A stretch of 42,572 nt of DNA from a virus. Lineage: Duplodnaviria; Caudoviricetes. The notes beneath the pieces were generated by a model. It did not search any database and had not been told where the DNA came from. It worked only from the letters and a program-made list of their open reading frames with translations. Shown here piece by piece: positions 1 to 42,572 of the stretch. The DNA lies in the IMG/VR virus record IMGVR_UViG_3300037424_000238, positions 1 to 42,572 of that record; one strand, written 5' to 3'. Within the stretch, counting starts at the first letter, position 1. Every line of letters starts with the position of its first letter. Made by a program: the position numbers and the translations under genes.

Positions 1-191
1 TCCTTGACGAGGACCGGAAAACGACCCTGGGGACGGCGCTCTATTCGGCGGCGGATGTCAATGCTGATCAGGAATCTGGCCTGCACAAGATCGCGAAACG
101 GACAGGCGTTCCGGTGGAGGCCCTGCGACTGGACAATGGTGCCGAAGCTCTCCGCCGGGAAGCGGCCGGCCGGGCCGAAACTCTCATAGCG
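1..191. repeat. Terminal direct repeat / circularisation overlap, left copy
   Basis: Matches 42382-42572 except at 128 (A vs G) and 140 (T vs C). Confidence 0.97.
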
Positions 192-3100
192 GACGCTCCG
201 AAGACCGCCGCCTTCGCTGCTGACGGCCATGCCTCGCTGCTCGCCGACGACCTGGACAACCTCTCGGCGGTAGAAAAGCTGGTTCGCGCCTTCCGGGGCG
301 GGCGGCAACAACAGGAACAAGGACGGCTGGCCCACAAGGACATGACGGCCGGCCTCACCTATGACGAGCGCGAACGGATGGAGGGCCTGGGTCTTCTCTC
401 CGGCAACGCTGAAAGAATGGCCGGAAAAGCGCGAGACTTCGGTGTGCTTTCGGCGGGGCAGATTGTCGGGCAGATGTCCGAATCGGCCATTGACAGTCTT
501 GACATGGCTCTTGCTGCGGGAATGAGCGCGGGCGGTGTGGCGGCATGGATGGGGCAGGCCGGACCTCAGGCCGCATTGCCGGAGGAGATTATCACCGTCC
601 CGGCAGCCACGGCCACGGCATTCGGGACGGCTCTCTCCTACGGGATTCTCGAGGACACACGGAAGGTGGAGGCCGGTCACGCCTACCAGGAGATGAAGCA
701 GTTTCTGGGGAAGAACGGCGAGACCCTAGACGAAGAAACCGCCATGATCGCCGCCCAGACGGTGGGGGTGGTCAACGCCACCATCGAGGCGCTGGGACTG
801 AAGATCATCACCGCCCCTTACCGCAAGGCGCTGAAGAAGGCAATCACCGCCAAGGCTACCGAGGGGGTCACGCAACTGACCGCTAAGCGGGCCGCCGGCC
901 GGTTCGCTGTCGCCTACGGAACCCAGGTCGCCGCCGAGACCGGGCAGGAGATCGCCCAGGAGACGGTGAACGTTCTGGCCGAGGAAATGGCCAAGCTGGC
1001 CAGCGAAGGAGAGTTTGACACCGCCACGCCTGAGGAGGTGGCTAGCCGGCTGTGGGAGATCGCCAGCAAGACGGCGCAGGGGATGGCCTGGCTTGGCCTG
1101 CCCGGCGCCGGGGTCTCTCTCAACAACGACCTGAGGGGCGCCCGGACCGCGCAGAAGAATCAGCAGTTCATGGAGGCTCTCGGAGATACGGCCAAGGCGT
1201 CTAAGTTGCGCGAGCGCCTGCCGGAGAAGTTCCGCGAGTTGGTGGCGAAGATCAAGGAAGGCGGCCCGGTGGAGAACATTTATGTCCCCGCCGAGCAGTG
1301 GAAGACATTCTGGCAGGAAAAAGGGATCGACCCGGCCGAGATGGCACAGGATTTCAACTACACCGAAGCCCTGGCTCTCGGAAGTGATGTGATTATCCCC
1401 CTAGAGGAGTACGCTACTCGCTTTGCCGCCACTGAGCACCACGCCGAACTGATGCGTGATGTGAGACTGCGCGAAGACCAGATGACCTCCCGCGAGGCCG
1501 AAGAGTTCCGCACCACCGCCGCCGAGCGCTTCGGTTCCCTGGTGGATGAAGTGGAGAGTCCCGACTCTTCCCGGAAGGTCTATGATGATGTCCTTGGAGG
1601 ACTGATCGGCATCGGGCGCGAGAGATCGACCGCCGAGCGCGAAGCACTTCTGTGGCAGGCGCGTTACAAAACCCGGGCCGAACGTCTGGCGGTAGACGCC
1701 TTCGAGCTCTACCAGCAGGCCCCCCTGAAGATCACCCGGCCCCTTCCGGAGGTATTGCTGCGCGGCAATATCGACACCTCCATCGACCCCTATCTTGACG
1801 CCCTGCGTTCCGGTGAGCTTCTCCTTGCCGACAACGGTCCGAGTCTGCTGGAGTTCATGCGCGAGCGCGGCATTGCCGACGACCGCGGGGACCTGGCTTC
1901 CATGGACGTGGACAAGGGGCGCAAACCCTTCTCTCGCAAACTTCTCCGGAAGGATGGGATCTCCCTGGACGCGGCCGGAGAGATGTTGTGGGAGGCGGGC
2001 TACTTTACCGAGCGGCCCACCACGGCTGAAGTCCTGGAGGCGGTAAACACCGAGCTCCGCGGGAATCCCGTGTACGCCCCGGGGCGGATGGATATCGAGG
2101 CCGAAGGGAAGCGCCAGGACCTGGAGCAGCTTCAGGGATACCTGCAGTCCATGGGGGTCGACCTCTCCGCGATGGACAACGAGCAGGTGCGCCAGACCTT
2201 GGAGCAGGGCCGGGTGATGTATCAGGGTGGGCAGCCCACCACCGTAGACCCCGCCACCGGTCTGACCCGGGATCGCGGTGAAGAGGTCGATGTTTTTGTT
2301 GATCGGCGCAACCAGGCGTTGCGTGACATGCTGGTTGAGGACATGACGCCCGAGCAGATGAAACGGGCGCTTTTGACCAACGAACTGACGGGGATTCCCA
2401 ACCGACGGGCCTATGCCGATGACAACAAAAAGGCCGGTGGCCCGTTGCCGGTTCAGGTGTCCATCGATGCCGACAGTTTGAAGTGGATCAACGACAACAT
2501 GGGACACCATGCCGGGGACCAACTGCTTCAGAACGTCGCCGACGCCCTGGCGGAAGTTGCAACTCTGTTCGACATCCGGGTTTATCACATCTCCGGAGAC
2601 GAGTTTATTATCCAGTCAACGGACCTGATTGAAGCGCAGGCTGCACGGAAGGCGGTTGACAAAATACTTTCCGGCCGTATCATTGAAGGACACGCGCCCG
2701 ACGGTTCGGTTATCACCATGAACGGTCATACAGTGACCTACGGGTTCAACAGTGAAGGGAACTTCAAAGATGCCGACAACCAGCTTAAAATCGAAAAACA
2801 GAACGCCGAAACAGCCGGCACAAGAGCCGGCCGCGGCGAAGTCCCGCCCACCGTTGAAGTTCGTCGAGATAGGGGGCCAGGTCTTCGTGGATCGGCCGCG
2901 ACAGACTTCTTCGCTGACCTCAAAAGACGCAGAGGAGTTCCGCAGGCAGACACGGGAGGAGAATCCCTAGCCTCTCAGAACCAACTCCTACCCCGTGACG
3001 GTCGGACTCACTTTCAACAAGAGACCGACCGTCTTTCTGTGCTTCATTCCCTGTCCAGAGAAAACCTTATTTTCGCCTCCGACAAACGCGCCTCCATCAC

Positions 3101-6100
3101 CTTCGCCGAGGGTTCGCGGTTGATTCAGCTTTTCGAGAAAGCGGATTTAAGCTCTTTTCTTCATGAGAGCGGTCACGCCTGGCTTGAGGAACTGAAGGAA
3201 GACGCCGCCCGCGACAACGCCCCCACGCAGATACGGGAAGACTGGAACACTATCGCCGACTGGCTGGAGATCGACCCCAACCAAGAGATCCCCGTCGTCG
3301 CCCATGAGACCTTCGCCCGGGGAATCGAAGCTTATATCCGGGAAGGTAAGGCACCCTCTACGGACTTGGCGCCGGTCTTCCAGCGTTTCAAGGCGTGGCT
3401 GCTGCGAATTTACAAGAGCCTCGACCTCAACGTCACCCTGACCAAGGACGTGCGTCAGGTCATGAACAGATTGTTGGCTACCGACGAGGAGATCCGGCAG
3501 ACCGAACAGATGCAGATCTTCGCGCCCCTGTTTGCGACGGCTATCGAAGCGGGGATGAGCGAAACGGAGTTTGCCGCCTACCGCAAGATTGCCGAGGCTG
3601 CCCATGAGGAGGCGACCAGAGACCTGCAGCAGAAGCTCATGGACGAGCTTTCCCGCGAGCAAAAGGCCTGGTGGAAGGATGAGCGGGCCAAGGTGCGCCA
3701 GACCGTCGAGGCCGAGGCGAAGAAGAATCCCGTCTATCAGGCATTCCAGGTCCTGACAAAAGGGGAGGACTTCGAGGGGAACGCCGTCGAAGGATTCAAG
3801 ATCGCCAAGGCGGACTTGGTGAAGATGTACGGGGAACCCTTTGTCAAAAGACTTCCGAGAGCCTTCCAGCGGGTCTATACCAAAAAAGGGGGCTTGCACC
3901 CCGACGAGGTGGCCGAGGTCTTCGGGTTCTCCTCCGGTGACGAGATGGTGCAGGCCATGGTCAACACGTCGCCGATGAAGCAAGCCGTCGAGGCCGAGAC
4001 CGACGTTCGGATGCGCGAGACCTACGGCGACATGATGCTGGACGGCTCCATTGCCGATGAGGCGCTGAACTCCGTGCACTCCGACCAGCGGGGGAAGGTC
4101 CTGCAAGCCGAGCTCCGAGCCCTGCGCAAGAAGCAGCGCGAAGTTTCCCCCTTCGTCAAGGCCGCTCAAAAAGAACAGGCCGAGACCGAAAAGCAGGGGC
4201 GCAAGGAGATTGACGCCATTCCCCCGCTTCAAGCCTTCCGCCTCTTCGCCGCCCAGATGATCGGGGCCAAGGCGCTCGGGGATGTCCGCCCTGACCTCTA
4301 CCTGAAGGCCGAGCAGAAGGCTGGACGACTCGCCTTCGAAGCCGCAACGAAGAAGGACTACATCACCGCCGCCGAAGAGAAGCGCAAGCAGCTGTTGAAC
4401 CACTTCCTTTTCATCGAGGCGCGAGCGGCCCGGGAGGAAGCGGAGAAGATCGTTGACTACGCCAAGCGCCTGGAGAAACCCGCCTCTCAGTCGAGGATCG
4501 GCAAGGCCGGCGGGGACTATCTCGACCAGATCAACGGCATTCTCGAGCGCTACGAGTTCAAGGCGGTCTCCCGGGGCACGTTGGAGAAGCGCCAGAGTCT
4601 TCTGGAATGGGCTCGCCAGCAGGAGGATATGGGACTGGAGGCGGCCATCCCCCAGTCTGTTCTGGATGAGATCGGCCGGCGCAACTACAAGACCCTTTCC
4701 ATTGACGAATTGAGGGCCGTTCGAGATGCGATGAAGAACATCGAGCACCTGGCGCGGGAAGTCAACTATCTGCGCATTGAAGGGGAAGAGATCGAACTTG
4801 CCGAGGCCGTCCGCGAGCTCTCGGATTCGGCCGAAGAACACTTCGACACCAAGCGCCTGCCTATCGACCAGGAGACGCGATCCTGGCTGGATAAACAGGG
4901 GGAGAAGATTTCCCGACTCGACGCCTCTCTGCTCAAGGCCGAACAGCTCATTGAATGGCTCGACGGCGGGAAGGTGAACGGACCCTGGAACAGGATGATT
5001 TTCGAGCCTTTGGCCAAGGCGCAGGCTCGGGAGTTCGACCTGACCAAAGAGTACACACAGAAGACGGCGGAGATCTTTCGGGAGTACGGCAGCAAAAAGG
5101 GCAACGTTCTCCTGGAGAAGATCTACATCCCCTCTCTCGGGGAATCCCTGACCCGGCAGGCCATCCTTGCCGCCGCCCTCAATACCGGCAACGCCTCCAA
5201 CTATGACAAACTCCTGAAGGGCCGGGAGTGGACACCTGCAGTCATCGAGGATATCCTCTCCCGCATGGACGGGACCGACTGGGCCTTCATCCAGAGCGTA
5301 TGGGACACCATCGAGTCTCTGTGGCCGGAGATCGCCGCCATGGAAAAGCGACTCTCCGGGGTCACCCCTCCGAAGATAGAGGCGCGGGAGATCACGAACC
5401 AGTACGGCACCTTCAATGGGGGCTACTTCCCCGTGGTCTACGATCCCCTCTACAGCGCCGCCGGGGAGAAGCATGCCGACGCCCGGGCGGATAAACTCTT
5501 CGACTCCAACTATGTGCGGGCCACCACCGAGAAGGGGCACACCAAGGCGAGGCTCGAGCAGGCCGCCTATCCGATCCTGCTGAACCTCGGAGTCATTCCC
5601 CAACACCTGGCCCAGGTGATTCACGACCTCACGCACCGCGAGGCGATCATCACGGGCAACAGACTTTTGACGAAAACCAAGGGCACCCTGAACGCCACCG
5701 CCGGACCGGCCTATCACCGGATGCTGACCCAGTGGCTTGCCAGCGTGGCCAACGACCGCAACATCGACCAGACGGGGAATCAGTTCTGGACCAACTTCTT
5801 CACCTCCCTGAGGATCAACTCGACCATCGTTGGCATGGGACTTCGAGTGACCACCATGTTCACTCAGATTGCCGGCCTCTCCCAGTCCCTCGATATCGTC
5901 AAGGGGCGCTACCTGGCCAAAGGTTTGGCGCAGTTCACCCGGCACCCCTTCGAGTCCAGGGCATGGGTCAATGCGAAGTCCGGAGAGATGCGCCACCGCT
6001 CCAACGCCCTCGACCGCGATATCCGCGACGGGGTGAGAAAGCTCATGGGCAAGAAGGGCGCTGTTGCCTGGATTCAGTCCAAAAGCTTCGGCGGGATTGC

Positions 6101-6818
6101 CCTGTTCGACGCCATAGTTTCGACACCGACGTGGATGGGGGCCTACGAGCAGGCCAAAGCTGAAGGGCTTTCGGAAAAGGAAGCTGTGACTTCCGGGGAC
6201 CGGGCGGTTCGTCTCTCGCAGGGTGCCGGGGGAGCCAAAGACCTGGCGGCGGTGCAGCGCTCCAACGACCTGATGAAGCTCTTCACCATGTTTTATTCCT
6301 ACTTCTCCGTGCTCTACAACCGCCTGCGCAACATGGGGCGGCTCAAGGGCATCGGCGAGATCGGTTTCATGGACGTGGCCTTCAAGTCTTTCGTCATGGT
6401 CATGGCGCCAGCCCTGATATCGGAGATCCTGGCCAACCGGGGACCGGATGACGACGAGGACCCGCTGGAGTGGGCGGCCCGCGAAATCCTTTTCTACCCT
6501 CTCGGCACGATTCCCGTCGTGCGGGACATGGCCAACGTCTGGAAGGACGGCTACAGCTACACCCTCACTCCCCTGTCGAGGGCTCTGGAGATGACCACCA
6601 GGCTCCCGGGGCAGATCGAGCAGACCATCGAGGGGGAGAAGGACGTTGATGATCTTGTCTTCCAGGCATTCGACCTGCCGGGTTATCTCTTCGGACTCCC
6701 GACGGGACAGGTCAAGAACACCACCCGCTATATCTGGGACGTGTGGAACGGCGACATTCAGCCCGAGGACGGCGCAGACGTTGCCAAGGGCCTCTTATTC
6801 GGTGAAAGGAGAAAGTAA
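1..6818 (+). CDS. Giant internal virion (DNA ejection) / large polyvalent protein. True start is ATG 42354 across the circular junction (about 2281 aa). Contains GGDEF and HExxH metallopeptidase-like domains.
   Basis: The frame is open from ATG 42354, which overlaps the upstream stop (TAATG), and reads MGFNEDFGAF...GVPVEALRLD into the 114..6818 ORF. It sits after the other ejection genes and before the tail fibre gene. Motifs NELTGIPNRR, SGDEF and FLHESGH are present. Confidence 0.85.
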   Translation, partial: LDEDRKTTLGTALYSAADVNADQESGLHKIAKRTGVPVEALRLDNGAEALRREAAGRAETLIADAPKTAAFAADGHASLLADDLDNLSAVEKLVRAFRGGRQQQEQGRLAHKDMTAGLTYDERERMEGLGLLSGNAERMAGKARDFGVLSAGQIVGQMSESAIDSLDMALAAGMSAGGVAAWMGQAGPQAALPEEIITVPAATATAFGTALSYGILEDTRKVEAGHAYQEMKQFLGKNGETLDEETAMIAAQTVGVVNATIEALGLKIITAPYRKALKKAITAKATEGVTQLTAKRAAGRFAVAYGTQVAAETGQEIAQETVNVLAEEMAKLASEGEFDTATPEEVASRLWEIASKTAQGMAWLGLPGAGVSLNNDLRGARTAQKNQQFMEALGDTAKASKLRERLPEKFRELVAKIKEGGPVENIYVPAEQWKTFWQEKGIDPAEMAQDFNYTEALALGSDVIIPLEEYATRFAATEHHAELMRDVRLREDQMTSREAEEFRTTAAERFGSLVDEVESPDSSRKVYDDVLGGLIGIGRERSTAEREALLWQARYKTRAERLAVDAFELYQQAPLKITRPLPEVLLRGNIDTSIDPYLDALRSGELLLADNGPSLLEFMRERGIADDRGDLASMDVDKGRKPFSRKLLRKDGISLDAAGEMLWEAGYFTERPTTAEVLEAVNTELRGNPVYAPGRMDIEAEGKRQDLEQLQGYLQSMGVDLSAMDNEQVRQTLEQGRVMYQGGQPTTVDPATGLTRDRGEEVDVFVDRRNQALRDMLVEDMTPEQMKRALLTNELTGIPNRRAYADDNKKAGGPLPVQVSIDADSLKWINDNMGHHAGDQLLQNVADALAEVATLFDIRVYHISGDEFIIQSTDLIEAQAARKAVDKILSGRIIEGHAPDGSVITMNGHTVTYGFNSEGNFKDADNQLKIEKQNAETAGTRAGRGEVPPTVEVRRDRGPGLRGSAATDFFADLKRRRGVPQADTGGESLASQNQLLPRDGRTHFQQETDRLSVLHSLSRENLIFASDKRASITFAEGSRLIQLFEKADLSSFLHESGHAWLEELKEDAARDNAPTQIREDWNTIADWLEIDPNQEIPVVAHETFARGIEAYIREGKAPSTDLAPVFQRFKAWLLRIYKSLDLNVTLTKDVRQVMNRLLATDEEIRQTEQMQIFAPLFATAIEAGMSETEFAAYRKIAEAAHEEATRDLQQKLMDELSREQKAWWKDERAKVRQTVEAEAKKNPVYQAFQVLTKGEDFEGNAVEGFKIAKADLVKMYGEPFVKRLPRAFQRVYTKKGGLHPDEVAEVFGFSSGDEMVQAMVNTSPMKQAVEAETDVRMRETYGDMMLDGSIADEALNSVHSDQRGKVLQAELRALRKKQREVSPFVKAAQKEQAETEKQGRKEIDAIPPLQAFRLFAAQMIGAKALGDVRPDLYLKAEQKAGRLAFEAATKKDYITAAEEKRKQLLNHFLFIEARAAREEAEKIVDYAKRLEKPASQSRIGKAGGDYLDQINGILERYEFKAVSRGTLEKRQSLLEWARQQEDMGLEAAIPQSVLDEIGRRNYKTLSIDELRAVRDAMKNIEHLAREVNYLRIEGEEIELAEAVRELSDSAEEHFDTKRLPIDQETRSWLDKQGEKISRLDASLLKAEQLIEWLDGGKVNGPWNRMIFEPLAKAQAREFDLTKEYTQKTAEIFREYGSKKGNVLLEKIYIPSLGESLTRQAILAAALNTGNASNYDKLLKGREWTPAVIEDILSRMDGTDWAFIQSVWDTIESLWPEIAAMEKRLSGVTPPKIEAREITNQYGTFNGGYFPVVYDPLYSAAGEKHADARADKLFDSNYVRATTEKGHTKARLEQAAYPILLNLGVIPQHLAQVIHDLTHREAIITGNRLLTKTKGTLNATAGPAYHRMLTQWLASVANDRNIDQTGNQFWTNFFTSLRINSTIVGMGLRVTTMFTQIAGLSQSLDIVKGRYLAKGLAQFTRHPFESRAWVNAKSGEMRHRSNALDRDIRDGVRKLMGKKGAVAWIQSKSFGGIALFDAIVSTPTWMGAYEQAKAEGLSEKEAVTSGDRAVRLSQGAGGAKDLAAVQRSNDLMKLFTMFYSYFSVLYNRLRNMGRLKGIGEIGFMDVAFKSFVMVMAPALISEILANRGPDDDEDPLEWAAREILFYPLGTIPVVRDMANVWKDGYSYTLTPLSRALEMTTRLPGQIEQTIEGEKDVDDLVFQAFDLPGYLFGLPTGQVKNTTRYIWDVWNGDIQPEDGADVAKGLLFGERRK
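2370..2810 (+). other. GGDEF (diguanylate cyclase-like) domain within the giant protein
   Basis: NELTGIPNRRAY; IDADSLKWINDNMGHHAGDQLL; HISGDEFII (SGDEF at 2592-2606); C-terminal ADNQLKIEK, matching the AD..lY..K pattern. Confidence 0.88.
3090..3480 (+). other. Zincin-like metallopeptidase domain (polyvalent-protein MPTase type)
   Basis: ADLSSFLHESGHAWL (HExxH at 3162-3176), followed by HETFARGIEAYIREGKAPS, which supplies a third-ligand Glu. Confidence 0.7.
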
Positions 6819-7522
6819 TGACGGTTTTATCGACGACCAGCTCGCAGAGGTTCCACGGTTCCGGAAGCGCGGGACCCTTCACCTTCTCCTGGCGCTTTTT
6901 GGACAATGCGGACCTCTTGGTTTACCGAATCGATAACCCGGACGACAATCCCCTTGTCGAGGTCAAAACACTGTTGACCGAGGGCGTGGATTATTCCCTC
7001 AACGGTGCCGGGTCCTACTCTGGCGGAAGTCTGACCCTGGCCACATCGCTGATCGCCGACACGGATCTGCTGTTGGAGCGTCACACCTCCCCCCTGCAGC
7101 AGACCGACATTCGCAACCAGGGCAACAACTTTCTGCCCGAGGTTCATGAAGACGCCTTCGACCATGCGGTGATGATGATTCAGGACCGACAACGGGCCAT
7201 CGATGAGCTGGAGGCGTATCTTCTGGCCGTGGAGACCTTGGCCGCAACCAACCGGGTCACCCTCTATGACGCGGTTGGAGCTGCTGACGCGGTGGTCTTC
7301 GCCGACGCCTCTGCCGGTCCGGTCGAGGTCAACCTTCCGGCGGCCAACGACCCGAGCGCCAAGGTCACCATCATCGTCAAAGCCGACGCCACAGAGAATG
7401 CGGTGCAACTGGTCCCGGACTCCGGAACGGTGATGGGCTACGCCTCCGCCGACATGCTGATGCCTGACGAGACTGTGCGTCTATTCCCCCGATCTGCAAA
7501 TAACAACTGGTATCGGATGTAA
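6818..7522 (+). CDS. Tail fibre attachment/adaptor protein with a T7 gp17-like N-terminal domain
   Basis: MTV...GSGSAGPFTFSWRF...DYSLNG...GG...PEVHEDAFDHAVMMIQ is typical of podovirus fibre N-termini. Start overlaps the previous stop. Confidence 0.75.
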   Translation: MTVLSTTSSQRFHGSGSAGPFTFSWRFLDNADLLVYRIDNPDDNPLVEVKTLLTEGVDYSLNGAGSYSGGSLTLATSLIADTDLLLERHTSPLQQTDIRNQGNNFLPEVHEDAFDHAVMMIQDRQRAIDELEAYLLAVETLAATNRVTLYDAVGAADAVVFADASAGPVEVNLPAANDPSAKVTIIVKADATENAVQLVPDSGTVMGYASADMLMPDETVRLFPRSANNNWYRM

Positions 7523-7547
7523 TTCTCAACTCCAAGGGAGGTAAAAA

Positions 7548-9449
7548 ATGCTGAAAGAAATGATCCGTCGGGCACTCTGTTACTGGTCGCCGATTGTGGC
7601 GCTCCTGGTCATCTGTTCCCCCGGCCAGGTTTATGCGGAAACGGCTGTATTCAAGGTCTCCGACATCGAAGTGGGCACGACCGCAAAGGGGATCGTCCAT
7701 CGCGTCGCGACCATCGCCGACCTGCGGCTGATCACCGGCTCGCCGGGGCGGTCGGCTGTGCAGGTGCTCGGCTACTATGCTGCGGGGGATGGCGGTGGTG
7801 GTCCGGTGCGGCGGTGGGTGGATGGGAAAGGTGTTGGCTATTACACGGCTGTAACCGGGGTGGAGCCGGATGATGGAGTGTCCATCATCGTGCCAACGGG
7901 CGGGGATGGGTCGGAAGCGTGGTTGTGGGAATGGCTGGGTAAAGACACACGAGTATCAGCCGAGGTATTCGGCATTATTCAAGGTGTTGAATTTAGCCAT
8001 ACAGTCATCGCCTCGGCGTATCAGGTCGTTGATTCTGTGTTTTTTGGGGCGGGGACGTATATTTGTGATTACATCAGTGTTCCCGCAGGGAAGAGTATTC
8101 TCACAGCTGGGAAAACTACCATATTCCAGCAAAAGACAGGGGTGCCGGTAGGAACTAGACTAATAAATATTATTGGTTCCAATGCAACGGTCGAATCCTG
8201 CACGTTGCGCGGGAATATTGCTACCGATACAGACGAACAAAATCACGGTATTTTTTGTCGAGCCGATGCCGCTACTGGCAACATATCTATGATAACAATC
8301 GGTGATATTCACGGCGTAGACATCCGAGGTGATGTTGTATATATCGGGCAGGGGGTCACCGGTGAGATTGTGTCGCAAATAATGATAGGAAACGTAAGCG
8401 GAAATAATATTTTTCGCAACGTGTTAAGTGTTGTGAGCGGCACAGATATTGATGTTGCCAGTGTGACGGGCTCTCAAGTGGGATTTATGATGTTTGACAT
8501 TGAATCCAATGCGGGGTCTGGAACCTCCGAAAATATCCATATAGGTTATTGCAAGGGTCATAGAGTGGGCAGTATAGGGACAACCTCGGCAGATTTTACA
8601 TCAGGGGTCGTTATCGACTATCTCGATATTAACCCAACTTATGTGTCCGCATCTGATCCAGTTTACCCCACTGTCTATTACATTGATGACGGGTTTGTAG
8701 TGAGAAACACGAAAGATCTTCACATAGGTTTTTTAAAGGCAAGTGGATATAATAGGTCGGCAATATGGGTTATTAACGGCTCCGGTGAAATTGGTTTGGA
8801 GGAGATAGTAATTGATTATTTAGATGTTTCTGACTGTGCAAAAACGGACGTTGTTTATTACACCTATTTGAATTTGGGCGTGAGTAACTTTGTTATAGGT
8901 ATGGCAAAGGTGTCAGTTTTGTCGGCGAATCATCGATTTATAGATTCCGCCGTTAACGGGAGGATAGGGCACATTGATGCAGTATTAGATAACGATGCAA
9001 CACTTGTTCGCGCATCTACCAATACTAGAATTACCAGCGCAAAGGTTGAGGGTGCAGGCCGGATTTTTACAAACTGCAGTGGTTGTACAATAGAAAACTT
9101 AGTTGCAGATGCCGCTAGCCCATTAACATATTTAGCGAGTTATTCGACTAATTGCTTTTTTAAAAACTGTGTTATTACTGCCACGGTTGCGGTTTTCAAT
9201 AGTGGTTATGATACACACAACGTCGAAAATAGTAACTTGAATGGAGTTTATTATGGTCAGGGCCATTATAAAAAAAGTTGGGCGAGCAGTGAACTTGATA
9301 GTTTGACTTCAGTTGTAAACACCGCCTTTAAATACTATGGAAAAACAATCATCAACTCAACTACTGGCCGGGTTGTGTATGCCTCTGGTAGTGCAGCATC
9401 TAGTGTGTGGAAAAATGCTGATGGAACCACTGCCCATACTCCGATATAG
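7548..9449 (+). CDS. Tailspike / receptor-binding protein with a pectate-lyase-like beta-helix
   Basis: VATIADLR...LGYYAAGDGGGG head motif, then V..FG and FFGAGTYI, then beta-helix-like repeats rich in V/I/G/N. Strong SD GGGAGG. The body is AT-richer than the rest of the genome. Confidence 0.75.
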   Translation: MLKEMIRRALCYWSPIVALLVICSPGQVYAETAVFKVSDIEVGTTAKGIVHRVATIADLRLITGSPGRSAVQVLGYYAAGDGGGGPVRRWVDGKGVGYYTAVTGVEPDDGVSIIVPTGGDGSEAWLWEWLGKDTRVSAEVFGIIQGVEFSHTVIASAYQVVDSVFFGAGTYICDYISVPAGKSILTAGKTTIFQQKTGVPVGTRLINIIGSNATVESCTLRGNIATDTDEQNHGIFCRADAATGNISMITIGDIHGVDIRGDVVYIGQGVTGEIVSQIMIGNVSGNNIFRNVLSVVSGTDIDVASVTGSQVGFMMFDIESNAGSGTSENIHIGYCKGHRVGSIGTTSADFTSGVVIDYLDINPTYVSASDPVYPTVYYIDDGFVVRNTKDLHIGFLKASGYNRSAIWVINGSGEIGLEEIVIDYLDVSDCAKTDVVYYTYLNLGVSNFVIGMAKVSVLSANHRFIDSAVNGRIGHIDAVLDNDATLVRASTNTRITSAKVEGAGRIFTNCSGCTIENLVADAASPLTYLASYSTNCFFKNCVITATVAVFNSGYDTHNVENSNLNGVYYGQGHYKKSWASSELDSLTSVVNTAFKYYGKTIINSTTGRVVYASGSAASSVWKNADGTTAHTPI

Positions 9450-9543
9450 CGGTGCCAAATCAACCGTCAGCCGGTGCCAAAACGGGCGGCGCGTGATACA
9501 GCCGCACCGCAAATAAGTAACGGACGATCACCAGAAGACCATG

Positions 9544-9570
9544 GGGTCAGCCAATCGGCTGGCCCTTTTT
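9544..9570 (+). terminator. Rho-independent terminator at the end of the late operon
   Basis: GGGTCAGCC-AATC-GGCTGGCCC stem-loop followed by TTTTT. Confidence 0.75.
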
Positions 9571-9632
9571 CGTTCACTTTCAGGGGCGGCAAGCGGGCTT
9601 CTCGGCGGTGTAAAATATTTCCATTTTTATTG

Positions 9633-9661
9633 TTGACAATGGAAAAAAGTTACCGTATAAA
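9633..9661 (+). promoter_or_regulatory. Sigma70-type early promoter
   Basis: TTGACA (9633-9638), 17-nt spacer, TATAAA (9656-9661), with an AT-rich upstream tract. Confidence 0.8.
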
Positions 9662-9701
9662 TAAGGCGAACGATAACACTTTCACAGGGAGAAAGAGAAC
9701 C

Positions 9702-9866
9702 ATGGAGACCGCAACGAAACCGATCCGAATTACCCCCGAGATGCACAGAGAACTGAAGGCTCTGGCGGCCCGCAAGGGGACCAACCTGGCGCAGGAGGCC
9801 GAGAAGGCGATTCAGGGCCACCTGAAGGCGGAGCAGAAAAAAGACGAGCGCAGGGGGAAGGCATGA
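9702..9866 (+). CDS. Ribbon-helix-helix (Arc/CopG-like) regulator
   Basis: METATKPIRITPEMHRELKALAARKGTNLAQEAEKAI. SD AGGGAG; first gene after the promoter. Confidence 0.75.
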   Translation: METATKPIRITPEMHRELKALAARKGTNLAQEAEKAIQGHLKAEQKKDERRGKA

Positions 9867-10066
9867 GTCTGGCGAGATGGGCGCAGTCCGCCGCTTATCG
9901 GCTTCAATTGCATGGAGGCAAGGATGATCTGGAAATCGCGGACGGCATCATATCGGAGTTACGGCGAGGGAATAGCCACGGCACTACTTTTGGCTGTACT
10001 TGTGGCGGCGCTTGCGCTGATGGCATTCTTCGCCCTGTCGCCGGAAACGATGCTGGCGGCAACTGA
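9863..10066 (+). CDS. Hypothetical protein
   Basis: ATGA overlap with the upstream gene; no recognised motif. Confidence 0.4.
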   Translation: MSLARWAQSAAYRLQLHGGKDDLEIADGIISELRRGNSHGTTFGCTCGGACADGILRPVAGNDAGGN

Positions 10067-10240
10067 CGTCATGATGGGGGGCCAATGATCGGTGTGACAG
10101 ACAAGAACAGGCTGCGAAGTGCCGAGGATGACATCTTTGCATTCGAGCCGGAAGAGTTCCCGACGTGCCGCAAGTGCGGGGAGTGGGAAATCAATTGTGA
10201 CTGTGACGGTCACGGGGAATAGACCAAAAAGGAGAGAGAG

Positions 10241-11455
10241 ATGGATTTGGCAATTCAGAGCATCAACATTCCCAAGGAGTACGGCGTCACCGACGCCAAG
10301 CTTGCCGAACTCGCCGCGAAGTACAAAGACCTGCAGGAGATCAAAGATCCCGCCTCGCGGGCCATGGCCGCCGGAGGGCGTCGGGAGTGCCGGGAGCTGC
10401 GGGTGGCCGTCGAGCATAAGCGCAAGGAACTGAAGGCTGACGCTCTGGAGTTTGGCCGTCGCGTCGACGGCGAGGCCAAGCGGATTACCGAGAGTTTGCG
10501 CGAAATCGAAGATCCCCTTGACGCTCTGATTAAGGCCGACGAAACCCGCCGGGAAGAGGAGCGCCAGGCAAAACTTCGCGTCATCGCCGAAGCCGAAGCC
10601 AAGGAACGGGCGCGGGTGGACGAGATCAAGGGCCGCATCGAATCCAGATATGGAGACTCTGCCCTGCTCTCCCTTCATTCCCTTCCGGCGCAGGGGATTC
10701 TCGAACGTATCCAGCAGGAAGAGGTAATCACCGAGGCGGACGGATTTGCCGAGTTTGCCGAAGAAGCCCGCCGCAGGCAGATCGAGTTTACCGACAAGGC
10801 CGGAGAGCTCCACGGCGCCAAGGCCGAAGCCGAAGCCGAGGCCGAGCGCCAGCGCCTCGAAGCCGAGAAGCTGGCCGAAGAGCGCCGCCAGTTTGAGGAG
10901 GAGCAGCGCCTCGCCCGCGAGAAGGCCGAAGCCGAGCAAACAGCCCGCCAGGAGAAGGAGCGCCAAGAGCGCGAAGAGCGCGAGCGCAGCGAGTCCGCGC
11001 TGCAGGCCCGCATCCGGGAAGAGCAGGAGAGCATCGAGGCCGAGCGCCGCCAGCTGCGCGAAGAACAGGAGGCCATGGAAGCCGAGAAGCGCCGCATCGA
11101 AGAAGAGAGCCTGGCCAAGATCCGCGCCGAGGATGAGGAGAAACGCCGGCAAGAGATGCAGGAGCAGGCCCGCCTTTGCGCCGAACAGGACCTCAAGGAA
11201 CGGCAGGAGCGCGAAGAACGGGAACGCCTGGCCCGGGAAGAAGCCGAGCGGATGGCTAAGGAGCGTGAGGAGATGCTGAAGCCGGATCAGGAGAAAATTC
11301 AGTCTTTCGCCCTAGATCTGCTCGCCGTTAAATGGCCATTCCTGACTACCCCCGAGGGTCAGAGGGCGATGGATCGTATCAAAAAGAAGATCTCCGCCGT
11401 CGTGGACTACGCCGCACAACTGGCCGACAAGCTGGCCGTGGAGGACCCCGAATGA
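10241..11455 (+). CDS. Coiled-coil phage protein of the recombination region (DUF1351-like N-terminus)
   Basis: SD AGGAG. RKELKADALEFGRRVDGEAKRI...IEDPL, then a long E/R/A-rich helix. Lies upstream of ERF. Confidence 0.7.
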   Translation: MDLAIQSINIPKEYGVTDAKLAELAAKYKDLQEIKDPASRAMAAGGRRECRELRVAVEHKRKELKADALEFGRRVDGEAKRITESLREIEDPLDALIKADETRREEERQAKLRVIAEAEAKERARVDEIKGRIESRYGDSALLSLHSLPAQGILERIQQEEVITEADGFAEFAEEARRRQIEFTDKAGELHGAKAEAEAEAERQRLEAEKLAEERRQFEEEQRLAREKAEAEQTARQEKERQEREERERSESALQARIREEQESIEAERRQLREEQEAMEAEKRRIEEESLAKIRAEDEEKRRQEMQEQARLCAEQDLKERQEREERERLAREEAERMAKEREEMLKPDQEKIQSFALDLLAVKWPFLTTPEGQRAMDRIKKKISAVVDYAAQLADKLAVEDPE

Positions 11456-11604
11456 AGCCGCGGCGGATACTTGAAACGGAACTCTGTTGGTTTTGCAAGG
11501 GCACATTCCCCGAACTGTGTCTGATCTGCAACGGCGTCGGCTACACCGACAAACAAATCACCATCCACCCCGACGGGGGCAGGGAAATAGAGAGGCCGAG
11601 ATGA
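11452..11604 (+). CDS. Small Zn-finger protein
   Basis: CWFC...CLICNGVG; ATGA overlaps at both ends. Confidence 0.55.
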   Translation: MKPRRILETELCWFCKGTFPELCLICNGVGYTDKQITIHPDGGREIERPR

Positions 11605-12356
11605 GCAAAAAAAACGAACTGGTTCGGCAGAACCCGGTGACCATCCATGAGGGGGACATCACCCCGATGACACTGATCCAGCAGGCGAACGTGTCCGGTG
11701 CGTCAATGGAAAAGATGGAGCAGCTCTTCGCCCTGCAACTGCGATGGGAAGAGAACGAGGCGCGAAAGGCTTACCATCGGGCCGTCGCCGCCTTCAAGTC
11801 CGAGACGATCAACATCGTCAAAGACAAGAAGGTCGGCTACACCAACAAGGACGGGACCTTCACCGGCTACACACATGCCACCCTTGGGAACATCGTTCAG
11901 ACCATCATCCCCATCATGGGCCGGCACGGACTCTCCCATTCGTGGGATGTCGAACAGAAGGGCGGCAACATCTCGGTAACCTGCCAGCTGTCCCATGAAC
12001 TCGGGCACTGCACCACCGTCACGATGGAGGCGGGGAAGGACGACTCTGGAAAGAAGAACGCCATTCAACAGGTCGCCTCAACCATCACCTACCTCGAACG
12101 CTACACCCTGCTGGCGATTACTGGCCTGGCCACGGCCGACCAGGACGACGACGCCAAGGAAAGCGAATCGCCCAAGATCGAACTGGTGGACGACGAGCAG
12201 CTGGCCAACATCGACGGCCTGATCTGCGAAACGGGGGCCGACGTGGAAGCCTTTTGCAAATATATGCGGGTTTCGGCAATCGCCGACATTCCCGCAGCCT
12301 ACTACGAGTCCGCCATCCGGGCTTTGGAGAAAAAACGGAAGGAGCCGAAACAATGA
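11601..12356 (+). CDS. erf: ERF-family single-strand annealing protein
   Basis: YTHATLGNI...HGLSHSW...VTCQLSHELGH...KNAIQQVASTITYLERYTL. Confidence 0.85.
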   Translation: MSKKNELVRQNPVTIHEGDITPMTLIQQANVSGASMEKMEQLFALQLRWEENEARKAYHRAVAAFKSETINIVKDKKVGYTNKDGTFTGYTHATLGNIVQTIIPIMGRHGLSHSWDVEQKGGNISVTCQLSHELGHCTTVTMEAGKDDSGKKNAIQQVASTITYLERYTLLAITGLATADQDDDAKESESPKIELVDDEQLANIDGLICETGADVEAFCKYMRVSAIADIPAAYYESAIRALEKKRKEPKQ

Positions 12357-12976
12357 GCGAGATCATCCAGGGGACAGAGGAGTGGCACCAATGCAGACTT
12401 GGCAAGGCGACCGCCTCCAAAATCAACGATGCTATGGCCAAACTTAAAAACGGCGGCGAGGCGGCAGGTCGCAAGAACTATCGGGTGCAGCTGGCCGTCG
12501 AACGGCTGACGGGGCAGAAGACCGAGACCTTCACCAACGGGGCCATGATGTGGGGCACGGAACAGGAACCCTTCGCCCGCGAAGCCTACGAGTTCATCAC
12601 CGGGACTCCCGTCGCCCAGGTCGGGTTTGTCGATCACGCCTATATCCCCATGGCGGGGTGTTCACCGGACGGGCTGATTGCGACCGACGGCATGTGCGAA
12701 ATCAAATGCCCCGACACCGCGACCCATGTTGAATGGATGTTGGGAGGAAAAGTCCCGCCGGAGCACGTCAATCAGATGCTCTTCCAGATGGACTGTTGCC
12801 AGCGGCAGTGGTGTGATTTCGTCAGCTATGACCCGCGGATGCCGATTGATCTGCAGCTGTTCGTCAGACGCCTGTTCCGGGACGACGGCGCCATTGAAAA
12901 AATCCGCTACGAGGTCATTTCCCTTCTTGACGAGGTTGACCAGCTCGTTTCTCAACTCCAGGCCTTCCGCGCATGA
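12353..12976 (+). CDS. YqaJ / lambda-exonuclease family protein
   Basis: QGTEEWHQCRLGKATAS...WGTEQEPFAR...CSPDGL...EIKCP...CDFVSYDPR. Confidence 0.92.
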   Translation: MSEIIQGTEEWHQCRLGKATASKINDAMAKLKNGGEAAGRKNYRVQLAVERLTGQKTETFTNGAMMWGTEQEPFAREAYEFITGTPVAQVGFVDHAYIPMAGCSPDGLIATDGMCEIKCPDTATHVEWMLGGKVPPEHVNQMLFQMDCCQRQWCDFVSYDPRMPIDLQLFVRRLFRDDGAIEKIRYEVISLLDEVDQLVSQLQAFRA

Positions 12977-13446
12977 AAACCGTCCTTCGCACAGAACAGG
13001 ATCGTAACCGCCTGCGGGAGATCGTCGAGGGGTTGACCCTCGACCCTCCCCAGGAGGTTGAAATCCGCGAGTTCAAGGCGAACCGATCTGTTGCTCAACA
13101 CCGCCTTTTATGGGTTTGGAATACCGTCATGGGTGCCGAACTTGGAGAGTCGAAGGAGGAGATCCACGAGCGCAACAAGGAGCGGTTTCTGGTCCCCATC
13201 TACGAGCGGGATGATCTGGAGTTCGCCGAGATGATCGAGGCTGTTCGCGAGGTCTACCGGGCGGGGATGAAGGACAGGGCGCAGATGCTTTTTAAGCGGA
13301 TCGTCAAACTCACATCCACTACCACCGCCAACGTCAAACAGATGACCGAATACCTCGATGAAATAGAAAAAGACGCCCGGAACCTGAACATTCAGCTGCC
13401 GCACCCCGAGGATTTATATCGGGAGGCTTTTGGGGGGAACGCATGA
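12973..13446 (+). CDS. NinB/Orf-like recombination protein
   Basis: RSVAQHRLLW and STTTANVKQMTEYLDEI motifs; genomic context. Confidence 0.7.
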   Translation: MKTVLRTEQDRNRLREIVEGLTLDPPQEVEIREFKANRSVAQHRLLWVWNTVMGAELGESKEEIHERNKERFLVPIYERDDLEFAEMIEAVREVYRAGMKDRAQMLFKRIVKLTSTTTANVKQMTEYLDEIEKDARNLNIQLPHPEDLYREAFGGNA

Positions 13447-13748
13447 GCGAAGACTCCGCCATCTACGGATTCCCCAAGCCGAAGCGCTGGGAAAGTCGCA
13501 AGTACATTGCCTGGATCAAAACGCGGCCCTGCATCATCTGTGGCTCTCCCGCCGAACCCCACCACATCAAGGGAGTAGGCAACCTGAGCGGTGGCGCAAT
13601 GAAGGCCCCGGACTGGGCGGTGATACCGCTCTGTCATCCCTGCCACCGCCAAATGCACGAAGATTCCGAACAGTGGAACGGTCAATGGGAATTGGCCCTC
13701 AAAACTCTAGGGGCCGCAATCACGGAGGGATTGCTGAAATGCAAATAA
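13443..13748 (+). CDS. DUF968 / HNH-like Zn-binding protein
   Basis: KYIAWIKTRPCIICG...HHIKG...PLCHPCHRQMH. Confidence 0.8.
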   Translation: MSEDSAIYGFPKPKRWESRKYIAWIKTRPCIICGSPAEPHHIKGVGNLSGGAMKAPDWAVIPLCHPCHRQMHEDSEQWNGQWELALKTLGAAITEGLLKCK

Positions 13749-14050
13749 GCATGTTCACCGGAGAAGAGCGCAAGGCCGAAGGTCTCGCCATCATCGAGGC
13801 GCACCACGGCGACTTTCTGTCCCTCATGCGCACCCGAGCTAGGGAGATTGCCACCGAGAAGGGGAGCGTCACATCTGATGACCTCAGAGCATATGCCGCC
13901 TGCTGGGGAATTGAGCCGGAACATCGCAACTGCTGGGGGGCAGTGTGGCGCCCCTCCGAATGGCGGTATGTCGGCTTTAAGAAGTCGACCCTGCCGTCCA
14001 ACCATTCCCGCATGGTGCGGGTGTGGAAACTGAAAGAGGTATCCCAATGA
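13739..14050 (+). CDS. Hypothetical phage protein
   Basis: SD GGAGG upstream; VTSDDLR...NCWGAV...S.HSR..RVW; coupled to neighbouring genes. Confidence 0.6.
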   Translation: MQISMFTGEERKAEGLAIIEAHHGDFLSLMRTRAREIATEKGSVTSDDLRAYAACWGIEPEHRNCWGAVWRPSEWRYVGFKKSTLPSNHSRMVRVWKLKEVSQ

Positions 14051-14406
14051 CGGTGAACTATCCGATTGTTCCCATGGGCAAACCCAGACAGACGCAGCGG
14101 GACAAGTGGAAGAAACGAGAGGTGGTCACCAGATACCACACGTTTAAAGATGAGTGCCGCCTAGCCAATGTGACACTGCCCGAGGCCGGGGCACATGTGA
14201 CTTTTGTTCTTCCGATGCCGGCGAGTTGGAGTCGTAAAAAGCGGGACCAAATGGACGGCGCACCGCACACCCAAAAGCCAGACATTGATAATTGCACCAA
14301 GGCACTGATGGATGCCGTCTTCCCCGACGATTCGGGAGTATGGGATATCCGGACAACGAAGATCTGGGGACTCGAGGGCCAAATCCGAATTACGGTGTCA
14401 AAATGA
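14047..14406 (+). CDS. rusA: RusA-family Holliday junction resolvase
   Basis: PMGKPR...LPMPASWS...KPDIDNCTKALMDAV..DD. Confidence 0.9.
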   Translation: MTVNYPIVPMGKPRQTQRDKWKKREVVTRYHTFKDECRLANVTLPEAGAHVTFVLPMPASWSRKKRDQMDGAPHTQKPDIDNCTKALMDAVFPDDSGVWDIRTTKIWGLEGQIRITVSK

Positions 14407-14585
14407 TCCATCCACGCACCCGGCAGATTCAACTGGCCGACCAGGTCGTCACTGAACTGCTGATCGCCAACGAAGCCTCGGAGCCATATGCCGCCAAGCG
14501 GGCGCTGAAGCTCGCCATCGCCGCGGCGCAGGAGTATGAGAGGGAACAACAGATCGAACTGGCCTACAAGGAGAGAGTGAAGTGA
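14403..14585 (+). CDS. Hypothetical protein
   Basis: ATGA/GTGA coupling on both sides. Confidence 0.5.
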   Translation: MIHPRTRQIQLADQVVTELLIANEASEPYAAKRALKLAIAAAQEYEREQQIELAYKERVK

Positions 14586-17140
14586 CTTATCTTGATTTTT
14601 TGGAAAAGAAGATCCCCTTAGCCCGATTCGACGGCTACGAGGTGGAATGTGGGGATATTAACCCACTACTGCGACCCCACCAGGCGGCTTGTGTCAAGTG
14701 GGCGGTCAAAGGAGGAAACCGGGCACTCTTCGAGGCCTTTGGATTGGGAAAATCCTCTCAGCAGATCGAGACCGTGAGGCTGACCCGGCGCGAGTGCGGA
14801 GGTAAGGCACTGATTGTCTGCCCGCTGGGAGTGCGCCAGGAGTTCCGTCGCGACGGCCTTCTCCATGGCGAGCAGTGGGAGGCCAGCGCGAATGACCTTG
14901 GACTTGATATCGCCGACATTCGCCGAAATTTTGGGGTGGAGTTCAGGTTCATCCGTCGCACCGAAGAGATCGAGGACGAGCACGACTTCTATCTGACCAA
15001 CTACGAGAGCATCCGCGACGGTCGCCTCGATCCGCGGCAATTTTCCGTTGTCTCCCTAGACGAGGCGTCTATCCTGCGCTCCTACGGCAGCAAGACCTTT
15101 CAGGAGTTTTTGCCCCTTTTCGCCGGGGTGAAGCATAAGTTTGTCGCCACCGCGACACCTTCCCCGAATCGCTACAAGGAGTTGATCCACTACGCCGGGT
15201 TTCTCGGGGTTATGGATACCGGGCAGGCACTCACTCGATTCTTCCAGCGTGATTCTACCCAGGCAAACAATCTGACACTCTACCCGCACAAAGAGGCTGA
15301 GTTTTATCTCTGGCTAAACTCCTGGGCTATTTTCCTTCAAAAACCCTCCGACCTCGGATATCCGGATGACGGTTACGACTTGCCGAAACTGAAGGTCATC
15401 TACCACGAAGTGAAGACCAATCATGAACTGGCCGGAGCGGAAAAAGACGGGCAGGGGATGCTCTTCAAGGACGCCGCGGCGGGACTTCAGGCGGCCAGCG
15501 CCGAGAAGCGCGATTCCCTGCCAGTGCGCATCGCCCGCATGACCGAGATCCTGCAAGAGGACACTGAGTCCAATTACATTATCTGGCACGACCTTGAAGC
15601 CGAGCGCCACGCCATTCACGAGGCCCTCCCGGAAGCGGTGGAGGTCTATGGATCGCAGGATCTGGAGAAGCGCGAGCAGACCATCTGCGATTTCTCCGAC
15701 GGGAAGTTTCAGTACCTCGCCGCCAAGCCGGTCATTGCCGGGTCCGGCTGCAATTTCCAGCGATATTGCCACAAAGCCATCTTTCTGGGAGTGGGCTACA
15801 AGTTCAACGACTTCATCCAGGCCATTCACCGGATCCACCGCTTTCTTCAAAAACAGCAAGTGGAGGTCCACATCATTTATTCGGAAGCCGAGCGGGAGAT
15901 CCTCAAGACCCTGCAAGATAAATGGCAGCAACATGAAAGGCTGGTGAACAACATGACCGCGATCATCAAGAAACATGGGCTCAATCATCTCAGCCTCTCC
16001 GACGTTCTGGCTCGGACCATCGGATGTGAGCGGATGGAGGTGACAGGGGAGCGGTTCACGGTGGTAAATAACGACTGTGTTTTGGAAGCCCAGCGTCAAC
16101 CTGAGAACCACGTCGATATGATTGTGACCTCCATTCCTTTCGCCAATCATTACGAATATACCCCGAGCTACAACGACTTCGGCCACACCGACGGCAACGG
16201 CCATTTCTGGGAACAGATGGACTATCTCACGCCAGAGCTTTTGCGCATCCTCAAGCCCGGCAGGATCTACGCCTGCCATGTCAAAGACCGGATATTGTTC
16301 GGCAACGTCACCGGGGCCGGGGCGCCGACCGTCTCCCCTTTTCACTGTGAAGCCATCATGCACGGCCGTAAGCATGGTTTCGACTACATGGGGATGATCA
16401 CCGTCGTCACCGACGTGGTGCGCGAGAACAATCAAACCTACCGCCTCGGATGGAGCGAGCAGTGCAAAGACGGGTCAAAAATGGGGGTGGGATCGCCGGA
16501 GTATGTGGTGATTTTTCGCAAACCGCAAACCGATCGTTCCAAGGGGTACGCCGACCTTCCAGTGAAGAAGGAGAAGAAGAACTACACCCGAGCACGCTGG
16601 CAGGTGGACGCTCACGCATTCTGGAGGTCCTCCGGCGACCGGCAACTGACCGCCGAGGAACTGGCAACTTTGGGGCCTGACAAGCTGGCTCGAGCCTTCA
16701 CCGAATACAGCTTACAGAATCTCTATGACTACGAGTTTCACATCAAGATCGGCGAAGACCTGGAAAAGCGCGGAGCGTTGCCGTCATCCTTCATGTCCCT
16801 GGCGCCGGGCTCCCACCATGTCGACGTTTGGACCGACATCAACAGGATGATCACCCTCAACACCGCTCAATCTCAGAAGCGGGCGATGCTCCATGTTTGT
16901 CCTCTGCAGTTCGATATTGTCGACCGGCTGATTAATCGCTACACCAACGAGGGGGAACTGGTCTATGACCCATTCTGTGGACTAGGGACGGTTCCCTATC
17001 GGGCGCTCAAGCTGGGACGCAAGGGGCATGGGAGTGAGTTGAATCCACAATATTTTCTTGACAGTGTGCAGTATCTCAAGGCCATGGAGCGCGAAGTGTC
17101 CATGCCATCACTATTTGATTTGATCGAGGAGGTGTCATGA
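14582..17140 (+). CDS. SNF2-like helicase fused to an N6-adenine/N4-cytosine DNA methyltransferase
   Basis: N-terminal half has FGLGKS, LDEAS, TATPSPN and QAIHRIHRF. C-terminal half has TSIPF and DPFCGLGT (beta-class order). Confidence 0.88.
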   Translation: MTYLDFLEKKIPLARFDGYEVECGDINPLLRPHQAACVKWAVKGGNRALFEAFGLGKSSQQIETVRLTRRECGGKALIVCPLGVRQEFRRDGLLHGEQWEASANDLGLDIADIRRNFGVEFRFIRRTEEIEDEHDFYLTNYESIRDGRLDPRQFSVVSLDEASILRSYGSKTFQEFLPLFAGVKHKFVATATPSPNRYKELIHYAGFLGVMDTGQALTRFFQRDSTQANNLTLYPHKEAEFYLWLNSWAIFLQKPSDLGYPDDGYDLPKLKVIYHEVKTNHELAGAEKDGQGMLFKDAAAGLQAASAEKRDSLPVRIARMTEILQEDTESNYIIWHDLEAERHAIHEALPEAVEVYGSQDLEKREQTICDFSDGKFQYLAAKPVIAGSGCNFQRYCHKAIFLGVGYKFNDFIQAIHRIHRFLQKQQVEVHIIYSEAEREILKTLQDKWQQHERLVNNMTAIIKKHGLNHLSLSDVLARTIGCERMEVTGERFTVVNNDCVLEAQRQPENHVDMIVTSIPFANHYEYTPSYNDFGHTDGNGHFWEQMDYLTPELLRILKPGRIYACHVKDRILFGNVTGAGAPTVSPFHCEAIMHGRKHGFDYMGMITVVTDVVRENNQTYRLGWSEQCKDGSKMGVGSPEYVVIFRKPQTDRSKGYADLPVKKEKKNYTRARWQVDAHAFWRSSGDRQLTAEELATLGPDKLARAFTEYSLQNLYDYEFHIKIGEDLEKRGALPSSFMSLAPGSHHVDVWTDINRMITLNTAQSQKRAMLHVCPLQFDIVDRLINRYTNEGELVYDPFCGLGTVPYRALKLGRKGHGSELNPQYFLDSVQYLKAMEREVSMPSLFDLIEEVS

Positions 17141-17988
17141 AAGACGGGAAATTTTGGGATAAAGCATGGTCCTTGGTGGAGGGATGCACACCCTGTTCAC
17201 CGGGTTGCCGCGGATGCTGGGCCGCTGAACAGGCACATATTCGCAGTCACCAGAAAAACGAGAAGATCCGGGAGACATATGGGGGGTTGACCTGCCCGGG
17301 GAAATCCTTCGGGCCATATTTCAACGGCACGGTGCGCGTGAGGGATGACTTGCTTTTTCTTCCACTGTCCGTGCGGAAGTCCACCGTCTTTGCCGTGTGG
17401 ACGGACCTCTATCATGAAAAGGTGGAGGACGAGTTTATTGCCAAAGCCTTCGACATCATCGACCGATGTCAGGAACACACATTCCTGATCATCACCAAGC
17501 GAGCGAAACGGTGCGCCGATTGGCATCGAGAGGCTGCGTACTGTGATTTTCCCAACGCCTGGCACCTCTTCACCGTGGAGGACCAACAACGTGCCGACGA
17601 GCGAATTCCCTACCTGCTGGAAGTTCCCGGCAACAAGGGTCTGCTCTGCGAACCGCTTCTTTCCCCTCTGGACCTCTCCGCCTACATGGGGAAAACCGTT
17701 GTCATCCCCGGCGACAGGGCGGAGCCCTACAACATGGGGATAGGGTGCGTTCTCGCTGGCGGGGAGACCGGGAAAAAGGCCAGGTCGGCACATCCTGACT
17801 GGTTCAGAGACCTGCGTGACCAGTCCGAAAAAGCGGAAATCCCCTTTTTCTTCAAGGGGTGGGGTTCGAATCCCCATATCGACGCCTATCGGTCCGTCCC
17901 GTTCGTAAACGCGGCCATGCACGGAAGGGACAAGGGACGAATCCTCGACGGATACCTTCACAACTATCTTCCTTGGAGGAAACCATGA
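17137..17988 (+). CDS. DUF5131 (phage Gp37/Gp68) radical-SAM-like protein
   Basis: GCTPCSPGCRGCWA, DLYHE, HTFLIITKR, CEPLL, GGETG, FFFKGWG. Confidence 0.88.
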   Translation: MKDGKFWDKAWSLVEGCTPCSPGCRGCWAAEQAHIRSHQKNEKIRETYGGLTCPGKSFGPYFNGTVRVRDDLLFLPLSVRKSTVFAVWTDLYHEKVEDEFIAKAFDIIDRCQEHTFLIITKRAKRCADWHREAAYCDFPNAWHLFTVEDQQRADERIPYLLEVPGNKGLLCEPLLSPLDLSAYMGKTVVIPGDRAEPYNMGIGCVLAGGETGKKARSAHPDWFRDLRDQSEKAEIPFFFKGWGSNPHIDAYRSVPFVNAAMHGRDKGRILDGYLHNYLPWRKP

Positions 17989-18362
17989 GAGGTTTTATCG
18001 AAACGGCGGTGTTCCGCGAGAAGATGATGTACGTTCTTAATTTGCCCCGCAACCGTGGTAAAGGAGTATGGGCAACCCTTCCCCTTGCCAGACTCCTCTG
18101 GATCGCTCTGGCGGAGTATCTGGAACTGGTGGTGGCATGTCTATCCCTGGTCTATGCCAGCATCCGCTATGAGCGTCGAATGGATGATATGTCCTGGAGG
18201 GCGTTTGAAGAATCCCGGTGTCATGTTCTGCATGAGGCCGCCGACGTGGGCAACTGCGCCATGTTCTTGCACGATTGGGCTGAAAAACAGGGGGAATATC
18301 ATGAAATGCAAGGGAACAAAGCGGAATTATCCGACCGACCTGCCGGAGTACACCGCGTTTGA
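17985..18362 (+). CDS. Hypothetical protein with a MazG-like NTP pyrophosphatase signature
   Basis: E..EL...VLHEAADVGNCAMFL; SD GGAGG. Confidence 0.45.
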   Translation: MRGFIETAVFREKMMYVLNLPRNRGKGVWATLPLARLLWIALAEYLELVVACLSLVYASIRYERRMDDMSWRAFEESRCHVLHEAADVGNCAMFLHDWAEKQGEYHEMQGNKAELSDRPAGVHRV

Positions 18363-18708
18363 CTGCGAGGATTGTCCACTTTCCGATTGCTACCCGGCAA
18401 ATCCTCTGTGCCTCGTTTTAAAAAAGAAAATGGAGAACGGTGGGCTGTCTCTTGAAAAACTCCGGGAACCTCGAGATCGGCCGAAGAAGATCCAGGCCGC
18501 CCCCGAAACTTATCAGGATCGTCAGGACTATCTGGCCCAGTACAAGACGAATTATCGGCGCGTCTCCCTGCGCGGCGTGAAGCTACGCAAAATGGACATT
18601 GAAATTCTCGAAACACATTTCGAGCTGCACGGCGAAGGTTTCAGCGAGGAGATTGCTACCCTTCTGGAGTTTTGGGCGCAGATGGTCCGGGAGAAGAGGC
18701 GGACCTGA
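18301..18708 (+). CDS. Hypothetical Cys-rich protein
   Basis: SD GGGGG; CEDCPLSDC...C motif. Confidence 0.5.
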   Translation: MKCKGTKRNYPTDLPEYTAFDCEDCPLSDCYPANPLCLVLKKKMENGGLSLEKLREPRDRPKKIQAAPETYQDRQDYLAQYKTNYRRVSLRGVKLRKMDIEILETHFELHGEGFSEEIATLLEFWAQMVREKRRT

Positions 18709-18838
18709 TGGTCGACCTACCTACAGTTCCAGGGAAAAAGGGGAAACATCCTGGCGGCTGGATGAGTTGGAAATAATCGCCAAGACCTTCGGAGTCACGG
18801 TGACGGAACTGGTCCACGATCCGATAACCGCGCAATAA
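18709..18838 (+). pseudogene. C-terminal half of an XRE (Cro/CI-like) HTH regulator with no credible start
   Basis: Reads GRPTYSSREKGETSWRLDELEIIAKTFGVTVTELV, matching the recognition helix and helices 4-5 of the XRE fold. The upstream part of this frame is not HTH-like. Confidence 0.6.
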
Positions 18839-18847
18839 AGGACAACA

Positions 18848-19924
18848 ATGAACACCGATATTCGAATCAGCGTTTCATTTCAAAGGCACCCCAAAGCCAT
18901 AAAGCTGAGGCGTAAGCTCGGCGCCGAAGGTCTTTTGAGTCTGGTAGAGTTGTGGTGTTGGTCGGCTCAATACCGATCTGGTGGCATTTTGGACGACATG
19001 AACGAGGAAGACATCGCCCTCGCTGCCCAGTGGGGTAACGACCCTTCAACGTTCGTTACAACGCTCGTTGAACTGCGTTGGCTGGACGTTGCAGAAAACG
19101 GCGTTTATTCCCTGCATGACTGGGTCGATCACAACGGTTATGCCTCGTCGGCGTCGGACAGGTCGGACAAATCGCGTCTTTCTCGAATGGCAAAAACACA
19201 CACATCCATCTATCGTGACCTCAAAGGACGGGGTGTCGAAGGCGTATCTGCTGAAGAATACAGGCGGTTAACGAACGTTCAACGAATCGTTAACGATTCG
19301 TTAACCGAACGTACAAGCCCATCTCCATCTCCATCTCCATCTCCATCTCCATCTCCATCTCCATCTCTAAAGAAAGAACACCCTTTGTCGGCCTGCGCCG
19401 ACGTTGCCCTCGAAATCATCCTCAAAGACGAATCTCTACATCCGATTACCGAAGCCGATATAGACGACTGGATCAAACTCTTCCCTCGAGTTGATGTAAT
19501 CGACACTCTGTCTAGAATCAAAAAACGGTGTCTGGCACACCCAGGAAGCCGCAGGAGCGACGAAAGCATTCGTCCCCATATCATGGGGTGCCTTGACATG
19601 ATGAACAAGCGTATAGAGGTTTTTGAGCGGTTATGGAAACGCTATCCAGCCAAGGATGGAAAGAAGGCGGCAGAGAAACATTTTCGGGCCACTGTCCACA
19701 CCGAGGATGATCTGGCCAACATCCACCAAGCGCTCGACAACTACCTCGACCTGCTGGCCCTCAATCCTGACCGGCAGCCGAAAAACGGCTCGACATGGTT
19801 CAACAACTGGCAGGACTGGGTTGATTATGACGTTGCCGCTCATAAGCCGAAAACCGAGCACGGCAAGACTATTTCTCAACACCACGGGGCCGCCTACAGG
19901 ATGATGGAGGACCTGAATGGATAA
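18848..19924 (+). CDS. Replication initiator (lambda O-like)
   Basis: Winged-helix-like N-terminus (HPK...YSLHDW), (SP)n linker, and C-terminal FERLWKRYPAKDGK...STWFN. Lies directly before DnaB. Confidence 0.75.
   Translation: MNTDIRISVSFQRHPKAIKLRRKLGAEGLLSLVELWCWSAQYRSGGILDDMNEEDIALAAQWGNDPSTFVTTLVELRWLDVAENGVYSLHDWVDHNGYASSASDRSDKSRLSRMAKTHTSIYRDLKGRGVEGVSAEEYRRLTNVQRIVNDSLTERTSPSPSPSPSPSPSPSPSLKKEHPLSACADVALEIILKDESLHPITEADIDDWIKLFPRVDVIDTLSRIKKRCLAHPGSRRSDESIRPHIMGCLDMMNKRIEVFERLWKRYPAKDGKKAAEKHFRATVHTEDDLANIHQALDNYLDLLALNPDRQPKNGSTWFNNWQDWVDYDVAAHKPKTEHGKTISQHHGAAYRMMEDLNG
19265..19312. promoter_or_regulatory. Candidate replication origin (iterons and palindrome) inside the initiator gene
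   Basis: Four GTTAACGA-like units, a perfect 22-bp palindrome AACGAATCGTTAACGATTCGTT (19281-19302), and outer inverted repeats CGGTTAACGAA/TTCGTTAACCG. Confidence 0.6.
19319..19366 (+). repeat. (CCATCT)8 tandem repeat encoding a Pro-Ser linker
   Basis: Eight exact copies. Confidence 0.95.
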
Positions 19925-21209
19925 CGAAAAGGGAGCGCTAGGTTGTTGCTTTCTCGAACCGGAGGCCGTCGACCTCGCTCTGTCGCTGATGTCGGCAAAA
20001 GATTTCGCCCTTCCACCTCACCGGGTCATTTTCGAGGAAATGGTGCAGATGGCCGAGAACCAGATGGAGATCAATCTGATCACCCTGACTACCGAACTGG
20101 AAAAAAAGGGAGTTCTTTGGAGTGTTGGAGGCTCGGCCTACCTGTCTGAACTGCTCGAATACACCCCGGCCTATACCGAGGGGGTTCTGCGCTACTATGT
20201 CGCCCAAATTATCGAGCAGTCCACGAAGCGCAAGCTCAGGAGTATCGCCGAGGCGATCAATCGCAACGTGGACACCATGAGCGCGGCGGAGTTGCGGGCC
20301 AAGGTCGAGGAGCATATTTTCAGATTGGACACCGGTAAAAAAGAAGGGCCGAAACACGTCAAGGACACGCTTAAAGATGTCTACAAGCAGATGGAATACA
20401 GTCACGCAAACAAGGGAGTTATCACTGGGTTGGAAACTGGGATTTTAAGACTCGATGCCGCGATGTGCGGGCTCAACAAATCGGATTTGACGATTATAGC
20501 CGGTCGCCCCGCCATGGGGAAATCGGCCCTGGCCGGGAACATCGTCGAACATGTGAGCGTCAAGAACGGAAAACAGAGCCTCATTTTTTCCTGCGAAATG
20601 TCGACGGAACAATGGGTCAAGCGGATACTCTACTCCCTCGCCCGGGTCGACGGGGCAAGAGCGCGGATCGGCAATTTCAATCAGGGGGATTGGCCGAAAC
20701 TGAGCAATGGAATGGGGCAACTGAGGGAGTCGGGCGTATGGATCGATGATACCCCGGGAATCAACATTTCCGAACTCAGAGCCAGGGCCAGGACGCTGCA
20801 CCGGAAGTCAGGACTCGAACTTGTCGTGGTAGACTACCTGCAGCTCCTCACGGGTAACGGAGACAGCAGGCAGCAGGAAATCGGCTCCATTTCCCGTGGA
20901 CTTAAGGGGATGGCGAAGGAACTGAACATCCCGGTCATTGCCCTGTCGCAGCTCAACAGGAAACTGGAAGAGAGGGTGAATAAGCGTCCGACCATGAGCG
21001 ACCTGAGAGAGTCAGGGGATATCGAACAGGATGCCGACAACATTCTTTTTCTCTACCGGGATTGTGTTTATAACCCGCAGGCACCCGAAGGAGAAGCTGA
21101 AATAATCATAGGCAAGCAGCGCAATGGACCAACGGGAACCGTCCCAGCAACCTGGATCGGAGGATTTTCCCGCTTTGAAAACAGAGAGGAACGCTACGAT
21201 GAGCGATAA
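19917..21209 (+). CDS. dnaB: Replicative DNA helicase
   Basis: AGRPAMGKS, VDYLQL, ALSQLNR, DLRESGDIEQDAD, KQRNGPTG. Confidence 0.96.
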   Translation: MDNEKGALGCCFLEPEAVDLALSLMSAKDFALPPHRVIFEEMVQMAENQMEINLITLTTELEKKGVLWSVGGSAYLSELLEYTPAYTEGVLRYYVAQIIEQSTKRKLRSIAEAINRNVDTMSAAELRAKVEEHIFRLDTGKKEGPKHVKDTLKDVYKQMEYSHANKGVITGLETGILRLDAAMCGLNKSDLTIIAGRPAMGKSALAGNIVEHVSVKNGKQSLIFSCEMSTEQWVKRILYSLARVDGARARIGNFNQGDWPKLSNGMGQLRESGVWIDDTPGINISELRARARTLHRKSGLELVVVDYLQLLTGNGDSRQQEIGSISRGLKGMAKELNIPVIALSQLNRKLEERVNKRPTMSDLRESGDIEQDADNILFLYRDCVYNPQAPEGEAEIIIGKQRNGPTGTVPATWIGGFSRFENREERYDER

Positions 21210-21516
21210 TGATTTTTTGACGCTACAAAGGGACTATGCCGAACTCGAACTGGCGACATTAAAAGGAGGATCGGGTAAATTTCAAACGAAAAACGGAGAA
21301 GAGGCCGTCCAGGGCGAAGACGGAGAATGGTATCAGCCAACGGTAAATCCCTTCGGCCACGGCTGTTGTGATTGCGGACTTTTTCATCAGGTGGAGATCG
21401 CCCTGATTGACGAGGAAAAGAATCAAATTCCATTCCCCGAGGGAACGGCGGTGGCTCTACGCTTCACCAGGGATGAAATCGAGACCAGGAGATTGAGGGA
21501 GCATCGTGGGAAATAA
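21199..21516 (+). CDS. Hypothetical protein with a CCDCGLxH motif; its stop codon forms the distal integron boundary
   Basis: GEWYQP...GCCDCGLFH; SD GAGG; overlaps the end of dnaB. Confidence 0.65.
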   Translation: MSDNDFLTLQRDYAELELATLKGGSGKFQTKNGEEAVQGEDGEWYQPTVNPFGHGCCDCGLFHQVEIALIDEEKNQIPFPEGTAVALRFTRDEIETRRLREHRGK

Positions 21517-21595
21517 CGGTTGAAGTAACCGGCGGCGTCGTGCCGCCACTATGGAGCACTCGTGGTGACCCGTCCGGTTCACTGATTGGTTCGTT
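21511..21595 (-). other. attC: attC site 1
   Basis: Minus strand reads AACGAAC-CAATC-AGTGAACC-GGACGG...CCGCC-GGTTACT-TCAACC-GTTATTT. Spacers are 5/6 nt and the extra bases lie on the R''-L'' arm. Confidence 0.88.
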
Positions 21596-21641
21596 TGCAC
21601 CAATACCCACGAGTTCGCGCTTTTACAAACTGGATGTGACC

Positions 21642-22469
21642 ATGAGAGTGCTAGACCTGTTCAGCGGGATCGGAGGTTTCAGTTTAGGGCTGGAACGGGC
21701 AGGAATGGAGACGGTGGCATTCTGCGAGATTGACCCGTTCTGCCGACAAGTGCTGCGGAAGCATTGGCCCAACGTGCCGATCTTCGAGGATGTGCGGGAA
21801 TTGGGAAGGGAGAATATAAGTGAATCAGTTGACCTTATATGTGGAGGATACCCGTGCCAGCCTTTTAGCAATGCCGGGCACCAGCGAGGCGCGGAAGATG
21901 ACCGTCATCTCTGGCCGCAAATGTACCGCATTATTGGAGATTTCAGGCCGCGATGGGTCATTGCCGAGAATGTTGCTGGGCACATCGGCTTGGGCCTCGA
22001 TGAGGTGCTTTCTGACCTGGAAGCCGCGAACTACACCTGGTGGGCGTTTGTTATTCCAGCTTGTGCCGTCGATGCCCCTCATAGACGAGATCGAGTCTGG
22101 ATTATTGCCCACGATAACGAGGACCGACGCGAACGGAAGAACGTACCAGTACAGCAGGGGGGACAAGGAAAAGCCAGTTTTGAGCCTGCTTGGCAAGGCT
22201 CGGCTGCTGCCGACCCCGAGGGCTTCGGACGGCATGAAGCACAAACTCCGGACCCACTTGCCAGAGGATCACAACTACCGGGGGCGGCTGGAGGATTTAG
22301 TGGCTGCTCTGGCGGAAGCACCTGGCTACCTGAACCCGCAATTCGTAGAGTGGTTGATGGGCTTTCCGGTTGGATGGAGCGCGCCATCGGAGCACTCGGA
22401 AACGCCGTAGTTTCACAGATACCGGAGCTGATCGGGCGGGCGATTATGGAAGTTGAGCGCGACCCCTGA
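21642..22469 (+). CDS. Cassette gene A: C5-cytosine DNA methyltransferase, alpha-like chain (motifs I-VIII and X)
   Basis: DLFSGIGG, GGYPCQPFS, ENV, HRRDRVW, LGNAVV. Confidence 0.9.
   Translation: MRVLDLFSGIGGFSLGLERAGMETVAFCEIDPFCRQVLRKHWPNVPIFEDVRELGRENISESVDLICGGYPCQPFSNAGHQRGAEDDRHLWPQMYRIIGDFRPRWVIAENVAGHIGLGLDEVLSDLEAANYTWWAFVIPACAVDAPHRRDRVWIIAHDNEDRRERKNVPVQQGGQGKASFEPAWQGSAAADPEGFGRHEAQTPDPLARGSQLPGAAGGFSGCSGGSTWLPEPAIRRVVDGLSGWMERAIGALGNAVVSQIPELIGRAIMEVERDP
21820..22410 (+). CDS. Nested alternative-frame ORF: beta-like chain carrying the motif IX region of the C5 MTase
   Basis: Lies wholly inside gene A in a different frame. LLPTPRASD...LNPQFVEWLMGFPVGW. SD-like GGGAG before GTG 21820. 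Confidence 0.65.
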   Translation: MNQLTLYVEDTRASLLAMPGTSEARKMTVISGRKCTALLEISGRDGSLPRMLLGTSAWASMRCFLTWKPRTTPGGRLLFQLVPSMPLIDEIESGLLPTITRTDANGRTYQYSRGDKEKPVLSLLGKARLLPTPRASDGMKHKLRTHLPEDHNYRGRLEDLVAALAEAPGYLNPQFVEWLMGFPVGWSAPSEHSETP

Positions 22470-22483
22470 GTGGGATTGGTGCA

Positions 22484-22587
22484 AACGAACGGATAGCAAT
22501 GAGCGGCTGCGCTCAGAGATTGGAGGACAAATGACGGATTCGAGAAGCACAGAGAGTGAACAGTCCAGCTCAATTGCGGGGTTATGC
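22484..22587 (-). other. attC: attC site 2
   Basis: + strand AACGAAC...CAATGAGCGGCTG pairs with CAGTCCAGCTCAATTG...GTTATGC, with the bulges on the right arm. Confidence 0.8.
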
Positions 22588-22767
22588 GCTGATCCGTCTG
22601 CCCCAATTGTAGTCTGTATTGAGTGTGGAAAGGATGTTTATACCTGTGAAAAGAGCGAGGCCGAAAATGGTGATTATCGATGTCCAGTACATCCCGCTGG
22701 GATACAGTTGATAGACGATAGTTGGGTTTGTTCAAACGATTGCTGGGAAAAAGTTGTTGACGCATAA
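22531..22767 (+). CDS. Cassette gene B: small Cys-rich protein that starts inside attC2
   Basis: SD GGAGG and ATG lie in the attC loop. CIEC...C..H...CSNDC. Stop TAA at the crossover. Confidence 0.6.
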   Translation: MTDSRSTESEQSSSIAGLCADPSAPIVVCIECGKDVYTCEKSEAENGDYRCPVHPAGIQLIDDSWVCSNDCWEKVVDA

Positions 22768-22850
22768 CGGCCACTGATAACCGGTGGCGGCGGACAGAAC
22801 GGGCCTTGACCACTGCCGCTTGCTCCATCCGGTTGATCAGATTGTTAGAT
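22762..22850 (-). other. attC: attC site 3
   Basis: Minus strand reads ATCTAAC-AATCT-GATCAACC-GGATGG...CCACC-GGTTATC-AGTGGCC-GTTATGC. Confidence 0.88.
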
Positions 22851-22896
22851 TTTAAACCAGCGCTGGCCGAAGGCCATTGCCTTAAAGGAGTAGAAC

Positions 22897-23517
22897 TTGA
22901 AAGTTTTAAATTTATATGCAGGCATTGGAGGAAACCGAAAGGACTGGACTGGGTGCGAGGTCACAGCGGTTGAATTTGACCCGCTGATCGCGGCAGTCTA
23001 TTCGGAGCGCTACCCTCAGGATACGGTGGTAGTGGGGGACGCGCTGGCATATCTGGAACAGCACTACGCTGAGTTTGATTTCATTTGGGCATCTCCGCCC
23101 TGCCCAAGTCACGGGCAATACCGGCACAATGTCGGGGTTATCGGTAAAGGATTTGCCCCCATTCTGCCGGATATGTCGCTGTATTCTGCAATCATCTTTT
23201 TGCAGACGTATTACAAGGGGAAATGGTGCGTTGAAAATGTGCGCCCGTATTACACCCCCCTTGTTGCGCCAGCGTTTGAGCTCCACCGGCATTTGTTCTG
23301 GGCGAATTTTACAGCAGGAAAGCGTGAATTTAAACCGGCAGAAATACGCACCAGAAATAAGATTTCGGACTTTGAAGGTTTTGCGGAAGTCGCGGCAAGC
23401 AAGATCGAGAATAAAAGGCAGGTTCTCCGCAACCAGGTAGACCCAGATCTAGGGAAACACATCTTCGACGCCGCAATGCTGGAGCGGTCAGAGGTCAGCA
23501 CCTTTGCGCCGGTTTAA
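22897..23517 (+). CDS. Cassette gene C: short C5-MTase-like protein
   Basis: SD AAGGAG with TTG start. LNLYAGIGG, WASPPC and VENV motifs. Confidence 0.8.
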   Translation: MKVLNLYAGIGGNRKDWTGCEVTAVEFDPLIAAVYSERYPQDTVVVGDALAYLEQHYAEFDFIWASPPCPSHGQYRHNVGVIGKGFAPILPDMSLYSAIIFLQTYYKGKWCVENVRPYYTPLVAPAFELHRHLFWANFTAGKREFKPAEIRTRNKISDFEGFAEVAASKIENKRQVLRNQVDPDLGKHIFDAAMLERSEVSTFAPV

Positions 23518-23518
23518 A

Positions 23519-23620
23519 ATCTAACGACCTGAATAAGCGGCGGCCCGCTGACGGTTGCGAACCGCTGAGGTAAACGAGAAGCAGCATGTGGCAACCGTCC
23601 GCTTTATTTTATGGTTAGAG
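23519..23620 (-). other. attC: attC site 4
   Basis: Minus strand reads CTCTAAC-CATAA-AATAAAGC-GGACGG...CCGCC-GCTTATT-CAGGTC-GTTAGAT. Confidence 0.88.
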
Positions 23621-23631
23621 GAGGTCCCGCA

Positions 23632-23817
23632 ATGTTTGAAATCTGGCTGAGAACCGTTTGTTTCCAAGCCCCGACGAAGGAAGCCTACGACTTGGCAAAA
23701 TGCGCGTGGGAAGAAGCTACAAAGGCCGAGCGCGAGGCTTGCGCCAGAACCTGCGAGGGCATCGGGAAGGAAATCGTTTGTCCCGAAGAGTGCGCCGAGG
23801 CGATCCGATCACGCTAA
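23632..23817 (+). CDS. Cassette gene D: hypothetical protein with an EREACA...CAEAIR phage motif
   Basis: SD GAGGAGG overlaps the attC core; stop at the crossover. Confidence 0.7.
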   Translation: MFEIWLRTVCFQAPTKEAYDLAKCAWEEATKAEREACARTCEGIGKEIVCPEECAEAIRSR

Positions 23818-23916
23818 CGCCCCGATCAGCGCACGGCGACGGGCCGGGCGAGGATCGACAAGATTTTAACGGGAAGCACTGCCGCCAATTCCGTTCGCTG
23901 AATTGGATGGTTATCT
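23812..23916 (-). other. attC: attC site 5
   Basis: CGCTAAC...GATCAGCGCACGG pairs with CCGTTCGCTGAATT...GTTATCT. Near-identical to attC7. Confidence 0.85.
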
Positions 23917-23933
23917 GTGGAGGTCGGAAAAGG

Positions 23934-24116
23934 ATGAACTACATCATTGCATTTGCCATATGCCTTATCGGAACCGTGCTGACCGCGCTGACCGGAAAAG
24001 ACACTTATTGGATGATGGTAAGTGATGGAAACGTAGCTTTGGCCCTGTTTATTGCTTGGTATCTTGACAAGGGCCGGGCAAAGGGAATCAACATAAATGT
24101 CAACGTGAGCAGATAA
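23934..24116 (+). CDS. Cassette gene E: small membrane protein with two hydrophobic segments
   Basis: SD GGAGG; YIIAFAICLIGTVLTAL and VALALFIAWYL; stop at the crossover. Confidence 0.65.
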   Translation: MNYIIAFAICLIGTVLTALTGKDTYWMMVSDGNVALALFIAWYLDKGRAKGININVNVSR

Positions 24117-24217
24117 CGGTTACCGATCAGCGCACGGCGACGGGCCGTGTGAGGATCAGCGAGATTTTAACGAGGAGCAGTCAAGCCAATTCCGTTCGCT
24201 GAATTGGATGGTTAGGA
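24111..24217 (-). other. attC: attC site 6
   Basis: Same family as attC5/7, with identical arms and a diverged loop. Confidence 0.85.
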
Positions 24218-24225
24218 GTTTACCG

Positions 24226-24462
24226 ATGGAAATTGAAGAGTTTGTTGACAAATTGCAGGAGTGGCATGGGGATAAGGTGGCCCAACTGCGCCAGATCACC
24301 GAAAATAGAGACGCCACCATCCAGCTCAGAGATATCACACTGGAACCCGGTAGTGATATAGCCGCTGCTTTCCGTGCGGGAGTGGCAGTCTCGCTGGAGA
24401 TTCTGGGTAAATTGCCTTTTAGTGCCTCGCATGACGACGATATTGAAGACGAGAACTCCTAA
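24226..24462 (+). CDS. Cassette gene F: hypothetical protein
   Basis: SD AGGAG lies within the attC core GTTAGGAG; stop at the crossover. Confidence 0.7.
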   Translation: MEIEEFVDKLQEWHGDKVAQLRQITENRDATIQLRDITLEPGSDIAAAFRAGVAVSLEILGKLPFSASHDDDIEDENS

Positions 24463-24561
24463 CGCCCCGATCAGCGCACGGCGACGGGCCGGGCGAGGAT
24501 CGACAAGATTTTAACGGGAAGCACAGCCGCCAATTCCGTTCGCTGAATTGGATGGTTAAAC
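24457..24561 (-). other. attC: attC site 7
   Basis: 24463-24554 matches 23818-23909 with one mismatch. Confidence 0.85.
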
Positions 24562-24581
24562 CCCTTATTTGGAGCAAGGAA

Positions 24582-24788
24582 ATGACACCCAAAGAAATTG
24601 AATCGGCTAGAAAAAAGGGGCGGCTTTGTTATCGACCCAAAATCAACGAGGTGGAAGGGCGGAAGTTTTTTAAGACCAGCGATGGCGTTGAATACGAGAT
24701 CAAGAACGGCACCGCCCAGGCAGTAATACCCAGGCAGAAGTTGTCAAAAAAAGACCGCAGGAAGATGAGACTGGCTATGGGGGTTTAA
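24582..24788 (+). CDS. Cassette gene G: small basic protein
   Basis: SD GGAG; K/R-rich; stop at the crossover. Confidence 0.65.
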   Translation: MTPKEIESARKKGRLCYRPKINEVEGRKFFKTSDGVEYEIKNGTAQAVIPRQKLSKKDRRKMRLAMGV

Positions 24789-24887
24789 CGATCAGAGATA
24801 AGGGGCTGGCGCAGAATGGCTGCGTATTGCTGACCTTATCGAGAACCGCCCATGTTTAACCAGTCCCTCTTAATTGACGGGTTAGGG
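24783..24887 (-). other. attC: attC site 8
   Basis: GTTTAAC...ATAAGGGGCTGG pairs with CCAGTCCCTCTTAAT...GTTAGGG. Confidence 0.78.
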
Positions 24888-24913
24888 CGCATTTTCAGGG
24901 AGGTACAAACATT

Positions 24914-25213
24914 ATGGAAAAGTCGCTTGGCAACACCGATGTAAACGGCGCAAGAAAGAATATTAGGGACATCGTAGTTTTTGGCAACGGAGATATGTTT
25001 AAGTTGCTTTCCAAGGCATCCAACCAGGAAGAGGGATGGATGAAAAGTACGAAGGCGATGGAAGTTGTCGGCGGATGTGTTGTCCAGGTCACGACCCATC
25101 AACGTAATCATGATGGCACAAACTCCGTGGCTGAAGCCCTGACCTATGTTCCCGGTGTAAAAATTGCCGACGATGCTGAGTTCCGTGGACGTAGGCTGGT
25201 TCCAATCTGTTGA
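24914..25213 (+). CDS. Cassette gene H: hypothetical phage protein
   Basis: SD GGGAGG; KASNQEEGWMKSTKAMEV..GCVVQVTT. Confidence 0.75.
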   Translation: MEKSLGNTDVNGARKNIRDIVVFGNGDMFKLLSKASNQEEGWMKSTKAMEVVGGCVVQVTTHQRNHDGTNSVAEALTYVPGVKIADDAEFRGRRLVPIC

Positions 25214-25221
25214 ACAATGGT

Positions 25222-25249
25222 GGCGCAGGGTCAATGCTGACCCTGCGCC
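25222..25249. other. Perfect 12-bp hairpin abutting and overlapping the attC9 core
   Basis: GGCGCAGGGTCA-ATGC-TGACCCTGCGCC. Confidence 0.8.
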
Positions 25250-25334
25250 CTAACGGTTACTGATAACCGGTGGCGACGGATGGAACGGCTTGATCACTGC
25301 TGATTATTCCATCCGGTTGATTAGATTGTTATGA
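25248..25334 (-). other. attC: attC site 9 (attI-proximal)
   Basis: CCCTAAC-GGTTAC-TGATAACCGGTGG...CCATCCGGTTGATTA-GATT-GTTATGA. Same family as attC3. Confidence 0.88.
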
Positions 25335-25358
25335 GGCCCCTATTTCCGAGGCAGCGGC

Positions 25359-26180
25359 ATGAAACGAATTATCAGGGTTTTCCCAAGACGCACCGCCGCC
25401 ACGCCAGATGATGAACTGGTGAGAGTCGCAGCCGGACCGGGCCTTTTTGACGAGGCCGACGAGGTGCATGTGTCGGTGACGTTTTCGTGGGACCTCCCCC
25501 TGGCCGAGAAGTTGGCGAAAGATTGGGCGCCGGTTGCCCCGGTGCGGATCGGCGGACCGGCCACGGGCGAAGCAGGGGGCGAGTTTATCCCTGGCATGTA
25601 CGTCAAGCGCGGATACGCTCTGACATCGAGGGGTTGCCCGAACATCTGCTGGTTTTGTTCTGTGCCAAAAAGGGAAGGCCCGTTACGGGAACTGACCATC
25701 ACCGACGGATACAACCTGTTGGACGACAACCTGCTTGCCTGCTCTGATGACCATATAATGCGGGTGTTTGCGATGCTGGCCGCAGGGAAAAAGCAGTACC
25801 GCAAACCGGTGGAGTTCACCGGGGGTCTCGAAGCGAAGCGCCTGCAATCGTGGCACGTCGAAGCCCTGCGGGAGTTAAGGCCGAAGCAGATGTTTTTTGC
25901 GTATGACACGCCCGACGATCTGGAGCCGCTGCAACGGGCAGGCCGGATGCTTCTTGATGCTGGATGGACAACCGCCAGCCACACCCTGAGAGCATACGTG
26001 CTGTGCGGATACCCGAAAGACAGCTTCGACGCCGCTGAACGGCGGATGAGAGAAACGCAGGAGGCAGGATTTATGCCGATGGCGATGCTGTATCGAGACA
26101 AAAGCGGGAAGAGAACAACAGAATGGATGAGGTGGCAGAAGCAATGGGCGCGTCCGGTACTCATTGCCAGGGCCTCATAA
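25359..26180 (+). CDS. Cassette gene I: radical-SAM-like protein
   Basis: TSRGCPNICWFC (CxxxCxxC), LLDDNLLA, FAYD, YVLCGY. SD GAGG; stop at the crossover. Confidence 0.8.
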   Translation: MKRIIRVFPRRTAATPDDELVRVAAGPGLFDEADEVHVSVTFSWDLPLAEKLAKDWAPVAPVRIGGPATGEAGGEFIPGMYVKRGYALTSRGCPNICWFCSVPKREGPLRELTITDGYNLLDDNLLACSDDHIMRVFAMLAAGKKQYRKPVEFTGGLEAKRLQSWHVEALRELRPKQMFFAYDTPDDLEPLQRAGRMLLDAGWTTASHTLRAYVLCGYPKDSFDAAERRMRETQEAGFMPMAMLYRDKSGKRTTEWMRWQKQWARPVLIARAS

Positions 26181-26230
26181 CCATAATTACCCCGCCGACC
26201 CAGCGGCATAGCACACACCGAAAGGAGGAC
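26175..26230 (-). other. Putative attI site
   Basis: Minus strand ...GGGTAATTATG-GTTATGA is a single GTT core with no attC hairpin, immediately next to the intI start. Confidence 0.6.
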
Positions 26231-26235
26231 AACCC

Positions 26236-26768
26236 ATGAAAAACAGCGAAATCATCGGCAGCTCATCGTCCGGTGCGGCAAGGGTGACAAGGATCGCGTC
26301 ACCTGCCTACCCGGGTCCATCGTTCTGGCTTTACAACAGCACCTCGCCACCGTTCGCCAGATCCACGTACGCGACCAAGCCGCCGGCATCGGCTGCAGCC
26401 TGCCCGAAGCTCTGGTTCGCAAGTATCCCCAGGCCCCGCACCAATGGGGCTGGCAGTATGTTTTCCCCGCCGCGGCCCCTACTGACTGGACCCGCGAGGG
26501 CTCGCCGGGGGCGCTGCGTCGTCGCCACCTCCACCCGTCGGCTCTACAGAAAGCCGTCAAATCCGCCGTCCGCCGCTCAGGCATCGCCACTCCCGGCGGC
26601 TGTCACACATTCCGTCACTCCTTCGCCACCCATCTCCTCGAGAATGGCACCGACATCCGCACACTGCAGGAACTCCTCGGTCACGCCGACGTGCGCACCA
26701 CGCAAATCTACACCCATGTCACCGGCCACGGTTCCGGAATCCGCTCCCCCCTCGACCTGGTGGCCTGA
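26236..26768 (+). pseudogene. intI: Integron integrase, internally deleted and frameshifted
   Basis: SD AAGGAGG and ATG (MKNSEII) are joined out of frame to 26256-26768. That frame reads [16 protein letters not shown]...[24 protein letters not shown] (IntI-specific insertion)...[40 protein letters not shown]...SPLD. The N-terminal domain and box I Arg are absent. Confidence 0.93.
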
Positions 26769-26816
26769 TGACCAATCCGATTAAACCTTTTATGCAAACT
26801 TGTCAGGGAGGAACAG

Positions 26817-27065
26817 ATGGAAAACGCCGAGATTCTGAGGGAGTTTTATGGTCGTCTGCACCGGGAGTTCGATCACCTGGCCCCGGTGATCATCGAGGAT
26901 TACGACTGCGGCCAGGTGGTGCGGCACGAGTTTACGCTGGCCCGATTCGGACGGATTGACAGCTACGATGTTTCGGCCGATGGGGTGTCCCTCGGCCGTA
27001 TGGGGTGGGCGCTGGCTCTTGTTTTTGTCCGCAAGGCGTTTATCAGGACAGGGAGGTTTGGTTAA
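26817..27065 (+). CDS. Hypothetical protein
   Basis: SD GGGAGG. Confidence 0.6.
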   Translation: MENAEILREFYGRLHREFDHLAPVIIEDYDCGQVVRHEFTLARFGRIDSYDVSADGVSLGRMGWALALVFVRKAFIRTGRFG

Positions 27066-27165
27066 TTGTTCCTCTATTTCGGGGAACATCTCGGGATGAA
27101 ATAATTTCTCGTTTGTGTTCTTATTGACCCCATGTATTCAGCGAGGTCAGACATAAGCGGAAGTC

Positions 27166-27203
27166 AAAGGGAAGCGGCCTTTACGGGGGTCGCTTTCTCT
27201 TTT
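27166..27203 (+). terminator. Terminator-like hairpin just upstream of terS
   Basis: AGCGGCCT...GGGGTCGCT stem with G-U pairs, followed by TTCTCTTTT. Confidence 0.45.
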
Positions 27204-27214
27204 GGGGGTGCGTG

Positions 27215-27658
27215 ATGGCTGCCCCTAAGGGAAACTGTTTCTGGGAAGCGAGAAGCTCCCACGGGCGCAAGCCGATCTTTGCCAACGCTGAGGATTTGTG
27301 GGATGCCTGTGCTCAATATTTTATCTGGGTAGAGGATAATCCTCTCTGGGAGGCCAAGCTCACCTCCTACCAGGGAGAGAACAAAATTGAGAAGCTGCCG
27401 AAGATGCGGGCCATGACCATCGGCGGGTTGTGCATTTTCCTTGATATAGACCGGAAGACCTGGGCCGACTACGCAAAACGCGAAGATTTTATTCCCGTCT
27501 GTATGCGAGCAGAGGAAATCATCCGAGACCAGAAGTTCTCCGGCGCCGCAGCCGAACTGCTCAACCCCTCCATTATCGCCCGTGATTTGGGCCTGGCCGA
27601 CAAGCGCGAGCACACCGGCAAACTCACCCTGGAAGACCTGCTCACCGAGGGGGACTGA
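27215..27658 (+). CDS. terS: Terminase small subunit (P22 gp3-like)
   Basis: [18 protein letters not shown]...[10 protein letters not shown]...[22 protein letters not shown]. Confidence 0.93.
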
Positions 27659-27861
27659 TGAGGCGGATCTGCGCATGGTGCAAGGACGTTATAGGCGAGA
27701 AGCCGGGGGTTGCAGAGGAAACCCACGGCATTTGTATCCCGTGCCTGAGCAAGCACTTTCCAGACATGGAGGCAGCGGCCGCCGGCCTGTTTGACGCACA
27801 CGATGTGGCAGAGAGTGCCAAAATTCTCGACTCTGATGGTATAAGGGAAGCGCTCGCATGA
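27658..27861 (+). CDS. Small Zn-binding protein
   Basis: CAWC...THGICIPC; translationally coupled on both sides. Confidence 0.65.
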   Translation: MRRICAWCKDVIGEKPGVAEETHGICIPCLSKHFPDMEAAAAGLFDAHDVAESAKILDSDGIREALA

Positions 27862-29336
27862 GTAAAAGGGACCACGCCAAAGCCAAGCTTCGCACCTGGC
27901 GGGAATATCCGGCACAGTTCGTCCACGATAACTTCGGCGTGGACCCGGACCCCTGGCAGGTCGACGCGCTCAATTCGCTGGGAGGGAATCCCGACCCCCG
28001 GCGGCGCCTGTGTTTGAAGGCCTGTACTGGTCCAGGGAAAAGCACAATGCTCGCCTGGACCGGCTGGCACCGGTTGTCCTGCTTCGCCGCCAAAGGTGAG
28101 CACCCGAAAGGGGCCGCCCTCTCCATTACCCGCGACAACCTCAAAGATAACCTCTGGAGCGAGATGTCCAAATGGCAGAAGCGCTCCGAATTTCTGACCG
28201 ACCAGTTCACTTGGACCAAGGAGCAGATCTACGCCAACGATCACGCCGAGACGTGGTTTCTCTCTGCTCGTTCCTTTGCCAAAGACGCCGACGCCGAAGC
28301 CATCGGCCGCGCTCTCTCTGGCCTGCACAGCCAGTTCCCGTTTATCCTGTTGGATGAGGTCGGCGAGATGCCGCTGGCCGTGGGGCGGACCGCCGAGCAG
28401 ATATTCACCGGCAACCCGACCGACGCCCTGATCGCCGCCGCCGGTAACCCGACCAGCACCTCGGGCCTGCTCTACCACCTGTGCACCAAACTTCGCGGAC
28501 AGTGGATGGTGGTCACCATCACCGCAGATCCGGACGACCCCAAGCGGACACCCCGCGTCAATATCGACCTGGCCAGAGACCAGATAAAAGAGCACGGCAG
28601 AGACAACCCCTGGATCATGGCCACCATCCTCGGGCTTTTTCCGACCGTGGGTTTCAATGCCCTCCTGGGAATCGAGGACGTAGAGGCGGCCATGAAGCGC
28701 CACTACCGCATTACCGATTACGACTTTGCCGCCAAGATCCTCGGGGTAGATGTGGCCCGGGAGGGGGATGATCGCAGCGTTTTGTTCCCCCGGCAGGGTC
28801 TGGTGGCTTTCCGGCCAAAGATCTTTCGCAACCTGCGTTCCAATGTCCTTGCTGGTCATGTTTCGCAGTCTGAGGACAAATGGCAGTCCGACGGGACCAT
28901 TATCGACGGAACGGGAGGCTGGGGCTCGGGAGTCATCGACGCCGGGCAGACTATGGGCCGTACCTGGTTCGACTGCCAGTTCGCCGGCAAGCCCTTCAAT
29001 CCGAAGTACGCCAACAAGCGGGCGGAGATCTGGTTCACGATGGCCGAGTGGGTAAAAAACGGCGGAGCGATGCCGTACCTTCCGGAGTTGATTACCGAAC
29101 TGACCGCCCCGACCTTCACTTTTCAGGGGGACAAGCTGCTGCTCGAACCGAAGGACCAGATCAAGAAGCGCACCGGCAAGTCTCCAGACCTGGCCGACGC
29201 GCTGGCCGTTACCTTCGCTTTTCCCATCGCTAAGAAGGTTGCCTTCAAGAAGCAGACAGGGGAATATGACCCGGTGGAGCGGGCAGCACAGCAAATGCGC
29301 AAGGAACACGACTACAACCCGACAGGAGGGATGTGA
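27858..29336 (+). CDS. terL: Terminase large subunit
   Basis: PWQ, GPGKS Walker A, LLDE Walker B, GNP, nuclease GVDVAREGDD and SPDLADALA. Confidence 0.95.
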   Translation: MSKRDHAKAKLRTWREYPAQFVHDNFGVDPDPWQVDALNSLGGNPDPRRRLCLKACTGPGKSTMLAWTGWHRLSCFAAKGEHPKGAALSITRDNLKDNLWSEMSKWQKRSEFLTDQFTWTKEQIYANDHAETWFLSARSFAKDADAEAIGRALSGLHSQFPFILLDEVGEMPLAVGRTAEQIFTGNPTDALIAAAGNPTSTSGLLYHLCTKLRGQWMVVTITADPDDPKRTPRVNIDLARDQIKEHGRDNPWIMATILGLFPTVGFNALLGIEDVEAAMKRHYRITDYDFAAKILGVDVAREGDDRSVLFPRQGLVAFRPKIFRNLRSNVLAGHVSQSEDKWQSDGTIIDGTGGWGSGVIDAGQTMGRTWFDCQFAGKPFNPKYANKRAEIWFTMAEWVKNGGAMPYLPELITELTAPTFTFQGDKLLLEPKDQIKKRTGKSPDLADALAVTFAFPIAKKVAFKKQTGEYDPVERAAQQMRKEHDYNPTGGM

Positions 29337-29557
29337 TGCTCACGAACAAGGGAACCGCCATTATCACTTGTGGAGGGGGGGCACCGACCCCGCCCCCGCC
29401 GCCGGCACCGCCTCCGGAGATGCAGGATGCGGCCGTGGTGACATCGAGGGACAATGAGCGCCGCCGCCGCCGCGCTGCCGCCTCCAACACCTTCTTGACG
29501 CAAGGCCAGGCCGTCGGCGCTGCACCCACTGTCGGTAAAACCCTTCTCGGAACGTAA
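29336..29557 (+). CDS. Small Pro-rich virion protein preceding the portal
   Basis: CGGGAP(P)n...RRRR...T.LT..QG...KTLLG, typical of T7/BPP-1-like pre-portal proteins. Confidence 0.75.
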   Translation: MLTNKGTAIITCGGGAPTPPPPPAPPPEMQDAAVVTSRDNERRRRRAAASNTFLTQGQAVGAAPTVGKTLLGT

Positions 29558-29566
29558 AGGACGGGC

Positions 29567-31246
29567 ATGAACAAGAGCGAGAACCAGCAGATCATCGAGA
29601 AGATGCAGTCTCGGAAAGGGGCTCTGAGCAACGAGAGATCTTCCTTCGTGCCACACTGGCAGGAGATCTCTGAGTTCATCTCCACCCGCACCTCGCGTTT
29701 TCTGCGCAGCGACACCAACCGCGGCGACAAGATGAATCAGCGGATACTCAACGAGACGGCGACACTATCGCTGCGGACACTTGAATCTGGTCTGATGGCG
29801 GGGATGAGCTCTCCGGCCCGGCCATGGTTCGTTCTCGGCCCACCTGATCCGGGGATGCGCGAGTTCGGACCGGTCAAGGACTGGCTGGACACCGTGACCC
29901 GGCTGATGCGCGAGACCTTTGCCCGCTCGAATCTCTACTCGGCATTGCCCAAACAGTACAGCAGCCTCGGAGCCTACGCCACCGGGGCTTTCGGTCTGCT
30001 CGAGGACGACAAGGAAGTCATTCGCTGCTACCCGTTCCCCATTGGCAGCTACATGATCGACTGCAACGAGCGCATGAACGTGGACACCCTCTATCGGGAA
30101 TACTCCATGACCGTGCGCCAGCTGGTCGCCAAGTTCGGGGAGAAGAACGTCTCTCCGACCGTCAAGGGGATGTGGGACAACGGCAATTATGGCACCTGGG
30201 TCCCGGTGGTTCACGCCATCGAACCGAATTTCTCGAACCAGCCCGGCAAGCTCGACGCCAGGGACAAGCCCTATCTGTCGGTCTATTACGAGGAGGGCCA
30301 GAAGACACCCATGCGGATCTCCGGATTCGACGAGTTCCCCGCCATCGTCTCACGCTGGCACGTCAACGGGGAAGACGCCTGGGGCACCCGCTGCCCGGGG
30401 ATGGATGCCCTCGGAAGCGTGAAGGCCCTGCAATTGGAAGAGCGGCGCAAGTATCAGGCCATGGACAAAATCGTCAACGGCCCAGTGAACGCCGATGCTA
30501 CCTTGAGAAACACCGGAACCGATCTCCTCCCCGGCGGGGTCAACTGGATTCCCAACCTCTCCCAGTCTGCTGGTGCAGCCATCCGGCCCGTCTATGACAT
30601 CGACGCCAGGATCATCGACGTGCTGCGGCAGGACATCATAGAGGTTTCGGGAAGGATTCGCCGGACATTCTTCGAAGATCTGATGCTGATGCTCTCCCAA
30701 GGTGACAACCCGGAGATGACCGCCCGTGAGATCGAGGAGCGCCACCAGGAGAAGGTGCTGGTTCTCGGTCCGATGATGGAGCAGCAGAATGATGACCTTT
30801 TCGACCCGCTGATTGACCGCACCTTCAATATCATGCTCCGCCGGGGCATGTTCCCGCCGCCTCCCGAGGAACTGCAGGGGCTGCCCTTGCGGGTTGAGTA
30901 CACATCCGTCATGGCTCAGGCTCAGAAGCTCATCGGCATTGGCGGTATCGAGCGCTTCGTCGGCTTTGTGGGGAATCTCGCCCAGATGCGCCCCGACGCC
31001 CTGGACAAGGCCGACATCGACCAGGCCATTGACGAGTACGGCGACATGTTGGGGATTCCCTCCAAGATTATCGTCCCCGACGAGCAGGTCGCGGCCATTC
31101 GCCAACAACGGGCGCAACAGCAGCAAATGCAACAGATGGCCGAGATGGCCCCGGCTATGGCACAAGGGGCGAACGCGGCCAAGACCCTCAGTGAAACCAA
31201 CGTTCAGGACGTGAATGCCCTGACGCGACTGATCGGGGGGGTGTAG
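29567..31246 (+). CDS. Portal (head-tail connector)
   Basis: LMAGMSSPARPWF, SNLY, MTAREIEERHQEK..LGP, and a Q-rich C-terminus. Confidence 0.93.
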   Translation: MNKSENQQIIEKMQSRKGALSNERSSFVPHWQEISEFISTRTSRFLRSDTNRGDKMNQRILNETATLSLRTLESGLMAGMSSPARPWFVLGPPDPGMREFGPVKDWLDTVTRLMRETFARSNLYSALPKQYSSLGAYATGAFGLLEDDKEVIRCYPFPIGSYMIDCNERMNVDTLYREYSMTVRQLVAKFGEKNVSPTVKGMWDNGNYGTWVPVVHAIEPNFSNQPGKLDARDKPYLSVYYEEGQKTPMRISGFDEFPAIVSRWHVNGEDAWGTRCPGMDALGSVKALQLEERRKYQAMDKIVNGPVNADATLRNTGTDLLPGGVNWIPNLSQSAGAAIRPVYDIDARIIDVLRQDIIEVSGRIRRTFFEDLMLMLSQGDNPEMTAREIEERHQEKVLVLGPMMEQQNDDLFDPLIDRTFNIMLRRGMFPPPPEELQGLPLRVEYTSVMAQAQKLIGIGGIERFVGFVGNLAQMRPDALDKADIDQAIDEYGDMLGIPSKIIVPDEQVAAIRQQRAQQQQMQQMAEMAPAMAQGANAAKTLSETNVQDVNALTRLIGGV

Positions 31247-31570
31247 ATGAACCGGGAAAAGGCAAACATCCGGCGCGAGCGCGAGATTGAAGACCTGAAG
31301 ACCGTCATGAGTACGGCGCAGGGCCGGCGCTTCGTCTGGCGGATGCTGGGGCAGGCGGGAATCTTCCGCCCCTCTTTCGTGGCTGGATCTCCCGACACCA
31401 CGGCTTTCAACGACGGGGCACGAAACCAGGGGCTTAACCTCATGGCAGAGGTCATGCAAGAGAGCCCGAAACAATTTTTAACGATGCAACAGGAGGCGAT
31501 GAACGATGAACAGCGAAGACGCGAAGAAGAAAATTCTGACGATCATGATCGCGGCGATTCTGACGACTGA
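31247..31570 (+). CDS. Bbp19-like protein
   Basis: VMSTAQGRRFVWRML...TAFNDGARNQGL; located between portal and scaffold. Confidence 0.8.
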   Translation: MNREKANIRREREIEDLKTVMSTAQGRRFVWRMLGQAGIFRPSFVAGSPDTTAFNDGARNQGLNLMAEVMQESPKQFLTMQQEAMNDEQRRREEENSDDHDRGDSDD

Positions 31571-32174
31571 AGAAAGCGGCGAAGGATCAGGGGAGTCCGC
31601 TGGCGAAGGCGCCGGGGGAGAAGGCGCGGGCGAAGGTACGAACCAGGGCACTGGCGAAGGTGCTGGCAGTGAAGGCGAGGGTGAGGGCGAGAAGTCGACC
31701 GGCGCCCCCGAAGAGTACGCCGACTTCACCGCCCCCGAGGGAACAACTCTTGACCAGGATATTCTCGGCGAGTTCAAGACCATTGCCAAAGAGATGAACT
31801 TGCCGCAGGATCAGGCGCAGAAGGTTGTCGACATGGGGACCAAGATGATGCAGAAGGCGATGGACGGCATCATGTCCCAGCACCAGGAGCGCGTCGGGAA
31901 CTGGCTCAAGGACGCCGAGAATGACACGGAGATTGGCGCCGATATCAAGAAGGGTGCCGAATCGGCCGCCCTGAGGGCCTTCAACACCATCACCAAAGGG
32001 AACGAAAAGGCGAAGGCCATGGTGGACGAACTGGGTATTGGCAACCATCCCGAGTTTTTGCGGATCTTCTACCGGATTTCCCAAAACATGCGCGAAGACA
32101 CCTTCGAGATCTCGAACACCGGGGGCCAGGGCAAGAGTACCGCTGACACCCTTTATCCGAGCATGAAGAAATAA
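31506..32174 (+). CDS. Capsid scaffolding protein
   Basis: SD AGGAGG; G/E-rich N-terminus; APEEY.F..PEG, LPQDQAQK, GIGNHPEF, ADTLYP. Confidence 0.8.
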   Translation: MNSEDAKKKILTIMIAAILTTEESGEGSGESAGEGAGGEGAGEGTNQGTGEGAGSEGEGEGEKSTGAPEEYADFTAPEGTTLDQDILGEFKTIAKEMNLPQDQAQKVVDMGTKMMQKAMDGIMSQHQERVGNWLKDAENDTEIGADIKKGAESAALRAFNTITKGNEKAKAMVDELGIGNHPEFLRIFYRISQNMREDTFEISNTGGQGKSTADTLYPSMKK

Positions 32175-32250
32175 ACAAGGGCCGTCTGGAGACGGACCGT
32201 AAGCCGCGAAGTGGGGGAATGTTTCCTCCACCAACCGAAAGGAGAACACG

Positions 32251-33294
32251 ATGAAAAAGCTCAACGTCACCCGCGCCGCTGCGGTCATTACCACGACCCT
32301 GGCGACCACCCACCCGACCCTGGTGGATTTGGCCAAGGTCATGGACCCCAACGGCCAGGTTTCCAAGGTCATCGAAATTCTGCACCAGTCGAATGAAATC
32401 CTTGACGACATGGTGTGGATGGAGGGCAACCTCCCCACCGGGCACCGCGCCTCCATTCGCTCCGGGATTCCCGAGCCGGTTTTCCGCAAGCTCTACGGAC
32501 GGGTCCAGCCCGCCAAGAGCGACTTCGTGCAGATCACCGACAACTGCGGGATGATGGAGGCATACCCCGAGGTCGACAAGGCACTGGCGGACCTCTCCAG
32601 CAATCCCGCCGCCTTCCGTCTCTCCCAGGAGCGCGGGCACATCGAGGGGTTCAACCAGAAACTGTCGCGCTATATCTTCTACGGCAACGAGGCGACCGAG
32701 CCCGAGGGCTTCACCGGACTGGCCCCGCGCTTCAATGACCAGAGCGCACAGAACGGCGTGAACATCCTCACCGACGCCGCCACCCCGGACAACAACGACA
32801 ACGCTTCCATGTACTTGATCGTCTGGAGCCCTGAAACCGTCTGCGGCATCTACCCCAAGGGGAGCATGGCCGGTCTTCAGCACAACGACAAGGGGCAGGT
32901 CACCTCCGAGACCTCCGACGGCATGATGGAGGTCTATCGGTCCCACATGCGCTGGGACTGCGGAATTCACGTCGCCGACTGGCGGTATGTGGTCCGGGTC
33001 CAGGTCGACGCCGAGGATCTCGTCAAGGGCGCCGCTACCGGCCCCGACCTGATCGACCTGATGGCCCAGGCGACGGAACTGATCCCCAACATCAACGCCG
33101 GCCGCGCCGCATTCTACTGCAACCGCACCATGCGCGGTTTCATCCGTCGGCAGATCATGAACAAGACGGTCAACTCGACCCTCTCCATCGAGCAGCTGAC
33201 CCGGGCCAACGGGGCTCTGGTTCATGTGCCGATGTTCGACGGCATCCCCATTCGCCGCTGTGACCAGCTGTTGACCACCGAGGCGGGCATCTAA
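32251..33294 (+). CDS. Major capsid protein (BPP-1 Bbp17 / epsilon15 gp7-like)
   Basis: PTLVD...IEIL...NEILDDM.W.EGN, FYG...F.GLAPRF, FDGIPIRRCDQL..TEA. Confidence 0.93.
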   Translation: MKKLNVTRAAAVITTTLATTHPTLVDLAKVMDPNGQVSKVIEILHQSNEILDDMVWMEGNLPTGHRASIRSGIPEPVFRKLYGRVQPAKSDFVQITDNCGMMEAYPEVDKALADLSSNPAAFRLSQERGHIEGFNQKLSRYIFYGNEATEPEGFTGLAPRFNDQSAQNGVNILTDAATPDNNDNASMYLIVWSPETVCGIYPKGSMAGLQHNDKGQVTSETSDGMMEVYRSHMRWDCGIHVADWRYVVRVQVDAEDLVKGAATGPDLIDLMAQATELIPNINAGRAAFYCNRTMRGFIRRQIMNKTVNSTLSIEQLTRANGALVHVPMFDGIPIRRCDQLLTTEAGI

Positions 33295-33302
33295 ACCCAT
33301 GA

Positions 33303-33334
33303 GGGGGGAGTAACCTTCCCCCCTTGACCTTTTT
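33303..33334 (+). terminator. Hairpin / possible terminator after the capsid gene
   Basis: GGGGGGAG-TAAC-CTTCCCCC followed by TTGACCTTTTT. Confidence 0.45.
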
Positions 33335-33352
33335 ACAGAGGAGACAGACACG

Positions 33353-33913
33353 ATGAAAACGTATTTCGGAAAACTCGGATGGCCGATGGTGATCGTCCTG
33401 GTTCTGGCCGTTACCCTTTCCATCCTCTTTCACCCCGCCTTCGCCCTGGTCGGCATGGCAGGGATGATCCTTGACGAGCGCCTGGAATTCTGCGACGCCA
33501 CCGCCCTGAATACCGGCGGCGCGGCCTCCTACCTTGTCGGCGACGTGATTGACCTGGGGACCGCTTCCCGCGATATCGGCAACGGCGAACCGATGTACCT
33601 GTGCATTCAGGTGGATACCGCAGTGGACTCTGCGGCCGACAACACGGTGCAGCAGTTCCACCTCTGCTCCGACGCTCAGGCGGCCATTGCTGTTGACGGG
33701 ACGGCGACCTACCACTTCTCCACCGGAGCGCTTGCCCAGGCCACGCTCATTGCCGGCGCCCGCGTCGCCATGGTGGCGCTGCCCCAGGGGACCTACGAGC
33801 GGTATCTCGGTATTGTGCAGACTACCTCCGTTGCCGCGGCCACGGCCGGCAAGATCAACGCCTTTCTGACCAAGGACCCCGCCGGATGGCGGGCTTACTC
33901 TGACGGGATTTAA
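33353..33913 (+). CDS. Capsid cement/decoration protein (Bbp16-like) with a 37-aa hydrophobic N-terminal extension
   Basis: MILD...DVIDLG...DIGNGEP...YERYLG...AGKINAFL. SD GAGGAG precedes ATG 33353. Confidence 0.82.
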   Translation: MKTYFGKLGWPMVIVLVLAVTLSILFHPAFALVGMAGMILDERLEFCDATALNTGGAASYLVGDVIDLGTASRDIGNGEPMYLCIQVDTAVDSAADNTVQQFHLCSDAQAAIAVDGTATYHFSTGALAQATLIAGARVAMVALPQGTYERYLGIVQTTSVAAATAGKINAFLTKDPAGWRAYSDGI

Positions 33914-33919
33914 CAACTG

Positions 33920-33945
33920 AGGGCGGCGGGGCAACTCGCCGCCCT
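33920..33945 (+). other. GNRA-loop hairpin after the cement gene
   Basis: AGGGCGGCGGG-GCAA-CTCGCCGCCCT; no U tract. Confidence 0.6.
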
Positions 33946-33960
33946 GACTAGGAGCCAACC

Positions 33961-34275
33961 ATGAAACGCAGAGCACTGAAACCGATCTTCGTTGACGGGG
34001 TGCTTCGGGCTAAAGGTGAGGTGTTCGAAACCACCAAGGCCTGGAAGTACACCGAAGACGCTGACAGACCCGCGAAAAAAGACCCGGACAAGCCCAAGGA
34101 CTTCGACCGCAAGGGTGTCATGGCCGAGCTGACGGCGGCCGGTGTGGAGTTCCGAGGCAACGCCTCCAACGAGTCTCTGGCCGAAATGCTGGCCGAAGTG
34201 AAGGCGGCCATGGCGCCGGCATCCCCGACGGCACCGCCGAAAGAGTCGGGAACGGGGGATCAGGACGTAATCTGA
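33961..34275 (+). CDS. Hypothetical virion-region protein with a HeH/LEM-like segment
   Basis: SD AGGAG; ELTAAGVEFRGNASNESLAEML. Confidence 0.6.
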   Translation: MKRRALKPIFVDGVLRAKGEVFETTKAWKYTEDADRPAKKDPDKPKDFDRKGVMAELTAAGVEFRGNASNESLAEMLAEVKAAMAPASPTAPPKESGTGDQDVI

Positions 34276-34352
34276 TCACCTGCTCCTCGAGGGCCGGAAG
34301 ACCTCTCTCCCTTCCGGCCCTCCCTTGAACAGGTGATTTAAGGGGTGATTTT

Positions 34353-34664
34353 ATGGCGATAGATCCTTCAGCGGTGGTGGTCGGCTTGCTCATGGCATTG
34401 GGAAATTTGGGTGGCGTCGGCATCCTCGTTAAGAGCTACACCAAGCGCATAGAAGACAACGAGCAGACCACCAAGGAACACGGACTGTTGATGGTTCGCG
34501 CTATCGACAACCAGCAGAAGACGGCCGAGACATTGGAGAGGGTACAAGCCAACATCCTTGACCTCTACGGCAGCCGCAAGGAGCACGACCGGTCCCTGAC
34601 CGCTATCGAGACGCTGCACGACATCAAGGGGTGCAAAACTTTCTATCAGAAGGATAGGCCATGA
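34353..34664 (+). CDS. Membrane-anchored coiled-coil protein (possible holin/antiholin)
   Basis: N-terminal TM segment AVVVGLLMALGNLGGVGILV followed by a coiled coil. Confidence 0.5.
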   Translation: MAIDPSAVVVGLLMALGNLGGVGILVKSYTKRIEDNEQTTKEHGLLMVRAIDNQQKTAETLERVQANILDLYGSRKEHDRSLTAIETLHDIKGCKTFYQKDRP

Positions 34665-35281
34665 AATCCGAAGTCGATCTCTGCAACCTGGCCCTGTTTC
34701 GTATCGGTGTGACCACTACCATTGCCAGCCTCACCGAGCGCAGCAAGGAGGCCATCGTCTGCAACGGGGTCTACGCCATGGTCCGGGACAAGACTCTGGA
34801 GGCGGTTCCTTGGCCCTTCGCCCGAAAGTTTGCCGACCTGCAGCTGACCGGCGACGCGCCCGACCGCTGGGCCTACCGCTACCAGTACCCGATTGACTGC
34901 CTGGCCGTGCGGGCAATCCTGCCCCCCGTCATCTCAGGACTTTCCCAGCTCGAATATCGGCAATGGTTGCAACATTACCAGGTCCCCTATGAGTTGGTCG
35001 AGGGGACGGAAGGTCTGACGATCTGCACCGACCGCGAAGAGGCAAACATCGAATACACCGTGCAGGTGACAAACCCCATGCGATTCTCTGCCAAATTCAC
35101 GTCCACCCTGGCGTGGGCCGTCGCCGCAGAGATTGCCATTCCCCTGGCCAAGGGGATTGACTATGCCAAGAACGCCGCGGCCATGTACGAAAAAGAGCTT
35201 TTCGAGACCTTGGCGAAAATGCTTAATGAAGAGCAGCGGGACGACATCCCGCTTTCCGAATTCGAACTGGCGAGGTACTAG
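34661..35281 (+). CDS. Head-tail adaptor (tail tubular protein A-like)
   Basis: SEVDLCNLAL..IG...WPFARK...W.YRYQYPIDCL...F...LAWAVAAEIAIPL. Confidence 0.88.
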   Translation: MKSEVDLCNLALFRIGVTTTIASLTERSKEAIVCNGVYAMVRDKTLEAVPWPFARKFADLQLTGDAPDRWAYRYQYPIDCLAVRAILPPVISGLSQLEYRQWLQHYQVPYELVEGTEGLTICTDREEANIEYTVQVTNPMRFSAKFTSTLAWAVAAEIAIPLAKGIDYAKNAAAMYEKELFETLAKMLNEEQRDDIPLSEFELARY

Positions 35282-38125
35282 ATGAATAACCCCGTCGCCG
35301 TCTCCCAGCCGTCATTTACCACCGGGGAGCTTTCACCGTCCCTCTACGGCCGTATCGACCTGGCCCGCTATTACACGGCGCTCAAGGCTTGTCGGAACTT
35401 CATCGTTCGGCCATACGGCGGTGTCATGAATCGCTCCGGCAGCTATTTCACGGCGGAAGTGAAAGACCATGCCCGAAAGACGCGGTTGATCGACTTTCAG
35501 GTCTCCACCACCGAGACGTATGTGCTGGAGATCGGGCACTACTACCTGCGGATTTACTTCCAAGGTGCTCCGGTCGTCCTGGATATGACGGTCTATGACT
35601 ACTGGACAAGCCCCTCCACCTACACCGTCGGGGATATCGTTCTGTTCGACAGCGTGAATTACATTTGCATCCAGACCCACACCAATGAAGGTGCCAGCTT
35701 CCACTTCCCGAGCGACCCCGAATACTGGACGGTCTACAACACCACCGAGGAGATTATCACACCCTGGAGCGAGGCGGACATCTTCGACCTCAAGGTGACT
35801 CAGAGCATCGACGTGATGACCATCTGCCATCCTGACCACCGCACCCGGCAACTCTCGCGTTTCTCGCATACCAACTGGGTTTTGAGCGAGTTCGCCAACG
35901 GCGGCGGGCCGTTCCTCGACATCAACGTCGATTCGACACTGACCCTCTACGCCTCGGGATACTCCGGGGACATCACTCTGACTGCGGCCACCGACATCTT
36001 TACCGCCTCGATGGTCGGCCAGCTCTTTTATATCGAGCAGTCCCCGGACATCTCCACGCCGCGCTGGGAAGTGCAGAAGGCGATGACGATTAACGCCATC
36101 CGTCGGGCCGGAGTGTCTTACTACCAGGCGGTGCAGTCGGGAACGACCGGCACCGTGCGCCCCTCGACCCTGGACGGAATTGAAAACGACGGCGACCCGG
36201 GGGTGGTCTGGCGCTACCTGCATTCGGGCTTCGGCATCGTGCGCATCACCGGATTCACTTCCGGGACAGTCGTTTCTGCCACCGTGCTCTCCCGCCTGCC
36301 CGACTCGACGGTCACAGGCAATATCACCCGCACCATCACCAACGTGGTGAAGGGAAACGAGGCGGTTTACGACCCCGAAGGCGGGGGGCTGATCTCCCCG
36401 GCCACCAATGCGGTGGTGACCTGCCCGGCGCACGGCTTCTCCTCCGGCGACGACGTGACGATCTCCGGGGTGCTCGCCATGACCGGTATCAACGGGGCAC
36501 ATCAGATCATCGTTGTGGATGCCAACTCGTTCGAACTCTCCGGGACCGGATCCACAACCTCAGGGGCTTACGGCGGCGGCGGTACGGCGGTCAAGACCCT
36601 GGCCGGCAGCAACACCTACAAGTGGGCGCTGGAAGCGTGGGGGGGAGATCAGGGATATCCGGCAACGACCGTCTACCATCAGCAGCGTCAAGTGTTCGGC
36701 GGGTCACTCGGACGGCCTCAGACCATATGGGAATCCCGGGTGGCGGGATACCTCGACTTCGGGCAATCCAACCCACTTCTGGACGATGACGCCATTGTCT
36801 TCAATCTCAACTCCCGGCAGGTCAACGAGATCCGCCATTTTGTGGAGATTGGCGAGCTGGTGGCCCTGACCTCCTACGGGGCCTGGAAGATTCAGAAGGA
36901 GCAGGGAAGCCCCGTTCCTCTGGTGAAGTTTCAAGCCAAGGGCGGGGCCTCTCACGTCCCCCCGGTTGTGGTGGGGGATAACGCACTGTTCGTCCAGGAC
37001 AAGGGCGGGGCGATTCGATCGCTCTCCTATTTCTTCGACTCCGACTCCTACCGGGGGAGAGATCTGACTATCACCGCCAGTCACCTGCTCTTCGGCAAGA
37101 CGGTGGTGGACTGGGCCTATCAAGAGACGCCGTTCAACTGTGTGTGGATCGTCGTCGACGACGGGCAGCTGCTGGGACTCACCTACATGCCTGATCAGGA
37201 GGTCGTCGGCTGGCACAGGCACGACACCGACGGCTTCTTCGAAAGCGTGTGCTGCCTCTCGGAAGGAGGAGAAGACGCCCTTTATGCGGTGGTACGTCGC
37301 ACCATTGACGGTCAGACCAAACGATATCTGGAGCGCTTCACCAGTCGGTTCTTTACCGACCCCCGGGATGCCGTCTTTGTCGACTCGGCCCTGACCTATG
37401 ACGGCCGCGGCGTCGGGGATGTCGGGTTCACCCTTTCTACCGCCGGCAGCTGGACCTATCAGGACACCCTGACGTTCACGACTGACGATGATTTCTTTGC
37501 CGGCGCTTCCGACGAAGGGGACATGATCGTCCTCTATGACGACGACGGCGAAGCGTTGCGGCTGACCATCATCACCTACGTCTCCGCGACCGAGGTTCTG
37601 GTTCTGCCCAATCGCACCGTTCCCGAAGAGTGCAAGACGGGGACCGCCTTCGATCTGGCCCGGGACACTTTCACCGGACTCTCTCACCTCGAGGGCAAGA
37701 CCGTCTCACTCTTCGCCGATGGCAACGTCGCGCCCTCCCAGGTGGTGACCGGTGGGCAGGTCAGCCTCCAGACCCCGGCGGTGGTGGTCCATGCGGGTCT
37801 GCCCATCGAGGCGGACCTGGAAACTCTGGACATCAACGTACAGGGTCAGACCTTACAGGATAAGTGGAAAAACATCGGGTCGGTGCAGCTGATCGTGGAG
37901 AACACCCGGGGGCTGTGGATTGGCACAGACGCTGCACATCTGTTGGAGGTCAAGCCGGAGATGAGCGGCTATTACGACAATCCGGTGACCGAGATGACCG
38001 GCCCGCTGGAGATGAACGTGCTTTCCGACTGGAGCCGTGGCGGGAGGATCTTTATTCGCCAGTCGGACCCGCTGCCGGCGACAATCCTTGCGGCGATTCC
38101 GAAAGTGGTGGTCTCCAATGGCTAA
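35282..38125 (+). CDS. Tail nozzle (tail tubular protein B-like)
   Basis: QPSFTTGELSP.LYGRIDL, GYP...HQQR..FGG, WAYQ..P, GWHRHDT, QSDPLPATILA. Confidence 0.9.
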   Translation: MNNPVAVSQPSFTTGELSPSLYGRIDLARYYTALKACRNFIVRPYGGVMNRSGSYFTAEVKDHARKTRLIDFQVSTTETYVLEIGHYYLRIYFQGAPVVLDMTVYDYWTSPSTYTVGDIVLFDSVNYICIQTHTNEGASFHFPSDPEYWTVYNTTEEIITPWSEADIFDLKVTQSIDVMTICHPDHRTRQLSRFSHTNWVLSEFANGGGPFLDINVDSTLTLYASGYSGDITLTAATDIFTASMVGQLFYIEQSPDISTPRWEVQKAMTINAIRRAGVSYYQAVQSGTTGTVRPSTLDGIENDGDPGVVWRYLHSGFGIVRITGFTSGTVVSATVLSRLPDSTVTGNITRTITNVVKGNEAVYDPEGGGLISPATNAVVTCPAHGFSSGDDVTISGVLAMTGINGAHQIIVVDANSFELSGTGSTTSGAYGGGGTAVKTLAGSNTYKWALEAWGGDQGYPATTVYHQQRQVFGGSLGRPQTIWESRVAGYLDFGQSNPLLDDDAIVFNLNSRQVNEIRHFVEIGELVALTSYGAWKIQKEQGSPVPLVKFQAKGGASHVPPVVVGDNALFVQDKGGAIRSLSYFFDSDSYRGRDLTITASHLLFGKTVVDWAYQETPFNCVWIVVDDGQLLGLTYMPDQEVVGWHRHDTDGFFESVCCLSEGGEDALYAVVRRTIDGQTKRYLERFTSRFFTDPRDAVFVDSALTYDGRGVGDVGFTLSTAGSWTYQDTLTFTTDDDFFAGASDEGDMIVLYDDDGEALRLTIITYVSATEVLVLPNRTVPEECKTGTAFDLARDTFTGLSHLEGKTVSLFADGNVAPSQVVTGGQVSLQTPAVVVHAGLPIEADLETLDINVQGQTLQDKWKNIGSVQLIVENTRGLWIGTDAAHLLEVKPEMSGYYDNPVTEMTGPLEMNVLSDWSRGGRIFIRQSDPLPATILAAIPKVVVSNG

Positions 38126-38585
38126 AGCAAAGATCGTCCAAGCGCTGCCCGAGCACATCCCGGTTATCGCCGCCAGCGTCCGAGAGGATGACCGGCGCGA
38201 GTTCGCCGCCCTATGGACAACGCCTGAACAGGCCATGAGATCCGGGCTCGCCAACTCCCCCGCGGTCTGGACTGGCCTTGTGGATGATATCCCCCTGGCC
38301 ATGTTCGGCGTCGCACCGGCCGGTTTCCTGACGCCTGAGACCGGCCGCCCCTGGATGATCGGCACCGACAGGCTGGACGAACATGCCCTGCTTTTTCTGC
38401 GTCGCTGCCGGCCCCAGGTCGCCCGGATGCTCGAGCACTTCCCGGAGTTGATCAACTACGTGGCCACCTTCAATTATGGGGCCATTGCCTGGCTGAAGTG
38501 GCTCGGCTTCCAGTTTGCGCCACAACCCGTATTGCTCGGAAAGGGTGTGCCGTTTTACCGCTTCGAATTGAGGAGGTCAGCATGA
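38118..38585 (+). CDS. GNAT-fold protein (T7 gp13 / internal virion protein A-like)
   Basis: VREDDRRE...AMFGV...PWMIGT...NYV...N..AI.WLKWLGF. Confidence 0.82.
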   Translation: MAKAKIVQALPEHIPVIAASVREDDRREFAALWTTPEQAMRSGLANSPAVWTGLVDDIPLAMFGVAPAGFLTPETGRPWMIGTDRLDEHALLFLRRCRPQVARMLEHFPELINYVATFNYGAIAWLKWLGFQFAPQPVLLGKGVPFYRFELRRSA

Positions 38586-39082
38586 ACATCGTCAAGGGCG
38601 CTGCCATCATCACCTGCAACCCTGCTATCGTCATGGCCGTTGTCGCGGTGGCCAGTGCCGCCGCGGGGGGGTACGCCACATACCAGAGCGGACAGACGCA
38701 GAAGAAAGCCGCCGAATATAACGAGAAGATGGGCGAGTACAAGGCGCTCGACGCCGCCCAGCGCGGAGCCGCCGAAGGGGCCGCCAAGCGCGACCGCGCC
38801 CGGAAGATCGCCTCTCAGCAAGCCGAGGGGATGGCCGCCGGAGGGGTGGATATCAGCTCCGGCACCCCGCTGGCGCTCTTGACCGAGACGGCCGGGCTGG
38901 GAGAGCTCGACGCCCTGACCAGCGTCAACAATGCACGGCGCGAGGCATGGGGATATCAGGCACAGGGAACTCTCGACCGGTATCAGGGCAAGATGGCCGG
39001 CCGCGGTGGTACGCTGAATGCCGGGGGAACCCTCCTTGGCGGAGCCTCAAACGCCTATTTCGGTTATAAGGCGGCGGCATGA
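38582..39082 (+). CDS. Small internal virion (ejection) protein, T7 gp14-like
   Basis: CNP followed by a hydrophobic stretch; A/G/Q-rich; AAGGVDISSGTP. Confidence 0.8.
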   Translation: MNIVKGAAIITCNPAIVMAVVAVASAAAGGYATYQSGQTQKKAAEYNEKMGEYKALDAAQRGAAEGAAKRDRARKIASQQAEGMAAGGVDISSGTPLALLTETAGLGELDALTSVNNARREAWGYQAQGTLDRYQGKMAGRGGTLNAGGTLLGGASNAYFGYKAAA

Positions 39083-39453
39083 AAAATCACCGGTTCGGGA
39101 CTCGAAGCAAAGAAAGGTTGACGGGCGTCCATCCAGATCTCGTTGCCCTCTGCTACCGCGCCCTTTTCCTGTCGCCTCACGATTTCAGCATCACCGAAGG
39201 GCTGCGGGACATTGAACGTCAAAAAAACCTGGTCGTTCAGGGCAAGTCCACCACCTTGCACAGCTACCACCTTACCGGCAAGGCAATCGATTTCGCCGTT
39301 GTCGCCGGAGGGAAATTGACGTGGGACCTTGATTTCTATCGCGATGTGGCGGCGGCGTTTCAGCAGGCGGCCAGCGAGTACGGGGTTTCAATCACCTGGG
39401 GCGGAGATTGGAAAACGTTTGTCGACGGACCGCATATTCAGATGGAGGGATAG
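39079..39453 (+). CDS. Endolysin, M15 (L-Ala-D-Glu) peptidase
   Basis: GVHPDL...ITEGLR..ERQ...S.HLTGKAID...WGGDW..F.DGPHIQ. Confidence 0.92.
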   Translation: MKNHRFGTRSKERLTGVHPDLVALCYRALFLSPHDFSITEGLRDIERQKNLVVQGKSTTLHSYHLTGKAIDFAVVAGGKLTWDLDFYRDVAAAFQQAASEYGVSITWGGDWKTFVDGPHIQMEG

Positions 39454-39457
39454 CGTG

Positions 39458-39850
39458 ATGGTTAAAGTCCAGGGACTCTTCGCACCGCTGTCCTACCGCG
39501 GCGCCCCTAAGGAGGTTCGCGACATCGCAGTCAACGGTTGCGGCACGGGAGGATGGAAGGGTGCTCTGGTTCCAGAGACGATGTGGGGCCTGGATATTCG
39601 CGAGGCATGTAACATTCACGATTGGATGTATCTGGCCGGCGAAACCATTGCTGACAAGGAAGAAGCCGACCGGGTTTTTCTGAACAACCTGCTGCGGATA
39701 ATTGAAACCGATAGCCGGTGGGAATGGCTCGCCGCCCTTCGCCGCCGCCGCGCCCTGAAATACTACGAAGCCGTCCGGGTCTTTGGTGGCCCGGCCTTCT
39801 GGAACGGCAAGAACCCGAACGGGACCATGGCCATTGCGGCCGCCAACTGA
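39458..39850 (+). CDS. Phospholipase A2-like / DUF1353-like protein
   Basis: NGCG...ACNIHDWMY...EADRVFL...YYEAVRVFG. Confidence 0.6.
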   Translation: MVKVQGLFAPLSYRGAPKEVRDIAVNGCGTGGWKGALVPETMWGLDIREACNIHDWMYLAGETIADKEEADRVFLNNLLRIIETDSRWEWLAALRRRRALKYYEAVRVFGGPAFWNGKNPNGTMAIAAAN

Positions 39851-39863
39851 AAAGGAGAGGAAC

Positions 39864-40523
39864 ATGTTCAGTCAAAAAAGCCCTTTGTGGAGTAAAACGC
39901 TGTGGACCAACCTGTTGGCGATTGTCGCCATGGCCGTGCAGTCGCAGACCGGCTACGTCATCCCCCTGGAGGCACAGACCCTGATCCTGGCCGCCGGCAA
40001 CCTCGGGCTGCGGACGATCACGAGACAGCCCCTCGACTGGAGCAAGATCAAAATCACGGGCCTCGGCTGCCTGCTCGCCCTGGCCGTCGCCAGCGTCACG
40101 GTGGCGCCCCTGCTCGGCGGCTGCGCCTTCAACGCGCTGAAGAAAAGTCCGGTTCTTACCGAACTGGCGATTCGTACCGCCGCTGGGCGGGTACTCGATC
40201 AGCATCCCGCATGGGTCGAACCGGCGCGGAAGATCTCCGCCGAGGCGATCCGGGCACTGAAGCAAGGGGATCTGGTCACCCTGGGCAACCTGCAGCCCTA
40301 CATCTTGGAAATGATCCCCTGGCAGGCGCTCACCCCCGAAGAAGAGGAACTGTTGCGGGTGCTCATTCTCGCTATCGCTACCGAGACCGCCGATTCTTTG
40401 GCCCGGCAGGGGGTCAAGGCCCCGGAGGATGCCGTGGTGCAGGTGGTCACCGTCCTCGGATGGATCAACCAGAGCGCCGAGATCCGGGCGCAACGCCCCA
40501 CGTCTCCGCTCCCGCCTTCGTGA
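39864..40523 (+). CDS. Holin-like N-terminus fused to a lipoprotein domain
   Basis: SD AGGAG. KS.LWSKTLWTN...NLGLRTIT with two hydrophobic segments, then KIK, a hydrophobic stretch and lipobox LGGC. Confidence 0.6.
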   Translation: MFSQKSPLWSKTLWTNLLAIVAMAVQSQTGYVIPLEAQTLILAAGNLGLRTITRQPLDWSKIKITGLGCLLALAVASVTVAPLLGGCAFNALKKSPVLTELAIRTAAGRVLDQHPAWVEPARKISAEAIRALKQGDLVTLGNLQPYILEMIPWQALTPEEEELLRVLILAIATETADSLARQGVKAPEDAVVQVVTVLGWINQSAEIRAQRPTSPLPPS

Positions 40524-40686
40524 CCAGAGGGATTTAACCGGTGAGGTGCCCACTGAGATACACCCCCGACCTGTTCAGCGAGGGACTATGCAACGGAGAG
40601 CTTCGCATACGATGTCAAAACACACCAAACGAGCAGATTCACTGCCCGAAATGCGGGGCCACCTGGAGCGACGGCCGCAGGCCCGA

Positions 40687-42354
40687 ATGAAGGGGCCGGC
40701 CATCATCACTACCCCGGTCGTGCCGCGGTATGAGCCGACGGAAAGAACATCCGCCCTTCAGACCCCGCGGGCACAGGGTGTGGGGGCGGATGCCTTCGGC
40801 GGGGGTCTGGCCCGGGGTGTCGGGCAGGCCGCCGGGGACTACATGGGTTATCTCAGGCAGGAGAAGGAGAAGGCCGATAGGGTAGCGGCTATTGAGTCCC
40901 GCACCGCTCTGGATCAGGTCGAAGTCGATCTGCTCTATGATCCGAACAAAGGTGCGCTTGCCGCCCGGGGGAAAGACGCCTTCGCCCTTCCTGAACCGGT
41001 TCTGCAAAAATACGGCGAGCGCACCGCCGAGATCGAGCGCAACCTCACTACTCCCGAGCAGAAGGAGACCTTCCGCCTGTTGGCACAACAGCGCCGGGTG
41101 GAGATGGACAAACAGCTTCAGCGCCACGTCTCCGGTGAAATGAAAATCTACGCCCAAGAGACGGTGAAGTCCTCGCTGGCCTCGACCCTGAACAACATTG
41201 CCACCCACTACCAGGACCCGGCGAGGCTCGAACAAGAGCGCAAGTTCGGTCTGGCCGTGCTCATGACCGACGCCGACAATCAGGGACTCCCCCCGGCGTC
41301 GGTCAAGCTCAAGGCTCAGACCTGGGAGTCGATGGTGCACAGCGCAGTGATTGACAAGATCGCCATCGACTCACCGCTGAGGGCCAAGGACTATCTGGAG
41401 GCGAACCGGGAGAACATGCTTCCGGGAGAGGTGACCAAGATTGAAGCGTCCCTGAAGCCTCTTGCCGAAGCGCAGGAGGCGCAAGCGGCCGCCGACGAGA
41501 TCTTTTATGGTGCGCCCGACGAATCAATCGACAACCTGGTCAAGACGGCCCGGGAGCGATTTGTCGGCAATCCCGATGTGGGCAAGGCCGCAGAGAATCA
41601 GATTCGCAGCCTCTACACGACGCGGAAAGAAGCCGAGCGTCAGGCGGTGACCGACGCCGAGGATACTGTCTATGGTGCCATCGCCAAGGTGAAACAGGGC
41701 GGAGGCGTCCCCACGAAGGCGGATGTGCCTCAGGCTGCATGGAACCGGCTGGCACAAGTCTCTCCGGACAGCGTCCTGAAGATCATGGACTATCTCTCCG
41801 TCAAAAAGACCACCGAAGAGACCCCCGGCCAACTGCAGAACTGGGCAAACCTGGTTTCCGATCCGCAAAGTCTCATGGCCGCCAATCTGGACGAGATCTA
41901 TGCAAAGGGTCTTCTGGCCGACGCTCGGTACATGGATTTGGTCAGGAAGAAAAAAGAGATCAAAGACGATCCCGACAAGGATGTGGCCTTGCGCACCGAG
42001 CTTCAAACGGTCGACCAGGTGCTGAAAGGTGCCAGTCTCAAAAAGGGAACGGAGAAATACACCCAGGCCATGGATTATATCGAGGGGAGAAAGAGGGCCT
42101 TCCAGATGTCCAGCGGCCGCGGCCCGACTCGCAAGGAGTTGGAGGATATCACCCGGGAGGCGCTGTATGTCTCCGGCGGAGACGACTGGAAACCCTTCAA
42201 CGAGAAACCGGCCTATCAGATGACCATCGAGGACGTTCCGAGCGCCGAACGTGAAGGCATAAGAAAGGCTCTGTCCGACCGCGGGTATCCGAGTGATGAC
42301 GCATGGGTCATTTCCAGCTATGTCCGATTCCTCAACAGCAAAGGGGCAAAATAA
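40687..42354 (+). CDS. Middle internal virion (ejection) protein; start uncertain (40588/40612/40651/40687)
   Basis: PVVPRY...AFGGGLARGV...LYDPNKGAL...GKDA; alpha-helical; precedes the giant protein. Confidence 0.72.
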   Translation: MKGPAIITTPVVPRYEPTERTSALQTPRAQGVGADAFGGGLARGVGQAAGDYMGYLRQEKEKADRVAAIESRTALDQVEVDLLYDPNKGALAARGKDAFALPEPVLQKYGERTAEIERNLTTPEQKETFRLLAQQRRVEMDKQLQRHVSGEMKIYAQETVKSSLASTLNNIATHYQDPARLEQERKFGLAVLMTDADNQGLPPASVKLKAQTWESMVHSAVIDKIAIDSPLRAKDYLEANRENMLPGEVTKIEASLKPLAEAQEAQAAADEIFYGAPDESIDNLVKTARERFVGNPDVGKAAENQIRSLYTTRKEAERQAVTDAEDTVYGAIAKVKQGGGVPTKADVPQAAWNRLAQVSPDSVLKIMDYLSVKKTTEETPGQLQNWANLVSDPQSLMAANLDEIYAKGLLADARYMDLVRKKKEIKDDPDKDVALRTELQTVDQVLKGASLKKGTEKYTQAMDYIEGRKRAFQMSSGRGPTRKELEDITREALYVSGGDDWKPFNEKPAYQMTIEDVPSAEREGIRKALSDRGYPSDDAWVISSYVRFLNSKGAK

Positions 42355-42572
42355 TGGGTTTCAATGAGGACTTCGGAGCATTCCTTGACGAGGACCGGAA
42401 AACGACCCTGGGGACGGCGCTCTATTCGGCGGCGGATGTCAATGCTGATCAGGAATCTGGCCTGCACAAGATCGCGAAACGGACAGGCGTTCCGGTGGAG
42501 GCCCTGCGGCTGGACAATGGCGCCGAAGCTCTCCGCCGGGAAGCGGCCGGCCGGGCCGAAACTCTCATAGCG
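42354..42572 (+). CDS. N-terminus of the giant ejection protein, continuing at the window start
   Basis: ATG overlaps the TAA of the previous gene and is in frame with 114..6818 across the overlap. Confidence 0.85.
   Translation, partial: MGFNEDFGAFLDEDRKTTLGTALYSAADVNADQESGLHKIAKRTGVPVEALRLDNGAEALRREAAGRAETLIA
42382..42572. repeat. Terminal direct repeat / circularisation overlap, right copy
   Basis: Matches 1-191 at 189 of 191 positions. Confidence 0.97.

Follow-up and report, generated by a model that had tools for sequence, protein, structure and literature searches.

A probable phage-resident integron with cassette genes on the attC bottom strand

The phage DNA analyzed here (42.6 kb; the whole stretch of 42,572 nucleotides is referred to as the window) harbors nine attC sites, an attI-like site and an integron integrase gene. 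By layout, the locus is a complete integron with a pseudogenised intI. We hold with considerable confidence that this integron is resident in the phage and carries its genes on the attC bottom strand, with IntI likely recombining the sites at AA|C and read-through likely providing expression. At the level of sequence, the analysis establishes the sites with their polarity and bounds, cassette movement between phages, insertion at attI, membership of the recombinase in the IntI family and the deletion in its gene. Integrons are regarded as bacterial devices in which strand selectivity places the genes behind Pc, and the reversed gene polarity is the main point of novelty; a literature search found no account of reversed-gene phage integrons. 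The features of the array are as follows.

21202..21516, + strand: CCDC-motif gene, left array boundary; the first crossover follows directly on its stop codon
21517..22489, + strand: cassette 1; attC1 21515-21591 (covariance score 38.1 bits; closure 12 nt), then a C5 DNA methyltransferase gene at 21642-22469 (TIGR00675, above cut-off) and an overlapping frame at 21820-22410 (phrog_1008 MTase, E 1e-31)
22490..22767, + strand: cassette 2; attC2 22488-22583 (15.2 bits, E 0.15; closure 5 nt); 78-aa Cys-rich ORF, likely start 22531, within the attC2 hairpin
22768..23524, + strand: cassette 3; attC3 22766-22846 (29.4 bits; closure 12 nt); 206-aa C5 MTase-like gene at 22897-23517 (PF00145, E 2e-6, confined to residues 1-78)
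23525..23817, + strand: cassette 4; attC4 23523-23616 (34.7 bits; closure only 2 nt past the core); 61-aa ORF
23818..24116, + strand: cassette 5; attC5 23816-23912 (26.9 bits; closure 5 nt); 60-aa hydrophobic ORF
24117..24462, + strand: cassette 6; attC6 24115-24213 (11.6 bits, E 1.1; closure 7 nt); 78-aa ORF (phrog_12368, E 5e-19)
24463..24788, + strand: cassette 7; attC7 24461-24557 (28.8 bits); 68-aa ORF
24789..25253, + strand: cassette 8; attC8 24787-24883 (25.6 bits); 99-aa ORF
25254..26180, + strand: cassette 9; attC9 25252-25330 (21.6 bits; closure 9 nt); 273-aa radical SAM-like gene (phrog_9298, E 6e-19)
26179..26235, - strand: attI-like site and intI leader, with an AAC core (GTT on the minus strand), a conserved motif and a ribosome-binding site
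26236..26768, + strand: pseudogene of an integron integrase, 5' codons fused, with a frame break, to the 170 codons of the C-terminal part

A sequence-only reading of this DNA had placed nine hairpins here, and all of its coordinates held: the AAC triplets of sites 1-9 start at 21515, 22488, 22766, 23523, 23816, 24115, 24461, 24787 and 25252, and the GTT triplets at 21589, 22581, 22844, 23614, 23910, 24211, 24555, 24881 and 25328. The lone core (26179-26181), 55 nt from the intI start codon at 26236, was likewise found as described, as was the cargo of two C5 MTase-like genes and a radical SAM gene. The hairpins had been called regularly spaced, which does not fit spacings of 278-973 nt, and the single gene assigned to every cassette was amended for cassette 1, with its two overlapping frames. 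The cassette bounds proposed in that reading imply reversed gene polarity, which it did not name. Upstream of the CCDC-motif gene, which had no family match in profile searches, no attC was detected by scan or covariance model.

Each window site follows the order AAC, 5-7 nt, 3 bp with one unpaired base on the 3' arm, 5 nt, GTT, so that R and L boxes, extrahelical base and 5-nt spacer are present with one polarity in 9/9 sites. This geometry is that of bacterial attC bottom strands taken from control loci, the control sites having been chosen by our own scanner and being mutually non-independent. A covariance model trained on 40 bacterial-type attC sites, none of them from the window, matched 9/9 window sites, all on the + strand, at 38.1-11.6 bits (seven at E<0.01), in support of the attC identity that had been proposed; elsewhere in the 42.6 kb it gave three further matches, at E 0.23-3.2. 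The initial strict scanner recovered only 3/9 window sites, with a mean of 0.095 in shuffled sequence, and an Rfam search of 21000-27300 returned no family at E<=1. In the minimum-energy DNA fold the R box is paired in site 4 only (1/9), and forcing this pairing costs 0.1-1.2 kcal/mol in sites 1-3 and 2.6-6.6 in sites 5-9, for which reason recombination may be poor at several sites. Unconstrained folding was discarded as a strand test, as it did not separate the strands.

The bounds at AA|C had been predicted and are supported by closure on circularization, by cassettes shared with loci L004 and L249 and by the comparison of L004 with L002. In closure, 67 nt pair with the flank of the next site versus 9 with the own flank, a value reached by 0/200,000 random assignments. 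Cassettes 7 and 8 are found again in the arrays of other phages, upstream hairpin included and bounded precisely at AA|C: cassette 7 matches L004 448-785 at 96.5% over 338 nt, where it lies at attI, and cassette 8 matches L249 751-1220 at 98.3% over 470 nt, among different neighbors. Cassettes are seen to travel whole, each delimited by the AAC crossover, and cassette content varies among relatives (L004, L249, L002 versus L004), as would be anticipated from the sequence-only reading.

All nine cassette genes are encoded by the attC bottom strand and run in the same direction as intI and the operon of the phage; the canonical arrangement, in which the attC top strand encodes the genes and Pc drives them from the attI side, was found in the controls and not in the window. 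The polarity of the window rests on three observations: the unpaired base is on the 3' arm of the + strand in 9/9 sites; a complete hairpin stands ahead of gene 1 and none behind gene 9; and the upstream hairpin moves with gene 7 (L004) and gene 8 (L249). Flank closure was dropped as proof of polarity since both polarities predict it, and a longest-ORF orientation call, too noisy in GC-rich loci, was replaced. Using a polarity classifier that left over half of the viral cassettes uncalled and miscalled window cassette 2, we counted 51 reversed, 14 canonical and 75 uncalled cassettes in viral contigs. The bacterial genomes gave 1, 24 and 27 and the metagenome sample 0, 11 and 9, scans of 1/64 parts each that serve as controls and not as evidence of absence. 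The reversed layout accounts for 51/65 called cassettes in viral contigs versus 1/36 elsewhere. On the bottom strand, a ribosome-binding site with a start no more than 70 nt past the attC site occurred at 31/61 viral versus 0/51 control sites; a third test of polarity did not reach significance (12/61 versus 18/51, p 0.09). Array and operon are both on the opposite strand in L276.

The recombinase at 26256-26768 had been assigned to IntI, and the family assignment stands, although the frame encodes only the C-terminal half and does not share the reading frame of its start codon. Its translation matches TIGR02249 positions 149-313 (208.8 bits, E 1e-61; below the 265 cut-off), and the IntI-specific insertion named earlier is present in the fragment. 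Compared with the intact relative L001 (395.6 bits on TIGR02249, over the cut-off; 15/15 aligned viral homologs also match), about 442 nt are missing, the N-terminal domain and the first catalytic Arg are gone and the frame is broken, so the window genome lacks an intact, catalytically complete integrase. A contig of run X5 shows the deletion junction again, its left side there being 17 nt long. No piece listed for run X1 covers 25275-26900, and that run speaks neither for nor against the deletion; joints between sites in these runs were left out of account, as their sides are short and repeats are involved. In integrase trees, the window integrase nests within the IntI clade with support 1.0, as had been claimed, and the enzyme family is one of ordinary integron descent. 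The nearest integrases form a 12-tip clade (support 1.0) of viral contigs only, on unrelated backbones. A single 51-tip viral clade was also considered and collapsed once 52 metagenome integrases were added, leaving just clades of 12 and 24 tips. Among close relatives, the sole named one is a protein of a Geopsychrobacter MAG (63%, on a 4.9-kb contig). Virus Rctr41k carries an IntI from a viral group; no attC was found in it by scanner or covariance model, and a literature search returned no paper on it.

The attI-like site is conserved, lying 55-58 nt ahead of intI; its spacing is retained in L001-L004, L007-L009 and L012, each time behind a different gene end. The near-identical viral platforms L002 and L004 share 80/80 nt left of the crossover and are 97% identical over 2.9 kb from attI onward. 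L004 holds 685 nt extra, located at attI and corresponding to two cassettes, namely cassette 7 and one 99.7% identical to an L245 cassette. Judged from these alignments, cassettes enter at attI between such platforms. Cassette 9 of the window adjoins attI and is therefore likely the newest.

It is known that the attC bottom strand folds and is cleaved in the AAC triplet (Nivina 2016, PMC5027507). In the proposed mechanism, cassettes are ordered hairpin then gene along the direction of phage transcription, the integron integrase likely acts on the folded + strand at AA|C, and cassettes would be inserted at attI ahead of intI. Recombination would be performed by the phage-encoded IntI and not by host IntI alone, and the cargo is likely transcribed by read-through of the one-way phage operon instead of from Pc. 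The reversal would place intI and cargo on a single transcript, the newest cassette being the most distant from the promoter, and MTases and similar cargo may shield phage DNA against restriction. Scans gave promoters and terminators at chance level (10 vs 8.7 and 23 vs 21.8, respectively). A LexA-type box (CTG-N10-CAG) before intI was found in controls L241 and L242 and not in the window, L001 or L004, where the LexA motif of the host may differ. The locus had been described as a machine for shuffling: cassette mobility is borne out, but the window genome cannot shuffle unaided because its intI has an internal deletion, and its array may now be frozen or reliant on an integrase in trans.

That deletion, next to an intact array, is also what would be expected if the cassettes are real and moved by integrases of the host or of co-infecting phages, the phage intI being a dispensable passenger. 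Arrays without intI in the retrieved stretch (L245, L247, L249, L254 and L277), the presence of IntI in 45/401 genomes of one phylum and the recombination of phage attC sites by IntI1 (Qi 2023, PMC9892861) point the same way. We nevertheless consider it unlikely as a general account, as most integrases of the clade are full length, with catalytic motifs kept in 45/50 members by pattern search, and attI is conserved beside intI, with new cassettes exactly there in L004 versus L002; for the window genome, it is compatible with the phage-resident reading. Less probable still is that the hairpins are repeats or transcription signals aiding homologous recombination by Erf and exonuclease and not site-specific exchange. 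The phage does encode Erf-like and exonuclease genes, sites 5, 6 and 7 are near-identical repeats through which such recombination could move cassettes as well, sites 3 and 9 form another such family, and the L004 copy of attC7 is a mosaic of window sites 6 and 7. However, the points of exchange lie at AA|C where the two sites are unrelated, and also at attI, which has no hairpin in common with them; flank closure matches gene ends with their own hairpin, and the sites, which are matched by a bacterial attC model, precede a true IntI.

Capture of a whole host chromosomal integron has precedents (Qi 2023, PMC9892861; L240, L241 and L022), and the window sites resemble ordinary attC. Captured arrays, however, retain canonical gene polarity, whereas the window genes are reversed and belong to common phage families, mostly attC-free in viral loci: the cassette 8 family takes cassette form in 2/20 loci, and the cassette 9 family has attC matches at 8/80, all on the coding strand. 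The best chromosomal IntI among 401 genomes reaches only 55% identity to L001, compared with 64-77% for the close clade. Host capture is already largely refuted, and we regard it as the least credible of these accounts. The earlier view of a phage-native and not transduced system agrees with the viral nearest integrases, the phage-type cargo and a polarity opposite to that of bacterial arrays.

A widespread viral reversed version would combine the same recombination chemistry with another expression logic, and phages would gain site-specific swapping of accessory genes, such as methyltransferases. Such integrons may have been overlooked because detection tools do not report in-cassette gene polarity (IntegronFinder as described; Cury 2016, PMC4889954). 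More tentatively, phages may run an integron economy of their own, in which reversed cassettes arise de novo from phage genes, are traded between unrelated phages and are insulated by polarity. If so, host cassettes, often encoding anti-phage defense, would not be expressed on entering a phage array, nor would phage cassettes behind a host Pc. Cassette genesis has been called largely unknown (Loot 2017); the same gene families, free and in cassettes in phages, would offer a route to cassette origin, as genesis could be compared at the sequence level.

Integron parts in phages, as remarked in the sequence-only reading, have been published: Qi 2023 (PMC9892861) reported phage attC arrays (CALINs), MTase cargo and three complete integrons in temperate phages. 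The latter (checked: Va_90-11-286_p16, M16-3 and P1 L-II) are host-type captures with canonical polarity, and its main text describes no phage-specific integrase clade, reversed-gene rule or inter-phage cassette exchange. The DUF1874 motif (Weinberg 2017, PMC5737381), a structured element before consecutive genes proposed as an unusual attC, resembles the window array, but it is multistem and without an integrase. In inverted-integrase integrons (Treponema and others; Cury 2016, PMC4889954), intI and cassette genes share one direction, as in the window. There, however, intI is flipped ahead of a canonical array, as in L160 and L180 with their canonical genes, whereas in the window intI is where it normally lies, encoded by the bottom strand and transcribed after the array, and it is the genes within the cassettes that are inverted. 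With bacterial integrons (class 1; sedentary integrons of Vibrio, Xanthomonadales and Shewanella; PMC5027507, PMC4889954), the window shares the IntI insertion, attC geometry, attI beside the intI 5' end, bottom-strand AAC crossover, insertion at attI, array polarity relative to intI and one gene per cassette. It differs in that its genes lie on the bottom strand, co-directional with intI, making Pc-type expression impossible, in that the newest cassette is promoter-distal and no LexA-type box is seen, and in having phage accessory genes as cargo on a platform within phage operons.

Nine imperfect AAC...GTT hairpins, taken by an earlier sequence-only reading for the attC sites of a phage integron, are all present where that reading placed them (9/9), each starting with AAC and ending with GTT 75-97 nt later. 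In all nine the stem has 3 bp and the 3' arm a single unpaired base, and a spacer of 5 nt precedes the GTT.

21517-26180, + strand: array of nine hairpin-then-gene cassettes, attC sites 1-9
26179-26235, - strand: attI-like site and intI leader
26236-26768, + strand: intI

The recombinogenic bottom strand has AAC in R', cleavage between A and C and extrahelical bases near L'' (Nivina 2016, PMC5027507, available text). As this layout matches the AAC and the unpaired-base placement here, the + strand of the window is the attC bottom strand. A first scanner with fixed spacers recovered 3/9 sites; a second, tuned on the window's own geometry and therefore circular for the window, recovered 9/9 with no other match at score 9. 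As an independent check, a covariance model was built from 40 scanner-picked sites of bacterial-type arrays, leaving out the window and the reversed arrays. It matched all nine sites on the + strand, seven at a rough E<0.01, with three weak matches elsewhere in the window and none on the opposite strand at the nine site positions; the covariance-model check that the sequence-only reading proposed thus came out in its favor. The minimum-energy fold pairs the R box in site 4 only, and forcing this pairing in sites 5-9 costs 2.6-6.6 kcal/mol, which counts against strong site activity. The attC7 copy in comparison locus L004 (455-551) mixes parts of window sites 7 and 6, a mosaic that suggests exchange within attC families.

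All nine cassette genes lie on the attC bottom strand, the reverse of the canonical arrangement in bacterial integrons. Six stop codons coincide exactly with the crossover, and most genes are preceded by a purine-rich ribosome-binding site, which lies 15-53 nt past the hairpin. Polarity is read from the unpaired base, from the array ends (gene 1 has a complete hairpin in front of it, gene 9 a bare core behind it) and from relatives carrying the upstream hairpin. Bacterial-type controls (L022 and the annotated L240 and L241) match this arrangement of sites and intI but carry their genes on the opposite strand. In 164 integrase loci, the non-identical ones among 187, a classifier called 51 cassettes reversed and 14 canonical in viral contigs (75 uncalled), 1 and 24 in bacterial genomes (27 uncalled), and 0 and 7 in four GenBank loci (7 uncalled); on eight scored window cassettes it miscalled cassette 2 and left one uncalled. 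A 1-in-64 metagenome sample (52 integrases) gave 0 reversed, 11 canonical and 9 uncalled. Among covariance-model matches, a ribosome-binding site and start just behind the site accompanied 31/61 viral versus 0/51 control sites, and an ORF stopping at AA|C 34/61 versus 8/51; the mirror test for canonical stops (12/61 viral versus 18/51 control) was not significant, and the p-values overstate significance since the loci are related. In 44 viral intI loci, 61/61 matches fell on the intI strand. L276, with a DnaB of 82% identity, has its array in an opposite-facing erf/exonuclease/ninB operon and its sites are flipped too, so polarity follows transcription.

The bases that follow each GTT pair with those leading up to the next AAC, over 12, 5, 12, 2, 5, 7, 7, 8 and 9 nt, a total of 67 nt versus 9 for the own flank, matched by 0/200,000 random assignments. 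This closure marks circularisable units and says nothing on polarity. Block 24454-24791 recurs in L004 at 96.5% with its upstream hairpin, among other neighbors and directly at attI, and block 24786-25255 recurs in L249 at 98.3%. Contig pieces from sequencing runs X2-X4 stop at cassette bounds or close to them (22485, 22491, 22768, 22769, 24122, 24790 and 25255) and have loose ends at 21514, 22491, 24458 and 24785-24786, which is weaker evidence because assemblies break at repeats. Loci L002 and L004 are identical over 80 nt left of the attI point and 97% identical over 2.9 kb to its right; L004 carries 685 nt more, made up of cassette 7 and another cassette, which matches one in L245 at 99.7% identity. 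On this alignment the extra stretch is the footprint of an insertion at attI, and the two-cassette difference supplies the variable content among relatives that the sequence-only reading had suggested looking for.

Several smaller features were observed around the bounds. The last 39 nt of cassette 1 (22453-22491) recur at 90% at the end of an apparently different cassette in L008 (91-129), and this extended flank at the cassette end may be a module that is reused. Between its stop codon and the crossover, cassette 8 closes with a strong GC-rich hairpin (25217-25253), possibly a terminator or processing site. The same 9 nt precede the first attC in the window (21508-21516), L247 (about 4625-4635) and L253 (about 4917-4927), behind genes unrelated to each other, and may be what remains of one half of an ancestral attI.

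The 26256-26768 translation, read earlier as an IntI-type recombinase, does belong to the integron integrase family; it is only the C-terminal part of an internally deleted gene, matching the integrase model over positions 149-313 only. Viral relatives (12 best of 80 loci) are 64-82% identical over the fragment and have full genes of 321-331 aa. Because the first codons of these full-length genes match the ATG at 26236, we infer an internal deletion of about 442 nt that removed the N-terminal domain and first catalytic Arg and broke the frame. An X5 contig, from a second study, matches 26239-26895 with zero differences, with only 17 nt left of the deletion junction, short of the 31 nt that the tool requires; the deletion is probably real. 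Ahead of intI, 55-58 nt are conserved in L001-L004, L007-L009 and L012, and in each locus they start with AAC behind a different gene end.

In the IntI tree, where the sequence-only reading had wanted it placed, L001 is the sister of the fragment; the two fall in a clade of 12 tips (support 1.0), all from viral contigs, which is nested in a 24-tip viral-only clade (0.93). A single 51-tip viral IntI clade (0.90) dissolved once metagenome sequences were added. Since two further viral groups with reversed cassettes lie elsewhere in the tree (41 tips, 18 reversed and 2 canonical; L043/L049), the reversed layout may have originated, or spread, repeatedly. One viral subgroup (L032, L037-L042, L044-L047), also with reversed cassettes, has 5 inserted residues that separate the HxxR and GH motifs further. 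Virus Rctr41k (L239, KX853513) carries at 4680-5678 a gene annotated xerD that has the IntI insertion and groups with viral IntIs; no attC was detected near it.

The window spans an entire contig, and a 191-nt terminal repeat with 2 differences between copies indicates that the window is probably a complete circular phage genome. PHROGs matches, all on the + strand, include terminase, portal, capsid, tail, internal virion, Erf-like, exonuclease, NinB, replication initiator and DnaB genes, and the array sits between dnaB and terminase. The runs with at least one fifth of the stretch (X1-X5) are labeled sediment metagenome. The replication initiator gene contains a Ser-Pro hexamer repeat (19319-19369). 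The ORF after intI (26775-27065) is a chimera with its joint in an 11-nt shared stretch: its opening 26 codons come from a Mor-type activator gene, which L248 carries intact at 1865-2122 (Pfam Mor E 5e-12), and the remainder is the 3' part of the gene preceding Mor in L248 and in X2 and X6 contigs. The X5 contig diverges from the window at 26895; the chimera is either a natural rearrangement or a misjoin.

A host integron picked up by transduction would be the alternative origin. In the phylum to which two records titled Deltaproteobacteria belong, 45 of the 401 genomes covered have IntI, the best 55% identical to L001; nine GenBank phage records matched, none above 50%. The close IntI clade is all viral, the phages that carry it are unrelated in backbone (primase-type phages, a Mu-like transposable phage and the window's podovirus-like genome), and the cargo is phage-type, which upholds the earlier view of a phage-resident array. 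Cassette 1 has two overlapping frames, 21642-22469 (phrog_363) and 21820-22410 (phrog_1008, E 1e-31), both of methyltransferase families; the pair resembles two-subunit C5 methyltransferases with one alternative-frame subunit, such as M.EcoHK31I. The likely start codon (22531) and ribosome-binding site of cassette 2 lie inside its own attC loop. Cassette-8 homologues in 20 viral loci are in cassette form in 2 (one judged by eye) and without an adjoining site in 18; for cassette 9, among the best 80 of 162 loci, 8 had covariance-model matches, 20/20 on the coding strand.

In a one-way phage genome, flipped genes would allow cargo and intI to be read from upstream promoters as one transcript, and new cassettes would enter at the promoter-distal end. 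The window array would now be frozen or reliant on integrase in trans. Directly before the arrays of L247 (about 4390-4640) and L253 (about 4680-4930) lie a promoter-like stretch, in which an operator-like motif is repeated, and a regulator-like gene of 46 aa; the stretch faces into the array, in which no intI was seen, and is a candidate for the promoter that reads reversed cassettes from upstream. Each of the two pools, reversed and canonical, would be silent in the setting of the other; we speculate that such a barrier would be favored by the anti-phage cassettes that are reported in large number from host integrons (Darracq 2024, 10.1101/2024.07.02.601686).

No description of reversed-gene phage integrons was found in the literature searched, whose coverage omits most subscription journals, nor in the available portions of Cury 2016, Loot 2017, IntegronFinder 2.0, Weinberg 2017, PMC8876359, PMC13323075, PMC13676570, PMC11054128 and some preprints. 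The window array is a genuine integron, of a reversed-gene type adapted to phages, and the integrase of this copy is dead. For attC hairpins of the bottom strand, recombination at AA|C is established integron biochemistry (Nivina 2016, PMC5027507). Finally, the accessible text of Qi 2023 (PMC9892861) reports 3 complete integrons, 1 In0 and 17 CALINs in 10,705 phage genomes, with methyltransferase cargo in phage arrays and 5/6 phage sites recombined by IntI1.

Follow-up and report, generated by a model that had tools for sequence, protein, structure and literature searches.

An integron cassette is by definition a gene terminated by an attC site and turned on by Pc at attI, and in lambdoid phages the nin region holds small swappable genes and methylases between the replication and packaging genes. 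Arrays of attC sites with methyltransferase cargo are known in phages as integrons and CALINs; the sections of that work available to us describe complete phage integrons as host-derived or of class 1 type, report captured bacterial integron fragments in Vibrio and Shewanella prophages, and mention neither an inversion of genes relative to attC nor a phage-resident IntI clade (Qi et al. 2023; PMC9892861). In the inverted-integrase integrons of Treponema and others, as the available portion of that report describes them, cassette genes and intI share a strand, the cassettes being canonical and intI turned round with respect to attC (PMC4889954). Our literature searches for inverted gene-to-attC polarity returned no description.

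The DNA analysed here (the window: all 42,572 nt of the Caudoviricetes record IMGVR_UViG_3300037424_000238) very probably carries a phage integron of nine attC-then-gene cassettes, each gene lying on the bottom strand of its attC, facing attI and intI, and likely read from the phage's rightward transcript (Table 1). It has in common with bacterial integrons, class 1 or sedentary chromosomal, the IntI family, the attC architecture, the divergent intI/attI/attC geometry and boundaries at the R' box. By contrast, each of its genes follows its own attC, is coded on the bottom strand of that site and faces intI; its cargo consists of phage genes; and its attI is likely the end of a transcript, whereas bacterial attI is the start. 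It differs from the lambdoid nin region in that its units are bounded by attC and end at attI beside intI, and from two phage arrays of Qi et al. in that M16-3 is called canonical here and TJE1 is canonical too.

Table 1. Features of the array and its surroundings in the window (for attC sites, the strand is that of the top strand).
Feature	Position	Strand	Basis or remark
Replication initiator gene	18848..19924	+	PHROG replication initiation protein
DnaB-like helicase	19917..21209	+	TIGR00665 above cut-off
Fixed upstream ORF	21199..21516	+	stop is TAA of first AAC box
attC1	21511..21595	-	rule scan, both trained models
Cassette 1 gene, C5 DNA methyltransferase	21642..22469	+	TIGR00675, PF00145
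attC2	22484..22587	-	both trained models; contains the gene 2 RBS and start codon
Cassette 2 gene, Cys-rich orphan starting within attC2	22531..22767	+	sequence
attC3	22762..22850	-	rule scan, both trained models
Cassette 3 gene, C5 methyltransferase-like	22897..23517	+	phrog_363, PF00145
attC4	23519..23620	-	rule scan, both trained models
Cassette 4 gene, no assigned function	23632..23817	+	RBS, ATG, stop in next box
attC5	23812..23916	-	both trained models; 99% identity with attC7
Cassette 5 gene, small hydrophobic protein	23934..24116	+	RBS, ATG, stop in next box
attC6	24111..24217	-	rule scan, both trained models
Cassette 6 gene, phrog_12368	24226..24462	+	phrog_12368 match
attC7	24457..24561	-	with gene 7, block common to L287, 96%
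Cassette 7 gene	24582..24788	+	in L287 adjoins attI and intact intI
attC8	24783..24887	-	both trained models; with gene 8, block common to L293, 98%
Cassette 8 gene, conserved phage protein	24914..25213	+	20 viral homologues
attC9	25248..25334	-	rule scan, both trained models
Cassette 9 gene, radical SAM domain protein	25359..26180	+	phrog_9298
attI and intI leader	26175..26235	-	invariant AAC at 26179-26181; right side conserved, left variable
intI remnant	26236..26768	+	first codons, 442-nt out-of-frame deletion, C-terminal half from 26256
Terminase small subunit, start of packaging genes	27212..27658	+	phrog_606

A first-pass annotation had proposed that the canonical attC layout fits only the minus strand, and three detection methods bear this out. 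A rule-based scan of the whole window (AAC, 5 nt, an 8-nt L'' with bulge, then a 7-nt L', 5-7 nt and GTT) returned eight matches with a minus top strand and none on plus; seven are array attC sites, and the eighth is a hairpin at 25209-25262. Run over the window, a weight-matrix model built from 63 bacterial attC gave nine sites and no more, at 21511-25334, all with top strand minus and scores of 35-55; plus-strand scores there did not exceed 10.6, and five dinucleotide shuffles gave one match in total (18.2). The same nine, again all minus, were recovered by a covariance model built from 50 bacterial attC (rough E-values of 2e-6 to 0.12), with a single further, partial match at 7732. In both trained models all nine sites carry R/L boxes and extrahelical bases on this one common strand. 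As a control, Shewanella M16-3, read with these tools against its annotated genes, comes out canonical, and the aadA7 bottom strand printed in Table S3 of Qi et al. (PMC9892861) is matched by the window plus strand. Minimum-energy DNA folds recovered the recombinogenic stem for some attC only.

The intervals between attC are filled by nine plus-strand ORFs reading toward attI and intI, as had been suggested, and in six of them the TAA of the following AAC box supplies the stop codon. Genes follow attC and face attI, rather than being ended by attC and reading away from attI. Family matches exist for four of the nine (two C5 methylases, the radical SAM protein and phrog_12368). For gene 2, where one composition-based caller favoured an antisense ORF, the direction is taken from an RBS and ATG lying within attC2 and from a stop codon that falls in the following box; a search for homologues of this gene found none, and the sole minus-strand ORF scanned against families (22079-22825) gave no match. 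Positions 22490-22523 within attC2 match a CRISPR spacer in run X4. The radical SAM gene has 162 viral relatives, and 71 of 80 viral homologues have no adjacent attC. Family searches with the fixed upstream ORF gave no match. The phage also encodes Erf-like and exonuclease genes (PHROG matches).

Beside the array, intI lies on plus and the attC top strands on minus, with attI next to intI, which confirms the standard divergent geometry. Cassette genes and intI thus share a strand as in the inverted-integrase integrons, but in the window it is the genes that are flipped, intI and attC being in the standard arrangement. Alignment of 10 loci shows the predicted attI to have an invariant AAC, a fixed right side and a variable left side. 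The intI that had been proposed as the downstream gene is not intact: right of attI is a remnant matching TIGR02249 positions 146-313, the gene being broken by the 442-nt frameshifting deletion, which removes the N-terminal domain and first catalytic motif. Relatives carry intact IntI, and five of five full-length IntI of the clade pass the TIGR02249 cut-off. The deletion is probably real, since a run X5 contig matches 26239-26895 exactly; this contig has only 17 nt left of the intI junction, below our bridging rule, so that independent confirmation falls short, and no contig crossed the attI and intI junction in the likely source run (73% read). With intI broken, the nine-cassette array would now be static, or moved in trans by IntI of the host or of a co-infecting phage. 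A promoter scan showed no sigma-70-like (Pc-like) site near attI, but its total for the region, 9 against 8.2 expected, is at chance level. In another virus, Rctr41k, intI is present with just one, weak attC.

The sharing of cassettes between phages points to the attC plus its downstream gene as the mobile unit, in agreement with the earlier suggestion that each attC is a 5' leader. Two window cassettes recur in other phages, and homology stops at left AAC boxes: both edges of the block common to L287 (24454-24791) and of that common to L293 (24786-25255) fall there; a single AAC marks the boundary, both between attC bodies that are unlike and at attI. Cassette movement is unit by unit, with boundaries at the R' box, and homologous cassettes keep the upstream attC instead of travelling with the downstream one. 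Among 168 distinct intervals, 12 pairs are shared and eight of these are informative; all eight retain the bottom-strand-upstream attC, though they are not independent, four coming from L080/L081, two from one cassette against L092 and one from inside the canonical L094. Between L080 and L081 the differences are entire units of attC plus gene, at the attI end and also internally. Contigs of runs X2-X4 carry different sequence before the AAC at 21514, 24114, 24458 and 24785/6, where repeated attC may break assembly. The long inverted repeats (5-16 nt) on either side of each gene proved not to be phage-specific: their mean is 8.5 across 95 cassettes from phages and 8.4 across 102 from bacteria (p 0.59).

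Inverted polarity is general among phage arrays. Arrays on viral contigs gave 54 inverted and 14 canonical calls, with 25 uncalled, against 7, 56 and 21 in bacterial genomes and 1, 16 and 12 in metagenomes. These counts rest on our third orientation caller; two earlier ones, noisy in GC-rich DNA, were replaced (viral counts of 30 inverted to 35 canonical, then 55 to 24). A degenerate attC pattern found no match in viral contigs. In the likely host class, that of Geobacter, clade (prophage-like) loci gave 9 inverted and no canonical calls, and 16 chromosomal loci gave 53 canonical, 7 inverted and 4 uncalled. PHROG families match 18 of 55 bottom-strand and none of 54 top-strand ORFs, the latter being shorter and so less likely to match; an unselected stop-in-box test in viral loci discriminated weakly (42/85 bottom, 32/91 top). 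Published phage arrays, re-read, are inverted in PH101 (4 sites), MW202573 (4 sites) and P12002L attC1. TJE1 has a canonical array amid co-directional phage genes, so inversion is not required in phages. The bottom strands of PH101 attC1 and attC2 lie on the same strand as the annotated genes, and with IntI1 these bottom strands recombined better than the top, according to section 3.4 of PMC9892861.

Following the established IntI mechanism, the plus strand would fold as the recombinogenic attC strand, IntI would cut within the left AAC box, and attC-plus-gene circles would reinsert at attI, at the far end of the transcript; new cassettes would then be added at the promoter-distal end. Expression would come from the phage's own rightward transcript, not Pc, and the reversed layout likely suits the system to transcription that runs one way through the phage. 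As to why the genes are inverted, it is quite possible, if somewhat short of an even chance, that a bottom strand doubling as the coding strand lets genes be expressed and cassettes recombine often at the same time. Phage genes would have to follow the transcript, and the coding strand would be exposed single-stranded as the lagging template of a co-directional fork, so one strand could serve both. Excision is raised when the attC bottom strand sits on the lagging template, as stated in the accessible part of PMC5371416. A link of orientation to replication direction is plausible, but the tie to a nearby origin, raised as possible in the first-pass annotation, stays conjectural. Palindromic repeats at 19265-19312, inside the initiator gene, are likely the replication origin; GC skew at this presumed origin shows no sign change. 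Of the related arrays, that of L119 is found upstream of the initiator gene and that of L104 between terminase and portal, positions that fit poorly with a fixed relation to the origin.

Such variable positions relative to replication genes, together with the canonical TJE1, suit a founder effect with lock-in, in which an inverted pool forces its users' attI into the same orientation whatever the replication geometry. A single origin of inverted-array IntIs is not rejected (AU p 0.16), and polyphyly of phage IntIs could accordingly not be shown; on the other side, the free IntI tree holds five groups of inverted arrays, needing at least four changes, and attC families differ between phage clades, and we regard this history as conceivable but doubtful. 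Inversion might also insulate, captured host cassettes (anti-phage ones included) lying antisense and silent at phage attI and phage cassettes being silent under host Pc. Bacterial cassettes do carry anti-phage systems, according to the available part of bioRxiv 10.1101/2024.07.02.601686; 101 of 301 host-class genomes have IntI, and host-class chromosomal arrays are mostly canonical, their 86 attC bodies at most 54% identical to seven window bodies. As a cause insulation is nevertheless unlikely: phage arrays yielded no identified captured host cassette (2 of 98 intervals are called canonical), and benefit need not equal cause.

The array itself could be read otherwise, its hairpins serving as RNA leaders or processing sites, its genes moving by homologous recombination between them and intI being incidental. 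At each of the nine sites the plus-strand RNA fold is more stable than that of minus, by 0.1-4.7 kcal/mol, the Erf-like and exonuclease genes are at hand, intI is broken, and most of 10 contigs with the window attC family show no intI nearby. Against this stand unit boundaries that coincide with a single AAC, at attI as well as between unlike attC bodies, recognition of the sites by bacterial attC models and an attI conserved beside intact IntI, and we consider the reading very improbable. Scarcely credible is an ordinary bacterial integron fragment, captured as in the Vibrio and Shewanella prophages of PMC9892861, with the strand call an artefact: M16-3 and host arrays come out canonical with the tools used, the cargo matches phage families, and the unit boundaries confirm the strand independently, so that cassette junctions at left AAC boxes refute it.

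For the inverted phage integron, annotation that pairs each gene with the downstream attC misdraws the cassettes. The widespread phage form reverses cassette logic without a change of enzyme family or site, and gives phages an on-demand shuffler of accessory genes such as methylases and DNA-modification genes. We suggest, tentatively, that phages may have an integron gene pool to themselves, distinct from that of bacteria, in which new cassettes would be existing attC placed as a 5' leader before ordinary phage genes, and in which polarity would keep cassettes highly mobile in replication and silence captured host defence cassettes. One attC family has 10 different sequences downstream. The phage form implies two cassette pools, which may recombine while leaving each other's genes unexpressed. 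Inverted phage arrays offer a testable handle on cassette making and, if a separate phage pool exists, cassette genesis would be observable in a phage.

A rule-based scan of the entire window for the canonical attC layout returned eight matches with the top strand on minus and none on plus. Two further models were trained on hand-vetted attC sets from bacterial and metagenome integrons, in which strand was set by the layout rule, not by gene direction, which was called separately. The weight-matrix model (63 sites) found exactly nine attC in the window, all on minus with scores of 35–55; at these places no plus-strand score exceeded 10.6. The covariance model (50 sites) recovered the same nine on minus and one partial match elsewhere in the window, bearing out for nine of nine array sites the strand assigned in the first-pass annotation. 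The aadA7 bottom strand listed in Table S3 of Qi 2023 (PMC9892861) matches the window plus strand. All nine attC intervals contain a plus-strand ORF, and in six cases its stop codon is the TAA in the following AAC box. Gene 2, with a predicted start inside its attC, is the least certain; such starts occur in 8 of 77 inverted cassettes (genes on the attC bottom strand, after their attC). Where predicted starts fall in the attC loop (loci L120, L067, L289 and L080), the N-terminus would be encoded by the attC 3' arm. Cassette 8 ends with another attC-like hairpin, which overlaps the attC9 left box and was recognised by neither trained model.

Coordinates of features in the window and in compared loci
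Feature	Locus	Position
ORF of 633 residues, low-GC stretch	window	7548–9449
Methyltransferase–helicase fusion	window	14582–17140
DnaB	window	19917–21209
Array, between DnaB and terminase small subunit	window	between 21209 and 27212
AAC preceded by foreign sequence in other-run contigs	window	21514, 24114, 24458, 24785/6
CRISPR spacer match	window	22490–22523
attC body with varied downstream sequences	window	23812–23916
attC7 and gene 7	window	24454–24791
attC8 and gene 8	window	24786–25255
Second attC-like hairpin	window	25209–25262
GC-rich inverted repeat	window	26182–26235
intI ATG	window	26236
Terminase small subunit	window	from 27212
Reverse transcriptase gene	L058	7315–8661
Same-strand attC downstream of intI	L438	10379–11999
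Same-strand attC downstream of intI	L095	12000–12960
Predicted starts in attC loop	L120	6085
	L067	1690, 1931
	L080	2183
	L289	

The boundaries of the mobile unit were read from shared cassettes. The block of attC7 and gene 7 reappears in L287 at 96% identity, directly ahead of attI and an intact intI, and that of attC8 and gene 8 in L293 at 98% identity, among different neighbours; in both, identity begins and ends at left AAC boxes. The 213 intervals of the viral loci reduce to 168 distinct ones and yield 12 shared pairs, of which 8 are informative. In each of these eight, the attC that is kept is the one lying upstream when read on the bottom strand, the pairs being non-independent (four compare L080 with L081, two compare one cassette with L092, and one lies inside the canonical L094). 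Cassettes thus travel with the upstream attC; co-travel with the downstream one, which the first-pass annotation had named as contrary to its reading, is seen in neither kind of comparison. Entire units distinguish L080 from L081, some inside the array and some at its attI end. Contigs from other runs carry foreign sequence ahead of four AAC boxes, a pattern that repeats can also create by breaking assemblies. One attC body (at least 85% identity across the window and L288–L298) is followed by 10 different sequences, which offers a clue to how cassettes arise.

The same polarity recurs among the best 80 of 435 viral IntI loci (31 with callable intervals): 54 intervals were inverted and 14 canonical, with 25 uncalled, and all but two of the canonical calls come from L094 and L066. 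Bacterial genome loci (79) gave 7 inverted, 56 canonical and 21 uncalled, and metagenome loci (80) gave 1, 16 and 12. PHROG matches were found for 18 of 55 scanned bottom-strand ORFs (of 66) versus none of 54 top-strand ORFs (of 62), the latter being shorter; L094, L066, L072 and some near-duplicates were omitted. A start-free test counting stops in the box was clear in the preselected phage set (58/85 bottom, 23/89 top), weak in the unselected set (42/85, 32/91) and gave 25/144 and 57/150 in bacteria. The attC5 family occurs in ten further contigs, with genes on the bottom strand and mostly without intI nearby.

Among published arrays, PH101 has its annotated genes on the bottom strand at four sites; its attC1 and attC2 are reported to recombine with IntI1, bottom above top (Qi 2023, PMC9892861). 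MW202573 is likewise inverted (4/4 sites). P12002L has attC1 inverted but attC2 oppositely oriented, whereas TJE1 (3/3 sites) and Shewanella M16-3 are canonical. No description of this polarity was found in a literature search that covered subscription papers thinly; Figure 2 of PMC9892861 may show it.

In ten aligned loci an invariant AAC, conserved on its right and differing on its left, lies ~55–60 nt ahead of the intI start (more in L058). Beyond the attI core, most loci of the phage IntI clade carry a short GC-rich inverted repeat. The relatives' IntI (324 residues; 5/5 above the TIGR02249 cut-off) group as a clade (SH-aLRT 99). The window intI begins at the start found in these relatives; compared with L057, 442 nt are absent after it and the C-terminal half is then out of frame. 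The match of one contig from run X5 crosses the deletion junction but reaches only 17 nt leftward of it. In L438 and L095, attC lie on both sides of intI, which could therefore itself be excised as a unit. Upstream of intI, within its array region, L058 carries a reverse transcriptase gene, possibly of a group II intron.

The window, the entire virus record, has a completeness of 97%, and family scans place initiator, DnaB, terminase, capsid and tail genes among scanned plus-strand ORFs. DNA-modification genes are abundant: a DNA methyltransferase domain fused to an SNF2-type helicase, and two cassette methylases. The 633-residue ORF has no match in PHROG or Pfam. A CRISPR spacer from run X4 matches inside attC2. 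Of 301 genomes from the class that includes Geobacter sp. UBA2189, 2 contain the repeat that accompanies this spacer, which points to that class as host. IntI is carried by 101 of these genomes, the phage clade by 4.

We compared 4 clade loci with 16 chromosomal loci from the host class. The former (L439 being the same element as L056, and L441 showing no attC) gave 9 inverted calls, one of them the interval containing intI; the latter gave 53 canonical, 7 inverted and 4 uncalled. The seven inverted cassettes, in L448, L443 and L446, may be wrong calls, cassettes with promoters of their own, or cassettes captured from phages. Host attC bodies share at most 54% identity with seven window attC bodies. 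In 13 loci that were also run through the covariance model, its strand calls concurred.

If recombination follows the established IntI mechanism, it is the plus strand that would fold; IntI would cleave it within the left AAC box, and the excised circle, carrying an attC and its gene, would reinsert at attI. All neighbouring genes run rightward and no Pc-like site was seen at attI, in a promoter scan performing at chance level; the array is therefore likely expressed from the phage transcript, and new cassettes would enter at its far end. As for why the genes are inverted, excision is reported to rise when the bottom strand is the lagging template (PMC5371416), and the plus strand would be that template if a fork moved rightward from the initiator gene. 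A fixed tie to the origin is opposed by the array positions in L119 and L104, by the canonical TJE1 array and by the lack of a skew change in the window. A founder effect, with an inverted pool locked in, is conceivable though somewhat doubtful; a single origin of phage IntIs is not rejected. Insulation, in which captured host cassettes would lie antisense and silent, seems unlikely.

The polarity is real and holds generally across the phage arrays that were examined; the array is an integron in a new variant form.
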